NCBI GenBank assembly: GCA_003345555.1
Contig: PRDJ01000080.1
Location: 1-25,869 of the forward strand
DNA: 25,869 nt
Direction of reading: 5' to 3'
Source of the DNA: Candidatus Thorarchaeota archaeon
GTDB lineage: Archaea > Asgardarchaeota > Thorarchaeia > Thorarchaeales > Thorarchaeaceae
Shown here: positions 1 to 25,869 of the stretch, in pieces
Layout of the letters: each line of letters opens with the position of its first letter
Numbering within the stretch: position 1 is the first letter of the stretch
Translations under genes and position numbers: made by a program
Notes under the pieces: model-generated
The model's input: the letters and a program-made list of their open reading frames with translations, nothing else
Databases searched by the model: none
Told to the model about the DNA's origin: nothing

Positions 1-2
1 GC

Positions 3-359
3 GGTTCCAATGATGTTCTCAGCGGTTCAGCTGAAGTGATCGTATGTTGTCCTCAGGATGCTAGACGATTGTGGCCTGAAGTCCCATATATCACGGGGCC
101 AGGTCGGGCCGTGACAACCCTGGTAACAACCAAAGCTATCTTCCGGAAGACTACTCCGGATGGCTCATTTCTCCTCGAGGCTGTGATTCCTTCTGTCACG
201 GAATCGAATCGTCCTGTCGAGACACTAGTACAAGAAATCAGAGAGTCAACGGGATGGGAAATAGGGACATCATCGAGCATGGCAGTACTGTCCCCACCGG
301 ATTCAAACTTGGTACGTCTGTTGCGCATCTTCGACCCCGACTGCTACTATCTGAAGTAG
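3..359 (+). CDS. CoA-transferase beta subunit (glutaconate CoA-transferase-like), 5'-truncated by the window
   Basis: The frame is open from base 3: GSNDVLSGSAEVIV..RRLWPEVPYITGPG..VTTKAIF..VQEIRESTGWEI..PPDSNLVRLLRIFDP. This matches the C-terminal half of family I CoA-transferase beta subunits (GSGGxND, F/YITSPG, TGW, PP..LR..DP). Confidence 0.8.
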   Translation, partial: GSNDVLSGSAEVIVCCPQDARRLWPEVPYITGPGRAVTTLVTTKAIFRKTTPDGSFLLEAVIPSVTESNRPVETLVQEIRESTGWEIGTSSSMAVLSPPDSNLVRLLRIFDPDCYYLK

Positions 360-378
360 TGCAATAGCTCGGATTCGA

Positions 379-400
379 CAGCAGACTCTCTGCTGCTTTC
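379..400 (+). terminator. Possible short terminator-like hairpin (cagcaga/tctgctg) followed by ctttc
   Basis: Inverted repeat at 379-385/389-395, just downstream of the CoA-transferase stop codon. Confidence 0.2.
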
Positions 401-495
401 CACCGCCCGGCTAGCGCGAATTCCATCGGACGAAACCCATTTTATCCCGTTTCACCCATGAGTGGACTCTGTAAACACGATTCGCGCGGAAATAG

Positions 496-1773
496 GTGAG
501 CAATGTGAGCGAGGAAGTTCGAGTTTATGGCTATCGATGGGCAGTTCTGCTTGTCTTCGGACTGATATTCATGGTTGGGCAGGCTATGTGGCTTACCTTC
601 TCGCTGATACGAGCCGAAGTCACCCCAGTGCTTGGACTGGCAGCCGACGACCAAACAATCGTACTACTCACGGCTTCACAGCCGCTGGCGTTCATAGTCC
701 TCTCACTGCCTATCGGGATATTGGCAGACAGAAAGGGTTTGATTGTTGTCGCTGGAATGGGCGCAATCTTGCAGACCCTTTTTGGCGCACTCAGAATCTT
801 TCTAATCACTGATTTCTGGATGATTCTCGTTTGCCAGCTTGGCCTGTCCGCAGGATCCGTGATGGTTCAAGACTGCATCACCTACTTGAGTGTTAAATGG
901 TTCCCGAGGAACGAAAGGGCATTGGCGACTGGCTTCAGTACGTTGTTCATGATCCTTGGCATGCTTCTGGGGACAACCTTGAGTCTACTTCTCTGGACCG
1001 CACCAATGTATGGAACCCCGGGCTACACAGTCGGACTGGCTCAAGCGAACGTTGTGAACATTCTCTACATCTACGCAATACTCGCAATCATTCTGACTGT
1101 TCTTTTCTTTGCTGTTGCAAGAGACAAGCCCAAGCATCCACCAGACATCCCAGAGGAAATTAGCGAGAAGCGCCCGGCAAAGACGATGTTGAAAGACAGA
1201 AATGTATGGATTATCTCCTTCGGTTTCTTTGTGGGCTTTAGTATCTTCATAGGTCTCACGGGAATCTTGGAAACGCTACTGCCGAGTCTGGGGATACCTG
1301 TCACTGCTGGATTTGGGAACCTTGTGTTCGTTGAAGTGTCCCTCCTAATATTCGGGTTGGTAGGTGCTCTTGGTCTGTCCGCCTTATCGGACTTTGTCCA
1401 CAAGAGAAAACCATTCCTGATTGTCGCTACGTTCGTCGGTGCCATTATGACCTATGTTGTGGGGACCAGCACGGCTGTGGGAATCACTATCTTGGCGGCA
1501 GGAGTACTCGGATTCTTCCTGGTAAGTGTCATGCCCATAGCATTGTCCACATTGGAGGAGTTCAAGTCAGTTGGGCCTCAACTCTCTGGTGCAAGTGCTG
1601 GGCTGGCATTCTGGTTCGGCAACCTAGGAGCCTTCCTAGGCCTGTTGATACTGGAATCTCTGAGAGTGGGCGGTTCCTACTTCTACTCGATCCTGTACTT
1701 GGTCGTCACCTTGTTAATCGCATCAGCACTAGTCGCGACAATCCCTGAGACGGGCAAAAGAGAAAAATCGTGA
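496..1773 (+). CDS. MFS transporter (FLVCR/SLC49-like N-terminus)
   Basis: 425 aa with about 12 hydrophobic segments. It starts VYGYRWAVLLVF and has MFS motif-A-like GILADRKG and ALSDFVHKRK. Confidence 0.9.
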   Translation: MSNVSEEVRVYGYRWAVLLVFGLIFMVGQAMWLTFSLIRAEVTPVLGLAADDQTIVLLTASQPLAFIVLSLPIGILADRKGLIVVAGMGAILQTLFGALRIFLITDFWMILVCQLGLSAGSVMVQDCITYLSVKWFPRNERALATGFSTLFMILGMLLGTTLSLLLWTAPMYGTPGYTVGLAQANVVNILYIYAILAIILTVLFFAVARDKPKHPPDIPEEISEKRPAKTMLKDRNVWIISFGFFVGFSIFIGLTGILETLLPSLGIPVTAGFGNLVFVEVSLLIFGLVGALGLSALSDFVHKRKPFLIVATFVGAIMTYVVGTSTAVGITILAAGVLGFFLVSVMPIALSTLEEFKSVGPQLSGASAGLAFWFGNLGAFLGLLILESLRVGGSYFYSILYLVVTLLIASALVATIPETGKREKS

Positions 1774-1916
1774 AGATGGTTGGTTCCTGAGTGCGCTGTA
1801 TATGTGATGCGGCGCACTCACACCAACTGAATAGGGGATACCTCGATTCCTCCTCAAGCGGCTTGTGCCAGTCACGCCTATAAGGGGACTTCACTGGGAC
1901 TTGCTAGGCGCTGACA

Positions 1917-2462
1917 GTGTTGTGGGTGACAAGAGAGAATGTCCATGTCGACAGGGTTGCATGTCCCTGGTTGATCAATAGATTCATAGACGCCAGGGCG
2001 CAGTTCGTTTTCTTGCCGAAGGTCGAGGTACCCGATTTCTCCAAGAAGACGGGCGCCATTCAGTTTGATATGGGTGGGAGCGCTGGACTCGATCACCACA
2101 AATGCGGCAACGAAGACCATTGCACGTTTGATGCGATTGTCGAGAAGTACAAGCTGCAAGACGACGAGGCACTTGAGAGAGTAAGAAAGCTTGTACGGGC
2201 GGCCGACACTGATGGTCTCCAGAAGGAACCTCGCGCGTGGGTGCTGGAAATCATAGGTACTGGAACTCCTTTGCTGACAAGGTCAGATCAGGAGAGTCTC
2301 GAAAGTGAATTTCCGGTTTACGATGCACTTTACGCTTACTTCCAGCAGGAGATTGTGCGCGAGAGATTCAAGGCTGACATTGAGGAATTCAAGACGAGAG
2401 GCGAGGCGAGAGATTTCATAAAGCAGAAGATGAATGGTCTGAAATCAAGGGCTCTTCGCTAG
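1917..2462 (+). CDS. Chromate-resistance ChrB C-terminal-domain protein
   Basis: WVTRENVHVDRVACPWLINRFIDARAQFVF, CTFDAIVEKYKL and VRAADT match the ChrB_C signature (WxTR.....DR.ACPWLI.RFID..A.F). Confidence 0.85.
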   Translation: MLWVTRENVHVDRVACPWLINRFIDARAQFVFLPKVEVPDFSKKTGAIQFDMGGSAGLDHHKCGNEDHCTFDAIVEKYKLQDDEALERVRKLVRAADTDGLQKEPRAWVLEIIGTGTPLLTRSDQESLESEFPVYDALYAYFQQEIVRERFKADIEEFKTRGEARDFIKQKMNGLKSRALR

Positions 2463-2563
2463 ATTGCTTCGCCAACAACACTGGTTCTCCAAGCACATTC
2501 CCAAGGTAACTTAGGGCACTAGACAACCAAAATGACTCCAAAGAACGCAGGAAAGTACCGGCA

Positions 2564-3766
2564 TTGACTCCAAGAACATCAATTCCCAAGCCGCTTGTGA
2601 TCGTTTTGGTTCTGTCATTCTTCATGTTCACTGCACACAATCTGATCCTCTCTGCTCTGCAGGACTTTGTGCTGTACATATCTGGTGATACATCTGCACT
2701 CGGGATTTCGTTTGGCATATTCACTGGGTTCGCGTTCATGTTCAGATTCATATCGGGACGAATCATAGAACGGAGCAGCGTTACACTCATGCTTGCGCTT
2801 GGGCAAGTGATGCTCTCAGTCGTGTTCATCAGCTATGCCGCATTGGGTGCGATTATCGAAATATACGTGCTCAGAGTGTTTCACGGAATAGCTTGGGCCC
2901 TTGCAACTGTTGCGATTATGACAGCTGTTGTTCAGAGGTCTCCTCCATCTCGTGTCGGCGAAGGTCTTGGCTACTACAACGGGGTGAATTCTTTCGCAAT
3001 GATGGTCTTTCCTGCCGTGGGGAGTGCCATGGCGATGATGAACACCCATGAGGCATACGATTTCTTGTTCACGATGACCTGTGCTGTCAGCCTAGTAGCT
3101 ATCGCTGTAGCAGTTGTGATCTGGCGAACCAACCGTCCGGAACAGTCTTCGGACGCGCCTCATTCCGGTGGGTTCGTTAGCAGAGCCGCACTGAGGCCGA
3201 GCTTATCGATATTTGTCCTTTCCTTTGGATTCGGTGCAGTACTGAGCTACTCGCCCTCGATTGCTGCAATGCACAACGTAGCCAATTCTGGGCTCTACTT
3301 CACATGGTTCGCAGGTTCGATGGTGGTGGGTTATGCTGTCGGTGGTTTCCTGTCTGACAGAAGGGGCCACAGTATGATGAGCGCCATAGGATGCTGTTGC
3401 ATGGCGATTGGTCTTTTGCTAGCCGCTATCGGGACCGAGTACTTCACGTATGTGGTTTCAGCGTGTGCATTGGGAATCGGTCTGTCACTAGCCAACGTCG
3501 CTTTGAATGCTCTTGCTTCGTTGGTTGTGTCGGAAAGTGACCAAGCCCGGGCAATGGCTACATACTCTGCGGGAATGGACGGGGGAATCATGGTGGGGTC
3601 ATTTATGATTGCGATTCTGTTGAATGCTGGCCTTGAATTGCCAGTCATTCTCATGATTCTTGTAGGGTTTGCCTTCATCACAGTTCTTAACACTCCCGGT
3701 CTGGACCGAATGGAAAGCATCTACAGGAGCCGAGATCGTGACCATGCACTTGGGGAGAGTGCATAA
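2564..3766 (+). CDS. MFS transporter
   Basis: 400 aa, about 12 TM segments, with ISGRIIERSS, PPSRVGEGLGYY and GGFLSDRRG motifs. TTG start. Confidence 0.9.
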   Translation: MTPRTSIPKPLVIVLVLSFFMFTAHNLILSALQDFVLYISGDTSALGISFGIFTGFAFMFRFISGRIIERSSVTLMLALGQVMLSVVFISYAALGAIIEIYVLRVFHGIAWALATVAIMTAVVQRSPPSRVGEGLGYYNGVNSFAMMVFPAVGSAMAMMNTHEAYDFLFTMTCAVSLVAIAVAVVIWRTNRPEQSSDAPHSGGFVSRAALRPSLSIFVLSFGFGAVLSYSPSIAAMHNVANSGLYFTWFAGSMVVGYAVGGFLSDRRGHSMMSAIGCCCMAIGLLLAAIGTEYFTYVVSACALGIGLSLANVALNALASLVVSESDQARAMATYSAGMDGGIMVGSFMIAILLNAGLELPVILMILVGFAFITVLNTPGLDRMESIYRSRDRDHALGESA

Positions 3767-3940
3767 TTGCGGCAATCCTCCCCTCTGTGCTTCATAGCGA
3801 GCACTTCAAAAGGGTAATCCTAAGAAGTAGCATTTCACAGGAGCGTGAATCAAGCACTACGCTTGTTCTCAATCCCATAGCGGCAAAGCATTCGAGGGTC
3901 CGTGAGAAACTGAAATCGGTACCGCGCCGGCGATCGAGCC

Positions 3941-5854
3941 ATGACAACCAATCGAGATTCCTCAGCAGAAGGTACAAGAGTAACCCTCAAGCGGGACGTA
4001 GGTTGGTACGGCTCTTTCGCCATGGGCTACGCTGACGTAGGCGCTGACATCTATCTTGCTCTTGGCTTGGTGGCAGCGTATGCCGCAGGATGGGCTCCCA
4101 TTGCCTTTCTGATTGCGTCCGTCACGTATGTGGCGACGGGTCTTGCATATGCCGAACTAGCCACTGCTTACCCATACGCCGGCGGCGCTCACGTCTACGC
4201 GATGAAAGCATTCAATGACTTCGCAGGTTTCGGGGCCGGCTGGCTCGTAATGCTTGACTATACTGTGGATATGGCTCTCTTCTCAATAGCAACAACAGGC
4301 TACCTGACCTTTTTCCTCCCTTGGCTGAATGTGCTGACCGTTACCATCGGAGTCTTGGGCTTTCAGGTCACTCTTAGCGCCATGGGCCTGACCTCTTTCA
4401 CTATTGTTGTGGCTCTCATATGCATCAATATTATCGGTATCAAGGAATCATCTGGCTTGAACATGGTGATGGTTAGCCTGAGCCTCGTTGTGCTGTCCCT
4501 TGTGGCCATTGTGGGGCTGCTGTTCGCTTTTCGTCTCGATCTATTTGTGCTTCAGTTGTCTGTGGTGGGTGCCCCTCAACAGTTCGGCCACATATCGTAT
4601 GTGTCAGGATTGGGTCTTAACACGCAGAATCTCCTTTACGCCATCACTCTTGCGATGAGTTCGTTCATAGGTATAGAGTCGATAGCTCAGGCCGCCGAGG
4701 AGACCAAGAGGCCAGACAAGACAATTCCTCGGGCTACTAAGATGTCTGTCGTCTCAGTCTTGGTTTTCGCAGTGGGGCTATCAGTCCTCAGTATGGGGAT
4801 ACTCCCTTGGGATGTGCTGGCCGCTCATCTGGAAAGCCCCATTAGCACCCTTGCAGGCTCTTTCGCTTTCATAGGACCATTCATTGTGCCGGTGGTAGCA
4901 GGTGCGGGCTTTGCGATATGTCTCGTCTCTGCAAACACCGGAGTAATAGGGGTGTCAAGGGTTGTATTCTCGATGGGACGTTTTGGTCTCCTGCCGCGCT
5001 GGTTCTCGAAAATCAACCCTAGGACGCGGACACCCGTCCGAACCATTCTCATCTTCGGCCTGATTGGAGCAATCATGGCGCTTGTTGGACAACTTGACTG
5101 GGTTGCAGACCTCTACAACTTCGGAGCACTGCTGTCCTATTCTATCGTGAATGCGTCTCTGATTGTACTACGTCAAACGGACAAGGACACTCATCGTTCA
5201 TGGGAGGTACCCTTGAGCTTGAAGGTCAGCAGGCGTGGCCGCCTCTACAGAATCCCATTGTCCGCCATCGTTGGTATCGCTGCATGCTTGTCCATCTGGT
5301 CTCTTGTCATAGTCTTTCATCCGATGGGACGGGTCCTTGGTCTGACGTGGTTGAGCGTTGGAGTGCTGGCCTACGTGATCTATCGTCACGCGCTTAACAG
5401 ACCCCTCCTTTCGAAGGAAGCAGGGCGCTCGATAAAGCCCATGGCCTACAAGTTCAATGCACTTGTCTTGATTCGTCCCGAAGAGAAAGAGGAGGTCGTC
5501 GATTCTATCAGGGGCAGCCTGACCACTCAGTTCCGCCTAACGTTGATGAGTGTTATCCGTACTGGTCGCTGGCACATTCCTCTATCCGTGGCCGAACAGT
5601 ACAGGGAGCTGACGTTGCTCGATTTAGAGGAAATGGCTCATGCTCTCTCAGGGTTCGGCTTCGAAGCTTCAGTCCGGGTTGAGGTTGGCCCCTTAGCACG
5701 AGTAATCACTGACGCAGTCCTGTCACCCGAGTACGACTTTGTGGTTCTACCACTGAGGAAGGGCTTTAAGAAAGTACACAAGAAAGACGAAGAAGACATT
5801 GTGACGTTGGTTTCTTCCGTTGCACCTGGGAAGATTATGGTGGTAAGAAAATAA
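3941..5854 (+). CDS. APC-family amino acid/cation permease with C-terminal UspA-like soluble domain
   Basis: 637 aa. The N-terminal ~480 aa are hydrophobic with APC motifs (GADIY, YAELATAYPYAGG, GIESIAQAAEE, SRVVFSMGR..LP..FSKINPRTRTP). The last ~140 aa have a Usp-like pattern (ALVLIRP..LTLMSVI..VEVGPLARVITDAV...DFVVLP). Confidence 0.88.
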   Translation: MTTNRDSSAEGTRVTLKRDVGWYGSFAMGYADVGADIYLALGLVAAYAAGWAPIAFLIASVTYVATGLAYAELATAYPYAGGAHVYAMKAFNDFAGFGAGWLVMLDYTVDMALFSIATTGYLTFFLPWLNVLTVTIGVLGFQVTLSAMGLTSFTIVVALICINIIGIKESSGLNMVMVSLSLVVLSLVAIVGLLFAFRLDLFVLQLSVVGAPQQFGHISYVSGLGLNTQNLLYAITLAMSSFIGIESIAQAAEETKRPDKTIPRATKMSVVSVLVFAVGLSVLSMGILPWDVLAAHLESPISTLAGSFAFIGPFIVPVVAGAGFAICLVSANTGVIGVSRVVFSMGRFGLLPRWFSKINPRTRTPVRTILIFGLIGAIMALVGQLDWVADLYNFGALLSYSIVNASLIVLRQTDKDTHRSWEVPLSLKVSRRGRLYRIPLSAIVGIAACLSIWSLVIVFHPMGRVLGLTWLSVGVLAYVIYRHALNRPLLSKEAGRSIKPMAYKFNALVLIRPEEKEEVVDSIRGSLTTQFRLTLMSVIRTGRWHIPLSVAEQYRELTLLDLEEMAHALSGFGFEASVRVEVGPLARVITDAVLSPEYDFVVLPLRKGFKKVHKKDEEDIVTLVSSVAPGKIMVVRK

Positions 5855-6120
5855 TGCCCGGCATTCGAGTTATCCTGAGCGTATACATTGAGTCAAATCT
5901 CGAGGAAGTCGCAGACGCGCTCACTGAGATTCCTGAGGTTGTGGACGTCTTTGAGGTAACCGGGGAAGCGGACATAATAGCTTTCCTAGAGGCCGATGAC
6001 GTAATGCAGTTCCGCAATATTCTGAAGAACAACATCCTGAAGATACCGGGAATAAAGAGCACAGTATCAAGCGTCGTGATGTTCGTTCACAAGAAAGACG
6101 GCCAAGTAGTTGAAGAATGA
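5854..6120 (+). CDS. Stand-alone Lrp/AsnC ligand-binding (RAM) domain protein with no HTH (demi-FFRP type)
   Basis: LTEIPEVVDVFEVTGEADIIAFLEADDVMQFRNILKNNILKIPGIKSTVS is a typical AsnC C-terminal domain. Its ATG overlaps the permease TAA (taATG at 5852-5856). Confidence 0.85.
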   Translation: MPGIRVILSVYIESNLEEVADALTEIPEVVDVFEVTGEADIIAFLEADDVMQFRNILKNNILKIPGIKSTVSSVVMFVHKKDGQVVEE

Positions 6121-6139
6121 AGGGGGTTGAACTCTACTG

Positions 6140-6562
6140 GTGGAAGAAGGTACCCGAGACTATGTCTTGATGCCATATTCCGGAGATATCGCCTACTCTG
6201 ACATGGTTGCTGCAATGCTCCCTCTCTTGAAATTCCAGACAAAAGCGCTGACTCTCTTTCATGTGATTGAAACTCCCATATCCGCTCCTCTTGACACGGA
6301 TGAGATGAAGGATCTCGTTGCCGCTGCAGAAGTCAAGATCAAGCCTCTTTCGGATTGGTTAAGCAAACAGGGATACCGCGTGCAAACCAAGGTCGCAGTA
6401 GCTAGGCATGTGAAGGATGCTATAATTGAAGAGGCAAATGACCCTCGCTACTCCTTGCTATTCATGTTGAAGCGCAGAAAAAGGCGGAAGCCACTCTCCA
6501 AAAGCGTCACAGAAGAAATCATTGGTCATGTGCAGCTTCCGGTGGTCACAATCCTCGTCTAG
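6140..6562 (+). CDS. Universal stress protein (UspA family)
   Basis: VLMPYSG..LTLFHVIE..VAVARHVKDAIIEEA...LLFMLKR..SVTEEIIGHVQLPVVTI follows the Usp fold pattern. Confidence 0.8.
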   Translation: MEEGTRDYVLMPYSGDIAYSDMVAAMLPLLKFQTKALTLFHVIETPISAPLDTDEMKDLVAAAEVKIKPLSDWLSKQGYRVQTKVAVARHVKDAIIEEANDPRYSLLFMLKRRKRRKPLSKSVTEEIIGHVQLPVVTILV

Positions 6563-6607
6563 TCACTGTTGGTCTCAAAGGTAATTTGGCACACTTGCTT
6601 TCGGGGC

Positions 6608-6628
6608 GGACCGGGAGAAACCGGGTCC
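6608..6628. terminator. GC-rich hairpin between convergent usp and iscU genes
   Basis: ggacc(gg)...(cc)gggtcc stem with a gagaaa loop in an 88-bp convergent intergenic gap. Confidence 0.25.
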
Positions 6629-6650
6629 ACTCCTATGGCGACGGCGTGTC

Positions 6651-7430
6651 CTACTCGCCAACAACTACTGCATCCACGAAAAGCTCGTACTTCTCGTCCT
6701 CGTCGAGGTTGTGCATGAGGACCTTTTCGACTTCGTCTTCCCCGCGTATTTCAAGGAGTCGTGACTGATACAGCACCTTAATTCCTGACTTCGCTAGCTT
6801 CTCCTGCAGAACCTTCGTCGTCTGGATCTCATTCTCAGGTGTAGATAGCACAACTCGTCCGGTGACCGCGGTGAGCTGAATTGCTGTTTCAATGGACTTA
6901 TCGCCCGTGTGGACAACCAGTACTCGCTTGTCTTTGAGCTCTTTGGGATCATTTACCATGATGTAAACTCCTTTACCTAGGAACTGGTCTCTGCCAATGG
7001 CGCATTCCGTTGGTTCAGCTGAATGCTTCTTTTCAGCCACTGGTTCTCCTGCCATCTTCGCACGATAGTTCTTGATTGCCTCATGCAGAGCATCAGCAGC
7101 TAGGTTGGAACAGTGCATCTTGATGGGCGGGAGTCCTTGAAGTTCGTCCGCCACATTCTGCCTCGTCACCTGCATTGCTTCGTCAAGAGTCATTCCCTTT
7201 ACGAGTTCGGTCGTCATGCTGCTTGTAGCGATTGCAGATCCGCACCCGAAAGTTCTGAACTTTGCTTCCACAATCCGGTCATCCTTGACTCTGATGAAGA
7301 CCTCCATCAGGTCGCCACATATGGGGTTGCCTACTATTCCGGAGGCTACGTCATCACCCTCCATGGTTCCGACATTCCTTGGATTGCGGAAATGGTCCAA
7401 TACTTTCTCGCTATATTGAGTTGACTTCAT
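6651..7430 (-). CDS. iscU: IscU/NifU-type Fe-S scaffold fused to a degenerate thioredoxin-reductase-like NAD(P)H-binding domain
   Basis: YSEKVLDHFRNPRNVG, NPICGD, FGCGSAIA and LPPIKMHCSNLA give all three scaffold Cys plus the Asp and His. About 115 extra C-terminal aa resemble TrxR. The ATG at 7430 is preferred over the track's GTG at 7451 because GGTGAT lies just upstream. Confidence 0.9.
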   Translation of the reverse strand: MKSTQYSEKVLDHFRNPRNVGTMEGDDVASGIVGNPICGDLMEVFIRVKDDRIVEAKFRTFGCGSAIATSSMTTELVKGMTLDEAMQVTRQNVADELQGLPPIKMHCSNLAADALHEAIKNYRAKMAGEPVAEKKHSAEPTECAIGRDQFLGKGVYIMVNDPKELKDKRVLVVHTGDKSIETAIQLTAVTGRVVLSTPENEIQTTKVLQEKLAKSGIKVLYQSRLLEIRGEDEVEKVLMHNLDEDEKYELFVDAVVVGE

Positions 7431-7437
7431 TTCAACA

Positions 7438-8607
7438 TCACCTTCCTGCACAAGTGTAAATGGGAGATAGTGTCCTCAAGTGGGCAACTACTCCCGGTAT
7501 TGCTTCGATTACTTTGTCTGCATCACTGTCAACATTGAATCGTCCAAAGGTTAGCTCAAGTGAACCGTGAGCCTCTTCGTGCACCAGACCGGTCGCTATC
7601 AGTGTGTGCGAGGGTTCCAGTGTCTTTGAACTGCATGCAGAGCCGGTAGCTACTGAGATGCCTTTGTCCTTCAATGAGAGCAGAATTGATTCTCCTTCGA
7701 TTCCGTCAAACCTGAAGTGTGCGTTACTGGCTAGACGTTCTGTCGGGTGGCCGTTCAGATGGCTGTCTGGCACATCCTGAAGCACACGCTTGATCACCTT
7801 GTCACGGTAATTCTTAAACCGACTGACTTCAGAGGGCATTTCCTTGGTCATGATTTCGGCCGCGGCCCGCATGCCTACGATTCCTGGGATATCTTCTGTT
7901 CCAGACCTAAGACCTCTCTCCTGCCCGCCGCCTATCATAATTGGGTTTACCCTGAACCCTTTCCTCATGTATAGGAGGCCAACGCCCTTTGGACCATAAA
8001 TGTCGTTGGAGGATAGGGACATCAAGTCTATGCTATCCCGGTTAACGTCAAGGTCCACTAGGCCCTCGGCGGCCACTGCGTCTGTGTGAAATGCGATGCC
8101 TCTCTCCTTTGCGATTTTTCCTATCTCTGCAATGGGCTGAACAGTGCCTATTTCATTGCTAGCGTACCCAACCGAAATGAGAATCGTGTTGTCTTTCAGT
8201 TTACGTTCGAGCTTGTCAACATGGACCAACCCATACTGATCCACAGGCACTTTCGTAATCTCGAAGCCTTGAGAAGCTAGGTACTTGGCTATGTTGTGAA
8301 TTGAGATATGCTCTATCTCCGAAATAACAATGTGATTCCCCTTCTTCTTGTTCTTCAGAGCATAACCCATGAGAGCGAGGTTAATGGACTCGGTCGCCCC
8401 AGAGGTGAACACAATATCGTCCGCGTCCGCATGGATGAACTTGGCAATCCTCTTTCTGCTATCCTCAAGGGCATCGGTTGCAGTGTCGCCAACCTTGTGG
8501 AGGGATGACGGATTTCCAAACCGGTCATGGAAATATGGCATCATCTCTTCTATCACCCTTGGGTCAACAGGCTTCGACGACTGGTAATCAAGGTAAACTT
8601 CGTCCAT
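7438..8607 (-). CDS. iscS: IscS/NifS-family cysteine desulfurase homologue with the PLP Lys replaced by Asp
   Basis: VYLDYQSS, FGNPSSLH, FTSGATES, EIEH, NEIGTVQP, GGGQERGLRSGT and ATGSACSS (catalytic Cys) are present. SSNDIYGPKG replaces SxHKxYGPKG. ATG at 8607 is preferred over 8637, which would overlap dsrE. Confidence 0.92.
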   Translation of the reverse strand: MDEVYLDYQSSKPVDPRVIEEMMPYFHDRFGNPSSLHKVGDTATDALEDSRKRIAKFIHADADDIVFTSGATESINLALMGYALKNKKKGNHIVISEIEHISIHNIAKYLASQGFEITKVPVDQYGLVHVDKLERKLKDNTILISVGYASNEIGTVQPIAEIGKIAKERGIAFHTDAVAAEGLVDLDVNRDSIDLMSLSSNDIYGPKGVGLLYMRKGFRVNPIMIGGGQERGLRSGTEDIPGIVGMRAAAEIMTKEMPSEVSRFKNYRDKVIKRVLQDVPDSHLNGHPTERLASNAHFRFDGIEGESILLSLKDKGISVATGSACSSKTLEPSHTLIATGLVHEEAHGSLELTFGRFNVDSDADKVIEAIPGVVAHLRTLSPIYTCAGR

Positions 8608-8627
8608 ATCCCCCAAACCCCCTTCGC

Positions 8628-9002
8628 CTAGAACCACATGGTTGCGTCCGCGTCTAATGCGAGGTCATTCAATGTAGCGGCACCCACTATCTTGACCCCA
8701 GGTATTAACTCAACCTTGTCCCATCCAAGCATTTGTTTCGATGCTTCACAGACGTAAATTGGTATGCCGGCTTTCAGAGTCTGGTTAATCATGTCAAGAA
8801 CGCTAGGAAAGCTACCCAGTTTGATCTTCTCGGCTGCACCAGGCTTCAAAATCCTGAGACCCGTTCCAAGATAGTACACCTTCGCATCAATATTCATTGC
8901 CTTCGCGCTCTGAGCCAGCACTAGTGGAGAGTATTGTCTCTCTGGGTTGTCGCTCGTCTGGACGTACAGAATGCTCTTCTTGCCTGTAATCTTCTTACTC
9001 AT
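8628..9002 (-). CDS. DsrE/DsrF-like sulfur-relay protein
   Basis: 124 aa with PLVLAQSAKAMNIDAKVYYLGTG..GIPIYVCEAS..ELIPGVKIVGAATL..ADATMWF. A single Cys sits at the position of the active DsrE Cys. Confidence 0.85.
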   Translation of the reverse strand: MSKKITGKKSILYVQTSDNPERQYSPLVLAQSAKAMNIDAKVYYLGTGLRILKPGAAEKIKLGSFPSVLDMINQTLKAGIPIYVCEASKQMLGWDKVELIPGVKIVGAATLNDLALDADATMWF

Positions 9003-9013
9003 TTTGAATCCAC

Positions 9014-9256
9014 CTACTTTTTCTTTCTAATCAGAAATCTTTGAACACCATCTTCCTGCTTCTCGTAGAGAATGAGTTCATTCCCTGTTCTCTTCGCAAA
9101 TACCTTCAAGTCCTCTTCAGCCGCAGGATCATCGGCTAGAACCTCTAGTATCTCTCCAACTTTCAGCTTGTCTATAGCTTCTCTTGTCTGGAATAGCGGC
9201 TGCGGACAAAACAGCCCAACACAATCCAGTGTTTCTGCGGGCTCGTTCTTCTTCAT
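9014..9256 (-). CDS. tusA: TusA/SirA-family sulfur carrier
   Basis: LDCVGLFCPQP (CPxP motif), GEILEVLADDPAAEEDL and a FLIRK C-terminus. An AGGAG SD lies upstream. Confidence 0.92.
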   Translation of the reverse strand: MKKNEPAETLDCVGLFCPQPLFQTREAIDKLKVGEILEVLADDPAAEEDLKVFAKRTGNELILYEKQEDGVQRFLIRKKK

Positions 9257-9269
9257 ATCGTGTTCTCCT

Positions 9270-9323
9270 AACTATCGTTAATCAACGCTAGCTCCGCCCG
9301 TTAACTTATAAAACTATCGTTAA
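9270..9323. repeat. 12-bp exact direct repeat AACTATCGTTAA (9270-9281 and 9312-9323) flanking a TTATAA box at 9306-9311
   Basis: Read directly. The copies start 42 bp apart, in the divergent tusA/adh intergenic region. Confidence 0.75.
9306..9311 (-). promoter_or_regulatory. Putative TATA box for the tusA operon (palindromic TTATAA)
   Basis: Lies about 50 bp upstream of the tusA ATG in an AT-rich patch. Confidence 0.45.
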
Positions 9324-9408
9324 GTGAGTATTTCCCGGAGTCGCCTCGCTATGAGAGCATCAGGAGGGTCCTCGCTTTGCATGGCGGGTGTGAGTCATAC
9401 AGCAGTCG

Positions 9409-9447
9409 TTATATTAGGGTTGAACGTGATGCCCGCGAACAGGTGAT
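9409..9447 (+). promoter_or_regulatory. Putative TATA (TTATATTA, 9409-9416) and SD (AGGTGAT, 9441-9447) for the dehydrogenase gene
   Basis: Archaeal-type elements positioned upstream of ATG 9451. Confidence 0.45.
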
Positions 9448-9450
9448 TAG

Positions 9451-10560
9451 ATGGCACGTCACAGCAAAGCAGCGGTGGTTCCCAAACCCAACGATCCGCT
9501 CGTTATCAAGGATATTGAGATTCCCGAGCTTGTACCCGGTTCCATCTTATTGAAAGTCGCAAACGCTGGTGTCTGCGGCACCGATGTCCATCTTTGGCAT
9601 GGAAAGCTTACCGGGGTACCTTATCCACTCATACTTGGTCATGAGGTCGTAGGAACCGTTGAGGATCTAGGCTCTGGACAGACAAAGGACCTTGACGCTG
9701 GTCAGATAGAGATTGGTGACAGGGTCACGTTTCACGATGTCACAAAGACCTGCTACTCTTGCTGGAACTGTCTCGTCGCCAAAGCACCTACCAAATGCAC
9801 CAATCGAGAAGTCTACGGAATAACGCGTGACTCAAGCAAGTTTCCGTTCTTGATTGGAGGTTACAGCGAATACATGTACCTCACACCCGGCACGCACATG
9901 ATGAGCATTCCTGAGAATGTGAGTTTCAATGGAGCAATATCAGCAGGTTGCGCCCTGCCGACTGCAGTGCACGCCGCCACTAGGAGTCCACTTACATGGG
10001 GCGCCAACGTTGCAGTACAAGGAGCTGGACCAGTGGGCCTGATGATTGCGATGATCGCAAAGGTGAACGGGGCTAGAACAGTCACGTCCATTGACCAAGC
10101 TCCGAATCGTCTGGAGCTCGCTGAGGAGTTCGGGGCGACACATACCCTGAACATACGGGAGGGCACCGTTGAGGACCGTAAGAAATTCCTACGTGACATA
10201 TCGAATGGTCATGGACCTGACATAGTCTATGAGGCGACCGGCGCGGCCAGAGCCATACCGGAGGGAATAGAGCTTGTGCGTGAGGGCGGCACTTACACGA
10301 TTTGCGGCCAGTATACTGACAGCGGGACTGTAGAGGTCAGACCGCACCTGATGAATCGCAAGCACTTGGACATCAGAACTGTCTGGGGTACGGAGACAGT
10401 TCATGTATACAGGGCCATCAAGACCATTGCCGAAAACTACGATCGGTTTCCATTTGAGAAGCTTGTCACTCATCGTTTCCCGCTTCGTGATGCGCAGAAG
10501 GCGCTGGAAGCTCAGGAGAAACTGATTTCGATCAAGGCAGTGATTGCACCTAATGGTTAG
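9451..10560 (+). CDS. Zinc-dependent medium-chain alcohol dehydrogenase (MDR, TM0436-like)
   Basis: Catalytic Zn ligands (GVCGTDVH, GHE), structural Zn CYSCWNC..C and Rossmann motif QGAGPVG. Confidence 0.92.
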   Translation: MARHSKAAVVPKPNDPLVIKDIEIPELVPGSILLKVANAGVCGTDVHLWHGKLTGVPYPLILGHEVVGTVEDLGSGQTKDLDAGQIEIGDRVTFHDVTKTCYSCWNCLVAKAPTKCTNREVYGITRDSSKFPFLIGGYSEYMYLTPGTHMMSIPENVSFNGAISAGCALPTAVHAATRSPLTWGANVAVQGAGPVGLMIAMIAKVNGARTVTSIDQAPNRLELAEEFGATHTLNIREGTVEDRKKFLRDISNGHGPDIVYEATGAARAIPEGIELVREGGTYTICGQYTDSGTVEVRPHLMNRKHLDIRTVWGTETVHVYRAIKTIAENYDRFPFEKLVTHRFPLRDAQKALEAQEKLISIKAVIAPNG

Positions 10561-10650
10561 TACGAGGTGAGAATCGCAAGGATTCAAACCGACATCCATT
10601 AGTGCATGTGACTTGGCAGTTTACCAAAGCTACTGTGATGGCGGTGCCAA

Positions 10651-11724
10651 GTGCCCAATAGAGACTGTCGAGTCGGTTTTATGTGGAATACGGCCTTCGA
10701 CAGTTTCGATTATGGCGACCGACATCCGTTGAGACCCGGCCGTTTTAGAATGATTCGGGACTATCTCGATTCAGCTGGATTACTTGCGTCTGCGAACGTC
10801 GTTGAGATAGAAGCAGAACCTCTCTCTATGGCAGTTCTTGAAAGGGTCCATTCCTCAGAGTACGTCGAGTCTGTGAGAAGAATATCTCAAACGGGCGAAG
10901 GAGAGATCGACATAGATACGCCGGGATTCAGAGGAATATACGAGAATGCTCTCATGCTGTCGGGGGCTACCGTAACCGGAGTACGCGCAGTCCTTTCGGG
11001 ACATGTAGAGCATTTTCTTTCTCCTACAGGAGGCTTCCATCATGCCAAGTTCGAAAGAGGAGGCGGCTTCTGCGTATTCAACGATATCGCGGCTGCGGTT
11101 CATGAGCTAAAACAGCACGGTCTTAATCGAATACTTGTCGCGGATTTCGATGTCCATCATGGAAATGGCGATCAAGCGTACTTCTACGATGACCCGGAAG
11201 TGATGGTCATCTCTTTCCATGAGGATCCCGAGTGGATGTATCCGCACGAGGGCTACGTGAACGAGATTGGCTCTGGTCGTGGCGTTGGCTACAACATCAA
11301 CATGCCCTTTCCAATGGATGCAGGCGATAGCGTCTACAGGTATGCGTTTGACGAGCTTGTTCCAAAGCTGATTGATTTATTTCGTCCTCAATTCATACTG
11401 TTTCTGCCAGGTTTCGATGCACACTATTTGGATCGGCTGGCTCACCTCAAACTGACAACAACAATGACTCGATACATCACGGGAAGGATACACAATGCAG
11501 CGCACAAATGGAGTGAAGGGCGGCTCGGAGTTGTGACGGGCGGAGGATACCATCCTGATTCTCTGTGCTGGGGCGTGGCCTCGGTAATGTCAGTACTGTC
11601 AGGTCGGGAGTATTCTCCCCCTAGGCAAAACCCACCTTTCAAGGATGATGAGGAGACATGGAGGACTGTGCATGAGACCGTGGATCAAGTCAAGGATTCG
11701 GTCTTCCCAGTCCTAGGAATCTGA
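10651..11724 (+). CDS. Zn-dependent histone deacetylase family protein (AcuC/HDAC-like amidohydrolase)
   Basis: HPLRPGR, GGFHHA, GFCVFND, DFDVHHGNG, SFH, NINMP, GFDAH..D.LA and GGGY are all present. Confidence 0.93.
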   Translation: MPNRDCRVGFMWNTAFDSFDYGDRHPLRPGRFRMIRDYLDSAGLLASANVVEIEAEPLSMAVLERVHSSEYVESVRRISQTGEGEIDIDTPGFRGIYENALMLSGATVTGVRAVLSGHVEHFLSPTGGFHHAKFERGGGFCVFNDIAAAVHELKQHGLNRILVADFDVHHGNGDQAYFYDDPEVMVISFHEDPEWMYPHEGYVNEIGSGRGVGYNINMPFPMDAGDSVYRYAFDELVPKLIDLFRPQFILFLPGFDAHYLDRLAHLKLTTTMTRYITGRIHNAAHKWSEGRLGVVTGGGYHPDSLCWGVASVMSVLSGREYSPPRQNPPFKDDEETWRTVHETVDQVKDSVFPVLGI

Positions 11725-11779
11725 TCCCATAGAAATAGAACACCGTATTTCATGCGAATCCTAGAATCCGCAATGCTCC

Positions 11780-12661
11780 TCATGGTCGCCAGAAATCAAC
11801 AATGTATTCAAAGGTAGTACTAAGCGTGATGTAGTTGTTGGGCCACCCGAAGATCCCTGCGCGGTTCACTATGTTCCGTCTGTCCCAGATGATTATGTTA
11901 CGAAGCTCGTAACCCACGTCTTGGAGTGCATTGATGACATGCATGTGAGCTGGAACCCTTTTGTCCTCCCACCAGTAATCCGTTATGTTGACAAGACAGT
12001 GTGCCTTGTGACGCAAGAGCGGGAGAATCCCTTCAAAGATCTCACCCATAGTCTCCGCATAGGCCTCGGCATTCATTGTGCCCAAGTCTCTCGGGTCATC
12101 CGAGTATTGCTGCACCTTGAGATAGTGCTCATCTCTTCTGAGATCGCCCCTTATGCTCTTGTTCTGTCTGCGGCGATTCAGGAGGTTTGCGTAGGGCGGT
12201 GATGTCACACACAGTGCAACAGTCTCCTCTTCGAGGTACGAAGGTATGTTGTGAGCATCATCGCATAATGCAATCTGCGTCGTTCCATTGTCTGGCATGG
12301 AGTTCAGCCGCTTGTTTGAGAACTCGACGTAGTCAGCCTTGAGGTCAAATCCGGCGGCGTTTCGTCCGAGGTCTCTGGCTGCAACAAGCGTTGTGCCCAC
12401 TCCGACGAACGGGTCCAAGACCAGTTCGCCCTTATGGCTGAAGAGAGATATGCACTTCGAGGGAAGTGCGATGGGATAGGTCGCCGGATGAACATTCTTG
12501 TCTCTCACGTCCCTTGCCTCGTAGTAGAACTCCCACACTGCAATCTGATGTTGAATCCATTCCTTTGCTGACAAGCAGTTGATGTGATTCTGAGGACAAG
12601 CGCACGTACGTTCATGACCGATTCTCAAGGGCCTGCCGATATTCGATTCTGCTGAGTTCAT
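11780..12661 (-). CDS. DNA amino-methyltransferase (probably N4-cytosine) with AdoMet motifs preceding the catalytic motif
   Basis: HPATYP, then LDPFVGVGTT (motif I), GFDL (motif II), then TSPPY (motif IV), then LRNIIIW. Confidence 0.88.
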   Translation of the reverse strand: MNSAESNIGRPLRIGHERTCACPQNHINCLSAKEWIQHQIAVWEFYYEARDVRDKNVHPATYPIALPSKCISLFSHKGELVLDPFVGVGTTLVAARDLGRNAAGFDLKADYVEFSNKRLNSMPDNGTTQIALCDDAHNIPSYLEEETVALCVTSPPYANLLNRRRQNKSIRGDLRRDEHYLKVQQYSDDPRDLGTMNAEAYAETMGEIFEGILPLLRHKAHCLVNITDYWWEDKRVPAHMHVINALQDVGYELRNIIIWDRRNIVNRAGIFGWPNNYITLSTTFEYIVDFWRP

Positions 12662-12734
12662 CGTGAACCAACTCCCGCCTTCGATTTAAGGCCCTTTGGT
12701 TTGCCTGCGCCTCTCTTGGCTGGAATATTGCGCA

Positions 12735-12748
12735 TGTCAGTACTGACA
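12735..12748. promoter_or_regulatory. Perfect 14-bp palindrome TGTCAGTACTGACA, a candidate operator
   Basis: Read directly. It lies in the divergent MTase/histidine-kinase intergenic region. Confidence 0.35.
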
Positions 12749-12909
12749 GTCCCGAGGGATCCACAGATGAGTGCCATGGATAGCCATCGATTGGGGCTAG
12801 AACACCAAGACGAACAGCATAACCTCAATTAGCTCGATTGGCTGGAAAGGGACCAGAAACGTGTTCTAAGTCAACCTAGGAAACGTAGACTCTCACGGGG
12901 CGAAGCACT

Positions 12910-13971
12910 TTGGTCAAAGCCAAGGATACAGCAGGCCAAGACTCAGACAAAAGAATGCTCGCGAATGCAGAGTCCGTGTACCGTCTGCTAATAGAGACAA
13001 TGCGAGACGGACTGGCAATAGATGATGAGACTGAAAAGATAGTATATGCCAATGATGCCTTTGCCGAGATGCTTGGTTACTCTCCTTCGGAACTGATAGG
13101 TAAGAACTGGGTTGACTTCACGGCCAAGAAGGATCACAAGGCAGCTCAAGAGAGACTTCACAACCGGAAGAATGGCAAGTCGGAAAGGTACGAGATGGAA
13201 TGGGTGAACCGCAGTGGACAGATCGTACCAACCATCATATCCGCCGCTCCATACTTCGACACAAGAGGCAAGTTCAAGGGTTCATTTGCCGTCATCACAG
13301 AGATATCCGAACAGAAAGATGTGGAAGAGACAATTCAGTTCTACCTTGACCTGATTACGCACGACATAGCGAACCAGTTGCAGGTCATAATGATGTCCGC
13401 CGGGTTGCTGGAACACAACTTCCCGCCATCCTACATCGATGAAGCACGGCACGATATTCTTGATGCAGTAGAACGCTGCAACAGGCTCATAACCAAGACA
13501 AAACGTGCAGGTCAAATCAGGGGAATACCCAACACAAGTGTAGACCTGTCGAGCGCAATAAAAGAGAAAGCTGAGGTTCTTGCACGGGTCTATGATGCTA
13601 AGGTGCATGTGGAGGGCTTTGATACTCCAGTATGGGTAAAGGCAGATTCTCTCTTAGGCGAACTTGTGTGGAATATTCTTGAAAACGCTGCAATGCACAA
13701 CACCAAGGTAGACAAACGGGTGTGGGTATCGGGAGAAAGGGAAGATAAGTTGTTCAGACTTTCCATAGCTGACAATGGTCCCGGTATAAGCGCTGCTAGG
13801 AAGAAGTCGCTATTTGTCAGGACTGAACGCTTCGGTGGTGTGGGTCTTGCACTTGTTGCCCAGATGGTTCGCAAGTACGGAGCGAGGATCGAGGTTCAAG
13901 ATCGGGAACCCGGAAAGCCATCCTCCGGAGCGAGTTTCGTCATTACTTTCCAGAACTCGGAAGCTGCGTAG
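12910..13971 (+). CDS. PAS-domain sensor histidine kinase
   Basis: PAS/PAC region (IVYANDAFAEMLGYS..ELIGK..YEMEWVNRSG..EISEQK), H-box THDIANQL, N-box NILENA, G1 DNGPGI and G2 GGVGL. The start codon is uncertain. Confidence 0.9.
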   Translation: MVKAKDTAGQDSDKRMLANAESVYRLLIETMRDGLAIDDETEKIVYANDAFAEMLGYSPSELIGKNWVDFTAKKDHKAAQERLHNRKNGKSERYEMEWVNRSGQIVPTIISAAPYFDTRGKFKGSFAVITEISEQKDVEETIQFYLDLITHDIANQLQVIMMSAGLLEHNFPPSYIDEARHDILDAVERCNRLITKTKRAGQIRGIPNTSVDLSSAIKEKAEVLARVYDAKVHVEGFDTPVWVKADSLLGELVWNILENAAMHNTKVDKRVWVSGEREDKLFRLSIADNGPGISAARKKSLFVRTERFGGVGLALVAQMVRKYGARIEVQDREPGKPSSGASFVITFQNSEAA

Positions 13972-14042
13972 CCTCGTACGATGAGATGGCCACGACCAAA
14001 GGCTGAAGGCTAGGGTGCCGACTTTCTTGATGCTTTGCAGTT

Positions 14043-14315
14043 CTAGTTCCTCTTGCCAGAAACGCGCCTGTACAGCCCTTCAAAGAAATCTTTCTTGCTT
14101 ACCTTCTTCTTGTTGATTTCGAAGAAACTCGTGCTTATTCGGTACAGCCTCTTCTTGACAACTTCGAAATCGCGCATCTTCTTCTTCTGAATCATGTCAT
14201 CAAAGACTGATGTCACTGCTTCAGGGAAATTATCAATGTATTGACACTGATTTACTTGTATGTGAAACAGTGTACTCTGGAGAATATGTTCTCGCCTGTT
14301 AGATCCATTAGCCAT
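14043..14315 (-). CDS. Small Lys/Phe-rich hypothetical protein
   Basis: 90-aa ATG ORF filling an otherwise empty gap between the kinase and the radical SAM gene. No recognisable motif. Confidence 0.45.
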   Translation of the reverse strand: MANGSNRREHILQSTLFHIQVNQCQYIDNFPEAVTSVFDDMIQKKKMRDFEVVKKRLYRISTSFFEINKKKVSKKDFFEGLYRRVSGKRN

Positions 14316-14508
14316 TGCGAAGGTCCCGACTGACCATCTGGCTTCTGTAAAATAAGTGTTCTAGGTAAAGCGTTCTCACACAATGATTAATCGAATACAT
14401 TCTTGAATAACGACAGGCATCGTCGCCGGATTGCTTGAAGTTAAGAGGGCCTGCCCTTGCGCTGCAGATTTAACTGACGCATGGTGTAAGGTGGACTGAA
14501 GAAACAGT

Positions 14509-15204
14509 ATGAGGATTGGTTCAATCATTGACATAAGCCTAGTTGATGTTCCGGGCATTCCTGTCACGGTGGTCTTTACAGCGGGGTGCAATTTTGATTG
14601 TTCTTACTGCCAGAATGCTCAGATCATCCCCCGGTCTTCGGGGACTGACATGCCTATACAAGCCATAGTCAAGAAGACGCAAGGGAGTCTCTCCAGTGGT
14701 TGCTGCATCACAGGCGGCGAACCAACGATTCATCGAGACCTTCCACAGCTCCTGAAGCAACTGAGGCAAAAGGACGACTATCACCTTAACCTGAATACTC
14801 AAGGCTCCATGCCCGAGGTTCTGAAGAATTGTCTTCCATATCTCGATTCAGTCTGGTTTGATATCAAGGCTGATCCCATTAGGTATCGTGAGGTTGTCAG
14901 AACACCCAATGACCCTTGGCCCAAGGTCCGCGAGAGTATAGACTTGGTGATGAGCTCGGATGCCGCCTTCTGGCCACGGACTACCTATGCAGGCAATCTC
15001 CTGTCGAATCGAGACATACGAGCAATCCTTGAACTACTTGAGAAAGTCGGATATCAAGGAGAGTACGTCATGCAGAAGTATGTTGCATCGGCGGGCACAA
15101 GAAAGGCAGAAGCCGCTCGGCTGAGGGTGCCGACGCGAGAAGAGATTGAATCGCTTGCACGAGACACACCGCCCGGCATCAAGATGCGGCTCGAGCTATT
15201 CTGA
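14509..15204 (+). CDS. Radical SAM protein, anaerobic ribonucleotide reductase activase (NrdG-like)/PFL-activase family
   Basis: SLVDVPG..VVFTAGCNFDCSYCQN (CxxxCxxC), ITGGEPT, LNTQGS and DIKA. Confidence 0.85.
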   Translation: MRIGSIIDISLVDVPGIPVTVVFTAGCNFDCSYCQNAQIIPRSSGTDMPIQAIVKKTQGSLSSGCCITGGEPTIHRDLPQLLKQLRQKDDYHLNLNTQGSMPEVLKNCLPYLDSVWFDIKADPIRYREVVRTPNDPWPKVRESIDLVMSSDAAFWPRTTYAGNLLSNRDIRAILELLEKVGYQGEYVMQKYVASAGTRKAEAARLRVPTREEIESLARDTPPGIKMRLELF

Positions 15205-15208
15205 ATCT

Positions 15209-15233
15209 CCAACATTGTGTTCGCACGAGTTGG
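15209..15233 (+). terminator. Hairpin just after the radical SAM stop codon (ccaac..gtg-TTCG-cac..gttgg)
   Basis: Stem of about 10 bp with a TTCG loop, 5 nt after the TGA. Confidence 0.25.
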
Positions 15234-15357
15234 CTCTCCACCACACAAACAATACGGCTTACGCGCAAACACACAGACAAGCTTTTAAACGGCCTCTCGT
15301 TGAGCCTACTTGCCGAACTGGCTGAGAGGCCAGATAGGGCTGGAGTGTTCGGATGGA

Positions 15358-16092
15358 ATGTTTCCCACACAGAGTCTTGGTTACGACAGGAACATCACAA
15401 TGTTCAGTCCCGAGGGTCGGCTCTATCAAGTCGAGTATGCGACTGAGGCTGTCCGCCATGGTCCTCTTGCTGTTGGTGTGAAGGCCACCGACGGAGTCAT
15501 CATCGCGGGTGAGAAGCGATCCCCCCATGCCCTTGTCGATCTTGATACGCTCAAGAAGATCGTTCTGATTGACGATCACATCGGAACGGCGATAGCTGGT
15601 TTGCACGCAGATGCCAGAAGGCTGATTGACTATGCTCGGGTGAGGGCACAAATCAACAGACTCAGCTATGACGAGCCCGTTTCGATTCAGTCCCTTGTCG
15701 TAGAGATCTGTGACATCAAGCAGTCCTACACTCAGGGTGCCGGCGCCAGACCGTTTGGAGTATCTCTGCTTCTGGGCGGAGTCGACGACTTCGGTCCACA
15801 ACTCTATACAACTGACCCCTCCGGGAGTTACTGGGGCTGGAAAGCCGCAGCAATTGGAAAAGACTCTGATATGGTCCGAGACTTTTTCAAGGAACAATAC
15901 AAGCCTACCATAGACCTTGAAGGTGCTGTGAAGCTTGCTGTTCAGGGCATCATAAAGGCCGCAGGTGAAAAGACTGCTGTTGATCCGGCCGAGAAGGCCA
16001 AGACAGTCGAAATCGGACGGATAGACACGACCTCAAAGATGTTCAAGATTCTCGGCCAGAACGAGGTCGAGGCTATACTCAAGACAATGTAG
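15358..16092 (+). CDS. psmA: 20S proteasome alpha subunit
   Basis: GYDRNITMFSPEGRLYQVEYA signature, KIVLIDDHIG, GLHADAR, RPFGVSLL, DPSG and AIG. ATG at 15358 is preferred. TTTTAAA at 15283-15289 may be its TATA box. Confidence 0.96.
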   Translation: MFPTQSLGYDRNITMFSPEGRLYQVEYATEAVRHGPLAVGVKATDGVIIAGEKRSPHALVDLDTLKKIVLIDDHIGTAIAGLHADARRLIDYARVRAQINRLSYDEPVSIQSLVVEICDIKQSYTQGAGARPFGVSLLLGGVDDFGPQLYTTDPSGSYWGWKAAAIGKDSDMVRDFFKEQYKPTIDLEGAVKLAVQGIIKAAGEKTAVDPAEKAKTVEIGRIDTTSKMFKILGQNEVEAILKTM

Positions 16093-16148
16093 TTGGGTTC
16101 TTGCTGAGACCTGACTTTCTGCTTAGAGAGTGAGACTGTTTGAGGTAC

Positions 16149-17033
16149 TCACTTGTGCGTGAGCTGAACGAGTCTGTCGACGATTAAGCCTGCAATATCG
16201 AGCCCCGTAACCTCGGATAATGCGCTCCACGATGGTGCTGCGTTTGCCTCAATGACGCAGGGACCGTTCTTGGACTCTATGATATCCACACCGCTGTAGT
16301 CTAAGTGCAGGATTTCCGCAGTCTTAATGGCACATTCCATGTATTCATCGCTGAGGTGTGCTAATACGGCACGGCCTCCGCCGTGCACGTTGGTACGCCA
16401 TTCTCCCTGTTTCTCTGGTACGTATCGGTACATAGAACCGACAACGTTCCCTCCGACTACGAAGGCTCTGATGTCTCGGTCGGGCTTTTCGATTGTCTCC
16501 TGAACGTACAGAACTTGGCCGAGCTGGTGTATGAACTTCAATGCCCTGTATGTGAGTTCACGGTTCTCCGCCCTGATAGCTCCTAAGCCTCGTGATCCAA
16601 TCATGGGCTTCACCACGACATCACCGACCTCGTCTACGAACTTAATTGCAGAATCGAGGTTCTCCCCGACATATGTGCGTGGTACGTTAATGCCAGCCTT
16701 GTGAAGGGCTGTTAGAGTTGCATACTTGTCCTTCGCTCTGCGGAACGAATAGGCAGGATTCATTACGTATATGCCAGCATTCTCGAAATGCTCCAGCAGG
16801 CTTATGCGGTATGTCATCTGATCTCCAGTTCCGAAGCCGAGAGTCCTGACGATTACGCCGTTCATCCCGGATATGTCATCATCTTCCAGGAGAACGAACC
16901 TGTCAGGTATGTTTGCGGAAACATCTGAAAGGCGGAAGGCCTTGACCTCATGTCCCCTGTTTTTCATTGCTTCAATAAGGCCTGCCGTTGCCCAGTTGTT
17001 TATGTTCTCATCATAGGAGATTCCAAGCAGCAA
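16149..17033 (-). CDS. RimK-family ATP-grasp ligase (alpha-L-glutamate ligase; CofF/MptN/RimK-like)
   Basis: MNPAYSFRRAKDKY, VPRT, VVKPMIGSRGLG, YVQE, DIRAFVVG, WRTNVHGGG, GVDI and EANAAP. Confidence 0.9.
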   Translation of the reverse strand: MLLGISYDENINNWATAGLIEAMKNRGHEVKAFRLSDVSANIPDRFVLLEDDDISGMNGVIVRTLGFGTGDQMTYRISLLEHFENAGIYVMNPAYSFRRAKDKYATLTALHKAGINVPRTYVGENLDSAIKFVDEVGDVVVKPMIGSRGLGAIRAENRELTYRALKFIHQLGQVLYVQETIEKPDRDIRAFVVGGNVVGSMYRYVPEKQGEWRTNVHGGGRAVLAHLSDEYMECAIKTAEILHLDYSGVDIIESKNGPCVIEANAAPSWSALSEVTGLDIAGLIVDRLVQLTHK

Positions 17034-17223
17034 TTGATGCCACTTCCTGCCCTTGATAGGATTCGGCCGTTCTCGCCCTAAGCTGGTTCTTTATTGAAGG
17101 TGTTGATTGATGGCCGATAGGGCACTTATACAAGAAGCATTATGAGCAGCTGGAGAATATGCGGCTCCTGAGACACAGAGGCCGAGTTCGTCCTAATGTC
17201 GAAAACGTGTAGAGGGAACCCTG

Positions 17224-18225
17224 ATGCTGGAGGCAATGGTTGAGAAATCCAGACAGCTGGCCGAGGAAAGAGAGCGTTCATTTAGACTTAGGGCTGGAAT
17301 GGAGCTAGCCGCGAAAGGTCAGAATCCGCATATTCTTGTGGTTTCGCCCATCCACAAGTCCGGTCACGACTACATCCTGCTGGGTTTGGGACAAGGTGAT
17401 GCCTTTTGGGCAACTCGTCTTCCGAGGACCCGTCTCCTTGATTCTGATGAGTCTCCCTTCCTCTTTGGAGGACCAGCTGCATATTCCAGTCAATTCGGTA
17501 TAGTTTTCGCTGTCATCACCTTCGAATCTGACGAGCCTGATGACGTCGTTCAAGAATCAGTGTCTGCCTTTACTCAAAACGAACACATGAGGGCTGCTCA
17601 TGTCATAGGACTCCAAATGGACCCAACGGGCTCTTACCGACTTGTGGGTGAAGTCAAGTTCAGAGACCGGATTTTGGCGAGGTTGTTGGCTGCAAGAAGG
17701 AGGAGGCCTTCCGAGACCGACCATAATGTGCTGGTCGTATTGTGCTCGGACTCGAGACTCCTACCCCCTAGCACATCCAGCGGCATACCCCTGATGATAA
17801 GGACACTCGGTGGGTTCGTTCCTGCCCTTGATGATGCATCTCGTGAAACACAAGAGTTGGATGATTTTCTCGCCCACTGGCTAGAGGAGGAGCCCTCTAG
17901 AAAGAGAATAGTGGTCATTGCACATGGGCACGCCACTAACGAAGCCGCAGTCTGCGGCGCAGCCAAGGCGTCCCTGAATCCTTCCGAGTTGACTGACGAA
18001 TCGCTTCAGCTTATCGTGAAACGCATTGCGAACGATGCAAAGCGTGCAGACCGGGCTCATGATGCGACACCTTATGGTCGTGCAATTGCGACTGCAAGAG
18101 CAACAAGAGAGAACCTCCGCACGTACACGGCCATTCGCGAATTTGAAAGGAAGCGGCTGCTTCCCTCTGAGTTTATTCAACCGGCTTTTATGGATACGAT
18201 AACCGGTGTCCTAGCGCCTCTATGA
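17224..18225 (+). CDS. Beta-carbonic-anhydrase-like protein with two repeats, the N-terminal repeat degenerate
   Basis: The C-terminal half has CSDSR (17743-17757), RTLGG and HGH....CGA. The N-terminal half has AKGQNPHILVV and LGLGQGDAF but lacks CxDxR. Confidence 0.65.
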   Translation: MLEAMVEKSRQLAEERERSFRLRAGMELAAKGQNPHILVVSPIHKSGHDYILLGLGQGDAFWATRLPRTRLLDSDESPFLFGGPAAYSSQFGIVFAVITFESDEPDDVVQESVSAFTQNEHMRAAHVIGLQMDPTGSYRLVGEVKFRDRILARLLAARRRRPSETDHNVLVVLCSDSRLLPPSTSSGIPLMIRTLGGFVPALDDASRETQELDDFLAHWLEEEPSRKRIVVIAHGHATNEAAVCGAAKASLNPSELTDESLQLIVKRIANDAKRADRAHDATPYGRAIATARATRENLRTYTAIREFERKRLLPSEFIQPAFMDTITGVLAPL

Positions 18226-18230
18226 GCTTG

Positions 18231-18902
18231 TCAGACGCGCTGAAGCCGGGCCTCATAGCTCACAATCATATCCTCATATACTGGCAAATCCAGTAAGAAG
18301 GAGTTCAGCTGGAAAACGGGTACGATTGGTACGCCTTCTTGAAACTCAGTGTTTTCAATAAGCCATGTAACAAGGACCGGAATCACTCTATACAATCCGT
18401 CTCTCATGCCTGGGATTCTATCGGATAGTTTCTTGATCTGATCCGGCAGTCTGGCGGTCCGATCTTTCTGCCTATCTGCTGCCGTCATCAGGGCGGAGGA
18501 TTTTCCCGGTCGTACGCCCCACATTTTTGCGTCGATCGCGATCACCGTATTTCCTTTGACACCAATGACATCTACCTCCATGCCCTTCACTAGCTGGTTT
18601 CCCCGCCTCCTGAAGCTCTCCACACAGGCATAGTCATTCTCGGTCAGGACTCTTGCAACAAAAGCTTCGAAATCCTTCCATGTCATTCTCTCAATGACAG
18701 ACTCAATCTCAGCTCCTGAAGAGACCGCAAGCAGAGCCAGCGAGACTCTTTGCTCTCTAGAGATATGGAGTTGCTCATCCATCGTCTTGCGAACTTCGAG
18801 CTGTGCAAGAATGCTTCTGCTCTGATCATCAAGAGACGATATTGTGCCATTCTCCTTGCTTTCTTCAAGCAGGTGGAGTATTTGCTGAAGTCTGTCGGTC
18901 AT
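18231..18902 (-). CDS. PD-(D/E)XK restriction-endonuclease-like (Mrr-type) protein
   Basis: MTWKDFEAFVARVL..EVDVIG..IAIDAKMW is an Mrr-cat-like pattern. ATG at 18902 avoids overlap with the DUF2769 gene. Confidence 0.75.
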   Translation of the reverse strand: MTDRLQQILHLLEESKENGTISSLDDQSRSILAQLEVRKTMDEQLHISREQRVSLALLAVSSGAEIESVIERMTWKDFEAFVARVLTENDYACVESFRRRGNQLVKGMEVDVIGVKGNTVIAIDAKMWGVRPGKSSALMTAADRQKDRTARLPDQIKKLSDRIPGMRDGLYRVIPVLVTWLIENTEFQEGVPIVPVFQLNSFLLDLPVYEDMIVSYEARLQRV

Positions 18903-18987
18903 TCCATCATGGCATAGACACAGTCTTTTATAATATTGAAGTTGCTGGATATCACGGTTTACTCGGAGAGCAAGATCGGTGAACTGA

Positions 18988-19302
18988 ATGGCAGACATTG
19001 AAACATGGGCTACAGATTCGTTCGAAGCGAAGTACAAAGCTCTGATGAGTGGCATGTCTGAAGCCGATTTGAAGAAAAGCGCGGTACAAGTACTACATCT
19101 CTGTCAATGCGATAAGTGTCCGACGAATACTGATGTCGGAGAGATTAGTGCCGTGTATTGCACCTTGGGAAGAAGGGACAGGGATCCTAAACGAAAGGGC
19201 TGTCTGTGCTCAAATTGCGCAATAACTAGGACGATGAGCCTACGCTGGGATTACTACTGCACAAGGGGCTCGGCAGTGGAGTTGTCAGAGTATCACCAGT
19301 GA
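18988..19302 (+). CDS. DUF2769-like Cys-rich protein
   Basis: CQCDKCPT..YC..G..KGCLCSNC....L...YYC..G, with eight Cys in the DUF2769 pattern. Confidence 0.75.
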   Translation: MADIETWATDSFEAKYKALMSGMSEADLKKSAVQVLHLCQCDKCPTNTDVGEISAVYCTLGRRDRDPKRKGCLCSNCAITRTMSLRWDYYCTRGSAVELSEYHQ

Positions 19303-19449
19303 ATTGACAGATGTCATATGTGCAAAAGAAGGCATGTTTGAGGCAGTGGCAGCAACGCTCATACTAGGCCGGGTATACGATGGTGTGGGCAAACCGTGCA
19401 ATCCAGTTATCTTGATAACATGAACTCCTCCACACCAAGGCGATGGTTC

Positions 19450-19944
19450 ATGTCTGAGACGCAAGACGCTTGGCAGCGTGTTATCAGTGCCTTTGAGGAG
19501 TGGATAGAGTACGAGGCCACGGAATTTGCTCCTTGGACTGGATACTTCTCGATTGAGAACCTAAGGGACTTGACAGACGAAGAGCGGGTGGGCTGGATGT
19601 ATTCCATGGTTGACGAAACTATCCCTAGCCGCGTCGAGAGGTGCCGTCAAGCCGGCGTCGCCTTTGAAGACTTTCTGCCATACATGCCAGACAGCGATGC
19701 TGTTGAAGTAGTCCAGTCCATGATTGAACTCGGCACGGTCATTCAGGACTCCATGCTGGGCGAAAGTGACGTCATCGGTGACATGATAGAGGCATACAAA
19801 GAGGGTGGTCTGGACGAAATCGAGCCCCTTCTTGAATCCCTTTCAGAAGCAGAGCTTGACATTAGGCATCACATGAGTCTCTACAGTCAGGGATTCAGAA
19901 AGCTGAGTTCTGCTGGCTTCGAGCTTCCTAGCGACATGGAGTAG
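19450..19944 (+). CDS. Acidic alpha-helical hypothetical protein
   Basis: Long, highly acidic ORF with plausible composition. ATG at 19450 (MSETQDAW) is preferred over GTG at 19396. Confidence 0.7.
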   Translation: MSETQDAWQRVISAFEEWIEYEATEFAPWTGYFSIENLRDLTDEERVGWMYSMVDETIPSRVERCRQAGVAFEDFLPYMPDSDAVEVVQSMIELGTVIQDSMLGESDVIGDMIEAYKEGGLDEIEPLLESLSEAELDIRHHMSLYSQGFRKLSSAGFELPSDME

Positions 19945-20044
19945 GTTTTTGAGAGCCCCGACTGAGATGGCGGGCAAAGCTTAAGTGCGATGAAGAAGAG
20001 GGCTCTTTACCCGATTTGAAGTGAGGTGAAAAACGCAATGGGTA

Positions 20045-20482
20045 GTGTATCTATGCCATCTGCCCATCGATGTCGGGTCGCTCAGACAAGTGGTGGGTGC
20101 CAAATCCGCCGACAAGGTGGATGTGTTCTCTGGTGGCCGTGAGTCACCTGAGTTAGAAGCCAAACCAGCTGAGAAGCCTTCTTTTGAGAGCCTTGCCTCG
20201 ACATTTCTGAAACTAGCAGATGTCCGAATGAGCGAGACGCAAAAGGCTGTACTGAGGATGACCGCTTGGCTGCTCAGATTCCACACCCTGACTGTCACAG
20301 GCTTGGCCGATCAAGTGTCGCGTAGAGGTAGTCTTCCGTATAGTACCGCCAAATGGAATCTCCATGCTCTGATGGACATGGGCCTGCTGGTCGGAGGCGA
20401 CGTAAGAAAGAGGGGACTTCAGGCAAGCCTGACTGCGACAGGACGCATGCTCGCCGACCATCTTTGGCAGACGGAGGAATGA
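20045..20482 (+). CDS. Winged-helix DNA-binding protein (C-terminal wHTH); start uncertain
   Basis: MSETQKAVL..TVTGLADQVSRRGSLPYSTAKWNLHALMDMGLL..ASLTATGRMLA fits HTH plus wing (LxxxGLL, LTxxG). Confidence 0.7.
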   Translation: MYLCHLPIDVGSLRQVVGAKSADKVDVFSGGRESPELEAKPAEKPSFESLASTFLKLADVRMSETQKAVLRMTAWLLRFHTLTVTGLADQVSRRGSLPYSTAKWNLHALMDMGLLVGGDVRKRGLQASLTATGRMLADHLWQTEE

Positions 20483-20505
20483 AAACCTAAGCAGAACATA
20501 CGGAA

Positions 20506-20594
20506 CCCCTTTGTTCTCGGTCGTGTGGCAGGACCGGGCAACAAAGGGGGTAACCCCGTTTCTCCATCATGGATGATACAGTGTCCATGAGTGG
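20506..20594. other. Structured intergenic element with two hairpins and an alternative pairing
   Basis: cccctttgtt (20506-20515)/aacaaagggg (20540-20549) plus inner ctcggtc/gaccggg. A second stem tcatgga/tccatga lies at 20567-20590. Confidence 0.5.
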
Positions 20595-20679
20595 CAGCCA
20601 AATATCCTGATAGTCGAGCATTGGACTTTGAAAAGGTTGATAAACCACGCACGAACCCGGCTCCGGTTGTGCAACGGCC

Positions 20680-21915
20680 ATGACCTCTCTCACGATTGAA
20701 CACCTTGAGAAATGGTACAAGAAGCGTCTTGCTGACAAATCGAAGGACTTTGTCAAACAGGCAGAGAGAAGCTACAAGGTCGTCGAGAGGAGTCTCAAAG
20801 ACGTTCAGGCGATAGCAGAGACCCTCAAGGAAGCCAGCGCCGAAGAAGATGAGGAATCAGAAGGCATTGCGGCAAGGTTCGCGATGAAAATCAGTGAGAT
20901 TGTCGACAATTTCGACGTCAAGAAGACAATAACATACGAGAGCACCGAAGCCTTGCAGATTCAGATAGATCGATTCATCAGAGACGTGTGGGATGCAGGT
21001 GCTAGGTGGATAGGTAGGATGGACAAGAAGCACAAGGCTTCAATCAAGTCTCTCGACATGTACATGAAAGAACTCTCACTTGAGATGAAGAAACTTGGCA
21101 AGCTTCTCTATGATTTCAGCTGGCTGAAGGACGTTGAACGAATAGACGGGCGTATACAGTCCTTTCGTGAGATGACACTTGGAAGAGAGAACTTTGAGGA
21201 ACAGGTTCGTCAAGTGAGACTCAGGATTGACTCCGCGAAGAAAGAGTATTCATCCGCAAAGCATGCTTACGATCAATTCAGGCAGTCCTCGAATGTGGGC
21301 GAACTCCTCACCCTTGATGAGGAATCCGAACGAGTCTCCAGCATCCTGAGAATGAAGCTCAATCCTTTGAAGAAGCAAGTCAAGGCATTTCTGCAGAAGG
21401 GAACCGATATTCAGGTGGGTGCATCAGGACAAAAGGCTCTCATTGACTACTTCGAGAATCCTTTGACCGCCATTACGGCTGAACCAGACGGATATCCGGG
21501 CCTTGTTGAAGGACTTGACGGTCTTAGACAGGCATTGGAGGGTGGTATGCTAGCTCTCAAGGACCGACTGGAGCGCCGCGCGATTGAGGAAATAGAGGAC
21601 ATCAAGAAAGGGTCATTGCGTGACTTGCAGAATCAAGCCAAGGCGATTGACGAGAAACGTCGGAGGTTCGCGGGGTCCGAAGTATATGAAAGGAATGCGG
21701 AGCTCGCATCTCGTCTGGAAGAGGCAAGCAAGAATCTGGAGTATCACAAGAACGACCTCCTCAGAATCAGGGACGACATCGTCAAGCAGCTTGAAAGAAT
21801 CAAGGATTCTAAGACTCGGATAGAGAGCGACCTGCTCACTTCATTCAGTGAATCAGTTGTCATAGATGTCGGAATCACACTTGAGCCCTTGTTGGAGAAG
21901 TGCAAGATAGAGTAG
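20680..21915 (+). CDS. Large coiled-coil hypothetical protein
   Basis: 411 aa, charged and helical with heptad-like segments. No catalytic motifs, and no Walker A was seen. Confidence 0.8.
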   Translation: MTSLTIEHLEKWYKKRLADKSKDFVKQAERSYKVVERSLKDVQAIAETLKEASAEEDEESEGIAARFAMKISEIVDNFDVKKTITYESTEALQIQIDRFIRDVWDAGARWIGRMDKKHKASIKSLDMYMKELSLEMKKLGKLLYDFSWLKDVERIDGRIQSFREMTLGRENFEEQVRQVRLRIDSAKKEYSSAKHAYDQFRQSSNVGELLTLDEESERVSSILRMKLNPLKKQVKAFLQKGTDIQVGASGQKALIDYFENPLTAITAEPDGYPGLVEGLDGLRQALEGGMLALKDRLERRAIEEIEDIKKGSLRDLQNQAKAIDEKRRRFAGSEVYERNAELASRLEEASKNLEYHKNDLLRIRDDIVKQLERIKDSKTRIESDLLTSFSESVVIDVGITLEPLLEKCKIE

Positions 21916-21928
21916 GGGGCCCCGGCTG

Positions 21929-22750
21929 TTGAGGGTTCTCGTAACATCGGTGAAGGATATCGCCAGTCAGACAATTCGGGATGTTCTTGTCGGGGATTAT
22001 GGTTTCTCTAACTCCGGAGAGTCTTTCGAGGGCAATCCAATCATGGCTCGCGATAAGTCTGCTGTGTTGATAACATCCAATCGAGATCTCATAGAATGCG
22101 GCCATCTTGAGGAGAGATTCAACGCTGAGGCATTCATCTTCTGTTCTCGTCATCGAGCACAGTCAGGTCGTCCCGCCTTGCTTGTGCACAGTACTGGCAA
22201 CCTCGGGAATGAGGCGCTTTTCGGTGGGCGGCCGCAGGAACTTTCAGTGTCGGTGGCGTCCTTGGTTGCGGCAGCTCTGAGGAGACTCCATCGGGAGCAG
22301 AATGAACGAAACCTAAGCCAATTCGAGGTTAGCATGGAGGTAACTCATCATGGACCAACATCTATGAAAACTCCGTTGCTATTTGTCGAGCTTGGGAGTG
22401 ATGAAAGCCATTGGCGCAATAAAGAGGCGGCCAAAGCAGTAGCGGCAGCGGCGATTGACTGTGTGAGTGAGCCGATCGCGCGTGATGCTACCATTGCTTT
22501 CGGCGGAACGCACTATGCGACTAAGTTCAACAGCATCGTGATTGAGGGCCGACACAGAATAGGTCATATGGCCCCGAAACATGCTCTGGACGCAATAACT
22601 GGTGACGTTGTTCGCCAGATGGTGTACCGTGCCAAGGAGAAGACTACTGCCGCGTTGATTGATTGGAAGGGCACGAATGCTGAACAGAGAGAGCGTGTCC
22701 TACCCATCCTCGAGAGCATGGGAATAGAGATTGTGCGAGCACGGAGCTAG
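21929..22750 (+). CDS. dtdA: Archaeal D-aminoacyl-tRNA deacylase (DTD2/GEK1 family)
   Basis: SRHRAQSG.PAL.VHSTGN, EVTHHGPT, FVELGS.E..W, FGGTHYA.KF and GHMAPK. Confidence 0.93.
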   Translation: MRVLVTSVKDIASQTIRDVLVGDYGFSNSGESFEGNPIMARDKSAVLITSNRDLIECGHLEERFNAEAFIFCSRHRAQSGRPALLVHSTGNLGNEALFGGRPQELSVSVASLVAAALRRLHREQNERNLSQFEVSMEVTHHGPTSMKTPLLFVELGSDESHWRNKEAAKAVAAAAIDCVSEPIARDATIAFGGTHYATKFNSIVIEGRHRIGHMAPKHALDAITGDVVRQMVYRAKEKTTAALIDWKGTNAEQRERVLPILESMGIEIVRARS

Positions 22751-22897
22751 TTCAGGTGGCTCAAGATTACGCGCACGTTCCTCGGTTATCGATTTGGCAA
22801 TCACAATCATGTGCGCGAGCCGTTTGCTACAATCGACGAAAGGCTAAATACGGACATTAACGTCGTCTGCCGTAGTACAAGCAGAGTCGTGTTGACA

Positions 22898-23758
22898 ATG
22901 TCCGAAGGATCGCTTGGAGACCTCCAGAAGAAACTCGAGCACCTCACTGAAGAGCTTGACTCGCTGAAAGAGGAAGTCCACCAACAGACAGAATCCGTCT
23001 CAAAGATTGATGAACTCATGGCCTCTGTTCAGGGAATCGACTCGACCATGCGAGAGACATTAGCCTCACGAGAAACCGAGGTGCTTTTCAGAAAGATGGA
23101 CGACATTCTGATTTCTGTAAAAGACGTCGATGCGATTCTAAGAGAAGGTCGCGAGGGCCAAGATGGTGCACTCGGGAAGAAGATCGATGATCTGCAACAT
23201 TATGTGGCAAGTCTTTCGACCCTTGAGGAGAAGTTTGAGGAGCTTACTCGTGCATTCTCTGAAACGCAAGAGATAGTCAGCATCATAGTGCGGCAGCTCG
23301 ACGATATAGAGCGCAAGTACAACAAGACTCTGGATGAAGTGACCAAAGTAGTGGGAATAGCTGGAAAGGGGACCGAGGAAGCACCGAAACCAGAGAAGTC
23401 CAAGGCGGGCAAAGCTGAAAGGAAGGAGCAGCAGACATCATGGGCCGAGACCGGTGAGGAAGAGGAGACACGCGAATCTGTTACGCCCGCAACCATTGAT
23501 TCATTAATCGATGACCTTCTTAAGCTTGTCCGGCCTCAGACCCAAGCCGACAAGATGGCAAAGGCATTAGAAGAAGCACGCGACAAGTTGACTGTTCTCA
23601 TTCCTGGGCACACTCCCGTTCTCTTTCAATTCGGCAGAATCGCTCGAGAACTAAAATCCTATCCGCCCACAGCCACCTTGAACGAGAATGACATCGCTCG
23701 TTTGAACAAGGAAATACGAGGCTGGGCCCAGAAGTTGAAGGAATTGACAAAGGGATAG
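22898..23758 (+). CDS. Coiled-coil protein with an acidic linker and a small C-terminal helical domain
   Basis: Heptad-rich N-terminal ~170 aa, a low-complexity K/E linker, then a compact domain ending in GW..KL. ATG at 22898 is preferred. Confidence 0.75.
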   Translation: MSEGSLGDLQKKLEHLTEELDSLKEEVHQQTESVSKIDELMASVQGIDSTMRETLASRETEVLFRKMDDILISVKDVDAILREGREGQDGALGKKIDDLQHYVASLSTLEEKFEELTRAFSETQEIVSIIVRQLDDIERKYNKTLDEVTKVVGIAGKGTEEAPKPEKSKAGKAERKEQQTSWAETGEEEETRESVTPATIDSLIDDLLKLVRPQTQADKMAKALEEARDKLTVLIPGHTPVLFQFGRIARELKSYPPTATLNENDIARLNKEIRGWAQKLKELTKG

Positions 23759-23943
23759 GGGAAAAGCCGATTTCATTGCTGGTCTCGGGCTTCCTCTGTG
23801 TTCGTTAGTGCCCTCGCTTCTTCCATAACTTTATCATTGTAGAGCCTGATGCCCTTTTCGCACCGGGCCCTGGTGTGAAGCAACGGCAACTGGGTGGCAG
23901 TTGATTAGCAGTTGCTTGAATGCAAGACAGGTGAACAGGTAAC

Positions 23944-24759
23944 ATGATGGACTACGAGAGACATGACAGCACCCTTGCATCGAGACTGGAACTTCTTGAC
24001 AAGGCGGCAGATACCCAGTTATCAAGAGAATTAATGCAGCTCCACAAGAAGAAGTGCATCACCTGTCAGGAAGACCGACTTGCGTGCACGGTTCGTCCTG
24101 CCTGTAAAGATCGCAACTTCCTCAACATGCTCATTGATCTCGGAGTCGAAGTGAAAGACCTTCCGAGCTTCTGCTATTCTGTCTACCTTGATCAGGTGAA
24201 ACGGTATATCCTTGAGAAGAGAACCCGTGAGATGGTAGATCGTAGAGTTCCCATTCGAGACTTCCTTTCCGCTTTGAACATGAGTTCGATTAGACAATTC
24301 ACAACTAGGTTCTCCAAGATCTGGGCGAGGTTTTCAACGGTTAGGGAAGGGAATCTGCTGCTTGTGACCGGTGACGACATGTTCTTTCACTTTGACTTTG
24401 CACGGGATACTGTAGTACTCAATCCTAACCACATACCCATACGGGACTTTCAGGCACTTAGGCTGTACGTCTCCCTCTTCTCCGAGTACTACAATCTAAA
24501 ATGCCAGCTTATAGATGAAACGACTAACTGGTGGATTCTTGCTGTCGAAGTGAAGAACAAAGAGGCGAAGAAGCAGCTTGAGTCTTTGAAGTCATTAGTT
24601 GCTCACCGTATCGAGCTGCTGAGTCTGAAAACGTCGGACGGAGGTATCCGCCTTCAGGTCGAGATCATTACCGACGATCATAGGTCGCCGCCTGAAGTTG
24701 GAGACCTGAGAAAAGTGTTCGGATTAGCTGCGGGGCAAACACAGACTGGAAACGTGTGA
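23944..24759 (+). CDS. Hypothetical protein with an N-terminal Cys cluster (C-x2-C-x6-C-x5-C)
   Basis: 271-aa ORF containing CITCQEDRLACTVRPAC and a further FCY. Confidence 0.75.
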   Translation: MMDYERHDSTLASRLELLDKAADTQLSRELMQLHKKKCITCQEDRLACTVRPACKDRNFLNMLIDLGVEVKDLPSFCYSVYLDQVKRYILEKRTREMVDRRVPIRDFLSALNMSSIRQFTTRFSKIWARFSTVREGNLLLVTGDDMFFHFDFARDTVVLNPNHIPIRDFQALRLYVSLFSEYYNLKCQLIDETTNWWILAVEVKNKEAKKQLESLKSLVAHRIELLSLKTSDGGIRLQVEIITDDHRSPPEVGDLRKVFGLAAGQTQTGNV

Positions 24760-24803
24760 TTTAGTGACGAGTGCATGCAGTTTCAGGGAGGAATAGATCC
24801 ACA

Positions 24804-25869
24804 TTGAGTGATGGTGCAACGAGTCAGGAAACCCTTGCTATACTGAAAACCAACCTTGGCGTTACTGATGCCGAAGCCCGGGTTTTGGTGCCAGTTCTTG
24901 CTGGCGGCAACATGACGATAGGAGCCATTGCCCTCCTGACGGGCGATAAGACACAGACCATTGAGAAGACGCTTGAAGGTCTCAAAAGAAAGGGTCTAGT
25001 GAGTCGAGTGGGTTCGGTCGTTCCAGTCTACAGAGCAATCCCGCCATACCTGATTATGGGTGAAGACCTGTCATCTGTTGCAGATCAGACACGCTCATTG
25101 GACGAGGTCTCTCGAACATCTCTTGACTCGCATGACGAGACACTAGCAGAGCTTGTTCAGACGATCAAGGACGCCGAGAGCAGAATGTCTACTGAGCTCG
25201 GACAAACACTTGATGAACGTGACTCTACTCTGATTGAGGAGGAGCGGACCAGCGCGGCGGGCGCAATTGAGTCTTCAAGTGGAATATTGACATCCTTCTG
25301 CGAAGCTGCCGAGTCTATCCTCACAAGTCACGGTGAGAGCTTAGGTGAAAGCCTAGCTAGCCAGCTTACCGATGTGCAAAGTGAGCTAGACCGGGTTCAG
25401 AGTGATATCGAGACAGACATCAAGACTGTGAACAAGGAATTTGACCAAGAGGTCCGCCGTGAGCACGATACGTCATCACAGGCGATTGGCGAATTTGGCA
25501 AGAGCGCAAAGACGATGGTGCAACAGGCGAAAGCCTCGGTCAAAGGTGCTTTGCAGAATAGTCTGAGTGGAATGCGACAAGCGACGGTTAGTCTCTCCGA
25601 CGCTATCAATTCAAGATTGTCTGAGATAGTAAACGAAGCAGCCAGTGAAATGGCAGCTTCTTCTGACGAACTGAGCCGCTCTCTCGAACAAATCATCCTT
25701 GAGCTGAATCAGACCGACGCAGAAACAAGGGCGTCGCTCAGCAGTCTTGTCTCCAACTCGAGAGAAGCGGCGAGCGGCATCGCTATGGGTGCTCGACAGA
25801 CGATTGAGAACGCGATGAAGGTGACCGAGTCGCTCAGTTTGGACATAGGAGCATGGAGTGAAGAGTCTG
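24804..25869 (+). CDS. TrmB-like N-terminal HTH protein with a long helical/coiled-coil extension, 3'-truncated (not in the supplied ORF track)
   Basis: My translation from TTG 24804 (GGAGG upstream) gives ..LGVTDAEARVLVPVLAGGNMTIGAIALLTG..TIEKTLEGLKRKGLV..YRAIPP, a TrmB HTH pattern. The frame stays open for 355 codons to the window end. Confidence 0.8.
   Translation, partial: MSDGATSQETLAILKTNLGVTDAEARVLVPVLAGGNMTIGAIALLTGDKTQTIEKTLEGLKRKGLVSRVGSVVPVYRAIPPYLIMGEDLSSVADQTRSLDEVSRTSLDSHDETLAELVQTIKDAESRMSTELGQTLDERDSTLIEEERTSAAGAIESSSGILTSFCEAAESILTSHGESLGESLASQLTDVQSELDRVQSDIETDIKTVNKEFDQEVRREHDTSSQAIGEFGKSAKTMVQQAKASVKGALQNSLSGMRQATVSLSDAINSRLSEIVNEAASEMAASSDELSRSLEQIILELNQTDAETRASLSSLVSNSREAASGIAMGARQTIENAMKVTESLSLDIGAWSEES

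Follow-up and report, generated by a model that had tools for sequence, protein, structure and literature searches.

In a Thorarchaeal contig of 25,869 nt, analysed over its whole length (the window), genes encoding the sulfur carrier proteins TusA and DsrE formed an operon with iscS and iscU, and the IscS encoded there lacked the lysine that forms the Schiff base with PLP. Among the 138 IscS homologues surveyed, carrier genes adjoined lysine-less forms only, a linkage that suggests where lysine-less IscS systems get their sulfur.

The four genes were all located on the minus strand, namely tusA (nt 9014–9256; 80 aa), dsrE (nt 8628–9002; 124 aa), iscS (nt 7438–8607; 389 aa from the ATG, MDEVY...), and an iscU fusion ORF (nt 6651–7430; 259 aa from the ATG, MKSTQ...), separated by 11, 20, and 7 nt, respectively. 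The ORF coordinates agreed with the co-oriented, closely spaced arrangement described in the initial annotation, and the operon is real. Its promoter region, read from the sequence at nt 9265–9323 of the same strand, possessed a TATA-like TTTTATAAG at nt 9305–9313, two copies of TTAACGATAGTT at nt 9312–9323 and 9270–9281 (0.06 expected), and AGGAG at nt 9265–9269 ahead of the tusA ATG at nt 9256; in most of the Thorarchaeal relatives, a TTAAC-N4-GTTA-like motif was located between the TATA box and tusA. A literature search, conducted largely outside the subscription journals, found no description of the tusA-dsrE-iscS(K>D)-iscU linkage, as the initial annotation had supposed, and no paper linking tusA or dsrE to lysine-less IscS.

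The iscS product belonged to the type I IscS/NifS class-V aminotransferases (PF00266 Aminotran_5, 1.4e-75). Where lysine-bearing IscS proteins read S-x-H-K-x-Y-G-P-K-G, it read SSNDIYGPKG; the SxHK motif with the PLP-binding Lys of canonical IscS was absent, Asn-Asp standing in place of His-Lys, and Asp202, at the position of the Schiff-base Lys, was invariant in 34 members of the clade. The loop residue Cys325 (GSACSS) was retained, and the pocket residues H100, D176, T72, S199, S200, N201, and D202 were invariant in 34 Asgard and Archaeoglobi sequences. Alignment with A. fulgidus IscS2 (PDB 4EB5_A/4HVK; 2.3e-134 over residues 4–384) matched the SSNDIYGPKG segment column for column, D199 being the corresponding Asp of the A. 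fulgidus protein, identity with A. fulgidus IscS was 52–54%, and the Asp-type proteins formed a monophyletic clade with SH-like support of 99. Loss of the PLP Lys with retention of the loop Cys was thus as initially described, but it cannot be counted as a new feature, the A. fulgidus protein being a published example of the type (PDB 4EB5/4HVK). By sequence, the Thorarchaeal protein is assigned to the A. fulgidus-type non-catalytic IscS, the MisS of the minimal ISC system. The A. fulgidus protein is without desulfurase activity and coordinates the IscU-bound [2Fe-2S] cluster through a Cys (PMC8918507, PMC7585200); since the Schiff-base Lys is replaced by Asp, the Thorarchaeal IscS is likewise proposed no longer to draw sulfur from cysteine. 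The A. fulgidus IscS2-IscU pair, termed an "inactive cysteine desulfurase paralogue" (PDB 4EB5, 4EB7, and 4HVK; D199K, 4R5F), falls in the same IscS clade, with identical SSND, the loop Cys kept, and the same IscU ligands. Its IscU is plain, whereas a remnant NADPH domain of 115 residues is attached to the Thorarchaeal one, and in the literature covered it is treated as a two-protein, sulfide-fed system, carrier genes not being discussed.

TusA possessed the TusA fold (PF01206, 1.6e-24; PDB 1DCJ/3LVJ, E. coli TusA, 5e-12) and the conserved Cys of TusA sulfurtransferases, Cys17, within the CPxP motif (LFCPQP) noted initially; C17, P18, and P20 were invariant in an alignment of 34 orthologues. 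A second residue, Cys12 (motif DCxGLFCPxP), was kept in no less than 90% of subfamily members, and with 55 bits the protein fell below the cut-off of 78 of the NCBIfam equivalog for E. coli-type TusA. DsrE (PF02635, 1.7e-16) had a single Cys, in YVCEAS, which shared an alignment column with the active-site residue, the first of the two Cys, in DsrE3A of S. solfataricus (PDB 3MC3, 3.4e-12). This is in line with the single active-position Cys reported at the outset, and the residue was kept among the aligned orthologues from linked loci. The Cys-X7-Cys motif of DsrE3A (3MC3; PMC4175335) was incomplete, Leu/Gly occupying the position of its second Cys, and the protein is, from its motifs, a DsrE family member nearest to DsrE3A but not DsrE3A proper. 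Between Asgard and Archaeoglobi orthologues, TusA and DsrE shared 44–59% identity with the catalytic Cys kept, and the DsrE orthologues in Archaeoglobi and one Chloroflexota genome showed 47–55% identity. A DsrE3-like protein is likewise paired with TusA in the DsrE3A-DsrE2B-TusA thiosulfonate transfer of Metallosphaera cuprina and in sHdr-associated cascades, and the position of the active-site Cys and the best solved match of DsrE (3MC3) are in keeping with this. However, in addition to the missing second Cys, the Thorarchaeal locus lacks the hdr, lipoate-binding-protein, and dihydrolipoamide dehydrogenase context of sHdr, and its carriers adjoin Fe-S assembly genes rather than dissimilatory sulfur-oxidation genes.

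The scaffold domain of IscU comprised residues 1–127 (nt 7050–7430, minus strand; NifU_N, 1.6e-48; PDB 7C8M, 3.9e-50; 4EB5_C, 2.3e-45). The cluster ligands C39, D41, C64, H107, and C108, all retained as initially annotated, were invariant in 47 sequences, so that an iscU with three Cys, the Asp, and the His adjoined an iscS with the loop Cys, the arrangement that marks MisS. The remainder of the ORF (nt 6651–7049, minus strand) encoded a linker (residues 128–144) and a C-terminal domain (residues ~145–259), ending with the stop codon. A Pyr_redox match in Pfam (3e-6) covered residues 170–241; in the AF2 model the domain had a pLDDT of 81, with low confidence for the linker, and in Foldseek it resembled the NADPH domains of 2ZBW, 3F8P, and 4ZN0 (rmsd 1.4 Å over ~119 residues). 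This fold is shared with low-molecular-weight TrxR and TrxR-like ferredoxin-NADP reductases (4ZN0, 2ZBW, and 3LZW; rmsd ~1.4 Å, 25–30% identity), but the match was restricted to TrxR residues ~120–245, with no counterpart to the FAD domain and its GxGxxG motif, and GGGNSA was changed to HTGDKS, HRR to STP, and CxxC to IMVN. A linker Cys (ECAIG) considered as a remnant of the TrxR CxxC was rejected, since alignment to full-length fusions placed IMVN at the CxxC position and the linker Cys was not conserved. The "TrxR-like" extra domain is accordingly real as an NADPH-domain fold, whereas a reductase it is not; its sequence points to a degenerate remnant of the NADPH-binding domain of a TrxR-like flavoprotein. 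It shared 37% identity with the NADPH domain of a full-length IscU::TrxR-like fusion (P0224). Such full-length fusions, with the FAD and NADPH motifs kept and CxxC absent, were encoded in three orthologous tusA-dsrE-iscS(SSND) operons (L165, L172, and L173), in Methanoperedens and on a Jordarchaeaceae-like Asgard contig, and the IscS tree joined L172 to the truncated Asgard forms as their sister (SH-aLRT support, 98).

With linkage defined as tusA and/or dsrE within 1.5 kb of iscS, carriers were found near 48 of the 54 lysine-less IscS (Asp, 44/44; Gln, 2/2; Thr, 2/2) versus none of the 84 lysine-bearing ones, and a motif scan independent of HMMs gave 41/54 versus 0/84. The linkage was conserved in relatives, a test named in the initial annotation: at the Thorarchaeal loci with upstream DNA, tusA was located upstream of iscS in 18/18 and dsrE was present in 12/18 and absent from 6/18, and the carrier-IscS block also occurred in 20/20 Archaeoglobi loci. 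A. fulgidus itself possesses two such loci. At one (L132), the IscS matches the crystallised protein, chain A of 4EB5, at 377 of 378 residues and dsrE lies directly upstream of iscS-iscU, tusA not being found at this locus; the paralogous locus (L131) carries the complete tusA-dsrE-iscS-iscU block. Within single genomes of Methanosarcina, Methanoperedens, Thermoplasmatales, and Chloroflexota, carriers were found only by the lysine-less paralogue. Of the specificity first proposed, the part concerning IscS stood, while that concerning an extended IscU did not, plain IscU being encoded at linked loci in Archaeoglobi, a Thermoplasmatales genome, Methanosarcina, and a Chloroflexota genome.

Not every lysine-less IscS was accompanied by carriers. 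In a second Thorarchaeal IscS-IscU pair, present in the same genome too, the Lys was replaced by V, H, R, or L (5 loci), in Desulfomonilaceae by Pro, and carriers were not nearby in either case; these exceptions led us to reject a general rule tying every loss of the Lys to tusA linkage. Since lysine-less IscS proteins without adjacent carriers exist, such scaffolds can work that way, perhaps directly from sulfide. The association amounted to about three evolutionary events, each trait having changed three times on the tree, and a sign test on phylogenetically independent pairs fell short of significance because there were only two to three independent contrasts. Part of the association may thus represent inheritance and lateral transfer of one cassette.

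A search for SufB/D scaffolds found none in this genome, which is 93% complete, or in its genus (0/3 genomes). This leaves the lysine-less IscS-IscU pairs as the sole Fe-S scaffolds detected, and these systems may be the main Fe-S machinery of this Thorarchaeon. An intact SufS-like class-V aminotransferase with the HK motif and RSGWHCAAP was encoded on another contig (C26, nt 23047–24417), unlinked to the operon and outside any suf operon, and thus without an evident acceptor. No rhodanese or YeeE/TsuA was found as a possible TusA loader in the search of the organism's own genome. In vitro, sulfide alone can persulfurate a DsrE protein (PMC3397948).

Gene content, motifs, their conservation, and the specificity of the linkage are observations; how the carriers are loaded, how and in which direction sulfur is transferred, and what the extra domain does are what we infer below. 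On balance, we lean towards the operon encoding a minimal ISC-type (MIS) Fe-S assembly system of the A. fulgidus kind in which carriers replace the desulfurase step. IscS would act as a structural partner of IscU, abstracting no sulfur from cysteine, and its loop Cys would help to ligate the nascent [2Fe-2S] cluster. TusA and DsrE, presumably co-transcribed with it, would take up sulfane sulfur on their conserved Cys and deliver it either to that loop Cys or to IscU, standing in for the lost desulfurase step, with environmental sulfide/polysulfide or the genome's own stand-alone SufS-like desulfurase as possible ultimate sources. In the orthologous operons the full-length TrxR-like flavoprotein fused to IscU is a plausible electron supplier, while the Thorarchaeal remnant, having lost the FAD domain and the nucleotide motif, probably has a structural or docking role only. 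More tentatively, and at somewhat less than even chance, the carrier-fed minimal system may be widespread in anaerobic archaea (Asgard, Archaeoglobi, Methanoperedens, Methanosarcina, and Thermoplasmatota) and some bacteria, with TusA/DsrE loading sulfane sulfur in the absence of any desulfurase and feeding the non-catalytic IscS-IscU pair, and an ancestral IscU-fused TrxR-like flavoprotein giving the electrons that convert persulfide to cluster sulfide.

Sulfide might instead be used directly by IscS-IscU, with TusA and DsrE acting downstream or alongside, either relaying sulfur from the IscS loop Cys to thio-cofactor synthesis or tRNA thiolation or buffering reactive sulfur. A sulfide source is the published hypothesis for A. 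fulgidus (PMC8918507), the carrier-less pairs in the same genome fit it, and a TusA and a DsrE-family protein beside IscS mirror the E. coli relay from IscS via TusA to TusBCD, TusD being a DsrE homologue (PMC3397948). In the E. coli IscS-TusA-TusBCD-TusE system (IscS-TusA, PDB 3LVJ), which likewise brings together an IscS, a TusA bearing the Cys of CPxP, and a member of the DsrE family, however, IscS is the active donor, sulfur is passed outward to tRNA, and iscSU does not share an operon with the other genes; the Thorarchaeal IscS lacks the Lys, and therefore any sulfur flow must begin elsewhere. A lysine-less IscS cannot form persulfide from cysteine, so that an outward relay would have no evident sulfur input; moreover, the linkage is missing at all 84 catalytically competent IscS, the expected feeders of such a relay, and the ORF list and Pfam matches revealed no tRNA-thiolation or Moco genes in the operon. 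This arrangement is considered unlikely.

Cysteine might also still be the source, the SufS-like desulfurase persulfurating TusA and/or DsrE for delivery to IscS-IscU by the split logic of SufS-SufE/SufU and scaffold, with no inorganic sulfur involved. The intact enzyme lacking an evident acceptor makes this conceivable, and together with the carrier-less second pair it means that the original wording, sulfur carriers rather than cysteine desulfuration, is overstated. In SufS-SufE/SufU-SufBCD, too, a small carrier brings persulfide sulfur to a scaffold, but the protein families are different and the active donor belongs to SUF itself. We regard cysteine as quite an unlikely source, given a SufS-like gene unlinked to the operon and the sulfide-rich settings of A. 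fulgidus and methanogens, for which the use of sulfide has been documented or put forward (PMC13066941, PMC8918507). Improbable in our judgement is another cofactor-dependent activity of the Asp-type IscS, for instance on a thiosulfonate or persulfide presented by TusA/DsrE. Its cofactor pocket is invariant apart from the Lys, whereas the Lys position drifts in the carrier-less paralogue, and A. fulgidus IscS binds PMP; but the D199K variant holds PMP as well (PMC8918507), no activity of the A. fulgidus protein is on record, and the pocket may be conserved just for folding or cofactor-dependent stability.

Reviews list two questions as open, namely by what route clusters are assembled when the IscS of an IscS-IscU pair is inactive (PMC8918507), and what the sulfur and electron donors of minimal MIS systems are (PMC13066941). 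As the Lys-to-Asp IscS itself was already known, the useful part of the present analysis is the carrier linkage, which provides concrete donor candidates: TusA and DsrE, co-encoded with lysine-less IscS even beside the crystallised A. fulgidus gene, and, as a further candidate partner, the TrxR-like flavoprotein fused to IscU in some lineages. The proteins are small and soluble and A. fulgidus IscS-IscU has already been produced recombinantly, so that the hypothesis is directly testable. If true, the broader reading of a widespread carrier-fed system with an ancestral IscU-fused flavoprotein would answer the question of sulfur supply to A. fulgidus IscS-IscU, listed as open in a review of 2022, and would also identify a donor of electrons in MIS systems.

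The genes tusA (nt 9014–9256), dsrE (nt 8628–9002), iscS (nt 7438–8607) and extended iscU (nt 6651–7430) all lay on the minus strand of the window, separated by gaps of 11, 20, and 7 nt, and their families were confirmed by Pfam, as the initial annotation had described. The residues it had named were also in place: TusA possessed the CPxP motif; the single Cys of DsrE aligned with the active-site Cys of DsrE3A (PMC4175335); IscS carried SSNDIYGPKG at the SxHK site of active enzymes, having lost the PLP Schiff-base Lys and kept the loop Cys; and IscU retained three Cys, the Asp and the His, together with an extra domain. TusA had a second Cys at residue 12, which precedes that of CPxP by five positions (DCxGLFCPxP). 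This second Cys is nearly invariant in the window's TusA subfamily and absent from E. coli TusA; its thiol might serve for resolution or for holding polysulfide. The neighbours were ordinary genes with no sulfur connection: downstream (nt 5854–6562) lay genes for a universal stress protein and for a protein with an AsnC-type ligand-binding domain, and upstream (nt 9451–11,724) a zinc alcohol dehydrogenase gene in divergent orientation and a gene of the histone-deacetylase family.

Upstream of tusA, a TATA-like box and two exact 12-nt copies of TTAACGATAGTT were observed (nt 9270–9323), and a TTAAC-N4-GTTA-like, operator-like site was found between the TATA box and tusA at the same place in most Thorarchaeal relatives, an arrangement that fits one regulated promoter. 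The same arrangement occurred elsewhere in this genome (G000:C24:25760-25812), before a 192-aa ORF (C24:25813-26391) with no Pfam match.

By its sequence, the window IscS is of a kind already described: among solved structures, it was closest to A. fulgidus IscS2 (4EB5/4EB7/4HVK; E 2.3e-134), which has the identical SSND motif, that is, Asp in place of Lys. According to published work, IscS2 has no desulfurase activity, since Asp199 stands for the Lys; it binds PMP, and its Cys ligates the [2Fe-2S] cluster on A. fulgidus IscU (PMC8918507, PMC7585200). How this pair builds a cluster is an open question in a review, where sulfide is given as a hypothesis (PMC8918507).

Conservation of the linkage, on which the initial annotation had made its reading depend, was assessed in 20 relatives' loci, 18 of them with upstream DNA: tusA preceded iscS in 18/18 and dsrE in 12/18. 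One relative only (G005, L034:3034-5276) had two unrelated ORFs between iscS and iscU, of 532 aa (opposite strand) and 161 aa. Two further samples, 80 IscS loci from named genomes and 20 from the class containing Archaeoglobus, were searched with HMMs made from the window's own family. All 20 loci of that class had carriers (TusA or DsrE), tusA at 19 and dsrE only at L132, and 19 of the IscS proteins were Asp-type, with Gln at L150. One genome (G068) possessed tusA-dsrE-iscS-iscU at L131 and dsrE-iscS-iscU at L132, the L132 IscS being identical to the crystallised chain 4EB5_A at 377 of 378 residues. Among 138 IscS proteins scored for tusA and/or dsrE within 1.5 kb of iscS, carriers accompanied Asp at the Lys position in 44/44, Gln in 2/2, and Thr in 2/2, versus 0/84 with Lys, 0/1 with Pro, and 0/5 with Val, His, Arg, or Leu. 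In this sample, linkage occurred solely with lysine-less IscS, Gln and Thr forms among them. A crude, HMM-independent scan for CPxP detected 0/84 Lys-bearing versus 41/54 lysine-less loci.

Asp-type IscS formed a single clade on the IscS tree and each trait, Lys loss and carrier linkage, required only three changes; therefore, these counts reflect few events, too few for a test on independent contrasts. Stronger arguments are that the block persists in several phyla and that, within genomes, carriers are restricted to the lysine-less copy. Lys-bearing paralogues without carriers coexisted with tusA-dsrE-iscS(SSND)-iscU in Thermoplasmatales (G114), tusA-dsrE-iscS(Lys to Thr)-iscU in Methanosarcina (G112, G115), dsrE-iscS(SSND)-iscU fusion in Methanoperedens (G113), and iscS(Lys to Gln)-iscU-tusA-dsrE in Chloroflexota (G042). 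The link is not universal: a second Thorarchaeal IscS-IscU pair (G000:C52:22398-24489, L162; Lys to Val, DAHVIHGPKG), whose Lys position is occupied by V, H, R, or L depending on the relative, had no tusA or dsrE within 5 kb in five relatives. Directly upstream of the C52 pair, a 133-aa ORF gave a weak HTH match and ended in a Cys-rich C-terminus; it may encode a regulator. No paper describing tusA/dsrE linkage to lysine-less IscS was found in an incomplete coverage of the literature.

The extra IscU domain had been called TrxR-like, a description that holds for its fold only. In the AF2 model (pLDDT 81), it agreed to about 1.4 Å with the NADPH domain found in TrxR-fold enzymes, but HTGDKS, STP, and IMVN occupied the GGGNSA, HRR, and CxxC sites, respectively, and the FAD domain was absent. 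The domain is conserved all the same: some 200 proteins shared a fixed length of 259 aa and 14 invariant positions in it. Homologues of the extended IscU bore the source names Candidatus Thorarchaeota or Sifarchaeia, which places the window in an Asgard archaeon. Full-length IscU::TrxR-like fusions (441–448 aa), which kept the FAD and NADPH motifs and lacked CxxC, were found in Methanoperedens, an ANME-2 lineage, and a protein NCBI-named Jordarchaeaceae, in the setting tusA-(dsrE)-iscS(SSND). The window domain shared 37% identity and the motif EKV..H.L.EDE..EL.VD with the NADPH domain of the Jordarchaeaceae-named fusion, and L172, a contig with a full-length fusion, was sister to the truncated Asgard forms on the IscS tree (98 SH-aLRT). 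Most simply, the Thorarchaeal domain would be the remainder left by loss of both FAD-domain halves. Electron donors of minimal ISC-type systems (IscS + IscU) are stated to be unknown in a review (PMC13066941); the full-length fusion is a candidate, and the truncated domain is probably not one. Directly 3′ of the Methanoperedens fusion gene (L165:6587-7286) were two ORFs that could encode further electron-transfer partners, one of 143 aa that looked flavodoxin-like on inspection and one of 91 aa that was rich in Cys.

The window's assembly comprised 2.28 Mb in 82 contigs (93% complete). Searches for SufB/D gave no match here or elsewhere in the genus, and a match in 17/31 genomes of the family; rhodanese and YeeE had no family match in this genome. 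A second sulfur-carrier cluster (G000:C67:11077-12202, L163) contained dsrE, a DUF5400 membrane protein gene and tusA in divergent orientation. A SufS-like class-V aminotransferase with intact HK and RSGWHCAAP Cys motifs was encoded by a stand-alone gene outside any suf operon on another contig (G000:C26:23047-24417, minus strand, L164). This enzyme could load the carriers from cysteine, a rival to loading from inorganic sulfur, and therefore the phrase "rather than cysteine desulfuration" in the initial annotation is not established. For comparison, A. vinosum DsrE was persulfurated in vitro by sulfide alone (PMC3397948).

Two other rivals concern the direction of transfer and the enzyme itself: TusA and DsrE may relay sulfur outward, or the lysine-less IscS may keep residual cofactor-dependent activity, the cofactor pocket being invariant apart from the Lys site in 34 Asgard and Archaeoglobi sequences. 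Sulfur delivery by TusA and DsrE to the IscS-IscU scaffold is the likeliest role of the carriers, a reading we favour with moderate confidence. The four genes together represent a conserved version of the minimal Fe-S assembly system of the A. fulgidus type, and the lysine-less IscS-IscU very likely has TusA and DsrE as functional partners.

Follow-up and report, generated by a model that had tools for sequence, protein, structure and literature searches.

We found that a gene in a 25,869-nucleotide stretch of Thorarchaeota DNA (contig PRDJ01000080.1 of assembly GCA_003345555.1; hereafter, the window) encodes a canonical IscU scaffold that is joined by a flexible linker of ~18 residues to a ~115-residue thioredoxin reductase (TrxR)-like NAD(P)H domain. 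Judging from its sequence, this C-terminal domain is a cofactor-less remnant that would be non-catalytic. Taking all of the evidence jointly, the best explanation, which we favor with moderate confidence, is that a whole reductase was once fused to IscU, that its FAD domain was lost, and that the remnant now serves as a cis-acting docking module for IscS. A literature search, in which coverage of subscription journals was mostly lacking, returned no description of either the fusion or its gene cassette, and the joining of IscU to a TrxR-like remnant is apparently undescribed in the searchable literature.

The ISC and NIF systems are regarded as descendants of minimal IscS-IscU (MIS) systems, the least studied of the Fe-S assembly machines, and how a lysine-less, desulfurase-dead IscS is supplied with sulfur and electrons is a question posed in the field (PMC8918507; PMC13066941). 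A large subset of MIS systems, spanning both domains of life in which we found the fusion, bears an extra, unannotated scaffold domain, whose inferred history can be traced from a whole reductase to a stripped docking module. The predicted interface with IscS is concrete and mutable, and it offers defined constructs and point mutants for probing assembly and its regulation. If the docking reading is true, the remnant would be a clean case in which a domain of an enzyme has become a module for binding proteins.

The fusion gene and the identity of its C-terminal domain

The iscU fusion gene lies at 6651..7430 on the minus strand and, according to the ORF list and its translation, encodes 259 aa from an ATG at 7430. 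The ORF is open further, from a GTG at 7451 (ORF 6651..7451, minus strand). However, Met8 of this longer ORF is the ATG at 7430, and because 58 of 58 aligned homologs begin at the equivalent of Met8, the GTG was rejected as the start codon and the ATG at 7430 is likely the true start. Residue numbers in the domains (e.g., 151-266) count along the longer ORF. The IscU (NifU_N) scaffold domain occupies residues 12-133 (7053..7418, minus strand) and is matched over its whole length by the family profile (PF01592, E 1.7e-48), while TIGR03419 scores 184.5 bits, slightly below its cut-off of 187.9. The Cys, Asp, and His ligands (C45, D47, C70, H113, and C114) and the LPPVK-type motif, here LPPIK, are intact in the window protein and invariant in 59 sequences, and the scaffold shares 75-78% identity with unfused archaeal IscU, including that of Bathyarchaeota. 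It is followed by a charged, disordered linker that ends in Cys150 (residues 134-150; 7002..7052, minus strand; pLDDT <50 at 142-150), and then by the remnant, which lacks both an FAD domain and a CxxC and was assigned by fold and homology (residues 151-266; 6654..7001, minus strand). A preliminary description of the sequence had placed the remnant at 6651-6995, which spans residues 153-266 and the stop codon; the motifs GRDQFLGKGVYIMVND, KDKRVLVVHTGDKSIETAIQL, STPEN, IKVLYQSRLLEIRGEDEVEKV, and ELFVDAVVVGE are all found in the minus-strand ORF 6651..7451.

The likeness of this domain to TrxR is far above chance. It matches the NCBIfam model for thioredoxin-disulfide reductase (TIGR01292) at model positions 119-231 of 300 with an E-value of 2.2e-17, reaches 30.1 bits with Pfam PF00070 (Pyr_redox; cut-off 22), and finds residues 121-242 of the TrxR structure 2q7v in a phmmer search of the PDB (E 2.5e-8). 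Modeled by itself with AF2 (pLDDT 86.5, pTM 0.81), the domain is matched by Foldseek to the NADPH domains of TrxR, FNR, and AhpF with TM-scores of 0.85-0.88 and a probability of 1.00 throughout. All of these searches agree with the earlier proposal of a TrxR NAD(P)H-domain remnant at the C-terminus of IscU, and such strong profile and Foldseek matches leave that proposal unrefuted.

Changes in the catalytic motifs were read from an alignment with the two TrxRs of the same genome. Relative to these, CATC is replaced by IMVN with a one-residue deletion, GGGNTA by HTGDKS, and HRRD by STPE, and the domain stops exactly at the point where the TrxR chain re-enters the FAD domain; the substitutions of GGG by HTG and of HRR by STP are thus present as previously described. 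Neither segment of the FAD domain (N-terminal GxGxxG, C-terminal GD motif) is present, the TIGR01292 match being limited to the stretch given above, and this part of the preliminary description also holds. The redox-active CxxC is absent from the remnant (IMVN here, variable across the family), and the NADPH motifs GxGxxA and HRR are not intact in the window protein. The first Gly of GxGxxA is kept in none of 53 family members, where it is usually Asp, and the second Gly and a small third residue are present in all 53 parsed sequences; more distant members have lost the second Gly too (EFDQKS, YKDNKS, HRSDES). Because the FAD domain, GGGDSA, and HRR are all absent, the window protein is presumably unable to carry flavin or to oxidize NADPH in the known manner. 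The domain may still bind some phosphate ligand, since GxGxxA has for the most part preserved its second Gly and its small residue. With no FAD domain, no redox cysteines, and a degenerate dinucleotide motif, the domain fits the repurposed Rossmann module that had been suggested.

Pfam and NCBIfam profiles revealed no ferredoxin-like or Nfu domain in the protein, and TIGR02000 matches at positions 3-124 of 290 only. A split TrxR with a separate FAD-domain partner was also considered and rejected, as a search of the genome found no FAD-domain-only gene; the same search found two complete canonical TrxRs and other flavoproteins, and no FNR-like homolog.

Distribution of the fusion and its gene cassette

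The fusion is widespread. It was found in ~275 species representatives, from Asgard archaea, Thermoplasmata, and many anaerobic bacterial phyla, and it also occurs on closed chromosomes; a count among Asgard genomes gave 148 of 301. It is therefore not unique to this assembly, an outcome on which the preliminary description had made its claim depend, and the fusion is genuine rather than an assembly artifact. Mean column identity is 74-79% among 59 Thor-type sequences, and 13 domain columns are invariant across the family at about 45-50% identity; the fusion is under strong purifying selection. Matches of 150-200 aa among the species representatives were rejected as free-standing domains, as they mostly start at the internal Met of KMHCSNLAADAL and represent truncated gene calls. 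Databases name proteins of this kind just NifU/IscU and leave the extra domain unannotated.

In the window, an iscS homolog (7438..8637, minus strand; PF00266; probable start ATG 8607) lies directly upstream of iscU, and the same order is seen in related loci. Such a pairing of iscS and iscU, with chaperones, ferredoxin, and carriers absent, is characteristic of MIS systems, and the window locus shares it. Two further genes on the minus strand encode a DsrE-like sulfur carrier (8628..9002; 124 aa, pI 9.2; PF02635, E 1.7e-16) and TusA with a CPxP cysteine motif (9014..9256; 80 aa; PF01206, E 1.6e-24). Fused IscU is nearly always found in such a tusA-dsrE-iscS-iscU cassette: 80 loci were kept, of which 75 have both domains in one ORF, most loci have TusA-DsrE-IscS upstream, and ~9 fused cassettes are without DsrE. 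At the PLP site of the window IscS, Asn-Asp replaces His-Lys (SSNDIYGPKG) and the cysteine of the GSAC loop is retained, and the PLP-Lys site of the cassette IscS reads N-D or N-E in 68 of 68 readable sequences. By analogy with the Archaeoglobus fulgidus protein (PMC8918507), the cassette IscS would be desulfurase-dead.

A partnership of the domain with TusA or DsrE had looked likely from the first few loci. Yet TusA-DsrE-IscS also accompanies unfused IscU (L109, L114, L121, and L122), and co-occurrence was dropped as an argument for these proteins as the domain's specific partner; the sulfur carrier proposed earlier as a partner loses ground with it. A further apparently unfused example in Thermoplasmata (L111) was rejected, as an assembly gap of Ns cuts the gene. 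DsrE is the sole basic protein of the cassette, and the remnant domain is acidic, with a net charge of about -6. In a single wetland metatranscriptome (n = 1), short contigs match parts of all four cassette genes, although DNA carry-over is possible and the uncovered stretches carry no meaning.

Evolutionary origin

In the tree of NAD(P)H domains, the short domains group together as a single clade (100/100), which sits on a long stem within a CxxC-less TrxR-like clade, and the short domains, the full-length fusions, and free CxxC-less proteins together split from CxxC-containing TrxRs at 100/99. This placement suggests that the domain descends from CxxC-less, ferredoxin-NADP-reductase-like flavoproteins. 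Since the nearest full-length relatives already lack CxxC, the change to IMVN, as described earlier, stands as a substitution relative to TrxR in the alignment, but not as a loss within this protein; FAD domain loss, rather than CxxC loss, appears to have shaped the window protein. The best structural matches are likewise TrxR-like FNRs (Thermus 2ZBW, Bacillus subtilis YumC 3LZW, and Bacillus cereus FNR 6GAS; TM 0.86-0.87), which share a CxxC-less GVYY-type strand with the remnant and in whose CxxC-less clade the remnant nests. These enzymes possess the two-segment FAD domain, GGGDSA, and HRR, all of which are absent from the window protein.

Full-length IscU-flavoprotein fusions are extant, both in Jordarchaeia (P0122-P0136, 448 aa; P0122 from locus L019) and in a metagenomic sequence (P0270, 443 aa) whose gene adjoins a flavodoxin gene. 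IscU is N-terminal in these proteins, the flavoprotein module is TrxR-like and CxxC-less, and outside the family itself no sequences match the C-domain profile better (71-78 bits). They have K225, an aromatic residue at 255, and a hydrophobic residue at 258 in common with the short fusions. Unlike the window protein, they retain the FAD domain, and P0270 has GGGNSA and HRK as well; by these motifs they are plausibly active reductases, of which the window protein would be a stripped derivative. The NAD(P)H-domain tree leaves short and full-length fusions as a polytomy and was set aside as proof that the two are sisters. The signal comes instead from the IscS tree, in which the IscS proteins of the short fusions form one clade (98) and those of the full-length fusions, which have Leu at both 337 and 342, are its sister (98). 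A stepwise history may thus be proposed, in which a whole FNR-like, CxxC-less relative of TrxR was fused to IscU, as in Jordarchaeia and P0270, and probably served as a built-in electron source, whereupon the FAD domain would have been shed in one lineage, leaving the NAD(P)H domain to serve a purpose outside redox chemistry.

Predicted docking on IscS and alternative explanations

Based on modeling, the leftover domain probably clamps the scaffold onto IscS and performs no redox chemistry. Its conserved face would consist of the N-terminal edges of the Rossmann strands and the YELFVD hairpin, on the side facing away from the former nucleotide crevice. The remnant is predicted to bind the IscS helix just past the catalytic Cys loop (I337-E345, which we take to correspond to R340-L348 in E. 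coli), next to where IscU binds, and would provide a second anchor for IscU on the desulfurase-dead IscS. It would also mask the surface that is used in E. coli by CyaY, IscX, ThiI, and partly TusA, and the linker, with its frequent cysteine, would be held near the assembly site. In E. coli, the R340E variant of IscS loses binding of ThiI and IscX and shows lowered binding of TusA and CyaY, with IscU binding intact, and E347, near R340, contacts IscU (PMC2854127).

An ESMFold2 complex of the IscS dimer with the isolated domain scored 0.66, compared with 0.00 for the best control; this score is a model confidence for a kind of complex with no solved counterpart, and it was obtained with our own alignments, which carry conservation signal too, in a job format unlike that of the calibration, where 58 of 80 solved complexes attained this score mark versus 2 of 110 mismatched pairs. 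The runs agree on at least 90% of contacts, with a partner pLDDT of at least 87. The predicted docking face includes R176, R199, V201, K225, L227, E242, K243, N248, and Y255-D260, and the 18-residue interface holds 7 of the 13 family-invariant domain residues (hypergeometric P 5e-4). Several of these positions set the fused forms apart from free enzymes: position 225 is Lys in 31/31 fused forms versus Glu in 16/22 free enzymes, and positions 255 (Y/F in 31/31) and 258 (F/Y/V in 30/31) are variable or polar in free enzymes. On the other side of the interface, the residue at position 342 of IscS is always a Leu, Val, or Ile among the 64 partners of short fusions, as it is in the Jordarchaeia partner, whereas all 16 IscS proteins whose IscU is unfused or absent have K, N, P, S, A, or Q there; at position 337, the fused set has I/M/L and the others have mostly Arg; and E97 is present in 64/64 of the fused set and variable otherwise, all of these counts amounting to roughly one evolutionary event because the two-sided signature maps to one and the same clade of the IscS tree. 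In the sequences compared, the matching hydrophobic IscS substitutions thus appear to be confined to partners of fused IscU. The preliminary description had offered the domain as a docking surface for a reductase or sulfur carrier; modeling and the two-sided signatures instead best favor IscS.

Docking of a different partner (TusA, DsrE, a ferredoxin or flavodoxin, or a free reductase) that brings sulfur or electrons to the scaffold would be consistent with the presence of TusA throughout the cassettes and usually of DsrE, with an acidic domain beside a uniquely basic DsrE, and with FNR-like ancestors, one full-length fusion lying beside a flavodoxin gene. We nevertheless consider it unlikely, as the loci with unfused IscU and the cassettes without DsrE break the association, and the residues specific to fused forms pair with reciprocal changes in IscS. 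Alternatively, Cys150 might be the key element, as an additional relay for persulfide or as the fourth ligand of a cluster, and the domain would then only position it. This cysteine is invariant in the 59 Thor-type sequences. Across the family, ~45 of 59 members have a linker Cys, which in most members other than the Thor-type lies at a fixed distance of 15-18 residues ahead of GxGV; the Thor-type Cys occupies another position, which suggests that it was gained independently. The fourth [2Fe-2S] ligand in A. fulgidus, moreover, is an IscS cysteine, external to IscU (PMC13066941). However, the domain is kept without a linker Cys in several bacterial members (L031, L032, L052, L055, L089, L053, and L101) and in P0244, P0247, and P0248, and we consider this account, too, improbable. 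Such a role for the cysteine would fit alongside the docking model.

The ligand sensor of the preliminary description, here a sensor of NAD(P)H, ADP-ribose, or another nucleotide that tunes assembly to redox state, gains something from the predicted intact Rossmann fold and from the glycine and small residue that persist in GxGxxA. It is disfavored because conservation falls elsewhere than on the old nucleotide crevice, the family-invariant residues lying on the opposite face of the sheet; with the first Gly never kept and usually Asp, HRR replaced, and even the second Gly gone from distant members, we think it quite improbable. Less probable still is a dimerization module that pairs two IscU, for example to couple two [2Fe-2S] clusters into one [4Fe-4S] cluster, even though surface is newly exposed once the FAD domain is lost and dimers of archaeal IscU have been described (PMC13066941). 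The acidic charge of the domain speaks against such pairing. To our knowledge, the NADPH domains of TrxR-type enzymes do not take part in the dimer interface either. As for a neutral fossil or an assembly chimera without function, the loss of every catalytic motif is what one would expect, but occurrence in so many species of two domains of life, closed chromosomes included, the invariant columns, the long retention of the short domains as a single clade, and the matching pieces in the metatranscriptome make it scarcely credible, and we regard it as refuted by distribution and conservation.

Extending the docking model, the cassette could be an Fe-S assembly machine of a distinct kind, horizontally mobile and independent of cysteine, although in all its parts together this seems rather doubtful. 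Sulfur would enter such a machine through TusA/DsrE or as sulfide, and the dead reductase domain would be a built-in, frataxin/IscX-like gate on IscS near the Cys loop, controlling carrier access and setting the linker cysteine at the assembly site. The full-length flavoprotein ancestors would then fill the place of the missing electron donor in minimal ISC systems.

Comparison with known systems

The best PDB match to the window IscS is A. fulgidus IscS2 (4EB5; 451 bits), which has an identical SSNDIYGPKGV motif; structures of A. fulgidus IscS2-IscU are available (PDB 4EB5, 4EB7, and 4HVK, and the D199K variant 4R5F). The window IscS has the traits of this inactive type, namely Asp at the PLP-Lys site and a retained loop Cys, and the cluster ligands of A. 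fulgidus IscU are the same as those of the window IscU. Unlike the window fusion, A. fulgidus IscU is a single-domain protein of 153 aa without a C-terminal domain, and A. fulgidus IscS has Met and Lys where the IscS of fused cassettes has Ile337 and Leu/Val342. We know of no described linkage of the A. fulgidus system to TusA-DsrE. A. fulgidus IscS is reportedly without desulfurase activity and reportedly supplies a Cys that ligates the IscU-bound [2Fe-2S] cluster (PMC8918507).

Three-domain NifU resembles the window protein in having an N-terminal IscU-type scaffold with added C-terminal modules. These are, however, a ferredoxin-like central domain and a C-terminal Nfu domain in NifU, whereas the module in the window protein differs in fold and binds no cluster. 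With regard to CyaY/frataxin and IscX, which bind E. coli IscS, the docking surface predicted here takes in the R340 equivalent, and both are acidic like the window domain, although the latter has no homology to frataxin or IscX. Whereas CyaY and IscX place an acidic protein on a basic patch, the predicted contact in the window proteins has a hydrophobic core (Ile/Leu on IscS) and would be tethered in cis.

The fusion protein and its two domains

An ORF of 266 residues on the minus strand (6651..7451) encodes an IscU fusion protein; the gene itself most likely covers 6651..7430 (259 aa), because 58 of 58 aligned homologues begin at Met8 of this ORF, whose numbering is used here. A complete IscU scaffold occupies residues 12-133 (PF01592, E 1.7e-48); across the aligned homologues, neither its three cluster cysteines, nor its Asp and His ligands, nor its LPPIK motif varies. 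A disordered linker of about 18 residues separates the scaffold from a second domain. In the profile search that the preliminary description proposed as a check, residues 151-266 matched TIGR01292 (thioredoxin-disulfide reductase, TrxR) only over positions 119-231 of 300, i.e., the NADPH domain (E 2.2e-17), and scored above the Pfam Pyr_redox cut-off; they also resemble solved TrxRs by sequence (2q7v, E 2.5e-8). Modelled by itself with AlphaFold2 (pLDDT 86.5, pTM 0.81), the domain matches the NADPH domains of TrxR, AhpF, and TrxR-like ferredoxin-NADP reductases (FNR) with TM 0.85-0.88. Aligned with the two genuine TrxRs of its own genome, the domain has IMVN in place of CATC, HTGDKS in place of GGGNTA, and STPE in place of HRRD, and the protein ends at the exact point where the chain would re-enter the FAD domain. 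The original observation of a TrxR NAD(P)H-domain remnant on IscU, with its motifs replaced, is therefore correct in every detail.

This architecture is present in no solved structure, and we found no description of the fusion or its gene cassette in the literature searched; source annotations call the fusion proteins NifU or IscU scaffold proteins. We rate the protein as part of an IscU/minimal IscS-IscU (MIS) system with an exapted pseudo-enzyme domain; recent reviews describe MIS as the least studied system.

The cassette and its IscS

The fused iscU is the last gene of a tight four-gene unit, in which it is preceded by tusA (9014-9256), a dsrE-like gene (8628-9002), and iscS (7438-8637). 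The order tusA-dsrE-iscS ahead of fused IscU recurs in most related loci, with dsrE absent from about nine. TusA-DsrE is also found with unfused IscU, so these carriers are not tied to the domain. The IscS has Asn-Asp in place of the desulfurase His-Lys, and its best solved relative, A. fulgidus IscS2 (451 bits), shares this motif. A. fulgidus IscS2 was reported to lack desulfurase activity and to serve as a co-scaffold, supplying a Cys ligand (PMC8918507). N-D or N-E occupies the PLP-lysine position in 68 of 68 readable cassette IscS, and also in IscS adjoining unfused IscU in Bathyarchaeota and other Asgard families; the trait is therefore older than the fusion. In a single wetland metatranscriptome, each of the four cassette genes is matched in part by contigs at 90-100% identity, one of which spans the tusA-dsrE junction and another of which includes the fusion gene's 3' end; this is weak evidence that the cassette is expressed.

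Several variants were seen around such loci. One operon (L109:1-3399) contains a glutaredoxin-like gene, TrxR, tusA, dsrE, iscS (N-D), and an unfused iscU (132 aa); its TrxR, a whole reductase encoded as a separate gene linked to the cassette, has CATC and carries NIND in place of HRR. Two loci of Asgard family f16 (L123:3219-4802 and L125:388-1986) have IscU ORFs of 528-533 aa whose IscU match falls into two parts (residues 6-39 and 38-128); between them, exactly at the first cluster-cysteine region, lies an insert of about 380 aa that looks like an intein. Downstream of the fusion gene, the convergent neighbours on the plus strand encode a stand-alone AsnC/Lrp ligand-binding domain protein of 88 aa with no HTH (5854-6120) and a universal stress protein (6140-6562), neither of which is conserved in related loci.

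Distribution

The C-terminal part has 281 relatives among 5.8 billion proteins searched; the best 120 of these all have an N-terminal IscU and a length of about 259 aa, and those with names come from Thorarchaeota or Sifarchaeia MAGs. Occurrence of the same fusion elsewhere, a further check proposed at the outset, was borne out by 275 relatives in a scan of one genome per prokaryotic species. The domain is present in 148 of the 301 Asgard genomes sampled, and in the main families, in 69/76, 64/68, and 5/7 genomes. Archaeal hosts comprise Asgard lineages (Thor-, Hermod-, Odin-, Hod-, and Promethearchaeota) and Thermoplasmata. The bacterial hosts are numerous anaerobes, which include Syntrophales/Smithella, Desulfobacteraceae, Thermodesulfobacteriota, Thermoleophilia, Coriobacteriia, and Gaiellales, as well as Aminicenantes, Zixibacteria, WOR-3, Spirochaetota, Fibrobacterota, and Aerophobetes, and closed chromosomes are among the host records. 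Of the 80 loci kept, 75 encode IscU and the domain in a single ORF of about 260-270 aa, and the remainder are at contig ends or frameshifted. The wider family is only 43-51% identical to the reference member, yet 13 columns are invariant. Overall, the fusion is neither an artefact nor a local feature.

In two Actinomycetes MAGs (L070:2992-3348 and L107:2935-3327) the C-terminal domain lies in a separate short ORF, and iscS and dsrE are fragmented too; these are probably frameshift errors of long-read assembly rather than naturally split genes. In a metagenomic protein of 160 aa (P0243), a fragment of the domain is followed by a tail of about 55 residues, almost all Asp and Glu.

Probable origin from FNR-like flavoproteins

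A split enzyme was rejected as an explanation, since the genome's two TrxRs are both complete and it encodes no stand-alone FAD domain. The second of these TrxRs (L002:1459-2397, contig C76) has CALC, GGSDSA, and YRGE in place of HRR, and is similar to TrxR types of anaerobes that do not depend on NADPH.

Jordarchaeia encode a 448-aa fusion of IscU with a complete TrxR-like flavoprotein; it has a TTG start, an FAD domain, no CxxC, and GNGDQA (L019:4010-5356 in genome G038; also P0123 and P0130). NCBI records hold only a 326-aa 'NAD(P)/FAD-dependent oxidoreductase' from an internal Met, leaving the IscU half unannotated, and a further 136-aa gene lies between iscS and the fusion at L019. A second full-length type, the metagenomic P0270 (443 aa; L022:592-2356), has GGGNSA and HRK intact and is immediately followed by a flavodoxin gene, which suggests an electron route from NADPH through FAD and flavodoxin to the scaffold.

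The best non-family matches to a profile of the short, FAD-less domains are the NADPH domains of these full-length fusions (71-78 bits); free CxxC-less relatives score 49-70 bits and canonical TrxRs 20-56 bits. The maximum-likelihood tree unites all short domains in a single, long-stemmed clade (100/100) inside a CxxC-less clade, which is separated from the CxxC TrxRs at 100/99 and whose internal branching order the tree does not resolve. The preliminary description treated the replacement of CxxC by IMVN as a loss; because the short domains nest in the CxxC-less clade, its absence is instead the ancestral state of this FNR-like clade. In an independent IscS tree, the IscS of short fusions form one clade (98), whose sister (98) is the IscS of the Jordarchaeia full-length fusion. 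The simplest reading is that an FNR-like flavoprotein would have joined IscU once, that both FAD segments would then have been lost in one descendant, and that the FAD-less fusion cassette may have spread horizontally. The IscS encoded here groups with bacterial cassettes, not with most other Asgard ones, which points to passage of the whole cassette between domains of life; its neighbours in the tree (L031, L060, L079, L089, and L093) are cassettes of Deltaproteobacteria, Fibrobacterota, Aerophobetes, and Aminicenantes.

Predicted docking on IscS and possible role of the remnant

From custom alignments built on 24 cassettes, the complex of an IscS dimer and the domain was predicted with a score of 0.66 (best control 0.00); in the calibration set, from which this job differs, 58 of 80 solved complexes scored this high, as did 2 of 110 mismatched pairs. 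Three runs had at least 90% of contacts in common, with partner pLDDT of at least 87. No similar complex is found among solved structures, so a score that merely reproduces a known one is unlikely. The model supports, short of demonstrating, binding of the domain to IscS. On the domain side, the predicted interface (174, 176, 198-199, 201, 225, 227, 238-239, 242-243, 248, and 255-260) includes seven of the 13 invariant residues (P 5e-4), and three of its positions differ specifically in the forms fused to IscU, whether full-length or short: 225 is Lys in 31/31 fused forms and Glu in 16/22 free enzymes, 255 is Tyr or Phe in 31/31 and variable in free enzymes, and 258 is hydrophobic (Phe, Tyr, or Val) in 30/31 and polar in free enzymes. 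The predicted IscS side comprises E97, 121-124, 135-136, and 337-345, the last being the helix straight after the Cys loop. At position 342, Leu, Val, or Ile is found in 64/64 short-fusion partners and in Jordarchaeia, and K, N, P, S, A, or Q in 16/16 IscS with unfused or no IscU. The fused set has an aliphatic residue at 337, where Arg predominates elsewhere, and never departs from E97, a position that is variable elsewhere. These reciprocal changes would fit a hydrophobic contact flanked by the modelled salt bridges D123-R176 and E345-K225. Because all of them map to a single clade, they count as about one evolutionary event.

In a colinear alignment anchored on Cys328, L333, S336, R340, D346, E347, and H350, IscS I337 aligns with E. 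coli R340, and E344 with E347. The E. coli substitution R340E eliminates binding of ThiI and IscX, weakens that of TusA and CyaY, and leaves that of IscU unaffected; E347 contacts IscU (PMC2854127). The predicted site would therefore adjoin the IscU site, within reach of the linker, and overlap the surface used by other IscS clients.

On balance, we favour the remnant as a cis-acting clamp or gate, an idea to which the two-sided residue evidence and the IscS tree are added here. It would form a second anchor of IscU on a catalytically dead IscS, might restrict carriers such as TusA from the Cys loop, and would hold the linker close to the assembly site. Less probable alternatives are that the remnant binds another partner, senses a ligand, acts as a dimeriser or, least likely, is a fossil. 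No member keeps the first Gly of GxGxxA, which is usually replaced by Asp; HRR is missing, and distant members lack the second Gly as well. Judged by these motifs, selection has not kept the old nucleotide crevice. The family-invariant residues R176, R199, V200, K225, G237, E242, E251, Y255, L257, and D260 lie mainly at the N-terminal edges of the parallel strands and in the YELFVD hairpin. Apart from the proposed clamp, a cysteine is common in the linker: the Thor-type subfamily always has it, as C150, most other members have one at a different fixed position, and several bacterial members lack it. This cysteine may contribute a relay or ligand role in some lineages.

Follow-up and report, generated by a model that had tools for sequence, protein, structure and literature searches.

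A lysine-less IscS homologue encoded with TusA, DsrE and IscU in a Thorarchaeota genome without detectable SufBC

Archaeal IscS homologues that lack the Schiff-base lysine have been described previously. In Archaeoglobus fulgidus, IscS (AfIscS) has Asp199 in place of this lysine and shows no desulfurase activity, and the D199K variant is also reported to be inactive (PMC7585200; PMC8918507). The protein holds PMP non-covalently and has been crystallized with PMP or PLP (PMC8918507), and its cysteine coordinates the [2Fe-2S] cluster on IscU (IscU D35A) (PMC13066941). The preliminary description of the locus studied here had cited the lysine replacement, the inactivity and the cysteine ligand, and these sources agree with it on all three. 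How AfIscS-IscU is supplied with sulfur without desulfurase activity was stated to be an open question by the authors, who favoured free sulfide (PMC8918507). Methanosarcina acetivorans IscS1 is also reported to lack the catalytic lysine and was proposed to have an AfIscS-like role (PMC7585200). A further related system is MIS (MisS-MisU), a minimal system for iron-sulfur assembly that Garcia et al. defined in archaea and anaerobes and in which MisS is described as a cysteine desulfurase (PMC13066941).

We analysed a window of 25,869 nucleotides, which is the whole of contig PRDJ01000080.1 from a Candidatus Thorarchaeota archaeon (GCA_003345555.1). The assembly has a size of 2.28 Mb and is 93.5% complete. 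The window contains four tightly packed minus-strand genes in the order tusA-dsrE-iscS(ND)-iscU, where ND denotes the Asn-Asp found at the position of the canonical His-Lys (HK). The features are as follows:

9270..9323, minus strand: promoter region of the operon, with a TATA box and flanking repeats
9014..9256, minus strand: tusA, 80 aa (PF01206, 86 bits)
8628..9002, minus strand: DsrE-family sulfur-carrier gene, 124 aa (PF02635, 61 bits)
7438..8607, minus strand: iscS(ND), a 389-aa type I cysteine-desulfurase homologue without the Schiff-base lysine
8002..8007, minus strand: codons AAC GAC for Asn201-Asp202, at the position of His205-Lys206 in E. coli IscS
7633..7635, minus strand: Cys325 codon; the residue lies in the mobile loop TGSACSSK and aligns with Cys328 of E. 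coli IscS
6651..7430, minus strand: iscU fusion, 259 aa, with an N-terminal IscU and a C-terminal thioredoxin-reductase NADPH domain

The iscS(ND) gene starts at the ATG at 8607, which is where the orthologues begin, and stops at 7438-7440; an alternative start at GTG 8637 would run into the upstream gene. The product belongs to the class V aminotransferase fold family (PF00266, Pfam Aminotran_5; 255 bits, residues 4-364) and matches IscS, NFS1 and NifS structures over its full length. The best solved relative is A. fulgidus IscS2, 'probable cysteine desulfurase 2' (4EB5/4EB7/4HVK; E 2.3e-134, 451 bits), and the D199K variant of that protein (4R5F) is also among the best solved matches. Shared with A. 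fulgidus IscS2-IscU (AF0564) are the SSNDIYGPKG motif, the loss of the DAxQ Gln and of R354, the TGSACSSK loop, a TSAKP-type N-terminus and an IscU gene next door. The likeness to A. fulgidus IscS that had been pointed out earlier is upheld. By these comparisons, IscS(ND) is an orthologue of the A. fulgidus-type lysine-less IscS, and a Lys-to-Asp IscS is in itself already known. The locus differs from that of A. fulgidus in its host, an Asgard archaeon (Thorarchaeota) rather than a sulfate reducer; in its IscU, to which a TrxR NADPH domain without the usual motifs is added; in the presence of dsrE between tusA and iscS; and in its genome, where SufBC was not detected and another Lys-less pair has degenerated in a different way.

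For comparison of the active sites, the E. coli IscS sequence was taken from NC_000913, its numbering was checked, and it was aligned by MAFFT with 111 related sequences. Residues D202, N201, A179 and C325 of IscS(ND) are aligned with K206, H205, Q183 and C328 of E. coli IscS, respectively. The preliminary description had claimed an Asn-Asp in place of His-Lys, a changed Gln in DAxQ and an intact TGSACS cysteine, and all three readings are correct. The codons can be read directly on the minus strand (AAC at 8007-8005 and GAC at 8004-8002, within LSSNDIYGPKG; SSNDIYGPKG covers residues 199-208 and nucleotides 7984-8013). A179, which replaces the Gln of DAxQ, is the last residue of HTDAVA (residues 174-179, nucleotides 8071-8088), and TGSACSS begins at residue 321. 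A clade-specific Lys is found three residues after Cys325.

Relative to the E. coli enzyme, four positions are changed (Q183 to A, H205 to N, K206 to D, and R354 to E), and the equivalents of N35, T76, H104, N155, D180, S203, T243 and C328 are retained. These retained residues include the contacts to the cofactor ring and phosphate (H104, D180, T76, S203 and T243). All 32 archaeal Lys-less sequences of the ND clade have the four-residue signature (Q183A, H205N, K206 to D/S, and R354 to E/Q/L), Q-H-K-R occupies the same positions in 83/83 HK-type sequences compared, and the loop cysteine equivalent to C328 is invariant in the ND clade. The joint change of the four positions indicates that the catalytic site was remodelled in a coordinated way. 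In the Schiff-base column of the alignment, we found no substitute lysine for K206 in IscS(ND). Two lysines, at E. coli positions 13 and 331, were gained elsewhere in the ND clade; they were considered as stand-ins for K206 and rejected, since the inactive A. fulgidus protein has both.

R354 of E. coli IscS is the arginine that binds the substrate carboxylate. Judged from its residues, IscS(ND) is unable to form the internal aldimine and has lost the carboxylate-binding arginine as well; because the equivalents of both Lys206 and R354 are gone, it is very probably not a cysteine desulfurase. The term pseudo-desulfurase, applied to it in the preliminary description, should not be equated with a cofactor-free protein, as AfIscS still holds PMP; given the conserved contacts, IscS(ND) may likewise have PMP or PLP bound in a structural role.

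The expectation that automated annotation would call this protein an active enzyme was borne out. IscS(ND) scores below the NCBIfam equivalog cut-offs (TIGR03402, 471 vs 530.75; TIGR02006, 396 vs 643), and it reaches only PRK02948, a subfamily model ('IscS subfamily'; 304 vs a cut-off of 304). Nevertheless, the public names of its nearest orthologues are 'cysteine desulfurase', 'cysteine desulfurase NifS' and 'cysteine desulfurase family protein'. The missed cut-offs together with these names justify the warning about annotation.

Among the nearest protein-cluster representatives in a collection of 5.8 billion sequences, mostly labelled Candidatus Thorarchaeota, 120/120 have both the ND and the Cys loop at identities of 71-94%. 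Orthologues with both features were found in 22 of the 24 genomes of the same family. The iscS reading frame is unbroken in all relatives, and the dN/dS against the closest congener is 0.03, which indicates strong purifying selection. Given this conservation and selection, the Asn-Asp cannot be attributed to chance or to sequencing error.

The preliminary description had spoken of an ND-type clade, and our phylogenies recover one. In the FastTree analysis of 134 sequences, the archaeal Lys-less (ND) sequences form a single clade (SH-like 0.999) that has the archaeal HK-type IscS as its sister (0.92). The IQ-TREE analysis of 52 sequences under a mixture model gave an SH-aLRT of 99 for the ND clade and 95 for the sister relation. 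The clade includes the window's protein and an Archaeoglobus sequence in both. Two bacterial Lys-less IscS, from Chloroflexota (L060; signature A-N-Q-L) and Desulfomonilaceae (L064; signature A-N-P-L), are placed apart from the archaeal clade by both trees. However, a single clade of all Lys-less sequences was not rejected by the AU test (p 0.53), so for the bacterial sequences we claim neither convergence nor a single origin.

The operon contains tusA, dsrE, iscS and iscU; no HscAB, IscA or Fdx gene was found in it. Cys17 of TusA (GLFCPQP) is aligned with Cys19 of E. coli TusA (1DCJ and 3LVJ_C; E 5e-12), which is the persulfide-carrying cysteine of that protein. Cys85 of DsrE (YVC(85)EAS) is aligned with the conserved YVC cysteine of 3MC3 (E 3e-12). 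For iscU, the ATG at 7430 (MKSTQYS), which is preceded by GGTGA, is the likely start. The cluster ligands C38, D40, C63, H106 and C107 are present and invariant in 20 orthologues. The C-terminal domain (window positions 6651-6995) corresponds to residues 119-231 of thioredoxin reductase (TIGR01292, 1e-16), and the CxxC, GGG and HRR motifs are missing from it in 21/21 orthologues. In the confident AlphaFold model of the fusion (pLDDT 81), the N-terminal half superimposes on the IscU structure 3LVL_A (TM 0.89) and the C-terminal half on TrxR-like NADPH domains (2ZBW and 3F8P; rmsd 1.4-1.5 Å).

Two other systems share parts of this arrangement. With MIS, the locus has in common a two-gene core of IscS-like and IscU-like proteins in an operon that has neither chaperone nor A-type carrier genes; the differences are the missing catalytic Lys of IscS(ND) and the addition of TusA and DsrE. 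The same three protein families make up the E. coli IscS-TusA and IscS-IscU complexes (3LVJ and 3LVL), and the equivalents of TusA Cys19 and IscS Cys328 are present here. In E. coli, however, active IscS passes sulfur to TusA. Since IscS(ND), judging from its residues, cannot make a persulfide itself, any sulfur flow would have to run towards IscS or around it.

The gene order tusA-(dsrE)-iscS(ND)-iscU is shared by 22 of the 24 genomes of the family and recurs in several other Asgard families as well as one Archaeoglobus MAG, in which tusA lies directly 5' of iscS(ND). The operon IscU of the other Asgard families has no TrxR-like fusion. Among 77 HK-type iscS loci examined with 4-kb flanks, tusA is present only at L060 (Chloroflexota MAG JACAEN010000026.1), where a Lys-less iscS (A-N-Q-L) lies beside iscU-tusA-dsrE. 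At this locus, a canonical HK-type iscS-iscU adjoins the Lys-less iscS, a second iscU, tusA and dsrE, such that both designs occur in one bacterial locus. In the SufB-less Asgard genome G036, a SufS-like gene is found in one operon with tusA-dsrE-iscS(ND); its product is an orthologue (46% identical) of the SufS-like protein of the present genome described below. A full-text literature search for tusA or dsrE linked to iscS or iscU in archaea found nothing relevant.

Some additional features of G036 were observed. Where IscU would be expected, between iscS(ND) and the SufS-like gene, the operon instead has an ORF of 120 aa without a Pfam family (L155:6213-6575). It was considered as a candidate IscU and rejected, as it is not IscU-like by comparison; a weak relative is found on contig C65 of the present genome (E 3e-6). 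The sole NifU_N match of this complete-looking genome is split, with model positions 2-34 and 32-126 located ~1.1 kb apart in one 518-aa frame (C1:2722196-2723713), a pattern that resembles the insertion of an intein close to the IscU cysteine that is the first cluster ligand.

The preliminary description had called for a search of the genome for a canonical HK-type IscS, SufS or SufBC, and of these only a Lys-bearing SufS-like gene was found. No HK-type IscS was found in this genome, and a profile search of this genome and three congeners (draft MAGs, 83-96% complete) detected neither the SUFBD core nor SufC; the best SufC match in this genome scored 83 bits against a cut-off of 212.8. The absence of SufB extends to five further genera of the family and is uniform within each of them; other genera have it. 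Two NifU_N genes are present in this genome, namely the iscU of the operon and a second on contig C52. The latter is part of a second IscS-IscU pair (C52:22401-24155) with a 'type 2' IscS, in which the Schiff-base lysine was lost by another route (K206V, with H104V, S203D, T243V and N35T; Q183, H205, R354 and C328 are kept). Type 2 IscS is found family-wide, forms its own deep and strongly supported clade, and has V, H, R or L in place of K206. Both IscS-IscU pairs of this genome are thus without the lysine by alignment, through different substitutions. A different situation is found in M. acetivorans, which has an active IscS2 and two SufBC systems.

A SufS-like protein encoded on contig C26 (TIGR01979, 431 bits), which has the HK and a GWHCA cysteine, is the only clear candidate for a Lys-bearing desulfurase in the present genome. 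It occurs as one copy in each of the 24 family genomes, and in Thorarchaeota the gene is unlinked to the iscS(ND) operon. In each of the SufB-less relatives G006, G008, G023 and G035, a single NifU_N gene was found, and it adjoins the gene for the ND-type IscS. From this inventory, de novo Fe-S scaffolding in this genus appears to depend solely on the ND system and the second Lys-less IscS-IscU pair.

Several other genes of related families were observed. Another SufS-like class V protein of this genome (C30:30630-31835; TIGR01979, 248 bits) has SGNVGLMGPPG at the His-Lys motif and is also Lys-less; its cysteine is kept in RSGLLCAHP, and its gene adjoins a glmS-like gene. Further sulfur-carrier genes include a DsrE-like gene arranged divergently with a gene whose 186-aa product has a TusA domain at its C-terminus (C67:11077-12202), as well as two adjacent DsrE-family genes (C76:7243-7968). 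In the family members G009 (C8), G014 (C7), G011, G015 and G024, an HK-type IscS is found within a 749-782-aa frame that has ~350 extra residues. This fusion is not present in the genome studied here.

We consider it fairly probable that IscS(ND) acts as a non-catalytic partner of IscU and that its Cys325 serves as a relay fed by TusA and DsrE, in line with the scaffold partner or sulfur relay put forward in the preliminary description. IscS(ND) would dock the downstream-encoded IscU in a likely (IscS-IscU)2 complex, with Cys325 as the likely fourth ligand of the nascent [2Fe-2S] cluster. Cys325 would probably also accept persulfide sulfur and pass it on, as the final stop on a route that likely runs from TusA/DsrE through IscS to IscU. 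In this route, TusA (Cys17) and DsrE (Cys85), encoded in the same operon, would give sulfane sulfur to Cys325; gene order is what points to them as probable donors. They could themselves be loaded by the single Lys-bearing SufS-like enzyme or from environmental sulfide or polysulfide. A broader statement, that all de novo Fe-S assembly in this genus and in several other SufBC-less Asgard lineages takes place on IscU and a dead IscS with sulfur arriving through a TusA/DsrE persulfide relay rather than from the system's own desulfuration, can be made only tentatively and may well be too wide.

The main alternative is direct use of sulfide. IscS(ND) may be a scaffold partner only, giving a Cys ligand and a dimeric platform while S2- enters the cluster directly and TusA and DsrE serve a co-regulated pathway (e.g., tRNA thiolation or molybdopterin). 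Free sulfide, the source offered for AfIscS-IscU (PMC8918507), would make a relay unnecessary, and this counts against our proposal; inorganic sulfide can also serve minimal SUF systems (bioRxiv 10.1101/2024.03.20.586028; PMC13066941). The additional TusA and DsrE copies elsewhere in the genome (on C67 and C76) fit such a division of labour. Gene order argues against direct entry of sulfide, as the four genes are tightly packed in a single operon and tusA is linked to Lys-less IscS across families, yet is absent from the 77 HK-type loci unless a Lys-less copy is also there. We regard this alternative as rather unlikely, although it deserves to be kept in mind.

Residual catalysis by IscS(ND) seems far less plausible. 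With its ring and phosphate contacts conserved and two lysines gained in its clade, IscS(ND) might bind its cofactor non-covalently and use another base (e.g., Lys 13 or 331) in place of K206, as a desulfurase or another PLP/PMP enzyme. The crystals of AfIscS with PMP or PLP are compatible with this idea (PMC8918507), and by analogy the PMP of AfIscS leaves some room for unrecognised cofactor-dependent chemistry, which is a point against the non-catalytic relay that we favour. However, AfIscS, which shares these residues and both gained lysines, was reported to be inactive, as was D199K (PMC7585200; PMC8918507), and R354, H205 and Q183 were lost together in IscS(ND). Decay to a pseudogene or a functionless redundant relic, for which the lost catalytic lysine could be taken as a sign, is hardly credible in view of the dN/dS of 0.03, the frame kept intact in all relatives, and the ND and Cys loop kept in all 120 nearest clusters. 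Moreover, the neighbouring IscU is the only scaffold gene found in several SufB-less relatives.

These results indicate that the dead-enzyme design of IscS is not an oddity of Archaeoglobus, being conserved and under strong selection in Asgard archaea. Several genomes appear to have no Fe-S scaffold system besides IscS(ND)-IscU, which always has TusA alongside and usually DsrE. The interest of the locus lies in its host and setting, namely an Asgard genus whose Fe-S scaffolds all appear to be IscS-IscU pairs with a dead desulfurase, packaged with sulfur carriers. Annotations as 'cysteine desulfurase' in Asgard metabolic reconstructions are unreliable. Also, the open question of the sulfur source of AfIscS-IscU (PMC8918507) becomes a defined experiment with four small proteins. 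If the broader statement made above is true, the closest archaeal relatives of eukaryotes would have a housekeeping ISC-type pathway that is independent of a desulfurase.

Upstream of the operon, a TATA box (TTTATAAG, 9305-9312) lies ahead of tusA and has an exact copy of TTAACGATAGTT on either side (9270-9281 and 9312-9323; two found vs 0.06 expected by chance). The proximal of the two copies belongs to a TTAAC-N4-GTTA dyad; relatives conserve this dyad 5' of tusA, which makes it a candidate operator. In most promoters of the family (Thorarchaeota), the TTAAC-N4-GTTA(A) dyad follows the TATA box and precedes the start of tusA, and related TAAC-N3/4-GTTA dyads are found in other Asgard families. 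A search of this genome for a TRASH-type (TRASH-domain) regulator found none.

The surroundings of the operon include, on the opposite strand 3' of it (window positions 5854-6562), genes for an 88-aa stand-alone AsnC/Lrp ligand-binding domain protein without an HTH and for a universal stress protein. Upstream, divergent genes encode a zinc alcohol-dehydrogenase-like protein (9451-10560) and a histone-deacetylase-family protein (10651-11724). The only other perfect copy of the dyad in this genome is on contig C24 (25792-25805), at the same promoter position ahead of a 192-aa ORF (C24:25813-26391) that has no Pfam family and lies directly 5' of a TFB gene.
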